From Basidiobolus meristosporus CBS 931.73 (taxonomy: Eukaryota > Fungi > Basidiobolomycota): a DNA stretch of 64,000 nt. Position 1 is the first letter of the stretch. The number at the start of each line of letters is the position of its first letter. Below the pieces are notes generated by a model. It saw nothing but the letters and a program-made list of their open reading frames with translations. It did not search any database and was not told the DNA's origin. The DNA lies in assembly GCA_002104905.1 (NCBI GenBank), contig MCFE01000054.1, positions 62,001 through 126,000 on the forward strand. Direction: 5' to 3'. Below, piece after piece: positions 1 through 64,000 of the stretch. A program made the translations under genes and the position numbers.

Positions 1-439
1 ATTTCCAATCAATACTTGGATTGTGGTAACTCAGCCATGAGCTTCCAAGCACAATAGGATAGTGTGGTGAGTTGATGATGTTGAAGGCAATTCTTTCTTG
101 GTGAGCAGTACTGGACAGCTGAAGTAAGCATGTTTCATGAATAACGGCACCAGAGGAGAGTGATCTTCCATCAATAACTTCTACTTGGACTGGACAGGAT
201 CTCAAGGTAACAGGAATAGAGTGTTTCTGGACAAAGGCTTGGTCAATGAAACAGGATGAAGCACTGGAATCAATCAGGGCTAGGGTTGGGACAGGGCTGG
301 AGTCAGGGATCTGGATTTTGACAGGCATTCTCAAGGACCGGATAGATTTTGTGGCAAAGGAAGATTCTTGGATATGCTGGATTTTCATGGGTGGGTCCAG
401 TTGCAGGAATGTCAGTGCAACTGGACATTGGAGTTTCCC
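1..439 (-). pseudogene. Ty3/gypsy pol 5' part (aspartic protease) in the -1 frame of gag; runs off the window edge
   Basis: -1 frame after GGGAAAC is open to base 1: GKLQCPVALTFLQLD...PTLALIDSSASSCFIDQAFV...VEVIDGRSLSSGAVIHET...HYPIVLGSSWLSYHNPSIDWK, a retropepsin pattern; catalytic DSGA reads DSSA. Confidence 0.85.
395..439 (-). promoter_or_regulatory. -1 programmed ribosomal frameshift signal (slippery G GGA AAC, 6-nt spacer, 11-bp hairpin)
   Basis: Minus strand reads TTG GGA AAC TCCAAT GTCCAGTTGCA CTGACATTCC TGCAACTGGAC; heptamer 433-439, arms 416-426 and 395-405 perfectly complementary; pol is in the -1 frame. Confidence 0.85.
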
Positions 440-1344
440 AACAGATCTGAATCAGGTTGGTTACTGGAGGACTGCATCAGCTTGAAGCTGGACTTCTTGT
501 TGGGGCAGGACTTGGCAAAGTGACCTGGTTGGCCACAGTATAGACAGAGGTTGGCTTGTTGACGTCTGGACTTTTCACTCTTTGATAGTTTCATGTATTT
601 GGCACTATCAATCTGCATAGGATCTTCTGGAGTGACTTGGGGAGCAGGAGGGGCTGGGACTGCAACAGGAATGTGTCTTTGACAGTTCTTTTGCTTCTTC
701 TGGAATAGTCTGTTATCACACCGGATTGCTTGGTGCATAGCTTCAACCAATGTATCTGGATCTGGGAGTGTGAGTAGCAGATCACAAACTTCATCATTGA
801 GGCCATCTTGGAATTGGCTAATCAAGGCTGCTTGACCCCAGGAGCTGAGGTCACTGGAGAGTTGTTGGAATTCTGAGGCATAGACTGATGCTGGTTTGTT
901 CCCTTGCTTGAGGGTCTTGATCTTGTTGGCAGCAGTTCTGGCTTGGTCAAGGTTACCAAATGCTAGCTCCATTTCAGTGAGGAAAGCTTGGTAGTCTCTG
1001 AGGAGGGGAGAGTTGGTCTCCACTAATGGGGAGAACCACTTGAGAGCTGTACCAGTAAGCAGGTTGGAGATGAAACCAACTTTGGCCTGGTCAGTGGGGT
1101 ACCAATTGGGCTGGAGTGCAAGATTGTTCTTCACCATGTTGATGAAGCCACGGAATTCATTCTGAGAGCCGTTGAACTTGGTAGCAGGAGTATACTTGGG
1201 TTCTTGGTAGACTGGGACATGGCTAGTTTGCTGGACACTTTGGTTCTGGAACTGAGCAAGAGTGTTTCTGAGGTCTGCATGGTCTTGCTGCAGTTGGGTA
1301 AAGGCAGCCATGAGCTGGGCAAAGTTCAGCTCTAGGTTGGACAT
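412..1344 (-). CDS. Ty3/gypsy Gag (retrotrans_gag, PEG10/Tf-like) with CCHC zinc knuckle; ORF intact
   Basis: ATG at 1344 (ORF track starts at an upstream TTG); motifs KFNGSQNEFRGFI, AKVGFISNLLTGTALKWF, LKQGNKPASVYASEF, PMQID, CLYCGQPGHFAKSCP. Confidence 0.92.
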   Translation of the reverse strand: MSNLELNFAQLMAAFTQLQQDHADLRNTLAQFQNQSVQQTSHVPVYQEPKYTPATKFNGSQNEFRGFINMVKNNLALQPNWYPTDQAKVGFISNLLTGTALKWFSPLVETNSPLLRDYQAFLTEMELAFGNLDQARTAANKIKTLKQGNKPASVYASEFQQLSSDLSSWGQAALISQFQDGLNDEVCDLLLTLPDPDTLVEAMHQAIRCDNRLFQKKQKNCQRHIPVAVPAPPAPQVTPEDPMQIDSAKYMKLSKSEKSRRQQANLCLYCGQPGHFAKSCPNKKSSFKLMQSSSNQPDSDLLGNSNVQLH

Positions 1345-1425
1345 GGTAGCAGAGGAAGGCGGATGAACTTGCAAGGAATACTGGAATATACTAAACTAGG
1401 TTGTGGGTTTGTAAAGCCACCAGTA

Positions 1426-1750
1426 TGTCAAGAATACAACTATTGAGCCACAATCCCCAACTTAAATAAGTTAGCGTCACTTCAGAAGGTACTGGTTTCA
1501 ATGTCCTTTGATAGAGTATTGTACTAAAGCTTCCAATACTGTAACAACTGTAAACTCCACCAGCAGGGTAATAAAGTGAATGCAGCTTTGACCAATAGTT
1601 TTACAAAGATAAAGTATCTTTGCCTTTATAGGACAAGACTAGGGAAAGATGATGGGTGATACTTATGGTGAGTATTCCTTTTACAAGTTTTCTTCAAACT
1701 TTGGGCAGAAGGCAGGGATCCACAGGTAAGTCAGGAGAGTCTGATAAAAC
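1426..1750 (-). repeat. 5' LTR of the gag element (LTR family E), truncated by LTR-A
   Basis: Begins TGTCAAG just upstream of gag; similar to 6352-~6620 (actattgagc.acaatccccaactt, acaactgtaaactccaccagcaggg). Confidence 0.65.
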
Positions 1751-2271
1751 TGTTATGAAAAGACACAAGGCAGGAAGAAAAGCTAGGCACAGCAGGAAAG
1801 GACTTAGGTGTGGACCATCAAGGCAAGGCAGGATTCAAGGCAAGGCTATTTATTCAAGACCTGTGTTTATCAGACTGAGGAATACTTAAGGGGGGATAGG
1901 ACTATATATACTTTTTGGCTATACTGATGCCAAGAGATATTAGCTAATACTGATGGGGTTGTGGGGTGAGGCACAGCAATGGTGCTGGGGATAATGACAT
2001 AGATGACACGGCACTGAGACAGGATGGGGTAATGGATTGGGTCACCTGATCATGTGACTAAGTCATGTGACCTGGTATTTCCATATATGGTACTGGACTA
2101 TGAAAAATACAATGGAAAGCTTCCATGGAATGTTCCATTGTGTAACAATGGTTTGGAATGGTCAGGAACTTTCTGGAAGGTGGTAGAAGGTTCCAAAAGG
2201 AATCTCTTAGAAATTGAGCAAGGAAGCTGAAACTTAGCATGGGTGTTCATGGTTGTCATGTGATCATGACA
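1751..2271. repeat. LTR family A copy (521 bp) with non-matching flanks
   Basis: TGTTATGA...TCATGACA termini; about 96% identical by eye to 49365-49885; flanks AAAAC / GCCAG do not form a TSD. Confidence 0.88.
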
Positions 2272-3251
2272 GCCAGTGAGATATCCACTCTGTCTACAAT
2301 GGCAAATATGGAGCCTGTAGTAGACAAATTGCCTTTCCCTAACTGTAATCTTCCAACCATTTGATACTTCTCTACTTGTTCACAGCTTTCTACTGTGCTT
2401 GTGATCTGCTCTTCAAGAAGCTGATATCTTTTATCTGTAGCATTGTTATTCTTTGACCTTTGGTGGTTTCTATAGCTCCAGAGATATTTACTCAGCATAG
2501 CAATGCTGGCCAAAAGTCTGTTTGCTTGCTTGAGTCCAGAATATTGCTTATGATTCATGTCAAGCAAATTGAGTCTGCCCTTTAGTTTGTGGTAGTCCAA
2601 CTATATACTGGCCTCTAGATAATTGAATGTTGGACCTCTCAGGGCTGCTTAAATCTTGGCCCACTCTGCATCATTGCACTCAACAGCCTCACAGATATTC
2701 AATACACTTTGACTCTTAGGCTTTGGTGTATATATTACAGTGTCTGCCTCTCATGCTGTGACAGGTTTTTGTGTGGGCTTTTCCTTTGGGCACTGTTGTA
2801 GTGCTTCAAAAGCTGTATAGTGTTCTTTGGCTGTGAAATCTGGAAATTGCTCAATCCTTGTCTGAATCATAGAGCTACTTGACTTCCTACATTGCAACAA
2901 ACTCACTGTATTTTGCATTTGGGATATTCATTGCTCTGAATGCATTATCCACTGATCCTGCTTCTGGACTGTTACCTAATTCCTCTGAGCCATTTCAACT
3001 ATCCTATTAGACACTGAGCCTAATTACTACATTGATGCTTTGGTATGAGCTGATGGTATATTGCAAATATTAGCAGTGGGGATCTTATCACAATCAATTG
3101 CTGGTCAGCCACTAGAGGCACTGCATTTTCTACAACAGCATATGCCTGAGCACTATGGTCAACATGCAGCTCTACAAGCTTCTGTGGCTATCTGTGGGGG
3201 GTTCTGTTGTGTACCAAATATGAGGATAATAAGCTCAGGGCTACCAACAGT
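2272..3251 (-). mobile_element. Diverged fragment of CMC/EnSpm accessory ORF2
   Basis: Homologous to 3905-5310 and, inverted, to 43260-44850. Confidence 0.7.
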
Positions 3252-6200
3252 CCCTATGTGAAATTATTGTGATGATCCCATCAAAAGGCTCTCACAGATT
3301 TGAAGTCCTGTGACTAAGTGGTACTGATCCTGTCAGGACACTGTGCAGAGACCATTGAAAAATAATTGCACCCCAGATTTCACAAAAATCTTAGTCAAAA
3401 TTTTTATCACAACAATATATAAGAGGCTTTTGATTGTTTCCTGCCAATTTGCACACTCTCTGATCCCAGACATTCAATCACCACCTACATATGTGGACAT
3501 TGATTGGCTATTGCCTCTTTTTCACACTCCTTACTTCTTGACTCAACCATTTCTCTTACTTCTCATGGGTACAAATTGATTTATTTCAGTTGAAACTTCA
3601 GTTGTACCCCAATTGCCAATTGTGTTGACCTATACAAGTCTCTATACTCTACACTAGCACTAAGCCCAACCCCACACTCAACATGTAACTCCATTAAAAT
3701 CCACCACTCAATACAATTTTCTGCTGTTACACTCTGTTTCCATGACTTTGGCAGGAACCCAATGGCTTTATGCCACTGTTCATTCACTAGTTTTCTTGCA
3801 CATTGCTCTTGAAGAAGTGCTGCAACCTCCTGGTGTGGCTATTGATCTTCCAAAATTCAACTGAAGGCATTGTGATAGTCTTTTGAGTTCTTGACATTAC
3901 AGCCTTGCCAGTCAGTGGGATATCCACTCTGTCAAGAATGGAGGATGTGGGGGCTGTGGTAGACAAATTGCCTTTTTCTGCAAACTACCTTGCTGGAGTG
4001 TAGCTCAACCGGCTGCACTTGCAACTCTTGTGAGAACAGCTGTTTTCTTGTTGGTAATTCTTGTTGGCAATGACGGGATTCAGTCTGTTCTGGGCTTGCA
4101 GTGTTAATTGGCAAGAACTGCAGTTTTTTTTGCCTGCTTCCCTGTCTCAGGCCCGGGTAGACATTCTCTCCTTTACCTTTTCCTTTATTACTGCCAGGTC
4201 CTTCACTACTACTTTGACCAAGTGCTTCTTGAGTGGTACTATGCTTTTTCCTTGATAAATGTTGTGCTGGTGCATATGTGTCTGCCTGCTTTTCCCTTAT
4301 TGGCACTCTTCCAGCTACCTGACATCTCTTTGACTCTTGTTTGGAGCTTTTGGCCCTGCTTGTAATGTGCTCTTAAGGGAGCCACTGGTTTTTAGCCATG
4401 GCACCCTTGTTCTTCTGCCTTTGATAGCTTCTGCTATTCTTAAGATACTTTCTTAGCATATCAATGCTTACCCAAAATCCATGTGCCCACTGGTATCCAA
4501 GATAATGCTCATGGAACAAGTCAAGTGCATTCTGCTTGGCCTTGAGTTCCTGATGGTCCCATGATATGCTGGCCTTAAGGTGATGGTATGCTAGACTTCT
4601 GACAGCCTCTTGAATGTTATCCCACCCTTCATTATTGCAATAATAGCTTCCCAGATCTTCAATGTCTTATGATTTTTAGGCTTAGGTATAAACACCATAT
4701 TGTGTCCCTCCCCTGCTGTAATAGGTTCCTCTGTGGGCTTTATCTTTGGGCACTATTGTTGTGCTTCAAAGACTTTATGGTGTTCCTCTGCTGTTACATT
4801 GGGAAATGGCTCAATTCTTGGCTGTGTCATTGAGCAACTTGACTTCCTTCTTTGCAGCAAAGATACTGCTTCCTCTACCTGATATATTGACTGCTCTATA
4901 TATATTATTTGCTCATCCTGTTTCTGGACTATTTTCTGATTTCTCTGGGTCATTGCATTGTTCCTATCAGCCACTGCACCTAATTGCTTTATTGATGCTT
5001 TGGTAGGAGTGGACAAAATACTTACTAATATGGGTGGTGGCAATGCTATGATGGCCACTTGCTGGTCTTCAACTGAATGTATGGCATTTGCTACATTCTC
5101 ACTTGCCTAAGCATAATGCTCAGCTTGTGGCTTGGCAGAGGCTCTCAATTGCCTACTTGACTGAGAGCCTGAGGAGTCTGCATTTTTACCTTCAATGGGC
5201 ACACTGTCAACACAGCCTTTTTTGGATGTAGCCCCACTTGTTGCACTGAATGTCAAAGCAAGCTGTTGTCTATCTATTCTTCTGTTGCCATCAGCAGTGG
5301 GGTTTGGTTGGGAACCAGGCAACTTTGCTTTATTTTTTGGAGGCATATAAATAGAGGTGAGTCAAACCAAAGGGAAATAGTGCTACGTATACATTTGTAT
5401 GTGATGCCACAACTTTATTTGTAATGCTTACTATGGCAGGTTATCATTGAATTTTACATTGATGCAGGTGCAATTTCTCAAATACAAGACTGCCTTAAAT
5501 GTGCATGAGTATTGAACAAAAAGTGATATAATAGTGTTATGTTGTTGAAGGTCAAACTATTTGCCCCATGGACAAGACTTCTTTGATTCAACACCGCAAA
5601 AGAAGTGAAAGAACCCATATGGCTATTGAAGCAAGCCTCTCTGTCATGAAGCATACAGACAGCATAGGAAGTATTGCAAGGATCATGGCCAGTGTTTTGC
5701 CACACAAGTTATATTTGACCATTTATCAGTGACTACTGTACCAAAATTATCTTGCCAGCCAGCTGATACTTCTATATTGGCACCTGGATATTTTTGCCAC
5801 CTTGCGCAAACTAAGTTAAGTGAGTTTTTGACTCCTTTAGGCTCACCTCAGGCTTCTAAATATGCCTTGCAGAGTGATAGCTCTGATAAAGAAGGCTCAC
5901 TGATGGATTGTGAGCTTATCTTCCCTAACAACAGTACCATGCATGAGCCTAGTGAAATCCCAATATGCAATGAGACCACACCCTCTGAAACAAATGCCAA
6001 GGATACTTTACGGAGTCAGATGATTCCAGTAATCCATCTACTGGTGATTGATATAAAATTGGGGCTAGAAAAGTGGTGAGTTTCCACTAACATCAGTAAT
6101 GGGGGCTTTGAGGACTTATTACTATTTCTTGCCAAAATCATTCTGGATGCAACTTACCATGTACATGGTACAAGTGGACAACTGTCATGCAGTGTGGTGG

Positions 6201-8370
6201 TGTATAGGTCCAGGGGAGAGATATGTCCAGCACTTCTCAAGTGCTTTGTGTGTGGGGTGTTCACTGGGTGCAATAACCACTGGCAAAAGCTTGCTAGGAA
6301 TACTTGGGTTCTGTCTCTAATCTAATGTGATGGGGAATAATGTGACAAGCTTGTCAAGGGAAAACTATTGAGCTACAATCCCCAACTTAGTTGGTATCTT
6401 AACAAAAGTATGTGCTGGGTTCAGCATCCTTTGAGATGACAATGTACTAGAGTTTCCAAAGTCAAAACAACTGTAAACTCCACCAGCAGGGACTTGATAA
6501 GAATGCAGCTGTGGTCAATAGTTACAAAGACAGAAAAGTATCTTTGCCTGTACAAGAACAAACTTGTGAAAGAATCAAATATAATAAAAGATACCTACTC
6601 TGAGTATTCCTCACAAGTAGTGCCTCCAAAGTTAGTTGTCTGTCAGAGTGGTTTCCTGGGAGTGTCCTGTGGTCTGGGGTTGGAAGTTCAGGTAGCAGCA
6701 GGTGGCAGTGATCACACTAATCAACAAGTTGGTATATTGATAAAAGGGGTGCTGAGTTATTGTTGAGGGATTGCCTCCCTTGTATACTTTTCTCACTGGT
6801 TAAGTGATTACTAATCATGGTGTTCCAGAGGGTTCTGGTGGTCAAATAGAAATCTTAATGATATCAGAGTAGGCTAAGAACGTTGTAAGTAGGTGCCAGA
6901 GGGTCTCAAGAAGCACAGCACAGCCAACCAATCAGGAATCAGTAATCTGAAGCCTGCGTAACATAGTGATACCATATATGGTATGAAAATTGTATGGATG
7001 GTGACTTGGCTTGGTCATGTGTCACATGTACTGGCACAGGTACTTGCCTAGTATAGAAGTACTTACATTAAGAAATCTTATATAAAGTGAGAAATAACTT
7101 ATGCAATAAGGTAAACAGGTGCGATAGACAGCCAGCTTATGGGATAGTACTGGTCAAGTAAGACAAATGGGATTATACTAAAGTAAGTGTAGTAGAAAAA
7201 TAGGGAAGTAAATAATATGGAATGAGCACATCTGTCAGTGGGTGTCACTGTGACCCTACTACATTGGAATATGGAATTAACTAGAAACCAGTGTAACTTA
7301 AGATTGAGGGTGTCTGCTGGTGCAAGAGCTTTCCACAGGGAGCAATGCATATGCTTCTCAACAATATCCATATACTGAAGACCAAGTTGTATATGGGCAT
7401 TTCAAGCCAAATGAGCCATTTGAGATACCAGAAAACTTTAAAAGAATTGGTGAGATATTACAGAGTATCTGCTACCTCAAGTACTTTGCACAGGCTCCAA
7501 TCAATATTCATACACATATGCAACAATACAAGTGCAAAGACTGGATGAACTGGATATGTAGTTATTCAAATGGCATTCTGAAGCCATTCCTACTAAGAGT
7601 ACATTGGAAGCATTGGGAGTCATATGTGGACATTGTAGGAATATTTATCCAGAAGTAGATCAACAATGCCAACTTGACACATCTACAGCTTCTGTGAAAG
7701 GAGCTTGTGACAGGATTTGAGCAGCTATACTACAAACATAAGGCTGAATGTGTAGATTTTTGCTGCTACTGTATCCATTCTCTGCTCCATCATGATTTGT
7801 GTGTGGAGGATCTTGAGCCTTGCTTCATCTTTTAGGAGTTTCCCATGGAGCAGATGTGTGGGGAGATACAAAGACAAGTCAAGTTGCAGGTACTACCATA
7901 CCCCAATCTCATTAAGAATATTACTTTCACATCCATGATGGATGTGATAAGTTGGCACATAGAGGACAGCCAGGAAGAGTTAGAAAATACCAAGGAAAGA
8001 TGTGCACATGGAGACACCTATGGCTATGGCATTAAGAAGCTAAGCAGCCACAAGGCATTGGTAATCAGTTAAGTAATGCAAAGAGGGGTTGGGTGTAACA
8101 AGCAACTAACTTTAATTGGAAAACTAAATGTGAAATACCCAATGTAGTAGTGGGTAGGCAAATAAAGAGGGGTGATTCTACAGTGGAATATATGAATTGC
8201 ATAAGAGGAGGGAGAAAAAGGAAATACCAATTGGTTAATTGGTACAGTAGCAATATATAGAACTAGCTGTAGGATGCCATATTGCCATGATGATGCCATC
8301 AGACACTTGCAATGAGGCTGTCAAAATACTGTCAAGCTCTTGCCATATAAGGTAATTGGATGTACTGGCC
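3252..8370. mobile_element. CMC/EnSpm (CACTA-type) DNA transposon copy C2, internally deleted: ORF2 on minus (~3580-5346), transposase pieces on plus (~5726-6192 and ~7264-8300)
   Basis: Starts CCCTATGTGAAATTATT; inverted homology to 39234-45583; transposase C-terminal motifs KCKDWMNW, HWKHWESYVDIV, FPMEQMCGEI. Confidence 0.8.
6193..7263. repeat. Composite LTR (family C ends, family E-like segment from 6352)
   Basis: TGTGGTGGTG start and CCCTACTACA end match LTR-C (39796-40581); interior from 6352 resembles 1426-1650; CMC transposase flanks are non-adjacent. Confidence 0.65.
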
Positions 8371-8372
8371 AG

Positions 8373-11210
8373 CTAGATCCATTTAAAATAGTTGTAGAGA
8401 GCATTAAGACTGCAACAATGCCATGCAATTGTATTCACAGCACCAATGAAACTGAGTATTGTCAATATATCTGCCACCGTTTTGCCAGTTGGACAGTAAA
8501 CTAACTCTACTAAGTTATTTTCCACTGCTTCCCTCACAAAGTGGTGTTTTATATCTATGTGGTTAGTTCTGGCATGATTAACAGGATTCCTAGCTAATGC
8601 AATACAGCTTTGATTATCTTTGTAGATACACGTTGGTTCATCTGAATCAAAACCAAAGTCTTTGAATAATATCCGTAGACATATAGCCGTCTTAGTTGCT
8701 TGCCAAGTGGCCATCTATTCAGCTTCAGTTGTAGATATGGCTACAGTTGGTTATTGATTGCAATTCCAAGTGATAGCTGCACCAGCATAAAGGAATACAT
8801 ACACAGTGGTAGAGCCTCTGTTAGTCAGATCCCTACCCCTATCTGAATCACTATAACCATCATATTTGCACATATTAGCTGCTCCAGAGTATTTCAGTAC
8901 ATATATGGTACCTTGGAGATATCTGAAAGTCCACTTATCTGTGGTAATATGATCTGATCCATAATGCTGCATGAATTGAGTGACTATTCCAGCTGCCACT
9001 GCAATATCAGGATGTGTAGATACCATCAAGCACATTAGCCTATCAGCCATTGACTGCTAGGGAAAGTTTTGGTCCATACTTGAGCCATTTTCACTGAAAA
9101 ATGGCTGAGATTTGCTCAATTTGAGATTATTGCCTATAGGGGTAGCTGCAGTCTTGCAATTTTCCATTTTGAAGCATCTAAGAATGTCCCTGATGTACTT
9201 GGCTGATTCAGCTCAATTTTCTGCCGAGGGATGTCAGGATTTACTTCAATTTCAAGAAAATAGCTCAATTTTCCAAGATCTTTCATCTAAAACTTGTTGA
9301 AGAGATCAGATTTTGTCTGTTTAAGTACCTCCTGGACACTTGTAGCTATTGTTAGGTCATCCACATACAGAACTAGGATGGCCACACGCTTTTTGAGCTG
9401 TTTTACATTTATACGGTGATCTGCAGTGCTACAATTAAACCCAACCTCCTCTAGGTATGTGTCAATCTTGTTATACCATGCCCTAGGTGCCTATTTAAGC
9501 CCATAGAGCAATTTCATAAGTCTGCACACCTTATGAGGGCCTTTTTGATTTGGTAAAACCTCCTGGTTACTCCATATATATTGTTTCTTGCAAATCCCCA
9601 TTTAGAAAGGCTGCTTTGACGCTCATTTGGTATAGATCCAGACTGTGTACAGCTGCCAGGGCTAGAACTATCCTAATGGAGTTGAACTTAGCAACCAGAG
9701 CTGAAGTTGCCTTGAAGTCCAGTCCCTGGATCTGGGAATAGCCTCTAGCCACCAATCTTGCCTTGTACTTATCAGCAGTACCATATGAGATTATATTGAT
9801 CTTGTAGACCCATCTACATCCTCTTGGCGTTCTCCCATCTGGCAAATCTACCAGTTCCCACATTTTTGCTTTGATTAGTGATTGGTCCTCCTCCTGCATG
9901 GCTTGTTGCCACATAGTAGCATCTGGACTTTGCATTGCCTGTTCCAGATTCTGAGGTTTGGCACATAAGGCAAAATAAGCTTCTTCATGATAGTTGGATG
10001 ATTGCCACCAGGATCCAGGGGCATTTGTTATTCTGTTAGATCTCCTAACTGGGATAATCTGCTCTGATCTGGAACTGGTAGAAATATCTTCTGTATATGG
10101 CTGAAATTGGAATGTATCTTCTTCATTAATGTTGATTTCATCATCAGGAAGCTGGCCAATGATTTCTGCGGCTTTCTGATATGAATGCTCCTCAAATACA
10201 GAGTCCCTGCTCTTGATCAGCTTCTGAATTTTGCCATTGTACACTCTATATCCTTTAGTATCATCACAATACCCAAGTCAGTTTTGCTGCTGTAGCCCCT
10301 GAGATATCCATCAAATTTAGTAATATAGACCCACTGATGGTAGCTTCCAGCACAGAGTTGCCTCCCAGATAAGCCTTTCTTAAAGATAAAGTCCTTAAGT
10401 TGCTGAACCACTCCTTTATACCACATATATGTTGTGATGCTCCAGAGTCAATATACCATTCATGACTTTAGTTACTTGCATTCTCTTGTACAGTAACAAA
10501 TAACTGTTCATCTGTTGTGATATGGTTTACCTGCTCCAGTTTCTGTTTTTTGTCTGCTGGTTTCTTCTTGCATTCTCTTGCCCAGTGTCCTGGCATTTTA
10601 CAGTAGTTACAGCAACTAGATTTTCTTCAGTTTTGTTGCTTTCCTTTCATTTCTGTGTGCCTTTCTGAGCTGAGTAATGCATTGTCTTCAATTTTCTCTG
10701 AGTGGTCATTATGTCCAAGTTCTTGATGAAGTAGTGTTCCTTGGACATAGTCTAAAGTTAAATTGCCTTCCCTGCTTTCAAAAGAAAGTATGAGTAGCTT
10801 ATAATTGTCTGGTAGGCTGCAAAGTAGACAGAGTATCTTATTTTCATCATCTACACCAGTATTAATACTGTAAAGCTCTTCTGCAAGTGTCTCCAGTGTG
10901 GTAATGAGTTGTAGCATGTCATCATCTGGCTTCTTCCCCATTCTGAAGAACTTTAGTTTAGATAAAGCTTGCTTGATACTGATTTTGCTCTAAAGATCTT
11001 ATCTAAGGATTCCCATGCTGCTTTAGCAATATTTGAAGCAAAGATTTGTCTAATGAAGGAATCTTGCACATTGATACATACAGCACTAAAGGCCTTTATC
11101 TCCTTCTCTTGAGACTTTTCCACTTCTTCTGCTGTTCCTTTGGGCTCAACTTCATTTCCTGTTACTATATTCTAATGTTTTCTTGCCTTAAGGTGGATCT
11201 GCATCTGAAT
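8373..11210 (-). mobile_element. Degenerate Ty1/copia internal region (gag, partial integrase, RT, RNase H)
   Basis: gag LLCSLPDNYKLLI; RT YKARLVARGYSQIQGLDF, VKAAFLNGDL; RNase H DNQSCIALARNPVNHARTNHIDIKHHFVRE; many stops and frameshifts. Confidence 0.9.
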
Positions 11211-11227
11211 TCTTCTTATCCTGTTAC

Positions 11228-14200
11228 TATTGAGATATTGGACTAATTGGTATCATTCTGCAGCTAAAAGTTTATTTAACAGTTCTAGACTAGTCATGGT
11301 CACTGTGGGACTAACTTACAGCTTCAACTTTGCCACTTTCTTCAGATCCATGATCTATTGATTAATACTCTATAGTCAAGATCAAATTTGCACTATTACT
11401 AAAAGTTATGTACTAACCCTAAAACTGTAACAAAATGCTCCTGAAAATTCAGAAGCCCTCCTTACTTAGTGTTACTGCTGTATTACTTCTACAAAGGTAC
11501 AGATATAGAGCTTTTTCATTAATAAACAAAAGTTTAACTATTATCACTATTTCTTGATAGGTTCCTTATATTCAAATCACCTGTTAAATTGCAACTGGTT
11601 ATGAACCCCAATTGCCTTAATCTACTCTAAAGATGACTTCTACCAGCAAACAGAACAACACAAACATCTTCCCTATAAAGGAGAGGTTTGATGGGAAGAA
11701 CTACAGATTTTTCAAATCAAGTTGCAGATCAACCTTGAGGAAAGGAAGCTTTGGAATTCAGTAACAGGAAAAGAAGTTGAGCAAAGGAACAGCAGAAGAA
11801 GTGGAGAAGTTTCAAGAGAAGGAGAGAAAGGCCTTTAATGCCATATGCATCAACGTGCAGGATTCCCTCATTGGACAAATCCATGCCTCAAGTATTGCCA
11901 AAGTAGCATGGGAATCCTTAGAGAAGATCTTTAGAGCAAAGTCAGTATCAAGCAAGGTTTTTTAAGACAAATGTTCTTCAACATGTGGAAGAAGCCAGAT
12001 GACAACATGCTACCACTCATTACCCAAATGGAGGCATTTGCAGAAGAGCTTTACAGTATTAATGCTGGTGTAGATGATGAAGAAAAGACTCTCTGTTTAC
12101 TTTGCAGCCTACCAGACAAGTATGAGCCACTCATACTTTCTTTTGAATGCACAGAAGGCAATTTCACTTTAGATTATGTCAAAGGAAGACTTCTCCATGA
12201 AGAACTCAGAGGTAATGATCATGCAGAGAAAACTGAAGATAATGCTTATTCAGTTCAGAAAGGCGCACAGAAAAGAAGGGAAAGCAACAAAAACAATGAA
12301 AACCTGGTTGCTGTAACTACTGTAAAAAGCCAGGGCACTGGGCAAGAGAATGCAAGAAGAAACCAGCAGACAAAAAACAGAAACTGGAGCAGGCAAACCA
12401 TATCACAACAGATGAACAGTTATCTGTAACTGTTCAAAAGAGTGCAAATAACTAATGTAATGAATAGTATATTGACTCTGGAGCATCATAGCATATTTGC
12501 GGTATAAAGGAGTGGCTTGGCAACTTGAGGACTATACTTGTAAGAAAGGTTTAGCCGGGAGATAACTCTTCTCTGGAAGCTACCACCAGTGGATCTATAC
12601 AACTAAATATGAGCAATAACTTAGAGGCAACAGCAGCAGGACTGACTGATGCACTCTAAGTACCTGCAATAGCTAAGATCCTACTCTTAGTCAGTGAAGC
12701 AACTACCCAGGGACTGATATTTGTTTTTACTAAGAACAGCTGCTCAATATTGTGTGAAAATGGACAAAAATTAGCTTTGGGAATCAGAGTTCACAATATA
12801 CACATGTTACAATATAAATTTATTGTACCTGAGTATGTCAACATTGCTGAAACTGATGAAACCAACTGGAAGACATGGCATAGGAGGCTATGACACATTG
12901 GGGAACAGAAAATGAGCCAATTGGTGAAAAATCAGCTTGTATTGGGCCTAAAATACTCATTCCAATCAAATTGTATGTTTGTAAGGGATGTTCATATGGC
13001 CAACATGCTAGGCAACACTTCAAGAGCTCAGAAGGCATCAATACTGCTAAAATATTGGCTATTATACACTCAGACATATGTGGCCCCATGAGAACACTGT
13101 CCTTTGGAGCCAAGAGATACTTTATGACATTTATTAATGACAAAACAAGATAAAGATGGGTGTACTTCCTCCAAAAAATGATGAGGCTTCAGAGATGTAT
13201 AAACACTTTAAGCACATGGCAGAAACACAAACTGGGTATAAATTGAAAGTACTATTAAGTGACAATGGAGGAGAATGCTGTTCAAAGGAGTTTGCAAAAT
13301 ACTGCTCATCTACTGGTATACTTCAACAGACAACAGTTCCTCATACTCCACAGTAAAATGGAGTAGTAGAACATGCTAATAGAGCAATAGTAGAGATGTG
13401 AAGATCTATGCTACATGATAAGGGAATGGACTACAAGTTTTGGGCTGAATTTGTTGCTACCGCAGTTTACATCAAGAACAGATACTCAACAACAGCACTA
13501 CGTGATTTTACACCCTTTGAAGCATATACAGGCAAAAAACCAGATCTCCAGCATCTCAAGATCATTGGCAGTGATGTTTTCTGTCACATCCCTGACAAAA
13601 AATGCTCAAAGTTGGAACCAAAGAGTAGGAAAGGGATCTTTTTTTGGTATTGTGAAGATACTAAAGGGTATAGAGTGTAAAATGGTAAAATTCAGAAGCT
13701 GATCAAGAGCAGGGAAGTTGTATTTGAGGAGAATTCAGATCACAAAGCCACTGAAATCATTGGCCTGCTATCTGATGATGCAATCAACACTAATGAAGAA
13801 GATACATTCCAAATTCAGCCAGATATAAAAGATTTCTACCCAGTTCCAGATCAGAGCAGAGTTTCCCAGTGAGGAGATTTACTAGAATAAGAAATGCCCA
13901 TGGATCCTGATGGCAGATATTCAATGATCATGAAGAAGCTTATTTTGCCTTATGTGCCAAGCCTCAGAATCTGGAACAGGCAATGCAAAGTCCAGATGCT
14001 ACTGTATGACAACATGCTATGCAGGAGGAGTACCAATTCCTGCTCAAGGCAAAAATGTGGGAACAGGTAGATTTACCAAATGGGAGAAAGCCAATAGGAT
14101 GTAGACAGGTCTTTAAGATCAAGATAACCTCATATGGTGCCGTTGATAAGTACAAGGCTAGATTGGTGGCTGATGGCTATTCCCAGATCCAAGGACCAGA

Positions 14201-15863
14201 CTTTAAGGAAACATTTGCTCTGGTTGCCAGGCTTAACTCTGTTAGGACAATCCAAGCCCTGGTAGCAGTACGCAGTCTAGGTATAAACCAAATGAACTTC
14301 AAAACAGCCTTTCTGAATGGGGATTTGCAAGAAACTATATATACGGAGCAACCAGAAGGTTTTACCAATCCAAAAGACCACCATAAGGTGTTCAAATTTC
14401 ATAAATCATTGCATGGGCTTAAGCAGGCACCTAGAGTATGGTATAACAAGATTGACACATATGCAGAGAAATTTGGGCTCTCCCATAGCACTGCAGATCA
14501 CAGTATATACATTAAACAGCTCAAAAAGGGTGTGATGATGCTAGTTCTTTATGTGAGCAACCTAATTATAGCTACATGTGCCCAAGAGGCACTCAAACAG
14601 ACAAGATCAGATCTCTTCAGCAAGCTTGAGATAAAAGATCTTGGAAAATTGAGCTATTTTCTTGGAATTGAATTCAGATTTGACATACCTACACAAAAAG
14701 TTGTGCTGAATCAGTAGTAAGTACTTCAGGGACATTCTTAGATGCTTCAAAATGTAAAATTGTCAACTGGCAGCTAGCCCTATGGACAATAACCTGAAAT
14801 TAAGCAAATCTCAGCCAGTTATAGAGGAAATGGCTAATATATGGACCAAAACGTTTTCTATTAATCAATGGTTGGTACTTCAATATATTTGATAGTGTCT
14901 ACACATCAAGATATTGCAGTGGCAGTTGGATTAGTCAGTCAATTCATAAAGAGTTATGCATCAGATCAAATTGCAGCCATTAAGTGGATTTTCAAATATC
15001 TACAAGGTACCATGAATACAATACTGGAATACTCTGGAGCAGCTAATAGGCAAGAATTTGATGGTTTTAGTGATTCAGATTGGGGTAGGGATCTGATTGA
15101 CAGATGCTCTACACAGGCTATGTATTTCTTTATGCTGGTGCAGCTATTACTTGGAATTGTAAGAAACAACCAACTGTGGCCCTATCTACAACTGAAGCAG
15201 AATATATGGCTGCATGTCAGGCAACTACAAAGGCTATATGGCTACAAAAATTATTCAAGGACTTGGGTTCTAATTCAGATGACCCAACATGTATTCACAA
15301 GGATAACCCTAGTTGTATCTCATTAGCTAGAAATCATACTGATCACGCTGGAACTAAGCACATTGATATACAACATTACTTTGTGAGGGAATCTGTTGAA
15401 AATTACTTAGTATAGTTAGTGTACTGCCAAACTAACAAAATGGTGGCAGATATATTGACAAAACCACTAGCAAGGCCACAATTTGAGAATCTTGGGGAGA
15501 AATTAGGATCAAGAAATTATTTAGTTGAGGGGGAGTCTTGAAATTTTGGACTATTTGGTATCATTCTGCAGCTAAATATTTACTTAACAATTATAGACTA
15601 GTCTTGGTCACTGTGGGACTGATATCATAATCACTCCCCATAATCAGGATCAAATTTGCCTATTACTAAATGTTATGTACCAACTCAGAAGCTGTTACAG
15701 AATGCTCCTGAATATTGAAAAACCCTCCTTTCTTAGTGTAACAGCTGTATTACTTCTACAAAGGTAGAAATACAGAGCTTCTTTTTTAGTAAACATCAGT
15801 TCAACTATTATCACTATTTCTTGATAAGTTCCTTATATCCAAATCACTTATTAAATTGATACA
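11228..15863 (+). mobile_element. Full-length degenerate Ty1/copia element with both LTRs and a 5-bp TSD
   Basis: 5' LTR 11228-11596, PBS GGTTATGAACCC at 11597, gag from ~11634, integrase HSDICGPM and SDNGGE, RT, RNase H, PPT GAGGGGGAG, 3' LTR 15536-15863; TSD GTTAC / GTTAT. Confidence 0.9.
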
Positions 15864-16402
15864 GTTATCATATTACAAAATTTTCTTTACTCAAGGTGGA
15901 TCTGCATCTTGATTCTCCAAGGTCTGTAGTTCTTCCCATCAAGCCTCTCTTTTACAAAGAAGATGTTGGTATTGTTCTGTTTGCTAGTAGAAGTCATCTT
16001 TTGAATAGATTAAGGCAATTGGGACTCATAACCTGCTACAATTAAGAAGTGATTTGTATATAAGGGACTTATCAAGATATAATGATAATAGTAAAACTGT
16101 TGTTTATTCATGAAGAGGATAAGTATTTATATCTTTTTAGAAGTAATACAGCAGCAACACTAAGTAAGGAGGGTTTTTTAACATTCAGGAGCATTCTGTA
16201 ACAGTTCCAGGGATAGTACATATTGCTTGGTAAAAAGTGCTAACTTGATCTTCACTATAGGGGAATAATTATAAGATCATAGATAAGAAGAAACTGCCAA
16301 AATTGTGGCTGCAAATAAGTCCCACAGTGACCAAGACTAGTCTAGAACTGTGAAGTAAATTTTCAGCTGCTGAATGATACCAAATAGTCCAATATTTCAA
16401 CA
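15864..16402 (-). mobile_element. 5' end (gag start, PBS, LTR 16034-16402) of a related copia that was the target of the 11228-15863 insertion
   Basis: Minus strand: LTR TGTTGAAATATTGGAC...GTAGCA, PBS GGTTATGAGTCCC, gag start homologous to 11634+. Confidence 0.82.
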
Positions 16403-17090
16403 GGTTCAAATATCAGGTCTCAGCTCATCTTTAGCACCACCAAGACAAAATTAATCCTCAAACTCATAGATACACTACAGACAAGAATAATGAATATTGG
16501 GTTTGCTTGAGTTCCTACTATATGATTTAGTATAGCCTAAGTATCTATGACTAGCCTACATACAAGTGTTTAGGCACTTGTCACTGATCTAGCAGAGCTA
16601 GATACCTCTGAGAGTCTACAGAGATGGAGGAATCTGAGTTAACAGTTGTGGTATGAGCTCTACATCTAGATGCCAGCAGATGCGTTTAAAAAGATTTACA
16701 CAACACAAGTATTGAGATTAATAATGAGTAAAGAGTGAGAGAATTTGATGTGGAAGCTGTGTGCAAACCATTATGCATGTAACTTGCAAAATACAAACTA
16801 GACTCATTCTTTTGTGACTCAACTCTGGGAACCAACAGGATTTTGAGCAGGTTTTAGCCTCAAATGACTAATATACTGCATGATCTATCAATAGAGATAT
16901 GAGACTTCTGAGAGCAATATACCCTGGATTCATATAGACAACAGCTCCATAGTATCAGATAATGGGTAGGTGACTACCTCGAAAAATCAAATTGTAAACC
17001 TTACAAGGAAGAATACACACCACAAGCAACTGCATGAAGATTGCACCAGCATCCTTCAGTTAAGTCTCTACCAAGCAACACAATGCTGAC
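16403..17090 (+). pseudogene. Old, diverged relic of PHIS (Pangu-like) ORF2
   Basis: Aligns with 47520-48100 and, inverted, 36340-37000 (tctagcagagctagatacctctgagag; actctgggaaccaa); CpGs decayed. Confidence 0.7.
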
Positions 17091-17094
17091 ACTA

Positions 17095-17710
17095 TGGTGG
17101 TGTAGAAGTACTCTTGGGAGAAGCAACATAGCTCAAGGTGTGTGAGGTGTCTGGTGGGTGCAATAACCTCAGAGTCCAAACAGCTGGTGAATATTTTAAT
17201 ATATCACTATGGTAAGAGCACCTGCTTCTCTAGCCATCTATGTGCTCTAAGTGTCTCCAAAGGCCTCTGTGTGTCTTGTGCATAGCTCTGAAAAGCTCCT
17301 TGATGACAGGCCTGAGGTGTACCTGTTGAAGGAAGGTGCAGTGATCAACTGCCAAACAATATGGGGAAAATGTTACCAATAGATGGGAGGATTTATTGAT
17401 CAAGGATGGGCTTTCTTTAAATGCTTCTCCTTACTGGAAGGTGATTACAAATGATAAGGTGTCAGAAGATTTCAGGCATCAGTAGCATCTGTGATGACAT
17501 CACTATAAGATCAAAAAACTCAAAGAAGGTCCTGAAAGGCTCTAAAGGGCACAGCACATCTACAAATAAAGGCTCTGTATTCAGAAACCTATGTAACAAT
17601 GAGAAACCATATATGGTACTGAAGTGGTAGGGTTGCTAAAACAGACCTAGGTCATTTGTCATAGGTACTGACACAAGTTCTTGCATAATGAAGATACATC
17701 TAGTAATCTG
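17095..17710. repeat. LTR family C, partial copy
   Basis: Colinear similarity to 39796-40430. Confidence 0.7.
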
Positions 17711-17943
17711 TGGCTAGGGAAACTATTCCATTACTACATATCTCAAAACCAATGTTGCACTCATTTCTTTGTTTTGCTTTTTGCTATTGTAACACAAGTG
17801 AAAGATCAAGAATTTCCAATGCTGAAGGACAAATGCCCCAGACCCTGACAAGCAATCCACCCAAGAATATTATTTCATGCAGAATGATCAGTAGCCTACA
17901 CATGATTTGAATTACAGCTCATTTGAAGCAGTACTTAAGGAGC

Positions 17944-18312
17944 TGTTACAAGTCCTGGTATAAGTGTTGTAGAGGTATAGGGTGTTTAGCTAGTATTGTA
18001 TTCACTAAAACTTGAACTGCTCTTTATTGAGGTTCCAGCAGCTCCTTATATACATTTTGCCTGACCAATTGCTGACTAAGTGTATTTCCTCATGTAGGCT
18101 GTGGCTGATGCCTCATTTGGTTGTATCATCATCACCCAATAAGATTCTACTTAATATATCTATTTTTGTCTGATAAGGATCTGCTGATTCATTTGCTGAC
18201 TGATGCTACTGATTTGATAGATCATAGTGATATACTGATAAGCTAAACATGTAACTAATTGATTTGACTAAAAACTGATCTATCTTAAACATTCAAGCGG
18301 CAGATCATAACA
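17944..18312 (-). repeat. LTR family D copy
   Basis: Reverse complement of 25207-25566; TGTTACAAG...CATAACA ends; no TSD. Confidence 0.85.
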
Positions 18313-18557
18313 CAAGTTCTACATTGTACAAATAACACCCAAAGTGATCAGGCTACTGAATTAATTGATGCACTAGGAAAACTGATGCTTAAGTTGGACT
18401 CTGAAAGTGTATCATCAAGCATCAACAAAGCAAGACCAGCAAATCCCATAACAACCAGTAATTATCCACAGCAAACTAAGTATTTTATGTACAGTGAATC
18501 TGCTGAACATAGCTGTTATGGCTGTCAGGTATTGAATATTGATATTGACAATCATAA

Positions 18558-19592
18558 AGTTTCTCATCAATCCCATCACTACCACTGGATTTTCTTTTGA
18601 CACACTAGAGGAGATCTATACCAAGTACTGTGGTCCATCTACCCCAATCTACCCAAGGAAATCTCTTGCTAAGCTTCCCTGCTGTTACAAGAACTATTGC
18701 CCTACAAGGTTTCATCCTACCATCCATGGCAACAAAAGTCCTAGAAGCTTTCATTCTCAGCTGACAGTGATGGAGAACCACCTTGCAGAGGGGATGAATG
18801 ACTTAGAGCAAGCTTGGAGTACTAGGTTTAGAAGCTCCAATAGACTTCCATATCCCAGAGTGTTCAGCAACAGGTTGCATATAAGGGGGATTTTGGATAC
18901 CTTTCCAGTCAGGATTAAAAGACCTTCTAGAGGGCAGATGCACTTTTATTCTGGCAAGTACAAGGCACACTGTGTGAAGTTTAAAGCACTGTCTGACAAT
19001 GAGGGTAACATCATCTGGCTTAGTGGGCCATTTGCTGGCAGTAGGCATGACAAAGCACTCTGGGTAGAGAATCATCCAGAATTCAGTAGAGGGGAGAAAT
19101 GTATGACAGACGTAGCTTATATAGGAGAGGATTGTCACAGATCAGGATGTATTACAGCTTATAGGAAGCCAAGGAATGGTGTGCTTAGCAGGAAGCAGAG
19201 GCTCTACAATGAGATATCTATTCATTTCAGAGTGGTGTAGTGCATAGATTTGAATATCTAAAGAGATTAAGCATATTGGAAGGTAAATACAGAGGAAAGT
19301 CATATATAGGAGAAAACAGTAGAATAGGTAAAATAGTTAAGATACTTATCATTGCACAGTATATACATACAAGAAGACATCCACTGAGAGAAGTGTGTCT
19401 GGAGCATCATGAAGAGTAAATAAAGCAAGGAAGGCACTACTCTGAGCAACATAAGTAAAATTGAGTAAAATTACCAGTAACTGTAACCTACCACTGGCAT
19501 GATGGTAGAAATTATAGTGCCAGATAGTGCCAGATTAATCTGGCACCATAAACAGGCTGGCACTATGTAGCACTATCCAATGGAACAAGTCT
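18558..19592 (+). mobile_element. PHIS (Pangu-like) transposon right half: DDE_Tnp_4-type transposase pseudogene and TIR
   Basis: ILDTFP...SRHDK...TDVAY, then a premature stop near the final E; ends GGAACAAGTCT followed by ATT. Confidence 0.88.
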
Positions 19593-20430
19593 ATTCCATG
19601 TCAAAGAAGAGACAACAAAAATATGCATGAATCACTTCACAATATATACACATCTTATGCTTAGCAAATTATGCATGTAGATATTATATACTTACTAAGG
19701 GCAACTGCAAGGTATAAGAATGTAGTGAACTGTTGTGATAACTTTATTGGTAGGGTAGCGGCTTGAAGCTGAAACACGCCAATGCAAAAGCAGTAGCAAG
19801 ATTTGTTAAGGAAGATGTGTATCTCAGACATGGTTCAGCTGGTACCCTAATTACTGATAATGGAGAATGTGGATCTTATGCAATACAAGCACTAGGAATG
19901 AAGCATGGAACAAGGCTTATCCATACAATGCCATATCACTCACAGGCAAATTCACTAGTTGAAGATGGACATTCTGCTTTTGGAAATACATTAGCAAAAC
20001 TAAGCTATGAAGAACCCAACAAGTGGGCAAATAACTTTCATGCAGCAATATTGCTGATAGAGTTACAGCTAAAAGAAGTACAGGTATACTCCATTTTTTC
20101 TAACATATATGGACATGAAGCTGCATTGCTAATACACCTATCTTTTGAAAATTGGTTTACCCTCCCATGGAAGCCAACCATGACAGCATCAGAGCCATAG
20201 CTAGCAAGAATACAACAGATTCAACAAGCACACACTCAGCAAAAGAACGCAACAGAAAACCTGAAGAAATACAGAATGGCTGGCAAGGAGTACTATGATG
20301 GGCAAAAGTACCTTGAAGAATTTCTCTTGAAGTGGCTGAATTGATACTACTTCACAGTATCAAGAGTCAAAAAACAAGGCATCCAAACAGGATATGCATT
20401 TTAAGGTCCCTACAAGGTCATAAATGTAGA
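19593..20430 (+). pseudogene. Ty3/gypsy integrase fragment
   Basis: rve motifs LITDNG, MPYHSQANSLVE, NKWANNFHAAILL; C-terminal GPYKV. Confidence 0.8.
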
Positions 20431-20439
20431 CAAAAATGG

Positions 20440-22168
20440 ATCTTTTTGGAACCAGAGATACTTAAGATAGAAGGTATCTGTTGGAGCAAAAGCTTTCCAC
20501 TGGGAGCAATGCATTTGCTTTTCAGCAATATCCCTATACTGATGACCAAGTTATACATAGGGCATTTCAAGCAAAATGAGCCCTTTGAGATACCGGAGAA
20601 ATTTGAAGAAATTGGCAAGCTATTACCAAGTATCTGCTCCCCTAAGTACTTCTCATGGGCTCCAATTAATATTCATACACATATGTGACAATACAGGTGC
20701 AAAGACTGGATGAACTGGATATGTACTTATTCAAGTGATGTTCTGGAGCCATTTCTATCAAGAGTGCATTGGAAGCATTGGGAGTCATATGTGGACACTG
20801 TAGAATATTCATCCAGAAGCAGATCACCAATGCCAACTTGACGCATCTACAGCTGTTGCGTGAGGAGTTTGTGACGGCATTTGAGCAGCTATACTGCAAA
20901 CATAAAGCTGAACGTGTTGATCTCTGCCACTACTGTATCCATTCTCTACTCCATCTTGCACAGTGTGTGGAGAATATCAGGCCTTGCTTCACCTTTTGGG
21001 AGGTTCCTATGGAGTGGATGTGTTGGGAGATAGGGAGAGAAGTCAAGTTGCAGGTACTACCATATCCCAATCTCATCAAGAATATTACCTTCAAGCCTGT
21101 CATGGATGTGATGAGTTGGTGCATGGAGGACAGCCAGAAAGGGTTAGGAAATACTGAGGACAAATATGCACATGGAGACACCTATGCCTATGACATTAAG
21201 AAGCTAAGCAGCCCCAATGCATGGGTAATCATCAAGTAATTCAGAGTTGGGTTGGGTGCAACAAGCAACTAATTTTATCAGGAAAACTCCACCAGGATAT
21301 CCCAGACTTCTTGTGGTCACAAGTCAACTTCTACACCATTCAATACAGAATTCACACATACAAAAGCCAGAGTGCACCTATAAGGGGGACTAGAATTCAG
21401 CAGGCTGAAGGAATATATTGCCTAAATACCAAGAAGGTTTTTGGCAATATTCAGGAGGTATTCATGGCAGAAGTGGCAACAACCAAGCATATGTTTGCAA
21501 GATGTATATGCTACCAGCAGTACAAGGTATTTGGCAACTTTGCAAGTATCACACTAAAAAGCTGTAAAGTTGAGGTGATAGAAGTATGTCAAATGTGGCA
21601 GGTGTGCACATTTGTAGAGGTTAGTAAGCTGGAGGCCATAGTTTTTTTGATTCAAACTATATGTGGAATACCCAAGGTTGTAGTGGGTAAGCAAATAAAG
21701 AGGGGTGATTCTACAGTAGAATATATGAATTGCACAAGGGGAGGTAGAAAAAGGAAATACCAATTGGTAAATTGGTATGGTAGCATTATACAGAACCAGG
21801 TGTAGGCTGTAATACTGCCAAAAAAATGTCATCAGAGTCTTGCTGTGAGGCCGTCAATATACAGTCAAGTTTCTTGCTGTATAAGGCAATTGAAAGCCCT
21901 GGTCAACTGGATCCACTTAAAATAGTAATAGAGCGCTGAAAGACCACAACAATACCATACAAATATTGTCACAGCGCTGATCAAAAACTGTCAAGTTTTA
22001 TCCCTTTATTTGGCTGTAAAATTTGCAAAACACTGTCATGATCTTGTTATAAGATTGTTAGGAGGATCACTAATTCCAAGTTGCTGTTATTATGACAGTC
22101 TCTGAACGGGATCTTGACTGATGATCTGGATTGGATCCACCCGCAGGACCATATTATTTTTGATAGGG
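20440..22168 (+). mobile_element. CMC/EnSpm copy C3: transposase 3' half and right terminus
   Basis: FEQLYCKHK, FTFWEVPMEWMCWEIG motifs; ends TTATTTTTGATAGGG, joined to the interior of an LTR-D. Confidence 0.82.
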
Positions 22169-25080
22169 TCAGTGTTATCTATCAACTCAGTAGCATTGGT
22201 CAGCAAATGAATCAGCAGATCCTTATTAGACAGAAATTGATGTATTAATCAGGATTTTATTGGGTCATAAAGATGCAATCAAATGAGTCATCAGTCATAA
22301 CATATATCAGGAAATACAATTAGTCAGCAGTTGAAATGGCAAAGTGTATATAAGGCACTGCTGGAACCTCAATAAAAAAATCATATCAGGTTTTTGTGAG
22401 TACAATACTAGCCAAACTCCCTATTCCTCTACAACTCTTTTACCAAGACTTGTAACATTGGTGGTAGCAATAATAAGAAACCTCCCTCCTAATTAAAGAA
22501 GTGGCCTCCCTCAAGATGTTCAAAAATCAAGAATGGAAGAGTACTATGTGGCTTATTCTGGCCCAACAGTAACAGTTGCTCCAGATCCTCAGCCCACAGC
22601 AACAAGGAATGACTACCATGGCCCAAAGCCAGCAAAACCCTGTCAAGAGCAACTTTAGCATGAAGGTCATCCTGTAACATGGTAGTGCCAACAAAATCCT
22701 GGGAACTTGGCTCTTTCAGATTGAAGAAGCTTTTAAGACCAAGGGAACTGCTCCAGAAAGCAAGTTACAGTATGCAGCCTCTTACCTGGCAGATGCAGCT
22801 TTATAGTGTTACCACAACAAGATCAGATCAGACACCATGATGGGATGCTCAGCATGGGTGGGATGCGCTTGTGTTGGAAATTCAGGATGCTTTGCAACCT
22901 CCACGCCAGCTGACACTACTAAGAAGAAAGTTAAAGATAGGAAGGAATGGTTCAAGAGTACATCTATGAATATAGATGTCTACTTGGACAATGAACCTCC
23001 TGGACCAAGTGGAATACCTAATGATGGCTTGAACAAAAGAACTTGTAAGGAGGTGAATTATTAAAGTCCCCAGACTATTGAAGAAGCCATCAGGATTGCC
23101 ATCAACTACAACTCAGCTATGATTGGAGTTGGGCAGCTCACAATGACTAATCAGAGTGGCTATAGTCTCTATGAAAGAAGACAATCTGAAGCAGTACCAA
23201 TGGAATTAGATGCTATATGGAAGATTCCCACCTAAGACAGATGTAAGTACAAAGGACTTTGTTTTAGTTGTCACCAGTAAGGACATATTGCAAAGTACTA
23301 TTATCAGAGAAAAAATGCACACCAGTCAACAAGAACCTTTGACCATATTTAAGCCTTTGTCCCATGAATAATCCCAAGCTTGGAAATCATCTGAAATGCT
23401 ACTTTTGATGGAAGTAACAGGCAACTAATTGCCAGATTTGGCATGGATACTAGTTGTTCCAGTCAGCACCTGGGAAATTTGCTTACCTACCTGTCCAATA
23501 GCTAACAACAGAGATATTGAAAGTTGTCAATTTTGAGAAACTTGGAAATCAGCTGAATTATGGTGGTATCTTGCTGGTCCTTTCTGAATTTTTTTAATAG
23601 GGTTGAGCATAGCAATAGGGAGGATGAACTTGAAGAAGACCTCAAACTCATCTTTCATATTACAGAAGATTACCTTTCCCAAATGACCTCAAGCCTAGAA
23701 AAGCTATCACTTTAATGGAGTAATCAATGGAGTACCTGCCGGCATGGAGATGCTATATTGAAGGAGTGAAATGCACTGTGAAGACTGATCATGCCTTCCT
23801 TGAGTATATATTTACTCAGAAGGTACTCTGTAGAAGAATGACACAATGGAGTGTATACATTCAGCAATTTGATCTGGAGATTGTCTACTGCCCTGGGAAA
23901 AACAACACAGTTGCTGATGCCTTAACATGAATAGAGCAAGTTGCACAACTCAACTTGGTGAATGAATCAGATTGGCCTAGCCTATTACCAAAGTACTTGG
24001 AGGATCAAGCCATGCTCAAAGTGGTGGATGATGATATCAAGAAGATAATCCAAGATGAAGCCAGCAAATTGGTGGTACAGGGTGAAACACTCTACCAAAT
24101 TGCTGATGGAACACCTATTTCCTATTGCCCTTATGTTGCTTGCCTGGATTTAATACATAAGCTACACAATGGATATGGACACCTTGGATTTGAAGGAACC
24201 TATAGGTTCCTTCAAATCCAAATAGCCTTGTGAAAGCCAAAGCATGGTGGCCCAAAATGAAACAAGACATTGAGAAGCTAGTGAAAGTATGCCCAAATTG
24301 CCAAATCAACTAAGGCCAACCACAGGGAATTGCTGAACTCTTTCCCTTGAAGCCTGAAAAACCATTTGAAAGATGGGGAATTGACTCTTTGGAAGACTGC
24401 CAACTACCATGAAATGCAACTGCTGGATCCTAGTAGCAATTGACCATGGCACCAAATGGCCAGTGGCTAAAGCAGTACCTGTAGCCAGTGAACAAGAAGT
24501 TGCAAGTTTCATCTACCATGAGATCCTTATGAAATTTGGATGACCTATAGAGATTCTATCCACTAGATGAGCAGACTCTATGGCAAAAACATGGAAGCTT
24601 TCCTGGAAACCCAGCATATCAGACACTTGAAAACCTTGGCATATCATTCTAGAACTAATGGAGTCACTCAGTGGTCTTATTGACTATTTAGAAAAACACT
24701 CACCTAGTATGCAAATGAAGCTGTCAGTATATGGGATGAGTATATAGACCAAGCACTTTTTACATGTAGAATTGGAGTACACAACACCACCTAACAATTG
24801 CCATTTTACTTAGTGTATAGATGTGAACCAAGGTTTCCAGGAGATCTCACACAACCACAGCTTACTGACACCTTAGAAGATGAACTCAGTCAGTCAAGTA
24901 GACACCTGCAGCTGGAGCAAAGATTTCAAGAAGCACTGGCCAAAGTGTCTCAAAGAGCAGAAAGATGAAGCAGAGATTTGATAATGCTATATCACCAGAA
25001 ACATTGACAGTTGGGAACTTTGTATTGCTGAGAAACAATGCTTTGACAAAGTTTGAGCCACAATGGTATGAGAATGCAAG
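22169..25080 (+). mobile_element. Ty3/gypsy element: truncated 5' LTR-D (to 22458), gag, RNase H end and integrase; protease and RT not recognisable
   Basis: gag TWLFQIEEAF...AASYLADAA, PMELD, CFSCHQ.GH; RNase H VKTDHAFLEY; integrase HNGYGHLG, WGIDSL, AIDHGTKWPVA. Confidence 0.78.
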
Positions 25081-25206
25081 CTGTGAGGCTAGTTAGGCAA
25101 GTACAAGTACTCAAAGCAGCAGGCTGAATATTGTGGTAGCTTGCAAAGGAGTTACACTGCACACTACAAAGTTGGGGTCATCTAGCATCTGACAGCTCCA
25201 TAGTAT

Positions 25207-25566
25207 TGTTATGATGTGCTGCTTGAATATTTAAGTTAGATCAGTTTTTAGTCAAATCAATCAGTATATGTTTAGGTTATCAGTATTATCTATCAAATTA
25301 GTAGCATTAGTCAGCAAATGAATCAGCAGATCCTTATCAGATAGAAATAGATATATTAAGTAGGATCTTATTGGGTGATGATGATGCAATCAAATGAGTC
25401 ATCAGCCACAACCTACATTAGGAAATAAAATTAGTCAGCAATTGATCTGGCAAAATGTATATAAGGAGCTGCTGGAACCTCAATAAAAATCAGTTCAAGT
25501 TTTAGTGAAAACAATACTTGCTAAACTCCCTATTCCTCAACAACTCTCATACCAAGACTTGTAACA
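25207..25566 (+). repeat. Solo LTR family D with 4-bp TSD GTAT
   Basis: TGTTATGA...TTGTAACA; GTAT at 25203-25206 and 25567-25570. Confidence 0.85.
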
Positions 25567-25599
25567 GTATATTGGAGCTCAGAACCTTGCTTGTAATGA

Positions 25600-27020
25600 G
25601 TTCCAATGATCAGGGAGTTGTCAACTCTTTTGCTAGCATTTTAGCCCCCCAAAGTAACATTTTTGAGTAAGAAAACACATTCAGGTAAGGTATAGCCCAT
25701 TAGATTGCCTTTCAGTCACTCAAGGGTGATCATGCTCAGCTGAACAATACCTGACTACAGAAAGGAGTCTCCTTTCTTCATATTCACTTCAGACTATGAA
25801 TTTGGTGGTGTACTGAGCTAAACACATGAAGGAAAGGAGTACTCAGTTGCATTTGAATCCAAAATCTAAGCACAGAGCAGCAAAACTACCAAGTGCATTA
25901 AAAGCAGGTGCTGCCACACTGGACTTCATAAAGAAATGGAGATGTTACATCAAATGAGCCATGTGTACTGTGAAGACTGATCTTGCCTCAAGTATACATT
26001 TACTCACAAAGTGCTATTCAGAGGAGTGACAAGGTAGAGCAAATATATTCTGTAATTGATGTAGAGATTGTCTACTGCCCTAGGAGAAATAACAATGGTG
26101 CTGATGCCTCATCAAGACTAGATTCAGTTTTGCAACTCTACAAGGAGCATGAATCAGATTGACCCAGCCTATTATCAGAGTACTTAGAGGACCTGACCAG
26201 TCCCAATCAGGTGGATGAGGATGTCAAGATACCAACGGGGGTTTAGTCCAGTAAATATATGTGCTAGATGAAACACTCCACTTAGTACATGATAGAAGAC
26301 CTATTGATTACTACCCATATGTCACTTGCCTCAATATAATACAAATACTACACAGTAGATATGAGCATCCCAAATATGAAGGAATCAAATGCTTTGTGAA
26401 AGCCACAGTATGGTGGCCTAGAATGAACCAAATATTGCTAAGCTAGTAGGAACAAGCCCTAACTGCCAAATGAGCCAAAGCCACCCACAGGATATTGCCA
26501 AACTCTTCCCCTTGAATCATCTAAGACCATTTAAGAGCAGGGCATAGAGCTTACTAGAGGACTGTCCACTGCAATGAAATGCAACCAGTGGGCCCTTCTA
26601 GTAGTTTACCATGTCTTTAAGCAGCCAGCATCAAAAACCATCCTAGTAGCTGTTGATCAACTGTTGCAAGTTTCTTTTGCCTTGAGATCCTGATTTAACT
26701 CAGAGGTCATGTGGTATATGCATCCAGTAGAGAAGCAAATACTACAATAAAGACATTAAGATCTTTCCTAGAGCTGTAGCAGCTCAAATACATGAAGACT
26801 CTACCATTTCAGCCTAAAATCAACAGAGTTACTTAGCTATTTAATGGACTATTTGAAAATGCTAATGATAAATGCAAGTGGCACTTTTGGTAGATAGGAT
26901 GAGTACATATACTATGTAAAATACAACTGCAGAGTGAGAGTGCACCATGATACCTAACAGCTGTTGTTTTTGTCAGTGTATGGTAGTGATGCTGAAATAC
27001 TAGACTATTTGCTATGATCC
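25600..27020 (+). pseudogene. Highly degenerate Ty3/gypsy pol (RT end, RNase H, integrase)
   Basis: Homologous to 23720-24800 (tgtactgtgaagactgatc, gattgtctactgccct, gaatcagattg). Confidence 0.72.
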
Positions 27021-27029
27021 AGTGGCTAA

Positions 27030-29990
27030 ATATTTGTACAGCAATTCTGAACTAGTCTAGGTCACTATAGGGCTCATTAATAGCCTCAGCATTGACACTT
27101 TCTTGCAGATTGATGATCCAGTGATATTCCCCTAAAGCAAGATAAAGTTAGCACTTTTGCAAATTATTTTGTTTTAACCCTTAAACTTTTGCAGAGAACT
27201 CCCAACTATTGAGAAGCTCTCCTAACGTAGTGCCACAAATGTAGTACCTCAACTAAGGTATTAGTACTGCACCACTTCATAACTAATCAATATTTCAACC
27301 ATTGTCACTATTTCTTGATAAGCTCACTATATGCAAAACACTACTACATTGCAACAGGTTTTGGGCCTCAATTGCCTTAATCTACACAAAAAGATGACTT
27401 CTATCAGCAAACAGAACAACAAAGCATATTCCCTGCCAAGGAGAAGTTTGATGAGGAAAAAATCAGACTTTGGACAATCAGAATTTAGATCCCCTTTGAG
27501 GAAAGAAATCTTTGGAATATAGTAGCAGATAAGAAAATAAAGCCAAAGGCACAGCAGGAGAAGCTGCAAAGCTTCAACAGACGGGGAGAATAGCCTTTAA
27601 TGCCATATTTAAGAATGCACAAGATTCTTTCATGGGACTAATTCATGCTCTTAATACTGTCAATGCAGCATGGGAGTCCTCAGAGAAAATTTTTGAAGCA
27701 AAGTTTGTATCAAGCAAGAGTTATCTAAAAATAAAGTTCTTCAACATCAGGGGCAAGCTAGAAGATGGCATGTTATAACTCATAACTATAGTGGTGACAC
27801 TTGCTGAAGAACTTTACTGTTTCAATACTGGTGTACACAATAAAGAAAAGACACTCTGTCTACTTTGTGCTTACTTCACCAGTGTAAGCCACTCATAGTT
27901 TCTTTTAAAAGCAGAGAGGACTATGAGACCTTAAACTATGTCAAAGGAAGACATCTTCTTGAAGAGCTGAGTTGTGATGACCATGAGGAGAAAATTGAAG
28001 ACAATGCTTTATTCAGCTCAGAAAGGCACTCAGAAAGAAGGAAAAGCAGCAGAGCTAAAGAAATCCTGGTTGCTGTAACTGCTGTGAGAAGCCAGGACAC
28101 CAGGCAAGAGAATGCAAGAAGAGACAAGCAGATGCTAAGCAGTCACTATAGCAGGCAAAGCCTATAACTTCAGATGAAAAATTGTTTGTACAAGTACAAG
28201 GGAGTGCCAATAACCACCCTCTACTAAATATTTTCTTAATTCTAATTTCTCCCTGTGGTTCTCAAATTGTGGCCTAGCTAGTGCTCTTGTCAGGGACTGC
28301 TTTGTATGATGATTTAGAGGTATTTTTTTACTGTGTGACCAAGTATAGATTTACATTGCCTCTCAGGCCCACTATAGCATTATTTAGTAGTCATGGCTCA
28401 ATGTGATACCAGCTTACAGTACAAGTCCAATATATACAAGACACAATGCACAACTATTGTATATGAGTATGTGAGCATTGCTGAAACTGATGAAACTAAC
28501 TGGGAGATGTGGCATAGGAGGCTAGGACATATTGGAGAACAGAAAATGAGCCTATTGATGGAAAATTAACTTTTTTTGGGCCTCATTTATTCAACTCCAT
28601 CTGATGGAGTGTGTCCAAGAGAGGAGCAATATAAATATGCTAGGCAATGTTTGAGGAGCATAGAAGCCATTGATACAACCAAAATATTGGCTGTTGTGCA
28701 CTTGGACATATGTAGGCCCATGAGAACACTGTCTTTTGGAGCCAAGATATATCTTATGGTGTTTGTTGATGAAAAGACAAGATATAAATGGTACACTTCC
28801 TTGAGACAAAAGATGAAACTTTAGGGATGTTCAAGCACTGCAAGAACCTGGAAGAAACACAAACTGGGTGCAGACTGAAGGTACTTCAAAGTAACTACAG
28901 AGGAGGAGAACACCATTCTAAGGGGTTTGCAAGGTACTGTCAAACCACTGGTACACTATAAAAGACCACTGTCCCACATACTCCACAGCAAAATGGAGTA
29001 GCAGAAGCTGCAAATAGGAAAATAGTAACAATGGGCAGATGTACTCTATATGCTAAGGGAATGGACCACATTTCTTGGTCTGAATCTGTTGCTATTGAAG
29101 CATACCTCAAGGATAGATGCCCAGCAACCACAATACACATATTCACACCCTCTGAAGCATATATATTTAAAAAACCAGACCTCCAGCACTGCAGGATCTT
29201 TAGCTATGATACTTTCTATCACATCCTTGACAAAAATACCTAATATTGTAAACAAAAAGTAGGAAAGGGGTCCTTGTTGGGTATTTTGAAGATACTAGTG
29301 CTATGTGGCAACAATCAATGCAGGAGGAGTATCAATAAATAATCAAGGCAAAAATGAGCAAACTGGTATATTTACCTAATGGCAGAATGCCAATAGAATA
29401 TATATGGGTCTACAAAGTCAAGATAAACTCTGGTGGTACTATTGTAATGCACAAAGTTAGATTGGTGGCCTAAGGCTCTTTGCAGATGCAGGGACTATAC
29501 CTTAAGGAAGTATTTGATCTGGTAGCCAAATTTAACACCATTTGCACAGTTCAAGCTCTGGCAGCTCTACATAGTCTATATCTACCCCAAATAGATGTCA
29601 AAACAGCCTTTCTTAATGGGGATCTGCAGGTAACAATATATATGGAGCAACCAGAAGGTTTTATCAATCAAGAGGCCCCTGCAATGGGTGCAGACTCAAA
29701 AAATTGCTCTATGGACTTAAATGGGCACCTAGTGCATGGTTAAGCAAGATTGACACATATCTAGAGAAGATTGGGTTCATTGGTAGCACTGCAGATCTCA
29801 GTATATGTGTGAAACAGTGTAAAAAGGGAGTGATCATCCAGGTTGTTGATGTGGAGCACCTAATAGTAGTTAGTAGTGACCAGGAGGCAAGGATGTGGTT
29901 AACTTGCTCAGCCTGACCATACAACTGGGTATGGAGAGCAGTCAAGAGCTTGACTTGCATATCCAGATATAGAATGAAGTGCTTCTGGAG
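27030..29990 (+). mobile_element. Degenerate Ty1/copia (LTR remnant ~27030-27357, PBS, gag, integrase, RT 5' part); same family as 11228-15863
   Basis: PBS GGTTTTGGGCCTC at ~27358; gag MTSISKQNNK; HLDICRPM; [11 protein letters not shown]. Confidence 0.82.
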
Positions 29991-30004
29991 TTTTAAATTC
30001 AACA

Positions 30005-32040
30005 ATGGTCATCTGTCAGATTTAGTGACACTGGGAATACCATGGAGCCCAAAAATATTCTTCATTACAAAGTGGGTAATTTTGTCAGCATCTGCAATAT
30101 TGTTGCAGGGAATAAAGTGAGCCATGCTTGTAAGTCTATGGAACACTACCAGGACTGAGCTAAGTTGCTTGGATTCTGGGAGGTTGATAATGATGTCCAT
30201 GTAAATTGACTTTGATTGCTGGTCAGGGATTGGCAAGATTTGGAGAAGTCCATATGGCTGGTGTCCGGTAGACTTTGCATGGTTGCATGTGTCACAGGAT
30301 TAGAGGCATATCTTAACAAGAGATACCATATTGGGTCACCAGAGGTCTCCTTTGAGTTTCTTCAGGCTTGGCAATACCATAATGTCCTGCAGCCTTTGAT
30401 TCATGGCATGAATGGATAATTTCCAACTGGATAACAAGGTCTGGGACAAAAAGATAGTGCTTGGGGTTAATGATATCATTGGCTAGATGTATGTGATGAA
30501 GATTAGAGAACTTGTGTGGTGGGCCTGTGGAAAACCTCCACTATTTCCTGATTGTTGATGTTATGGAGCTGGTAGCTTGGGTGGTCTTGACTCTCTCAAG
30601 TAGCAAGGGAGCAATCAGACTGGAAGACAAGGCTGCAAGGAGCACAATTTTTTTTTGAGTACAGGGTTTTTATTTGCCAACAGACATCATCCCTGTCCTC
30701 AATAAAGTACACCATCTTTCCAAACAGGGCATCAGGTTTTCCTTGTTTTATACCTGGTCAATAGGTAAAGGCAAAGACAAAGCTGGACAGGAAGAAGGGC
30801 CAACTAGCTTATCTCTGGCTTGGTACTTTTGAGGTGGTAGAATACTCAAGGCTCTGGTGGTCATCCAAAATCTTTATCTTTTGGGCTGCATCATCATAGT
30901 AGTATCTCCACCGTTTAAAGGCAATGATGATAGTAAAGTATTTCTTGTCATATGTATTGTAGTTGACTTCAGCTGGGGTAAACTTCTAAAAGTGAAATGC
31001 AATAAGGTGTTGCACAATCTTATCCTATTGGCAAAGAATAGCACCAATGGCCAGGTCAGAGGTCTCAGTTTCTATGAAAGCAAATTTCTCAAGGGCAGGA
31101 TGGGCATGCAATGGGGCACAGAAGAAAAAATTTCTTGGTAGAGTTAATGGACACAAACTGCTCTTCATTGTAGGCAAATGACTGGTTCTTCTGGGTGAGC
31201 TTTGTCAACAAAGTGACTGTTGTGGAGTAATTAGCAGTAGATCTAAGGTGGAAGTTGACAAATTTAAGGAAAGACAGCACTTCTTTTATGGAACAGAGAG
31301 CCTTCTAGGACTGTATGGCTTCTACTGGTTCCAATCAAGCTTTTCAGATAATCTAGGAATTCAACTTCTTTCTGGTCCAACTCACATTTCTCCAGTTTGA
31401 CATCAAGGTCAGCAATGTAAAGTTTGGTCAAAACCTTCTTCACATGGTAGTTATATCTGTCTTTAGTCTGGGAGTGGATCAAGATATCATCAAAGATAAT
31501 TCCAAGTTTGTTAAGGTACTCACAGATAATGTCATCCATTAGGTGTTGAAAGGCAGCTGGGGTATTGGTGAGACCAAATGGCATAACTTTATACTCAAAT
31601 TGACAGTATTTTTCTCAGAAGGTGGTTTTTCATTTATTGCCAGGTTCAATTCCAACAAGGGTATAAGCTCCTCTGAGGTCAAGATTAATAAAGACTTTTG
31701 CACCAGAGAGCTGATCCAAGAGGGATTGATATGGGTAAAAGGATATCAGTTGTTAGCTATGATCATATTCAGCAGACAGTAGTCTACACACATTGTTAGA
31801 GTATAGTTCTTTTTTTGACAAAGAGGATTGGGGTACCAGCAGGGGACTTAGAGTTCTAAATAATACTTTTCTGGAGGTTGTCTTGAATGTAGCATTGAAG
31901 TTCTCTCAACTCTAGTTGCAAAAGGCTGTAGATAAAGCCAAGAGGTGGGGCTTTCCCTTCTTCAAGGTTGTGGGACAATCATAGGGTCTATGGGCTGGGA
32001 GTAGTTCTGATATCTTCTTCTATATGCAAACTCATGATAC
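30005..32040 (-). pseudogene. Ty3/gypsy (Tf2-like) pol fragment: RT, RNase H, integrase
   Basis: MPFGLTNTPAAFQ, IIFDDILIHS, FLKFVNFHLRS, integrase MDIIINLP...LTSMAHFIPC. Confidence 0.85.
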
Positions 32041-33251
32041 TTAGAAGGTATTTCATTGCAGGGGGCTCCTTCAGTTATGACAGGCTCCTAATTCTAACTG
32101 AATCCTCCTGGATACTCACTTGTTGATCCACTAGTTGGTAAGTTGCAAATGGGCATTCTCTGATGATCTTGAATGGCCCAATCATTGTGGCACAAGCTTC
32201 TGTCAAGTTTTGTTTCTCAGCATTATAAGGTTCCCAACTGCAAAAGCCTCTGGTAATATAGTCTTTCAATTCTAAGCTCATCTTTTCTGTGCTCTTAGAG
32301 GTTTTGTCCTCCATACACCAAGTAATTGGCAATTATTGTGTAGTTCTGTGCACCCTAACACTGCAGGCAAATGTTGCTTGGTCATTAAACTTGTCCCATC
32401 TACTTAGAGCTCCATTTGCATACTTGGTAAGCATTTTTCCAAATAGTAAATTGAGTCACTTAGAGATATCATTAGTTCTAGGGCAATATGCCAAAATTCT
32501 TAAATGTTTGATCTGCTGCATTTTTAGGTAGGCTTCCAATGTATATGCTATAAAGTTTGCTTGTCTATCAGATATGATTTCCACATGGCATCCAAACTTT
32601 ATCAGGGTCTCATGGTAGATGAAACTTGTAACTTCTTGCTCACTAGCTACAGGTACAACTCTAGCCACTGGCCAGTTGGAGGCAAGGTCAATTGATACTA
32701 GAATTCTCCAATTGTATTTTCCAGTAGAGGGCAGTCTTCTAGCAAAGTCTATTCCCCAACTCTCATATAGTCTTACCAGCTTCAGGGGAATGAGCTAGCA
32801 ATACTCTGTGGTTGACCTTGGTTAATTGAGCAGGTTTTTGCTAGCTTCTCAGTATCTTGTTTCATTATGAGCCATCATGATCTAGCTTTTACAAGGCTAG
32901 ATGTTCCTTCAATTTCAGATGACCATGTTCATTGTGTAGCTTGTGTACTATGTCCAAGCAAGCAACATAGGAGCAAGTGGCAATAGTATTTCCAGCAAAA
33001 TTTGGTTAAGTGCATCATCCTGTACAACATATTTGCTGTCTTCATCCTCCCCATTAGGAATGGCTTGGTCCTCCAAGTACTTTGGTAAAAAGCTAGGCCA
33101 ATCTGATTTATGAACCAAGTTAAGATGTGAAACTTGTAGTCTTGATAAGATATCAGCAACCAAGCTGTTTTTCCTATGGCAGTAGATAATCTCCAGGGCA
33201 AATTGCCAAATGTATACACTCTATCTTGTCATTCTTCTATATAGTACCTTC

Positions 33252-33946
33252 TGTTGTATCCAAGAGAAAGCGTAATAAAACTCTTGAGTGGTTTAACTGA
33301 ACCAAAGGGACAATTAAGTGCAGAATCTTAGAATTGTCAGAGAGTGGCGGAAATATTAGCAGAAAGATTCTGATCTAATATTGGTCTTGGATACAGCTGG
33401 GTTGGCTATAAAGACAATGATTTTTGTTTGCTAGGCAGGCTAGGCTTGGTGTTCTTTGGAGTGCTAGATATACTAGGCTTGGATAGAAGCTAGAACAGAA
33501 TTGTTGGATTCTTATTTTTGCTGAGACAGAATCTTAATTTTGTTGAGACACACACTAAGCCAAAAGGTTCAGTAAACTTTATTTATACTTTTCTGATCTA
33601 GTTGAAATAGTAAGCAACAAGGGACTGGATTGATTGAAATCAATTTGGGTGTTCATAGGTGCATAAGATAAATGAAAATTACATCATCAATCAACTGATG
33701 TCTTGGCAACTGCACAGTAGTTGGATAGATCTCAGATGACTAATCACCTGGGAAGGCTTGGCAGATAGGTTGATAATGTAATGACCATTTGAAAATAGAT
33801 CAGGTGTAATAGCTAAAAATAGATTCTGAGGTGGGATAAAATAAACTGTAACTGGGATTTGTTATGTTTGGGTTAGGAAAATCAGTTAGGGTACTAGATT
33901 TTCAAACGGAGTAAATTGGCTAAGTTTTAAATGTTGATGCACAACA
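33252..33946. repeat. Solo LTR family B (695 bp) with TSD CCTTC/TCTTC
   Basis: TGTTGT...ACAACA ends; inverted copy at 48800-50021; removal restores the RNase H sequence seen at 23810-23860. Confidence 0.88.
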
Positions 33947-35959
33947 TCTTCTGAGTAAATACATACTTGAGTGAGGCATGATCTGCCATCACAGTGCACT
34001 TGACTTCTTCAATATAGCATCTCCATATCTTCCAGCAGTGTATTATGGCAAGCATCTTCTTATGCATTGGATAGTCTTGTTCTGCTGAGTTCAGTTTCTT
34101 TGACTCAACAGCAACTGGGTAGCTCTTTCTCTCATTTTCTTGGCTCAGTACTCCGCCAATTGCATAGTCTGAAGCTTCTGTGCACACACTAAACTCTTTT
34201 CTAAAGTCTGGGATTCTTAAGCTTGGCAGCTTAGCAAATTCATTCTGGAGCATCTGAAAGGCAGTCTCACAGAATATGTTTCACTTCAGGGTCCTGTTTT
34301 TCTTGAAGATATTAGTTAAAGGGCCAGCAATACTTGCAAAGGGGTTGACTAATCTCCAATGATTGCAAAGCATCCCAAGAATAGAACAGAGCTCTGATAT
34401 GCTATGAGGCTGCTTCAGATACTTAAAAGCTTCCAGTCTCTTAGGGTGTAAGGGCATTCCTGTGCTAGTCACTATGTGTCCTAGATACCTGTTGTGTTGA
34501 AGAACTCTTACTTTGATAGCTTGCCAATTAGCTTGTTGTCTCTTTGCTTCTTCACAACATTTCAATGTACACCAAGTGGTCCTCTTCTGTCTTGATGTAT
34601 ATTCATATGTTATCTGGGTAGATTACCACAAACATGTTAAAGTACTCCTAGAGGACAGTTAGCATCAAGGTCATGAATGTTAAAAGGGCATTGATGAGGC
34701 CAAAACACACAACTAAGTACTTGTAATGTCCATATCTACTCCTGAATACTGTCTTAGATATATCTTCTGGCTTCAGCTTTATCTGGTTGTATCTTTGCCT
34801 AAGGTCAATCTTGCTGCATATGGTGACTCCATTGAGTTGGTTCAAAAGCTCATCAATCCATTGTATAGGGCACTTGTTCCTCACAGTAACAGAGTTAAGG
34901 GCTCTGTAGTTAGTGCACATCACAAGTGCTCAATCCTTTTTTTTCACAAAAAGCACTGGTGCACCCCAAGGTGACTTGCTGTGCATGGTCTGTCCTTGCT
35001 GCAATAGTTAATAGACTTGTTCCATCAAACCATGCCAGGGCACATGGCACAATCCGCGGTTGTAAAGAACAATTGGGTGCGATATTATAGCTACCAGAAG
35101 GCAGGATTGTTCTTGGACAATTTTGCACTATGTGGGACAATCTTGCACACTATGGCACAATCTGACACAATGAGGTTGGCACAGATGATTGCGCCAACTT
35201 GTAATGTTTGCATCACGTGCGTGATTGGATACCGCTATAATGGCAGGTAAAATCCGGTATTTGGATATGTTTCTTTAATGTAAATGGAAATAAATGTGTA
35301 TCACACTATAAACTACACTGATACTTACCATTTTGGTTACCCTCACTCCAATTGGACGGTATCTCAGTGGTTAATTGGTCCAAAAGTATCCTGAAGCTGG
35401 CAGCCCCCAATTGGCTCATTGACTACTGAAAAAGCTACCTGATTTGCCATCAAATATCCCATTTTGCCCATTGAGCAAGTGAATCCCTGATCCTAGTGAT
35501 TGGACAAGGTGTCATAGCTAGCATGCAAGCAATTGTGTAGGTGCAAAACAGATCCAATAGCTGCACTGGTATTACAGATGACATATATATATGCAGGGTG
35601 TTTATTAATAAGGGTTCTGTCTCAAATGTGAGCCAACCTTGATATTACTTATATCAAAAATTTGATGATCACTGATTTGCAATGGCTTGATTTGGATCGC
35701 AAAAAAAAAGGGTGGTAGGGATCATTACAAATGTGAGCAATTCAAAGCAATTGCATCATCTTCTCCTGGGTTTTTTTCTCACAGGGATTACTACTGAAGC
35801 ATTTGGTAGCAATTCACTTTGCACACCTATACTACTTCCTGGCTGACTATCATCTTGGCTACTTGTGTATTTGTAGTCAGTATTTTGCCTCCTAGTTGAT
35901 GAGTGCAATGCTGCAGCTTGGCCATGCTGAATTGCTCCAACTGAATCAACTGAACCAGC

Positions 35960-36880
35960 CTATAGTGCCATGCGCTGACGCGTTCTTTTACTTGCCAAGG
36001 GCTCCGGTGGTTGAGGCACTTCATGTTGGTCATCATCAGTCAGTTCACCAGAAGTAACTTGCGGATGGTCAGGCAAAACGGCACGCGCAGGCGCGCCTTG
36101 ACACGTTGAGATGGCCCTTGGCTGAGTTTGATGTGATGCTGCATGTTGACATGACTTGGTCCGCTCCAATGGACTTGTTTTGAAATGAGCAGTTTGGCGA
36201 GTTCTTGTAGCTTTGCTCAGAAGCGCACGCGTTGACCCAAAGCGCGTTGACTCAATGTGTGTTGACTTGACGCGGGGCGCTCTGGTAAAGGGTGTTGGCG
36301 TGGTCAGGACTGACATGCGCCAGCGCACTGTGGTTGCAAGAGATGGTAGGGAATCCAGCGAGGCGTGCTGGCGCAATCTGGACGATGTTGCTTGCGGTCT
36401 GTATTCTTCCTCCTGAAGCTCACCATCTGATTCCTCAAGGTATTCATTTACCCTCTGTGTGATACTTTGGAGCTGTTGCCTAGATGAGTCCTGTGCATAT
36501 TGCTCTTGGAAGCTACTTAGCTCTACTAATAAATCACATGGTAAATTAGTCATTTGAGGCAAAAACTCATTCAAAATCTCTTTGGTTCCCAAAGTTGAGG
36601 CACAAACAGACGCGTCCGGCCCGTACTGTGCAAATTGCGCGCAAAATTGTTGCCGCGCGGCTTCTTTGTCAAATCCCCTCACTCTCAGCTCATTCTTGAT
36701 TTCAATACTTGTCTTGTTCTATATCTTTTTACATACATTGGCTGGCATCTTGATGTAGAACTCATGACACAGCTTTCTACTCAAATTCTTCCATCTTTGT
36801 TGACTCTCTGAGGTATCTAGTTCTGCTAGATTATCAGTAGGGCCCAAATATCTGTATGAAGGCTCATCATAGACACTTGG
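35960..36880 (-). pseudogene. PHIS accessory ORF2 (unknown function; QQRWKNLSRKL is weakly Myb/SANT-like), one in-frame stop
   Basis: 240-aa ORF 35960-36682 extends upstream in the same frame past a TAG where copy P2 reads through; homologues at 47620-48100 and 16520-17090. Confidence 0.65.
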
Positions 36881-37375
36881 GCCATACTAAAATCATTTGG
36901 CAAGAACTCAAACGGATCCGACATTGATTTCTCCGGTCCGGACTGTGCCTGTGAGCTGGGGGATGGGTTTTGTCTGGGTTGTACTAAAGATGAGTTGAGG
37001 CTTGGTATGGGGATCATAGCAACAGATTTGGATACTTATACAGCAGTATATTGGCATCAACCTGGTCTTATATGAAATATATATGAAACTAATGTGATTG
37101 TTGAATTTTCCATATATTATGCATGATGCATCTTGGATTGCATTGACACAGATCCGATCACATCAATCAAAGATTTCCTATTTGATTATAGGCCTATGAT
37201 TAAAGCATCAATAAAAGTACCAAGGCATTGTTTGCAGATGATATTTGCAACATAATGATGGGATACATGGCAATTGATGGAGATTTAACAATAATGTATT
37301 AAAAGTCAGATAAATAACACGGATTGCGCCAAATTGATTCAAACCACCTCCATACAATCATCCATCAATATTAAT

Positions 37376-38259
37376 ATGACTTACTCATCAAATGGCCTTT
37401 TCTCATCAATCCCATCACTACCACTGGATTTCCTTTTGACACACTAGAGGAGATTAATTCCTAGTACTGTGGACCATCAACTCCAATCTACTCAAGGGGG
37501 TCCCTTGTTAAGCTTCTCTGCTATTACAAGAACTATTGCCTTACAAGGTTTCATTCCACCATACATGGCAACAAAAGTCCTAGTAGCTTTCATTCCCAGC
37601 TGACAGCAATGGAGAAACACCTTGCAGAGGGTATGAATGACTTAGGGCAAGCTTGGAATACTAGATTCAGAAGCTCCAATAGACTTCCATATCCCAGAGT
37701 GTTCAGCAACAGGTTCCATATCAGGAGTATTTTGGATACCTTCCCAGTGAGGATGAACAGACCTTCTAGAGGGCAGAGGCACTTTTATTCTGGCAAGTAC
37801 AAGGCACACTGTGTGAAGTTTCAAGCACTGTCTGACATTGAGGGTAACATCATCTGGTTTAGTGGGCCATTTGCTGGAAGTAGGCATGACAAAGCACTCT
37901 GGGTAGAGAATCATCCTGAATTCAGTAGAGGGGAGAAATGTATGGCAGACTTAACCTATATAGGAGAGGATTGTCAGAGATTAGGATGTATTACAGCTTA
38001 TAGGAAGCCAAGGAATGGTGTGCTTAGCAGGAAGCAGAAGCTCTACAATGAGATATTTAATCATTTCAGAGTAAGGGTAGAGCACACATTTGGATATCTG
38101 AAGAGATTCAGCATATTGGCAGGTAAATACAGAGGAAAGTCATATATAGGAGAAAACAGCAGAATAGGTAAAATAGTTAAGATACTTATTAATGCACAGT
38201 ATGTTCATACAAGAAGACATCCACTGAGAGAAATGTGTCTGGAGCATTATGAAGAGTAA
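37376..38259 (+). pseudogene. DDE_Tnp_4-type transposase of P1 (frame disruption in the 5' part)
   Basis: ILDTFP / SRHDK / ADLTY / VEHTF; the 5' part is out of frame relative to P2. Confidence 0.85.
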
Positions 38260-39795
38260 ATAAAGCAAGGAAAGCACTATTCTGAGCAACATAAGTAAGA
38301 TTGAGTAAAATTACCAGTAACTGTATCATACCACTGGCATCATGGTAGAAATTATAGTGCCTGATAGTGCTGTAGAGTGCCAGATTGATCCGGCACCATA
38401 AACAGGCTGGCACTATGTGGCACTATCCAACGGAACAAGTCTAATCTACTTGTCTCTTTATCTCCTCAAGTCACAACGGCCTCATCCTGAAAGATTTTTT
38501 GCTAAATGGGGCACTATCTCCTGTGTCAATGGCATGATCCATTTCTCTGACTAGTGGTAGGAATACAAGTTCCTCTGGAAACACCTCTGAATATTCCTTC
38601 AGAAGAGTCTGGAGCTTCTAGGTACCTGGAGTAAAGTAATCATACTGCAATCCTGCCATGCAAAACATCTTGGTACCTTTCCTAAGTGCTCTACCACACT
38701 GTGTCTTGCTAAGATCACTTGTGTCCAACACACTGGATTTGACCAAGTTGAAATCTAGTCTGGCAGGTGGTAGCTCATAGGTTTGGTTGTCTTTTTGGAT
38801 CTTAGTTGCCTGGGTTCTCCAATTGACTGATGGACCACAGTGGGAGTACCTGTGTTTCTCCAAGTACCAGGCCAAGTTTGCACTTTCCAAATATGCAGGT
38901 CTGTGGGTCTTCTCTATAGTCATTGATCTTCATTCCTTCTGGCAGAGTGATACAGTGGATCATGTGAGAGTGCCCATCAGCTGTTGAGACTGAGGTTGAT
39001 ATGGTAAGCTCAAGGTTGATTCCAGCTTTCAAGGCTAAATATTTTGGCCTGTACTCATGTGAGGTTCCTGGGCCAATCATGATTGTGTACTCTATTAATG
39101 ACTCCATTCAAGTATAATGGTTCTCCTGAGTTTGAGGTCATTTGTGGTAAGTATTCCTTTGTTGTATGGAAGTTGAGTGCTGAGTGTTCTTCAGGTTCAT
39201 TCTCCCCATCACTATGACCTTGAGATTCAATATTCTTATGAAAAACAATTTGGTTGCACAGGCAAATCCTTTCCAGATCAGCTGACAGGATCCTGTCAGG
39301 AGACCATTATAATACCAGTAGCTTAGAATTAATGACCATCTACACAATCTTATGACAGGATCATAACAGCATTGTGCTAATTTTACTGTCAAATAAAGTT
39401 GAAAAGCATAACAGTGATTGGGCAGAGTTCTGTTAAGGGTGGCATGGTATTGTTGTGGTCTTAGTGTGCTCTATAACTACTTGGGTGAATCTAACTGGCC
39501 AGTACATCCAATTACCTCATACAGCAAAATACTTGAAGGTGTTTCAACTGCCTCATTTCATGCCACTGATGATTTCATTACAGCAGTATGGTAGCCTACA
39601 GCTAGTTCTGTATAAAGCTACCATACTAACTTACCAAATAGTATTTCTTTTTTCTACCTCCCCTTGCACAATATCATATATTCTTCTGTAGAATCATCCC
39701 TCTTTATTTGCTTACCCACTACTACCTTGGGTATTCCTCATACAGCTTGGATCAAGAAATACTATGGCCTCTGGCTTACTAACCTCTACAAGCAC

Positions 39796-40581
39796 TGTGG
39801 TAGTGTAGAGGTACTTCTGGGAGAAGCTACACAACTTAGTGTTCTCATGGTATCTGATGGGTGCAAGATGTCTGATAGGTGCATAAGTCTCTGGCTCTAT
39901 ACTGCTAGTATCTTTGACAATATGTTACTAAGGTAGAAGCTCATGCTCCTCTAGCTTCCTAGGTACTCAAGGTGTCTCCAAAGACCTCTGTGTGTTTTGT
40001 GCACTACACTGAAAAGCTCCTGGATGGCAGGTGTGAGGTGTAACTGTTGAAGGTAGGTGCTATGATCAACTGGTAATCAACAAGGGAGAAGTGTTACTGA
40101 TAGAAGCAATGATTTATTGATGAGGGATTGACATCCCTTGGATACTTTTCCTGATTGCAAGTGACTACTAAAGACAAGGTTCTAAAAGATTCCAGGCATC
40201 ATTGGAATTCTGAAAGACATCATAATGAGCTAAAGTATTCTAAGAAGGTCCTGAAGGTTCTAAAAGGCATAGCACATCTAACCAATCAGGGATCAGTAGT
40301 CTGAAACCTGTGTATGAGGGTGATACCATGTATAGTATTGAAATGGTAGGGGTGCTAAGAAATACTTAGGTCATGTGTCATGGGTATTGATGTGGGTACT
40401 TGGCTAATGTGGATACATATACAGATCACAAAGCTGAATAACATCTAGGATAATTAATACTAATAACTAATCAGGGTAAACATCATATAGGGATAATACT
40501 GATAAGATATAATATGGATAAGTGCTTCAGAATAGCTATATGTATAAACTTATCTATGAGAGGTATGTTTACCCTACCACA
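39796..40581. repeat. Solo LTR family C (786 bp) inside the C4 transposase
   Basis: TGTGGTA...TACCACA inverted ends; transposase sequence resumes on both sides; no clean TSD. Confidence 0.78.
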
Positions 40582-43500
40582 ATGTGCGCACCAGCCCCAA
40601 TTGACATACTGCTATCACCTCAGCTTTACAGCTTTTTAGCGTGATACTTGCAAAGTTGCCAAATACCTTGTATTGCTTGTAACTAAGTTGTCCCAATCAA
40701 ACTTAGATGCCTGTTGCACTAAACCCAACTTTGCATTACTTAATCTATTACCCACACATTGGGGCTGCTTAGCTTCTTAATGACAAAGGCATTGGTGCCT
40801 CCATGTGCACATCTATCTTCAGTATTTTCCAACTCTTCCTGACTCTCCTCCATGTGCCAACCCTTTGCACACATGACAGACTTGAAGGTAATATTCTTGA
40901 TGAGATTGGGAAATGGCAGTACCTGCAACTTGACTTGTCATCTCCCCACACATCTGCTCTATAAGAAGCTTCCAAAAGATGAAGTATGACCCAATATGCT
41001 CCACACACCAAGTAAGATGGAGAAAAAAGTGGATGCAGTTGTGGCAGAGATCTATGCATTCAGCTTTATACTTGTAGAATTGCTGCCCAGTTTCTGTCAC
41101 AAATTCTTTGCACAAAAGCTGTAGATTAGCCAAGTTAGCATTAATAATATGCGTCTGGATTAATATTCCTACAATGTTCACATATGCCTCCCAATGCTTC
41201 CAATATACTCTTGGTAGCAATGGCTTCAGAAGGCCACTTGAAAGGATACATATCCTCTTCTTCCAGTCCTTGAACTTGAACTGTTGCATATGTGTATGAA
41301 TATTGCTTGGAGCCCATAAGAATTACTTAGGGAGGCAGATACTGTATAATATCTTGCCATTCTTTCAGATTTCTCCAGTATCTCAAAGGGCACACTTATC
41401 TTGGAATGCCCCATATACAACTTGGTCATCTGTATAGGGATATTGTTGAAAAGCAAATGCATTACTCCCGGTAGTAAGCTTTTGCTCCAACAAATACCCT
41501 CTACCTCAAGTATCTCTGGTTTTCAATTGATTCCATATTTTAGCCCATGGCTTAGAGCTTGTCAACTTTGCTGCAATTGCATGCTGACTTCTGTACATTC
41601 TCTCTGGGAAAGATGATGTTCTTAGTGCTGGTGTTTGGGTAATAATAAAGTGTGTGAGTTATGGAGTATATCCCCTGGATCTCACACATTTGGCAGCAAT
41701 ACATTCCATTGTGCCTGGAAAAACATGTTATCTTGCTGATGGGTGGGGTATCTCCAATGCAGCTAATAATATGAGCTTTTACATGAAGGCCATTAACTAT
41801 TATCCTGCTGGAAAGCATACAAAGTTAATCCAGCAATGGATACAGGTAGCTATCTAGGTTGGACAGTGATTTAGGCCCAGATACCAGTGAGACTACCATC
41901 AGATTATTGCTCTGATACTGTAAGATGGGTGGCAGATTCAGATTGATGAGAATCAGTGGCCAGCAGGATTTGTTGGTAGAGTACTTGCTTAATGAGAATC
42001 AATCAAGTGCTAAAGCAAAGGCATGGCCATAGATACCTTCAAATTAGCACTTGCTTCTTAGCTGTTTAGGATGCTGACCATCAAATATATTGGATATGTT
42101 TGTGCTTGATTGATACTGAGTGTGGTACTGTATAGCTTTGCAACATTTTTTGGACTGCATCAGCTTCCTCAGATGGGGTATGACCAGAATATATCTGGAG
42201 TGTGAACAATGTTTTCCCTCAATGGTGGTGGATTCCTGACAATTTGGACACGTTGCAATGGTAGCATTTTGGATGTGAATGCCATACAACTGTTAACACA
42301 TGCTGGAATCACAACAGTCTCAGGATTATCTGTTGCCAGCTGCATGATGGTTATCCACTTGTGCCATGTACATGGTAAGTTGCATCCTGGAATGATTTTG
42401 GCAGAAGTAGTAATAAGTCCTAAAAGTCCCCAATACTGATATTAGTGGAAACACACCACTTCTCTAGCCACAATGTTACATCATTCACCAGTAGATGGGT
42501 TACTAGGCTCACTTGGCTCCATAAAGTATCCTTGGCATTTCCTTCAACTGTTGTTATCTCATTGCATATTGGGATTTGACCAGGCTCATATGTAGTACTG
42601 TTGTTATGGGAGATAGGCTCCAAATCCATCAGTGAGCCATCTTTGTCAAAGCTATCACTCTGTGTGCCATATTCAGAAGGCTGAGGTGAGCCTAAAGGCA
42701 TCACATAATATCCTGACTCAGTTTGTGCAAGGTGACAAAGACAGCCAGGTGCCAATATAGAAGTATCAACTAGCCAGCAAGATAATGTTGGCACAGTAGT
42801 GACCAATGAATGGTCATATATGACTTGAGTGGCAACACACTGGCCATGATCCTTGTAATACTTCCTATGCTGTCTGTGTGCTTCATGGCTGAGAGGCTTG
42901 CCACAATAGCCTCATGGTCTTTTTTCTCTTCTCTTACAGTGTAGAGTCAACGTAGTTTTGTCCATTGGGTAAACAGTTTGACCTTCAACAACATAACACT
43001 ATTAAATCACTTTTTGGTCAATACTCATGTGAACATAAGACAGTCTTGTATTTGAGACATTGCACCTACATGAATGTAAGATTCAATGATGACCCACCAT
43101 AGTAGGCATTATAAAGAAGTTGTAGCACCACATACACACATATATGTAACACTATGTCCCCTTTGGTTTGACTCACTTCCATATATATGCTGCCAATAAA
43201 TAAAGCAAAGTTGTCTGGTACTCAATCAAGCCCCATTGCTGACAGCAACAGAAGAACAGTTGGACAACAGCTTGCTTTGACATTCTGTGCAACAAGTGGG
43301 GCTACATCCAAAAAAGGCCCTGAGAGAACTGTGCCCATTGAAGGTGATAATGAGGACTCCTCAGGCTCTCAGTCAAGTAGGCAATTGAGAACCCCTGCGG
43401 AGCCACAAGCTGACTGTTATGCTCAGGCAGATGAGAATGTAGCAAACACAGTACCCTCAGTTGAAGATCAGCAAGTGGCCATGATAACATCACCACCACC

Positions 43501-44159
43501 CATATTAGCAAGTATGTTTTCAACTCTTACCAAAGCATTAATGAACCAACTAGGTGCAGTGGCTGATAGGATAGATGCAATAGTCCAGAGAAGTCAGGAA
43601 ATAGTCCAGAAACAGGATGAGTGGATAATACGTGTATAGCAATCAATATCCAGGTAGAGAAAGCAGTATCTTTGCTGCAAAGAAGGAACCCAAGTAGCTC
43701 AATTTTCACAGCCATGAATTGAGCCATTTCTTAATGTAACAGCAGTGGGACACTGTCCAGTCATTGAAGCACAACAATTGTGCCCAAAGATAAAGCCCAC
43801 AGAAAAACCTATCACAGCAGGGAGGGAGACTATGTGGTGTTTATACCAAAGCCTAAAAATCAAAAGACATTCAAGATCTGTGAAGCTGTTGAATGCAATA
43901 ATGAAGAGTGGGTTAATATACAAGAGGCCATCAGAAGTCTAGCATGCCATCACCTTAAGGCCAGCATACCATGGGGCCATCAGGAACTCTAGGCCAACCA
44001 GAATGCACTTGACTTGCTCCATGAGCATTATCCAGGATTCAAACAGGCAAATGGATCTTGGGCCAGCATTGGTATGCTAAGAAAGTATTTCAAGAATAGC
44101 AGTAACAATCAACAGCAGAAGAACAAGGGTGTCATGGCTAAAAACCAGCGGCTTCCTTG

Positions 44160-44570
44160 AGAGCCTGTTACAAGCAGGGCCAAAAGCTCTAGACAAGTGT
44201 CAAAGAGACATCAGGTAGCTGGAAGAGTGCCAATTAGGGATAAGCAGGCAGACATGGATGCACCGGCACAATATTTATCAAGGAAAAAGCGTAGTACCAC
44301 TCAAGAAGCACCCAGTCAAAGTAGCAGTAAAGGACCTGGCAGCAATAAAAACTAGGTGCTTTTACAGGAGCCTGTCACAGCTATGGTTGAGAGCTCAAAA
44401 CAAGCACAAAAGAAACTTGAGGTTGCCAGAAGAGTGCCAGCAACAGATAAGCAGGTCAAAGCAGGTGTGTCAGACCAGTATTTATCAAGGAAAAAACATA
44501 GTTCTTTACAAGAAGTACTCAGACAAAGTAGCAGTGAAAGACCTGGCAGTGATAAAGGAACAGGTAAAGG
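44160..44570 (+). repeat. Two diverged tandem units of 207 bp (69 codons) in CMC ORF2
   Basis: gagcctgt at 44162/44369 and tttatcaaggaaaaa at 44274/44481; copy C2 (~4150-4400) has one unit. Confidence 0.8.
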
Positions 44571-46069
44571 GAAAATGTCTACCTAAGCCTGAGACAGGGA
44601 GGCATGCAAAAAAACAGCAGTTCTTGCCAATTAATGCTGCCAGCCTGGAACAGACTGAATCCCATCATAGCCAAGAAGAATTACCAACAAGAAAACAGCT
44701 GTTTTCACAAGAGTTGGAGGCGTGACCAGCTGAGCTGCACTCTGGCAAGGTAGATTAGTTTGCTGAAAAGGGTAATTTGCCTACCATAGCCTCCACATCC
44801 TCCATTGATGGCAGAGTTGAGATCCCACTGACCAACAAGGCTACAACACAAGAACTCAAAAGACTATCACAATGCCTTCAGTGGAATTTTGGGACATTAA
44901 TAGGCACACCAAGTGGTTGCAGCACTTCTTCACAAGCAGTGCTCAAGAAAACGCACGGGAATATTGCAAGGACTTATTGCAAAAACTGGCAGATGAGGTA
45001 CTAGACCTTGCAGTGCCAGCTGAAGACCAGGATGTGTGGAAACTGGTGAATGAACAGTGGCATAAAGCCGTAGAGCTCCAATCAAAGTTGTGGAACCAGA
45101 GTGTTACAGCAGAAATACTTATTACATGGTGGATATTGATGGAGTAACTTGTTGAGTGTGGGATTGGGCTTAATGTTAGGGTATAGTATAGGGTCTTGTA
45201 TAGGTAAATACAAATGGCAATTGAGGTACAACTGAAGTTTCAATGGAAATAAATCAATTTGTACTCATGAAAAGTAAGAGAAACAGTTGAGTCAGGAAGT
45301 AATGAGTGTGAAAAAGAGGCAATAGCCAATCAATGCATACAAACATAGGAGGTAATAGAGTGTCTGGGTTCAGTAAATGAGCAAATTGGCAGGGAATCAA
45401 TCAAAAGCCACTTGTACATTGTTGTGATGAAATGTTTTGACTAAGTTTTTTGTGAAATCTGGGGTGCAATTATTTTTCAACAGTCTCTGGACAGCGTCCT
45501 GACCGTATCAGTACCTCTTAGTCACAGAACTTTAGCTTTGTGATGGCCTTTTGATGGGATCATCTCAATAACTTTTCATAGGGTTTACAGTACCGCACCC
45601 AGTATCAATCAAGCACAAACATATCCAATATATTTGATGGCAACATTACAAACAGCTAAGAAGCAAGTGCTACTTTGAAGGTATCTATGGCCATGCGTTT
45701 GCTTTAGCACTTGATTGATTCTCATTAAGCAAGTACTCTACCAGCAAATCCTGCTGGCCACTGATTCTCATCAATCTGAATCTGTCACCCATCTTACAGT
45801 ATCAGAGCAATAATCTGATGGTAGTCTCACTGGTATCTGGGCCTAAATCACAGTCCAACCTGGATAGCTACCTGTATCCATCTCTGGATGAATTATGTAT
45901 GCTTTCCAATAGTATAACAGTCAATGGCTGTCATGTAAAAGCATATATTATTATCTGCATTGGGGATACCCGGGCCATCAGCAAAAAGCAGGTTTTTTTG
46001 GGCACAATGGATGGTATTGCTGATATATGTGTGAGATCAAGGGGATTTACTCCATAACTCACACACCTT

Positions 46070-48582
46070 AGACTTGTTCTGGTGGATTGTGCCACATAGT
46101 GCCAGCCTGTTTATAGTGCTGGATTGATCTGGCACCCTATGGCACTATCAGGCACTATAATTTCTACCATGATGCCAGTGGTATGATACAGTTACTGGTA
46201 GTTTTACTCAATCTTTCTTACGTTGCTCAGAATAGTGCTTTCCTTGCTCTATTTACTCTTCATAGTGCTCCAGACACATTTCTCTCAATGGATGTCTTCT
46301 TGTATGAGCATACTGTGCATCAATAAGTATCTTAAATATTTTACCTATTCTGCTGCTTTCTCCTATATATGACTTTCCTCTGTATTTACCTACCAATATG
46401 CTGAATCTCTTCAGATATCTAAATGTGTGCTCTACCTTCAATCTAAAATGATTAAATATCTCCTTGTAGAGCTTCTGCTTCCTGCTAAACACACCGTTCC
46501 TTGGCTTCCTATAAGCTGTAATACATCCTAATCTGTGACAATCCTCTCCTATATAAGCTAAGTCTGCAATACATTTCTCCCCTCTACTGAATTCAGGATG
46601 ATTCTCTACCCAGAGTGCTTTGTCATGCCTACTTCCAGCAAATGGCCCACTAAGCCAGATGATGTTACCCTCAATGTCAGACAGTGCTTGAAACTTCACA
46701 CAGTGTGCCTTGTACTTGCCAGAATAAAAGTGCCTCTGCCCTCTAGAAGGTCTGTTAATCCTCACTGGGAAGGTATCCAAAATTCCCCTGATATGGAACC
46801 TGTTGCTGAACACTCTGGGATATGGAAGTCTATTGGAGCTTCTGAACCAAGTATTCCAAGTTTGCTCTAAGTCATTTATACACTCTTCAAGGTGGTTCTC
46901 CATTGCTGTCAACTGGGAATGAAAGCTACTAGGACTTTTGTTGCCATGTATGGTGGGATGAAACCTTGTAGGGCAATAGTTCTTGTAATAGCAGAGAAGC
47001 TTAACAAGGGATCTCCTTGAGTAGATTGGGGTAGATGGTCCATAGTACTTGGAATAGAACTCCTCTAGTGTGTCAAAAGAAAATCCAGTGGTAGTGATGG
47101 GATTGATGAGAACAGACCATTCAGATGAGTAAGTCATATTAAAATTGGTGGATAATTGTATCAAGGTGGTTTGAATTGATTTGGCGTGATCTGCATTATT
47201 TATCTAATTTTTAATGCATTATGATTAAATCTCCATCAATTGCCATGTATCCCATCATTAAGTTGCAAAAATCATCTGCAAACAATGCCCTGGTACTTGT
47301 ATTGATGCTTTACTCATAGGTCTACAATCACATAGGAAATCTGCAATTGATGTGATCTGATCCGTGTCAACACAATCCAAGATGCATCATGCATAATATA
47401 TGGAAAATTCAACAATCACATTAGTTTTCATATATATATTTCATATAAGACCAGGTTGATGCCAATATACTGCTGTATAAGTATCCAAATCTGCTGCTAT
47501 GGTCCCCATACCAAGTCTTAACTCATCTTTAGTACAACCCAGACAAAACCCATCCCCCAGCTCACAAGCATGGTCCAGACCAGAAAAGTCAATGTTGGAT
47601 CTGTTTGAGTTCTTGCCAAATGCTTTTAGTATGGCCCAAGTGTCTATGATGAGCCTTCATACAGATATTTGGGCCCTACTGAATAATCTAGCAGAACTAG
47701 ATACCTCAGAGAGTTGACAAAGATGGAAGATTTTGAGTAGAAAGCTGTGGCATGAGTTCTACATCAAGATGCCAGCCAATGTATGTAAGAAGATATATAG
47801 CAAGACAAGTATTGAAATCAAGAATGAGCTGAGAGTGAGGGGATTTAATGAAGAAGCCGCGTGGGAACAATTTTACGTTCAATTTGCACAGTACAGGCCG
47901 GACACGTCCGTTCATGCCTCAACTTTGGGAACCAAAGAGATTTTGAATGAGTTTTTGCCTCAAATGACTAATGTACTACGTGATATATTAGTAGGGCTAA
48001 GTGGCTTCCAAGAGCAATATCCACAGGACTCATCCAGGCAACAGTTGCAAAGTATTAGACCAAGAGTAAGTGAGTACCTTGAGGAATCAGAAGGTGAGCT
48101 AGGATCCGGGATTTATTTGCTCAATGGGCAAAATGGGATATTTGATGGCAAATCAGGTAGCTTGTTTAGTAATTAATGAGCCAATTGGGGGCTGCCAGCT
48201 TCAGGATACTTTTGGACCAATTAATCACTGAGATACCATCCAATTGGAGCAATGGTAACCAAAATGGTAAGTATCGGTGTGGTTTATAGTGTGATACACA
48301 TTTGTTTTCATTTACATTAAAGAAATATATCCAATTACTGGATTTTACCTGCCATAATAGCGGTATCCAATTGCGCATGTGATTCAAACATTACAAGTTG
48401 GCGCAATCATCTGTGCCAACCTCATTGTGTCAGATTGTGCCATAGTGTGTGAGATTATCTCACATAGTGCAAAATTGTCCAAGAACAATCCTGCCTACTG
48501 GTAGCTATAATATTGTGCCCAATTGTTCTTTACAACCATGGATTGCACCACGTGCCCTGGTATGGTACAATGGAACAAGTCT
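46070..48582. mobile_element. PHIS (Pangu-like) transposon P2, 2513 bp, opposite orientation to P1, with a ~0.95-kb internal deletion of the ORF2 3' half
   Basis: TIRs AGACTTGTTC at both ends; flanks CTT / ATT (3-bp TSD, one mismatch); deletion junction GAGCT|AGGATC near 48100. Confidence 0.9.
46253..47137 (-). CDS. DDE_Tnp_4-type (PIF/Harbinger/IS5-like) transposase, ~294 aa, ORF intact
   Basis: MTYSSEWS...ILDTFP...SRHDK...IADLAY...VEHTF...EHYEE; no stops. Confidence 0.88.
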   Translation of the reverse strand: MTYSSEWSVLINPITTTGFSFDTLEEFYSKYYGPSTPIYSRRSLVKLLCYYKNYCPTRFHPTIHGNKSPSSFHSQLTAMENHLEECINDLEQTWNTWFRSSNRLPYPRVFSNRFHIRGILDTFPVRINRPSRGQRHFYSGKYKAHCVKFQALSDIEGNIIWLSGPFAGSRHDKALWVENHPEFSRGEKCIADLAYIGEDCHRLGCITAYRKPRNGVFSRKQKLYKEIFNHFRLKVEHTFRYLKRFSILVGKYRGKSYIGESSRIGKIFKILIDAQYAHTRRHPLREMCLEHYEE

Positions 48583-48799
48583 ATTATTACTACCCAAACA
48601 CCATGATTAAGAACATTGTCTTTCCACCAAGAGAATGTAAAGAAGTCAGCATGCAATTGCAGCAAAGTTTGCAAGCTATAAGCCATTGGCTAGAATATGG
48701 AATCAATTGGAGACTGGAGATACTTAAGATAGAGGGTATCTGTTGAAGCAAAAGCTTTCCACTACAAGCAATGCATTTGCTTTTCAACAATATCCCTAT

Positions 48800-50021
48800 T
48801 GTTGTGCATCAACATTTAAAACTTAGCCAATTTTACTCCGTTTGAAAATCTAGTACCCTAACTGGTTTTCCTAACCCAAACATAACAAGTCCCAGTTACA
48901 GTTTATTTTATCCCACCTCAGAATCTATTTTTAGCTATCACACCTGATCTATTTTCAAATGGTCATTACGTTATCAACCTATCTGCCAAGCCTTCCCAGG
49001 TGATTAGTCATCTGAGATCTATCCAACCACTGTGCAGTTGCCAAGACATCAGTTGATTGATGATGTAATTGTCATTTATCTTATGCACCTATGAACACCT
49101 AAATTGATTTCAATCAATCCAGTCCCTTGTTGCTTACTATTTCAACTAGATCAGAAAAGTATAAATAAAGTTTACTGAACCTTTTGGTTTAGTGTGTGTC
49201 TCAACAAAATTAAGATTCTGTCTCAGCAAAAATAAGAATCCAACAATTCCGTTCTAGTTTCTATCCAAGCCTAGTAAATCTAGCACTCCAAAGAACACCA
49301 AGCCTAGCCTGCCTAGCAAACAAATATCATTGTCTTTATAGCCAACCCAGCTATATCCAAGACCTGTTATGAATAGACACAAGGCAGGACAAAAAGCTAG
49401 GCACGGCTGGAAAGGACTTAGGTGTGGACCATCAAGGCAAGGCAGGATTCAAGGCAAGGCTGTTTATTCAAGACCTGTGTTTATCAGACTGAGGAATACT
49501 TAAGGGGGGATAGGACTATATATACCTTTTGGCTATATTGATGCCAAGAGATGTTAGCTAATACTAATGGGGTTGTGGGGTGAGGCACAGCAATGGTGCT
49601 GGGGATAATGACATAGATGACACGGTACTGAGACAGGATGGGGAAATGGATTGGGTCACCTGATCATGTGACTAAGTCATGTGACCTGGTATTTCCATAT
49701 ATGGTACTGGACTATAAAAAATACGATGGAAAGCTTCCATGGAATGTTCCATTGTGTAACAATGGTTTGGAATGGTCAGGAACTTTCTGGAAGGTGGTAG
49801 AAGGTTCCGGAAGGAATCTCTTAGAAATTGAGCTGGGAAGCTGAAACCTGGCATGGGTGTTCATGGCTGTCATGTGATCATGACAAGACCAATATTAGAT
49901 CAGAATCTTTCTGCTAATATTTCCGCCACTCTCTGACAATTCTAAGAATCTGCACTTAATTGTCCCTTTGGTTCAGTTAAACCATTCAAGAGTTTTATTA
50001 CACTTTCTCTTGAATACAACA
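48800..50021. repeat. Solo LTR-B with TSD CCTAT, containing solo LTR-A
   Basis: CCTAT at 48795-48799 and 50022-50026; inverted match to 33252-33946 apart from the insert. Confidence 0.92.
49365..49885. repeat. Solo LTR-A with 5-bp TSD AGACC
   Basis: AGACC at 49360-49364 and 49886-49890; the empty site is present in the 33-kb LTR-B copy. Confidence 0.93.
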
Positions 50022-51658
50022 CCTATACAAATGGCCAAGTTGTACATGGGGCATTCTAAGATAAGTGAACCCTTTGAGATACTGGAGAAATTTGAGAGAA
50101 CTGGCAAGATATTACAGAGTATCTGCTACCCTAAGTACTTCTCATGGGCTCCAATTAATATTCATACTCATATGCAACAATACAAATGCAAAGACTGGAT
50201 GAACTGGCTTTGTATTTGTTCAAGTGGTGTTCTGAAGCCATTCTTATCAAGAGTACATTGGAAGCATTGGGAGTCATATGTTAACATTGTAGGAATATTT
50301 ATCCAAAAGCGGATCACCAATGCCAACTTGATGCATCTACAGCTGTTGTGTGAGGAGTTTGTGACAGGATTTGAGCAGCTTTACTACAAACATAAAGCTG
50401 AATGTGTAAATCTCTGCCGCTACTGTAACCATTCTCTATTCCATCTTGCATGGTGTGTGGAGAATATTGGGCTTGCTTCACCTTTTGGGAGTCTCTGTTG
50501 GAGCAGATGTGAGGGGAGATAGGAAGACAAGTCAAGTTGCAGGTACTACTATATCCCAATCTCATCAAGAATATTACCTTCAAGTCTGTCATGGATGTGA
50601 TGAGTTGGTGCATAGAGGACAGCCAGAAAGGGTTAGAAAATACTGAGGACAAATATGCACATGGAGACACCTATGCCTATGACATTAAGAAGCTAAGCAG
50701 CCCCAATGCAAAGGTAATCAGTTAAGTAATGCAAAGTTGGGTTAGGTGCAACAAGCAACTAATTATTATTGGGAAAACTCTGCCAAGGTATGCCAGATTT
50801 CTCATAGTCACAAGCCAACTTCTACACCATTCAATACGGAATTTACACAAGCAAAAGCCAGAGCGCACCTATAAGGGAGACTAGAATCCAGCAGGAAGAA
50901 GGAAAATATTGGCTCAATACTGAGAAGTTCTTTGCATATATTCAGGAGGTGTTCATGGCAGAAGTGGCAATACCTAAGCATCTGTTTGCAAGATGTATAT
51001 GTTACCAGCAGTACAAGGCATATGGCAGCTTTGCAGATATCATACTAAAAAGCTGTAAAGTTGAGGTGATAGAAGTATGTCAATTGCAGCAGGTGTGTGC
51101 GTTTTTAGAGGATGGTAAGCAGGGGGCCATAGTTTTTTTTGATTTGAACTATATGTGGAATACCCAAGGTATTAGTGGGTAAGCAAATAAAGAGGGGTGA
51201 TTCTACAGTGGAATATATGAGTTGCACAAGGAGAGGTAGAAAAGGGAAATACCATTTGGTAAATTGGTACGGTAGCATTATACAGAACCATCTGTAGGCC
51301 ATCATACTGCCAATATAATGCCCTCAGAGTCTTGCTGTGAGGCCATCAAAATACTGTCTAGTTTCTTGCCATAAAAGACAATTGGATGCCCTGGCTGGTT
51401 GGATCCACTTAAATAGTTGTGGAGTGCTAAAAGACCACAACAATACCATGCAAGTATTGTCAGAGCACCAATTAATTCTTCTCAGGTTTTATCCCTCTAA
51501 TTGGTTGTAAAATTGGCAAAGACCATTGTGTTCTTGTCATAAGATTGTCAGGAGGGTCATTAATTCCAAGCTGCTGGTATCATGACAGTCTCTAGGTGGG
51601 ATCCTGCTAGCTAATCTGGATTGTATCCACCCACAGGACCAAATTATTTTTCATAAGG

Positions 51659-53307
51659 AATATTAGCTATTGTAGCCAAATGTAAGTTTTTTATTCATCA
51701 AATGGATGTAAAAACTGCATTCTTGAATAGAGAACTTGATGAGGACATGTATGTTGACCAGTCTTATGGGTTTGTGGACCAAGATAACCCCCATTTGGTC
51801 TGCAGGCTTAAAAGTCTCTATATGGTCCCAAACTATCACTAAGAGCCTGGAATTGCAAGATGGATTCTTTTTGGAATCTTTGAGTTTCCAAATGAATAAT
51901 GCTGACTATAGTACATACTATAAGCCAGATAGAGCAAATCCAGTTCTATTAGCTCTATATGTGGATGATCTTATTATAGCTGCCAATAACCTAGCAACAT
52001 TGGAAGAGACTAAATCCAGCCTATCTAAGGAGCTCAAGATGTCAAATCTAGGAGAACTCTGTAACTACTTAGGGATTAAATTCTCCATAAACAGAAGTAC
52101 CCAGACTATTACCCTAAGCCAATCCAAGTATATTCAAGATATACTAAAGAAGTACAAAATGGAAGACTGTAAACTGGCAGCTACCTCAATGGAGACAAAC
52201 CTTAACTTGGTCAAACTCAACCAAATCAAGAGAACTTGGTGCCATCTGAAAGCCCTGACTTTACTTATCACTCTAAAGCCAGCAGTCTGATGCATATCAT
52301 GCTTGGAACATGTCCAGATATCAAATATTCAGTAGGAGTTGTTAGCCAATGTAGTGACACAATGTCAGAACTATGGATCTGATCATGTTGCAGCAGTTAA
52401 GCAGATTTTTAGATACCTCAAAGGAGCTGTTGATATCTGCTTAAGATACACTTATAAGGATGCAAAACAGGATCTTGTGGAATACTCTGATGCTGATTAG
52501 GGACAAAACTTGGAAGACAGAAGATCCACTACAAGATACACCTTTCTTTACTGTAAAGGAGCAATTTCATGGAATTCAAGAAAGCAACAAACTGTAGCAC
52601 TATCTAGCTCAAAGGCAGAGTATATGGCAGCCTGTGAAGCTACAAAAGAGGCAATGTGGTTAAGAAAGCTTTTTATAGACTTAGGCCTATGTCAAATACA
52701 CCTATTACTTTATTTCAAGATAATCAAGGATGTATACAATTAGGAAGAAATCCAACTTTTCATGCTAGAACCAAGCACATATATATTAGACATTGTTTCA
52801 ATTGTGAAGCTATAGAGAGTAACTTTGTTAGCTTAGTTTACTGTCCTTCAGATGAAATGAATGCAGACATATTTACCAAACCATTAGCTAGAGTCAAGTA
52901 TGAATATCTTTGATCAAAATTAGGACTAGTCAGTATGAGCATTTAGCTGAGTGGGAGTGTTGTAAAAGTTTGTAATTCCACCTAATTATTCACCCAACTT
53001 AGTCACTTATATCATTGCCTTCAAATCCTAGAGAATACTGGCTAAATTTCTTGTTGGGATTTACTTAGATTATTTTCACCAAAATACCAGGTACCCAGAA
53101 CATGAAAATTCTCAAAGTTGTCCATACTGCCCCACACTTTGCACACATGTTCTTGGAACCTTGTGTAACCTATTCCACATGTTTGTTATACCAAGACCAT
53201 GTAAAAGTATAAATACTGCTTTTACATTCAATAAATCAGTAAGTGAAAATGACATAATCTACTTGTCCTACCATATCACTTCCAATTTCTCCAAGATTCT
53301 TACAACA
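51659..53307 (+). mobile_element. Ty1/copia family F piece 1: RT/RNase H pseudogene, PPT, 3' LTR 52958-53307
   Basis: LALYVDDLIIA, YSDAD, ARTKHI; PPT GAGTGGGAG; LTR TGTTGTAAAA...TTACAACA. Confidence 0.9.
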
Positions 53308-55692
53308 AAATATTCATTTCACACTTCTTGGCTCAAATTCTGACTGATCCCTAGATGGTTTCTTAGCATACACTTTGCACTCAAGTATTCTTGGATGATC
53401 TGCACTTGGTCTGTATCTATACCATCCCTCATGTGGAGTAAAATTACACTGTATTCTGCTAAAACTCCTACTTTTGAGATACACAGCAGTAGCAACTGAT
53501 TCTGTCTTAAAATCACAGGATAATTTTTGATCATGGATCATAGATCTTGGCATATCAGTATTGCTATATTTGCATATTCTGCCACTCCATTTTGCAGCAG
53601 GGAGTATGGTACAGTGGTTGCTTGCTTTATCCCATGAATTTTGCAGAAGTGGATGAAGAGTTTTGAGGTATACTCTTCACCATTGTCAGAGCATATTTTC
53701 TTGACTTTTTCACCAGTTTCTCTCTCCACCATGACTTTGAACTCCCTGAGCTTAGACAGAGCTTCTTTCTTTCTCTCCATGAAGTAGACCCACATGTATC
53801 ATGCGTAATAATCAATAAAAGTGAAAAAATACCTCATCCTACCTGAGGATTTATTTTACATATGTCCATTCAGATCTGAGTGAATCAGATCCAATATTCT
53901 CTTAGTTTTACTTAATCAAGAGCTCTTGAGCAGCTGTCTGGCTTGCTTACCATGTATGCAGGCTTCAAAGTGCTCTGGACTTGATGGGGATCAATTTTTA
54001 CTCCAGAAATTAGGTGATTTTTGATCATTTTTCACAAATAATCAAAATTGATGTGTCCAAATCTCTTGTGCCAAAGCATTGGTGTTTCTTCACTTAAGTT
54101 ACTTACATTGGCTTATTGATAAGATGGGATATATGTCACCTGTATAGATTCTGATCTCTGATGCCCAAAGCAACATGGGCACTATTTTTGATCAGTGATC
54201 CTGCATCCAGAATTGTCAAAACTGAAACTGAGTCCTTCTGCTGTGGCCTTGCTTACAGAGAGTAGGTTCTTGGCTATTTCTGGTACATAGAGTACTTCTT
54301 TAAAGGCCAGTGTATGGCTTCCTTCACTGCTTCTAAGGTTTACTTGGATAGTTCCTTCTCCCACTGCATCAAGTGTTCTATTGTCACCCATGAAAACCTT
54401 CTTAATTGGAATTTCTTGATATTGGGTAAAAAGTTCTTGTTGGTGTGTAAAGTGTTGAGAAGCTCCAGAGTCAATCTACCATGTCTGAGAATCCTTGTTT
54501 GTGGTCATATTTAGTGCAGATATGAATAGTCTATCTTCAGTTGTTGCAGCATTTCCATATTCAGGCTTCTTTTGCTGATAATCTCTCTGTTTGAGACACC
54601 AGTCTGCTGTGTGTCCTTTCCTTTTGCAGTGGTTGCAAATCAGGTTACTGTTGCCTTTGTAGGGTCTTAGATACCTCCTTTGTTGGTTAGCATTGCTTAT
54701 TAAAGCATTTTCTTCTTCCTTCTAATTGGCACTTGATTCTCTTAATTCTTCATCCAGGAGCCTTCCATATACATAATTTAAGGTCAAATCTTGAGTTCTG
54801 GACTCTAGGGCTGATACAAGGCCCTGAAACCTGTCTGTCAGGCTATTCAGGATTGTGACTATCACATCCTCATCAGTAGTTGATACGCCCACAGATTCCA
54901 TCTCATCTACTAGCAGTGTAATTCTGTTAATTAGATTCTTCATTTCTTCTTCTGGCAGCATCTTGGTAGTAAAGAATTTTTGGCCCAGATACGTTTTCTT
55001 AGCCGCTGAACATGACTGGTAGGTGTCTTCTAATGTATTCCAGGCATTCTTTGCTGTTTTTGCTCTTGAATATTGAATCAGCAACTTGTCTTTAACATTA
55101 AGGCATATGCAGTTAAAGGCACTTGGTTCTTTCTTCTGGTACTTTAAGGCCTCCTCTCCCACATTTTTAGGAGGGCATTCTTCTCCCATGACAATATCCC
55201 AAAGGCCTCTTTCTTGTAGCAGCATCTTCATCTTCACCTTCCACACTTGTTTGTTAGATCCATCCAACTTTTCAGCAGAGGGAAAAATTCCAGTAATAGC
55301 AGTAGTAGACATTGCAGAGAGTGACAGCTTGGGGCTCATAGCTTGTTGTAAGAGTCTTGGAGATAATGGAAGTGATTGGGAGGACAAGTAGATTATGTGG
55401 TTTTCACTTAATGATTTATTGAATGTAAAAGTAGTATTTATACTTTTACCTGGTCTTGGCACTACAAACACGTAGAATAGGTTGAGGAAGGTCCCAAGAA
55501 CATGTGAGCAAAGTTTGGAGCTGTTTGGACAACTTAGAATATTTTCACCAAAATGCCAGGTACCCAGAACATGAAAATTCTCAAAGTAAATCCTGACAAG
55601 GAATTTGGTCAGTATTCTCTAGGATCTGAAGGTAGTGATTTAAGTGACTAAGTTAGGTGAATATTTAGGTGGAAATACAAATTTTTACAACA
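53308..55692 (-). mobile_element. Ty1/copia family F piece 2: 5' LTR 55344-55692, PBS, gag-protease-partial integrase
   Basis: gag EKLDGSNKQVWKVKMKMLL, ILNSLTDRF; knuckle CNHCKRKGHT; integrase SDNGEEY. Confidence 0.9.
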
Positions 55693-58651
55693 CTGTGAAG
55701 CCTGCATATATGGGAAACAAGCCAGACAACTGTTCAAGAGCTCTGGGTTAATCAAAACTAAGAAAAAATTAGATCTAATTCACTCAGATCTGTGTGGACC
55801 TATGCAAAATTTATCCTTAGGCAGGGTGAAGTATTTAATCACTTTTATTGATGATTATACAAGATACACATGGGTCTACTGCATGGAGAGAAAGGAAGAA
55901 GCTCAGTCTAAGTTCAGGGAGTTTAAAGCCATGGTGGAGAGAGTAACTGGTGAAAAAATCAAGAAAATATGCTCTGACAATGGTGGAGAATATACCTCAA
56001 AACTCTTCATCCACTGATGCAAAATTCATGGGATAAAGCAAGAGACTACTGTACCATACTCCCCACAGCAAAATGAAGTAGCAGAACGTGCTAACAGATC
56101 AACAATTGATATGGCAAGATCTATGATCCATGATCAAAAATTATCCTATGATTTTTGGGCAGAATCAGCTGGCACTGCTGTACACCTTAAAAATAGGAGT
56201 TATAACAGAATACTTTGTGATTCCACTCCATTTGAAGCATGGTATGGATATAGACCAAGTGCAGAACATCTAAGAATATTTGGGTGTACAGCATATGCCA
56301 AAAAATGGCTGGAAATCAGTCAAAATTTGAGCCAAAAAGTGTAAAATGCATATTTTTGGGCTACTGCAATGAGAGTAAAGCATACAGACTCTACAATACC
56401 AAAGCAAGGAAGCTGAGCAAGTCCAGGGATGTGTTGTTTGATGAGAATTCAGAATTTTCACAAAAAATGACATCAGATGATGACAAACTTGATCTCAAGT
56501 CCACCAATTGTCAGGACTGAATCAGAGCAAAACAATGAAAATTTTTTCACTCCAGAGTACTCTATAGCCATGGTTCAGCCAGAATCAGTGCTTAGGAATA
56601 TCCCAGAAGTGATCATTCCAGTATCAAATGCCTGGAGATCCAATTGGACAAGAAATAGCCCAAATTATTATATCAATAAGGGTACAAACTTGGCCTATGC
56701 CTATTCAGTCCATATTGATGAACCCCAGACTGTAAAAGAGGCCCTAAAAAGCCCTCAGACAAAGGGTTGGAGATCTGCAATGACTGAGGAATATCAAGCC
56801 CTAATGGAAAATCAAACTTGGGACTTAGTCATATTACCAATCAACTAAAAATCAATTGGATGCATATGGGTCTTCAAGACAAAATACAAGGCTGATGGTA
56901 CAATTGAAAGATACAAAGCAAGACTAGTAGCCAAAGGATACACTCAGACAAAAGGACTTGACTATACTGCAACCTTTGCACCAGTAGCCAAGTTTAATTC
57001 CATCAGATTAATATTGGCTATTACAGCCAAATATACGTTTTTTATTCATCAAATGGATGTAAAAGCTGCATTTTTGAATGGAGAACTTGATGAGGACATG
57101 TATATGGACCAGCCTGATGGGTTTGTTGACCAAGATAGCCCCCATTTGGTCTGCAAGCCTAAAAAGTCACTATATGGTCTCAAACAATCACCAAGAGCCT
57201 GGAATTGCAAGATAGATTCTTATTTGGAATCTTTGAGTTTCAAAAGGAGTAATGCTGACTATAGTATATACTTTAAGCCAGATAGAGCCAATTCAGTTCT
57301 ATTAGCTCTATAGGTGGATGATCTTATTATAGCCGCCAATAACCTAGAAATATTGGAAGAGACAAAATCCAGCCTATCTAAGGAGTTCAAGATGTCTGAT
57401 CTAGGAGAACTTAGTTACTACTTAGGGATAAAGTTCTCCATAGACAGAAGTACCCAGACTATTACCCTAAGCCAATCCAAGTATATTCAAGATATACTAA
57501 AGAAGCACAAAATGAAAGACTGTAAACCAGCAGCTACCCCAATGGAGACAAACTTTAACTTGGTCAAAACTCAACCAAATCAAGAGAACTTGGTGCCAAC
57601 TGAAAGCCCTGACTTTCCTTATCAATCTATAGCCGGCAGTCTGATGTATATCATGCTTGGAACACGTCCAGATATCTCATATTCAGTTGGAGCTGTCAGC
57701 CAACATAATCAGAACTATGGATCTGATCATATTGCAGCAGTTAAGCGGATTTTTAGATACCTAAAAGGAACTGCTGATATCTGCTAAAGATACACTTATA
57801 AGGATTCAGAACAGGATCTTGTGGGATACTCTGATGCTGATTGGGGACAAAATTTGGAAGACAGAAGATCCACCACAGGATACATCTTTCTTTACTGTAA
57901 AGGAGCAATTTCATGGAATTCAAGAAAGCAACCAACTGTAGGACTTTCTACCACAGGGGCAGAGTACATGACAGCCTGTGAAGCTACAAAAGAGGCAATG
58001 TGGTTAAGAAAGCTTTTTACAGATTTAGGCCTATGTCAAAAAATGCCTATTACTTTATTTCAAGATAATCAAGCATGTATACAATTAGGAAGAAATCCAA
58101 CTTTTCATGCTAGAACCAAGCACATAGATATTAGATATCATTTCATACGTGAAGCTATAGAGAATAACTTAGTTAGCTTAGTTTACTGTCCTACAAATGA
58201 AATGATTGCAGACATATTTACCATACCATTAGCTAGAGACAAGTTTGAATATCTTAGGTCAAAATTAGGACTAGTCAGTATGGACATTTAGCTGAGTGGG
58301 AGTGTTGTAAAAATTTGTATTTCCACCTAAATATTCACCTAACTTAGTCACTTAGATCATTACCTTCAAATCCTAGAGAATACTGACCAAATTCCTTGTC
58401 GGGATTTACTTAGAATATTTTCACTAAAATACCAGGTACCCAGAACATGAAAATTCTCAAAGTTGTCCAAACAGCCCCAAACTTTGCACACATGTTCTTG
58501 GGACCTTCCTTGACCTATTCTATGTGTTTGTAATGCAAAGACCAGGTAAAAGTATAAATACTACTTTTACATTCAATAAATCATTAAGTGAAAACCACAT
58601 AATCTACTTGTTCTCCCAATCATCTCCAATATCTCCAAGACTTTTACAACA
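55693..58651 (+). mobile_element. Ty1/copia family F piece 3: integrase, RT, RNase H (few disruptions), 3' LTR 58303-58651
   Basis: CEACIYGKQ, FIDDYTRYTW, SDNGGEY, QMDVKAAFLNG, YSDADWG, HIDIRYHFIRE; LTR with perfect 10-bp TIR TGTTGTAAAA/TTTTACAACA. Confidence 0.92.
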
Positions 58652-59524
58652 CCATATGCATAATTTAAGGTCAAGCCTTCAGTTCTGAGCTCCTGGGCTG
58701 ATACAAGACAGTTGGTATGCCCACAGATTCCATCTCATTAACTTGCAGGGTAATTCTGCTAATTACATTTTTCATTTCTTTGTCTGGTAGCATCTTTGTA
58801 GTAAGAAATTCTTGTCTAAGATACATTTCTGTAGCAGCTGAACATGACTGGTAGGTGTCTTCAAATGCCTTCCAGGCATTCTTTGCCACTTTTGCTCTTG
58901 AACATTGGGTTAGCAGTTTGTCTTTAACATAATAGCAAATGCAGTTAAAGATGCTTTGTTCTTTCTTCTGGTACTTTAAGGCTTCCTCTCCTATGTTTTT
59001 AGGAGGGCATTCTTCTTCCATAACAATATCCCAAAGGCCACTTTCCTGTAGCATCAACTACATCTTCACCTTCCACACTTGGTGTAAAGATACATCTAAC
59101 TTTTCAGCAGAGGGAAAGATCCCAGTAATAGCAGTAGTAGACATTGCAGAGAGTGACAGCTTGGGGCTCATAGCCTGTGGTAAGTGCCTTGGAGATATTG
59201 GAAGTGACTGGGAGAGCAAGTAGATTAAGTGGTTTTCACTTGGTGATTTAATGAATGTTAAAGTTGTATTAATACTTTTACAAAGTCCTGGCATAGCAAA
59301 CAGGTAAAGTATATTTAGCAAAGTCTCAAAAGCATGTGTGTAAAGTTTGGGGCTGTCTGGACAACTTTCATAATTTTCATGTTCTGGGTACCTGATATTT
59401 TGGTGAAGATATTCTAAGTAAATCCCAATTAAGAATTTGGTCAGTATTCTATAAGATTTGTAGGTAATGATCTAGGTGACTAAGTTGGGCAAATATTTAG
59501 GTGGAATTATGAACTTTTAAAACA
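58652..59524 (-). mobile_element. Ty1/copia family F piece 4: gag 5' part, PBS GGCTATGAGCCCC, 5' LTR 59176-59524
   Basis: Homologous to 54757-55692, with a small internal deletion. Confidence 0.88.
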
Positions 59525-59815
59525 TCATTAAATGTAAAGTAGTATACATACTTTAAGTAGTATACATACTTTTACAGGGTCATGCCAAGACAATCATGTA
59601 AAATATGTTTAAGAAGGTTCCAAGAACATATGTGCAATGTTGGGTACAGTTTGGATAACTCTATGATTTCTAATGTTCTGCATACATGATAGTTTGGTGA
59701 AAGGATTCTATGTATATCCCAACCAGGAATTTGGCCATAATGCTCTAAGGTTTGTAGACTATAATCTAAGTGACTAAGCTATGTGAACATTTAGGTGGAT
59801 TACAGAGTTTACACT
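59525..59815 (-). repeat. Older diverged LTR-F relic containing an 18-bp tandem duplication
   Basis: Colinear with the LTR-F 5' two thirds; aagtagtatacatacttt x2 near 59537-59572. Confidence 0.65.
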
Positions 59816-60252
59816 AATGAATACTTAATTTATTGCAAGTGTTCCAAATTTTGTATTCTTACCAAAATATTTACATTGACTTGGTCCTTCAACTTCAATA
59901 GTCCCAAACTGAATTCCCTGTCAGGATTTCCTTGGAATCATTTTCATCAGATTTTCTGATATCTAGAATATAACCCTTCTCCAACATGACCAAAGGACCA
60001 ATCTTAAAGAACAGAAATCCAGAAGGTATATGGGAATACATACAATACTACACCAATGGCCAAGTTCTTACCCAAAGCTAGGTTACAGTAAGCATCCAAA
60101 TGGTTATGCCAATTGAAACACAAATTTCCAAACTTGCAAATGCCAGGTGAAAATTTTTGGCACCATTCTTTGGCTTCTGACTGGTGTGCATCCAACTATG
60201 CCAACAGGAAACATTGGGGAAAATATTTGTTCAAGCTGCGTAGAATAGACCA

Positions 60253-60273
60253 CCCTCCCTCCCCCCCCCCCCC
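60253..60273. repeat. (CCCT)2 plus C13 tract at the TE/gene boundary
   Basis: ccctccctccccccccccccc; CpG-rich DNA starts immediately after. Confidence 0.9.
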
Positions 60274-60462
60274 TCGTATATTATGTGAATAGTGGTTTAA
60301 CCTTGCGTTTCGCTTTATATCATTCTATTAGCAATCCGATGTCAGGATCACCAGAGTAGAGTGTGTTTTACACAAATAGTTGGGTGCAAAGTACATTTAC
60401 TGAATACTGATAACAATACATCGCTAACCATGACATTGGCTAATGGTGACACTCGATAGGAT

Positions 60463-62013
60463 TTACGTCTGGCCTTGACCCATCATAATTTGTGCTTTCT
60501 AGAAACATCATCAAATATATTAGTTCGGACATGATTCAACTCTACGGAAGGTAAAACACGTACAAGTTGCAAGATATGCTGGCGTTGTTCCGGTGGCAGA
60601 GAGTCAATCTGCTGTGGAGTAAGATTGAGAAGCTGCATAAGAAGGACCTATGAACCGATGAGTGAATATTCGTTAGCTGCGGCTAGGGGAAAAAAGACGA
60701 AGGTGGCGTAGAGCGCATACCCTTTGCTGCTCTTGAAGATGATCACCTACACGGATATGTTGGATTAGTATGATATGTCTACAAGCGAATTGGCTATTTC
60801 TTACTCATTGCAGGATTGGCATTCCCTCCGATAGCGCCAGGAATGCCGGTAGAAGTGCTAGATGGAGGGGGAGCTTTTGACGGTACGGGTAGAGAAGTAT
60901 TGTCCGCTGGTCCAGGAAAAGCCGGCGCCACCGGAGTAGGGACGTTAGTAGCTTGTCCTGGCAACTGATTGAGTAGTCGCTAGGAAGAGATAAGTACGAC
61001 ATACAAAGAACATTATGTGGAGATCATAGAGCTACCTGTAAGACATGGTGGTCCACCAAGTTCATGGCAACCATGGCTTGGAAAATCCCATATGCCAACT
61101 GGGGGTTCTTTGTCAAGACACTTCTGGCTTGTTCTGGGCTCTGTTGTGCGAAAGACTGCATATGAATGGGATTAAGTCGAAGTAAATAGTAAAGACATGT
61201 ATCATCGCATGTCACCTTCATCTGACTCATAAGCTCTGCCAGCTGGTTGGTGTTCATGTTGGAGATTGTGTTGGAAACCGATTCGGTAGAGGGAACACTT
61301 TGTGAAGCAGATAATCTGGGCTGGTTGAAAACAAGCATGAGGGGGGTCATCTACCAAGTTGTCAACCCGAACGTCTGGAAACTTTACATCGTTACTATTA
61401 TGAAAACCGTCTCCGTCACGACCAGCCGCATTGCTGGTGGCATCGTTTTCGGTGTAATCTACACGAAGCTGACGACCGCCAACGTCATAGTTGTTAAGTA
61501 TTGAGCAAAAAAATGTTGGTAGGAAACAAGCAGTTCCTCCGTTACGCCATAACTTCCAAACACAACCGTTCATGCCCAGAGTGGTTGCTGGAGTTCTCGG
61601 TCAAACAAAGACAAACGAAGAAAGATGGAACTCATATATCAAGAAGCAAAAATAGTGGACAGAGCGATTTTGTTTGACCTATGATTTCTAACGGCGCTAC
61701 TGGCAGTCTCCGCGTCGAGGAACTCGCAGAAACCGTACCCCTTAGGTCTACCGGTCTCTCGATCAAAGACCAAACTACAAAACCAAACGTGCTTGGTTAG
61801 CCTGTGATCACCACGATAAACCAGGACGAAACTGAATCTACCGAAAGGAAACCACCGGACCAACTTCCTTGAAGATGTCGATCAACTGCTCCTCGGTTAG
61901 TTCGTATGGAATGTTCCCCACTAGATAACGGGTGAGACGAATGGAGCTTTACAAGTGCGCAAACATCTAAAGTATATACCGAACACTGCGCGAGGATTTT
62001 TCACTTGACTCAT
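60463..62013 (-). CDS. RNA15: Cleavage stimulation factor 64-kDa subunit / RNA15 homologue, 10 exons (~286-291 aa): 62013-61980, 61920-61842, 61774-61683, 61497-61373 (or 61388), 61320-61216, 61155-61036, 60979-60805, 60746-60721, 60647-60564, 60498-60463
   Basis: [50 protein letters not shown]...[18 protein letters not shown]; hinge [13 protein letters not shown]...[23 protein letters not shown]; C-terminal [23 protein letters not shown]; all phases consistent; eight GT-AG introns of about 52-73 nt plus one AT-AC intron. Confidence 0.93.
61498..61682 (-). other. Non-canonical AT-AC intron (intron 3 of RNA15), 185 nt
   Basis: AGA AAT C|ATAGGTCAAAC...TTTTTTTGCTCAATAC|TT AAC AAC restores the conserved VRNLNNYD. 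Confidence 0.75.
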
Positions 62014-64000
62014 GTTTGCGAATGGCTTCTGAGACGTCACAAAGACCGTGGTTTGTGTTGAAGTGGAAAAATTGATTTCCTATCAATCAAACTGCACGGC
62101 AAGATGAAGAAAATTGGCCGCCTAGTGGACCTTTTTTCGTTTAGACCAGCTCCTAAGCAACTTTGGGCAATTTCGTATTTAGCTGGATCTTTGGTCATGA
62201 AGTCTCCACCATCTTATGCTCGATTTCTTGTTTATGATTCATATTTTTGTGATGACGTCTATCTCAGGCCTGGCCCATCATGGCTTAACTTTAAACCAGA
62301 ATCTTGTAGGGTGTTTAGTGCAACACACTCGAAGTATGGTTCAGCGCAAGCTGCATAAACCAATCCAACTAGTACCAAAAAGCCCTCGCCGCCACTGCGC
62401 CAGTCAACACCTGGGCTAGATGTTGATGGTTGCCAGCATCAAGGCTGTGATATTCCTAGATGCCTCAAATGCAAACTAACCAGGCATCAGCAATGCCGCC
62501 TTGAAGTCTATGAACGGTCGATTTGGCAGCAGCGAAGCGGAAGTATTCTCCGAAAACAAAGGTGACGCCATTTGGATATTCTCTTGACAAATATATAATG
62601 AGCGGGTGATTGATTGGCCAACGGCGGATTGTTTGTTGTCAAGCACCCGTATCCTCTACACCCCATTTACCATAAAAGTTGACGGCAACGAAAATTTCTG
62701 CGCTGAATCACCAACACAAATTGACTAGATTGCGATTTATCTTTTCTGGGTTTTGATACTTCGCCAGGAATGATCCATGAATGGGATTCTTGGCAAGGGA
62801 AGCCAGCCAATCGCCACAGGTCCAGCTATTATTGCTACCACATCTCACCAATTAAGGTCGGGCTCAGGGGTTTGTCCTATCTGTTGTTTAAATGCGAAAG
62901 CAGCGGTCTGCATACCCAACGAACTTCTATTTCGGGGATTCTAGGAAAGTGGCAGTTGATTTGTTTCACTGATAGCATGTCTGGCGAGCACGCTGCAGGG
63001 TGCCGTTGCCTGTTTGTCGAGGCAGCCGAATGGATGTATTAACCCGCGGACAACCAACATGATGTGTGACTCCTAGGCCATCTAGTGTGCCCCATGGCCA
63101 CGTAGGAGCCACGAGATTACGCCGTATAAGCAAAAACGAACATGATATCAGGTTAATCAGAGAATATCGGGGTGGATGTTTTGGACCATTCTCTCTCTGC
63201 CAGTCACCCAATCACTCCTTCTCCCTAGCCTCACATGCGCCGGATTCCCAATCATCAGCCAGGAACATGGCGACCCCAAATCAGATGGCCAAATTAAGCT
63301 GGGTGTAGGACGTTCGAGGTCATTCGGCAATCTTGGTCAAGCAATACATTATGCGAGTTGGGTTGAACATCCCTCAGTTTATTCCGTATCACCATACGAG
63401 CCACCAGTCTAAATCACGAAAATCTCGAATGGGTATGCACTCTGGTGGAAACACGGCGGTTTCCAAATTCAACGGACGAAGCCTAGTATATTGAATGAAT
63501 CCTACAATACGAGAGTGTCACAAATTTGATGCCAAGGGACTATTTGGTCGAAGTGCGTACGCTCACATCAGATGGCAATTCGTGAATCATCCACTTGCAC
63601 GCCAATTAGTGGATTGGGCTCATATTGGGTAGAGCGGTCTACGTATTGGCATCAGCCCCGTAAGAGGTGGTCAACCTCACTGCCCTGGAAAGCCTGGCGA
63701 CCCCAGCATCCATGCCAGATGGCCGTGAATCGGTAGGAGAAAACCTTACTCCGCTATCAACGGCTCTGCTGCCCATCCAGCCGAGCGTTATTGGTGCGCT
63801 ATGGAAGTATACCCTACACGAGAGCGTGGGGTCGGACTGATAAGCCTCCTGGCTGATCGTAGTGGCTCATTTATCAGGAATTCCACGCACACTGCGCAAA
63901 TCTATTGGACTCGAACAAAGATAGCTGTGGCTCAGGTTTAACTGACAGTTTCACTAACCTGGCTTTCCAAATCCGTGAAATCCCAATTCAATCATGTCCC

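Follow-up and report, generated by a model that had tools for sequence, protein, structure and literature searches.

The third intron of the RNA15/CstF-64 gene of Basidiobolus meristosporus CBS 931.73 appears to begin with AT and to end with AC, and the locus raises the questions of whether this splice is genuine, which spliceosome removes the intron, and why it is so much longer than its neighbors. The sequence analyzed is a 64,000-nucleotide stretch of contig MCFE01000054.1 (positions 62,001 to 126,000, referred to below as the window), which is identical to the K493DRAFT_79620 locus over 1613 nt. Pfam searches with exon pieces from 60463..62013 identify RRM_1 and CSTF2_hinge, and the domains precomputed for the protein model P0143 (PF00076, PF14327 and PF14304) give the architecture of CstF-64/RNA15, with an N-terminal RRM, a hinge and a C-terminal CSTF_C. 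Mapping of P0143 onto the window shows a gene that is intact apart from the question of intron 3, and introns 1, 2 and 4-9 are all GT-AG introns of 56-73 nt that start with GTRNNN. Intron 3 is the sole AT-AC intron of the gene. Its AT-AC junction is already used by the public model P0143, and ab initio gene callers do not use AT-AC termini, so this model was probably transcript-guided; P0143 and P0005 are the only two JGI gene models that use the junction, and the support that they give it at the transcript level is indirect.

Exon 3 ends with ...GCC GTT AGA AAT C at 61683 and exon 4 starts from 61497, such that the intron opens with ATAGGTCA at 61682 and closes with ...GCTCAATAC at 61498, its last bases being AATAC (Table 1). 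All in-frame, stop-free combinations of GT, GC or AT donors with AG or AC acceptors between the two exons were enumerated by script, and among all of these only 61682-61498 restores AVRN|LNNYD, within a peptide (AVRNLN(N/G/D/E)...) that is unbroken in well over 100 orthologues. The nearest GT-AG alternative (61678-61596) stays in frame and inserts ~34 residues, and the remaining alternatives remove at least 13 RRM residues (e.g. 61692-61469). A one-base shift of the junction (CA..TA) gives an identical mRNA and is indistinguishable from AT-AC by sequence. The enumeration bears out an earlier note on this DNA, which had claimed that VRN-LNNYD is rebuilt exactly by AT-AC excision only and that the GT-AG alternatives are disruptive; its observations of a T7 run before the terminal AC and of an intron about three times longer than the other eight (185 vs 56-73 nt) are likewise correct. 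If the intron is retained, translation reaches a stop after 15 extra codons.

Table 1. Coordinates of the RNA15/CstF-64 gene and of the features in and around its third intron (positions in the window).
Feature	Position	Strand	Details
RNA15/CstF-64 gene (K493DRAFT_79620)	60463..62013	(-)	10 exons, 9 introns, 286 aa; P0143 maps exactly
Exon 3	61683..61774	(-)	Ends ...AVRN plus first base of a Leu codon
Intron 3, AT-AC, 185 nt, phase 1	61498..61682	(-)	From reading of the strand and P0143 mapping
5' splice site ATAGGT	61677..61682	(-)	ATAGGT, ATAGGC, ATAAGC in relatives
P1 5' strand, intron +4..+14	61669..61679	(-)	11 contiguous pairs with 61609..61599
P1 3' strand	61599..61609	(-)	Abuts invariant GAGA; +4 register the same in 7/7 introns
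42-nt run identical to diverged B. ranarum paralogue	61563..61604	(-)	Longest in the whole gene
Core, 32 nt	61567..61598	(-)	GAGA 61598..61595, 5-nt spacer, AGC 61589..61587, CUCUGGGCAUGAACG 61581..61567
P3 5' strand GGAGGAA	61534..61540	(-)	Covaries with 3' strand in Syncephalis and in RPS9 introns
P3 3' strand UUCCU-A-CC	61518..61525	(-)	Bulged A at 61520, 22 nt from intron 3' end
Pyrimidine tract, T7 at 61513..61507	61503..61514	(-)	Free of AG and AC up to the terminal AC
Exon 4	61388..61497	(-)	Starts TT AAC AAC TAT GAC, completing the Leu codon

The corresponding intron of the relatives is also AT-AC, with donors ATAGGT, ATAGGC and ATAAGC in Basidiobolus ranarum, Calcarisporiella and Syncephalis respectively. 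The B. ranarum paralogue at L001 has the junction ...AGAAATC|ATAGGTCT ... TTTTATAC|TTAACAAC, and exon 4 is missing from its public model (P0002). A further B. ranarum model, P0001, begins within the intron, and its tail ...S-Y-Q...S-I-L-N-N-Y fits TCCTACCAA ... ATAC|TT; the B. ranarum intron is thus read at one locus and inferred from a protein model at the second paralogue. Calcarisporiella thermophila (AAT T|ATAGGC ... TTATAC|TG AAC) and Syncephalis pseudoplumigaleata (AAT C|ATAAGC ... GATTAC|TG AGC) interrupt the gene at the same codon position, and RNA15 of Umbelopsis, Podila, Mucor and Paraglomus has no intron at that position. Because it is kept in Basidiobolus, Calcarisporiella and Syncephalis but absent from those four, the intron is, on this comparison, a real one that predates the Zoopagomycota-Mucoromycota split, is hundreds of millions of years old, and has been repeatedly lost. 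An artefact, whether assembly error, pseudogene or a GT-AG splice at 61678-61596 with a 34-residue insert in the RRM, is scarcely credible: that alternative keeps the frame, but its insert is translated intron that is not conserved as protein and falls in another frame in B. ranarum, the gene is otherwise intact, and the recurrence of the AT and AC ends at a conserved position in four independent assemblies excludes assembly error and pseudogene.

The great length of intron 3 relative to its neighbors is accounted for by a conserved RNA module that it carries, consisting of a helix at the donor (P1), a core, and a second helix near the 3' end (P3). Between B. meristosporus and the B. ranarum paralogue the intron is 61% identical, the other eight introns 36-49% identical (the random level), and the exons 45-89%. 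The core is shared with the RNA15 introns of Calcarisporiella and Syncephalis, and an alignment of seven introns of two genes (RNA15 and, as described below, RPS9), two of them from close relatives, has 20 invariant positions: GAGA, 5-6 nt, AGC, and then C.CUCUGG.CA.GAACG. The overall pattern is GAGA-N5/6-AGC-N10-...CUCUGGRCAYGAACG, in which the 10 nt following AGC end in CUG. RNAalifold found no covariation inside the core of this seven-intron alignment, so the core is probably read as a sequence. A core hairpin formed by GAGA and UCUC was considered and set aside, both strands being invariant and covariation support therefore absent; a K-turn, a METTL16 site (UACAGAGAA), snoRNA boxes, tRNA-like promoter boxes and 18S mimicry were each compared by eye and lack a conserved fit. 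Rfam returned chance-level matches only, both for the window at the gathering threshold and for the intron and related loci at relaxed E-values.

Covariation is seen in both helices that flank the core. Intron position +4 is paired, in every one of the seven introns, with the base that directly precedes GAGA, in a unique register and with 4-11 contiguous pairs, and when the whole intron is scanned for the strongest duplex with its first 24 nucleotides, this P1 3' segment comes out best in six of the seven; the shuffle p values for the individual introns are 0.038, 0.006, 0.035, 0.128, <0.001, <0.001 and 0.030. Positions +4..+7 vary among GGUC, GGCU, AGCU, UUCU and UUCA, and the partner changes to match, giving four distinct partner tetramers. 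P3 has the same geometry in six of seven introns (5 bp, a bulged A, and 2 bp), with GGAGGnn pairing with nnCCU-A-CC in RNA15 and GGAAAG with CUUU-A-CC in RPS9. Compensatory changes occur both within RNA15 (AA/UU vs UG/CA) and between RNA15 and RPS9, in helices that are short and individually weak (p 0.04-0.34). The motif of the P3 3' strand is kept as TTCCTACCAA in three lineages and is CACCTACCA in Syncephalis, and the bulged A at 61520 probably serves as the branch point. P1 and P3 together show the property looked for in autoregulatory introns, a conserved structure with covariation that includes the splice signals.

The same module is present in a second, unrelated gene. A metagenome scan with a strict core pattern gave zero matches, and a looser pattern gave 29, approximately the number expected by chance, of which 27 are bacterial or unrelated and two are real; one of the unrelated matches (L025) is a mariner-like transposase sequence. 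The two real ones lie on low-GC eukaryotic contigs of Glomeromycotina (L016 and L026), where the module occurs in the sense orientation in intron 1 of RPS9/uS4, and the RPS9 gene on one of these contigs is 99% identical to that of Paraglomus brasilianum. RPS9 of B. meristosporus itself (P0294) has the module in its 217-nt intron 1, and the 15-mer CTCTGGGCATGAACG is identical there and in RNA15 intron 3. RPS9 intron 1 is a GT-AG intron with an unusual conserved donor, GTATTC; it and RNA15 intron 3 are both in phase 1 and both follow ...AGRAAY Y. Surveys of structured fungal RNAs list no RPS9 or RNA15 motif (PMC8216456, PMC5640933), and a literature search found no paper linking CstF-64 to AT-AC introns; as far as could be found, the structured module common to RNA15 and RPS9 is undescribed. 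We regard the sharing of the module with RPS9 as a more interesting result than the AT-AC intron itself.

We favor, with somewhat better than even confidence, a joint reading in which intron 3 is a genuine AT-AC intron older than the split, is most likely of the U2 type, and carries a P1-core-P3 module that makes its splicing slow or factor-dependent. With P1 formed, the donor from +4 onward would not be free for U1 or U6, and with P3 formed the branch region would not be free for U2; because donor positions +4..+7 and the branch region would both be held in helices, splicing is expected to be slow, or to require a core-binding factor. The 32 nt of single-stranded core between P1 and P3 are the candidate binding site for such a factor. 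Since a retained intron would bring an early stop, the module could set RNA15 output. The deeply conserved structure, in which helices hold both the 5' splice site and the branch region, lends weight to the suggestion of the earlier note that the splice is rate-limiting or regulated, and we read intron 3 as a putatively regulated intron that would be spliced slowly and that may share its regulator with RPS9.

The shared module suggests that one regulator may act on both RPS9 and RNA15. By analogy with yeast, our guess is that S9/uS4 would be the simplest candidate regulator of the RPS9 copies, with the RNA15 copy co-regulated. Splicing of yeast RPS9A is inhibited by a helical junction within its intron, and Rps9 is found in association with that intron (PMC4856989). 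The yeast RPS9A/B, RPL30, RPS14B, RPL22B and RPL7B (zipper stem) introns likewise have structures that involve splice signals and control splicing; unlike these, the module described here is found in a pair of unrelated genes, only one of them ribosomal, and its conservation extends across phyla rather than being confined to Saccharomyces. The likeness to the yeast RPS9 intron element is one of analogy, and a relation in sequence is not claimed.

An alternative function for the core is that of an in-cis mimic of U6 snRNA, with P3 mimicking the U2-branch helix and the whole acting either as a decoy against U6 and U2 or as a pre-organized helper. The module and the U6 catalytic region (the ACAGAGA box and AGC triad) are alike in order, spacing and donor-pairing register: U6 meets the donor in the register ACA|GAGA (A49/G50), which matches the +4 register of the module, where the base 5' of GAGA pairs with +4 in every one of the seven introns. 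GAGA, 5 nt, AGC, and 10 nt ending in CUG follow one another as in U6, 11 of 13 invariant positions matching yeast U6 without gaps in a comparison made by eye, and P3, like the U2-branch duplex, contains a bulged A. The yeast sequences used were a U6 fragment (PMC3177201) and the first 69 nt (PMC3445587), set against the seven-intron alignment. Against the resemblance, the sequences compared are those of yeast U6 rather than of this fungus's own U6, the match was chosen after many RNAs had been considered, the spacer is not conserved, the Rfam models for U6 and U6atac give no match at E values up to 10, and, unlike U6, the module lies in cis inside an intron and cannot form a U6-like internal stem-loop after AGC. 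A U6 mimic is on this evidence unlikely.

A broader proposal, that early-diverging fungi have a class of introns carrying U6-like and U2-like strands in cis, with the donor and branch helices of the active spliceosome thereby pre-formed or imitated, seems to us similarly improbable. In this scheme the U6-like strand would be a donor-binding sequence with GAGA-N5-AGC after it, and the U2-like strand would pair with the branch site and leave its A bulged. If true, it would provide either a built-in splicing throttle, acting as a decoy, or a relic or reinvention of group-II-like self-organization, and tolerance of unusual ends, among them the AT-AC of RNA15 and the GTATTC of RPS9; a real resemblance to U6 would make the module a new kind of cis element.

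The identity of the spliceosome has to be weighed with some care. With 249 predicted minor introns, B. meristosporus shows the highest density known in fungi (PMC10639083), and the possibility that the minor (U12-dependent) spliceosome removes intron 3 despite its divergent donor, or that it is a U12 intron in the midst of conversion, is therefore taken seriously. Intron 3 has its termini and its genome in common with the U12-type AT-AC introns of this fungus, the minor spliceosome is present, and positions +1..+3 of the donor are ATA, as in U12 donors. Moreover, a perfect RTATCCTTT occurs in the P1 loop of the RNA15 introns of Calcarisporiella and Syncephalis and of both Glomeromycotina RPS9 introns, and the RPS9 donor GTATTCTT differs from the U12 consensus by a single mismatch. 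The perfect ATATCCTTT inside the introns of relatives is suggestive with respect to U12-to-U2 conversion, and this internal motif may offer the minor spliceosome a rival site or may bind U11. The reading favored above gives no account of it, which counts against that reading.

These points are outweighed by the splice signals themselves. The donor ATAGGTCAA matches the U12 consensus ATATCCTTT at 3 of 9 positions, with ATA alone in common, and RTATCCTT is found as the donor neither in B. meristosporus nor in the relatives. A U12 branch site would be TCCTTAAC approximately 10-20 nt from the 3' end with no pyrimidine tract, but no TCCTTAAC-like sequence is found within 20 nt of the intron 3' end, and a long U-tract is present. 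The nearest branch motif is TTCCTACC, which is conserved (CACCTACC in Syncephalis) with the U-rich tract next to it; its branch-like CCUAC departs from yUnAy at one position, and the A that resembles a branch point is 22-27 nt away from the 3' end, or 64 nt in Calcarisporiella, a further point against U12. The internal RTATCCTTT motif is degenerate in both Basidiobolus genes (RNA15 and RPS9), and its use as a donor would add 5 codons in Syncephalis and cause a frameshift in Calcarisporiella. A nested intron (stwintron) can be set aside, the spacing being too short in Syncephalis and the frame broken in Calcarisporiella. A search for U12 introns elsewhere in the window gave four RTATCCTTT matches, close to chance (1.55 expected; 6 of 100 shuffles reach 4), none of which has a branch motif nearby. 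Compared with the U12-type AT-AC introns, then, intron 3 lacks the ATATCCTT donor and TCCTTAAC near the 3' end and possesses a U-tract, and its removal by the minor spliceosome, or its being a U12 intron under conversion, is decidedly unlikely.

All of these signals are those of a type II AT-AC intron, which is defined by a donor of U2 consensus with A at +1 (PMC1557818); known examples have a strong /ATAAGT donor consensus (PMC5029451). The donor is ATARGY in four lineages, the U2 consensus GTRAGT except for the A at +1, which agrees with the view of the earlier note that it is U2-like rather than U12-like. Together with termini that restore the frame, pyrimidine tracts of T7 or longer and a U2-type branch distance, this supports the U2-type AT-AC interpretation at the level of sequence, and makes the major (U2-type) spliceosome the one most likely to excise intron 3.

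The remaining alternative concerns the module rather than the splice, and holds that the core represents a small RNA hosted by introns, for instance a guide resembling snoRNAs, that has moved between hosts and is unrelated to host splicing. Its sense orientation in two unrelated genes and its strong conservation of primary sequence with no internal covariation, as in guide sequences, would fit this, but there is no Rfam match, neither a box C/D nor an H/ACA pattern is seen, and P1 ties the element to the donor of its own host with host-specific covariation, which a free-standing RNA would not need. We consider such an origin very unlikely.

The RNA15 intron is a new fungal member of a known but rare class. 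Type II AT-AC introns have been counted at 15 in human, 6 in mouse and 3 in fly, with none in worm or Arabidopsis, and fungal cases have only been hypothesized (Sheth et al., PMC1557818). The vertebrate SCN4A and SCN5A type II introns resemble that of RNA15 in their AT-AC termini, U2-like donor and long-conserved position; unlike the known set, the RNA15 intron spans two fungal phyla and sits in a conserved RNA structure. Conserved across two phyla, and present in a fungus whose minor spliceosome is also busy, such a U2-type AT-AC intron is relevant to the interconversion of the two intron classes. RNA15 and RPS9 together form a small family of structured introns in which the donor and branch site would be clamped, offering a mutable element for regulated splicing outside of yeast and animals, and suggesting that the regulation of a ribosomal protein gene is, unexpectedly, tied to that of a core factor in 3'-end processing. 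Introns of this kind have also led to wrong public gene models, namely two models of B. ranarum RNA15 and those of Syncephalis RNA15 and RPS9 of Paraglomus and Rhizophagus.

The AT-AC intron of RNA15 and the first intron of RPS9 share the P1-core-P3 module, the latter both in B. meristosporus and in the Glomeromycotina genes of two metagenome contigs (L016 and L026). In all three RPS9 loci the first exon is only 19-22 nt long and lies directly before an odd but conserved donor, GTATTC. The P1 loop contains a perfect U12-type donor motif, either ATATCCTTT or GTATCCTTT, in RNA15 of Calcarisporiella and Syncephalis and in RPS9 intron 1 of L016 and L026; in both Basidiobolus genes this motif is degenerate.

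Public gene models are misled by these introns. The B. ranarum model K7432_007526 leaves out exon 4, K7432_015887 starts within the AT-AC intron and translates it, and in the Syncephalis model SYNPS1DRAFT_21417 the last part of the RRM is missing. The N-terminus is also incorrect in the RPS9 models P0258 of Paraglomus and P0260 of Rhizophagus, an error that seems to stem from overlooking the tiny first exon.

Coordinates of introns and motifs
Feature	Location	Strand	Remark
AT-AC intron region, B. ranarum RNA15	L001:3335-3548		faulty public models
AT-AC intron region, Syncephalis RNA15	L005:553-772		faulty public model
U12-type donor motif in P1 loop, Calcarisporiella RNA15	L003:~672-680
U12-type donor motif in P1 loop, Syncephalis RNA15	L005:~568-576
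U12-type donor motif in P1 loop, RPS9 intron 1	L016, L026
RPS9 intron 1, B. meristosporus MCFE01000036.1	L039:1523-1739		contains P1-core-P3 module
RTATCCTTT matches	window 10248, 31738, 41241, 56933
RNA15 intron 5, 60 nt	window 61156-61215	-	in frame, without stops

RTATCCTTT occurs four times in the window, against 1.55 expected by chance; none of the four sites has a TCCTTAAC-like motif downstream, and they are therefore probably not minor introns. A core-pattern match at ~1019-1042 of L025, a low-GC metagenome contig, is a chance match within a mariner/Tc1-like transposase coding region showing the motif WPA.SPD.N..EHLWD.

A TMEM208/SND2 gene lies just downstream of RNA15, in convergent orientation, in Syncephalis, Umbelopsis, Mucor and Paraglomus, a conserved microsynteny spanning two phyla. 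Retention of RNA15 intron 5 would be predicted to add 20 residues to the hinge domain, leaving the protein untruncated.
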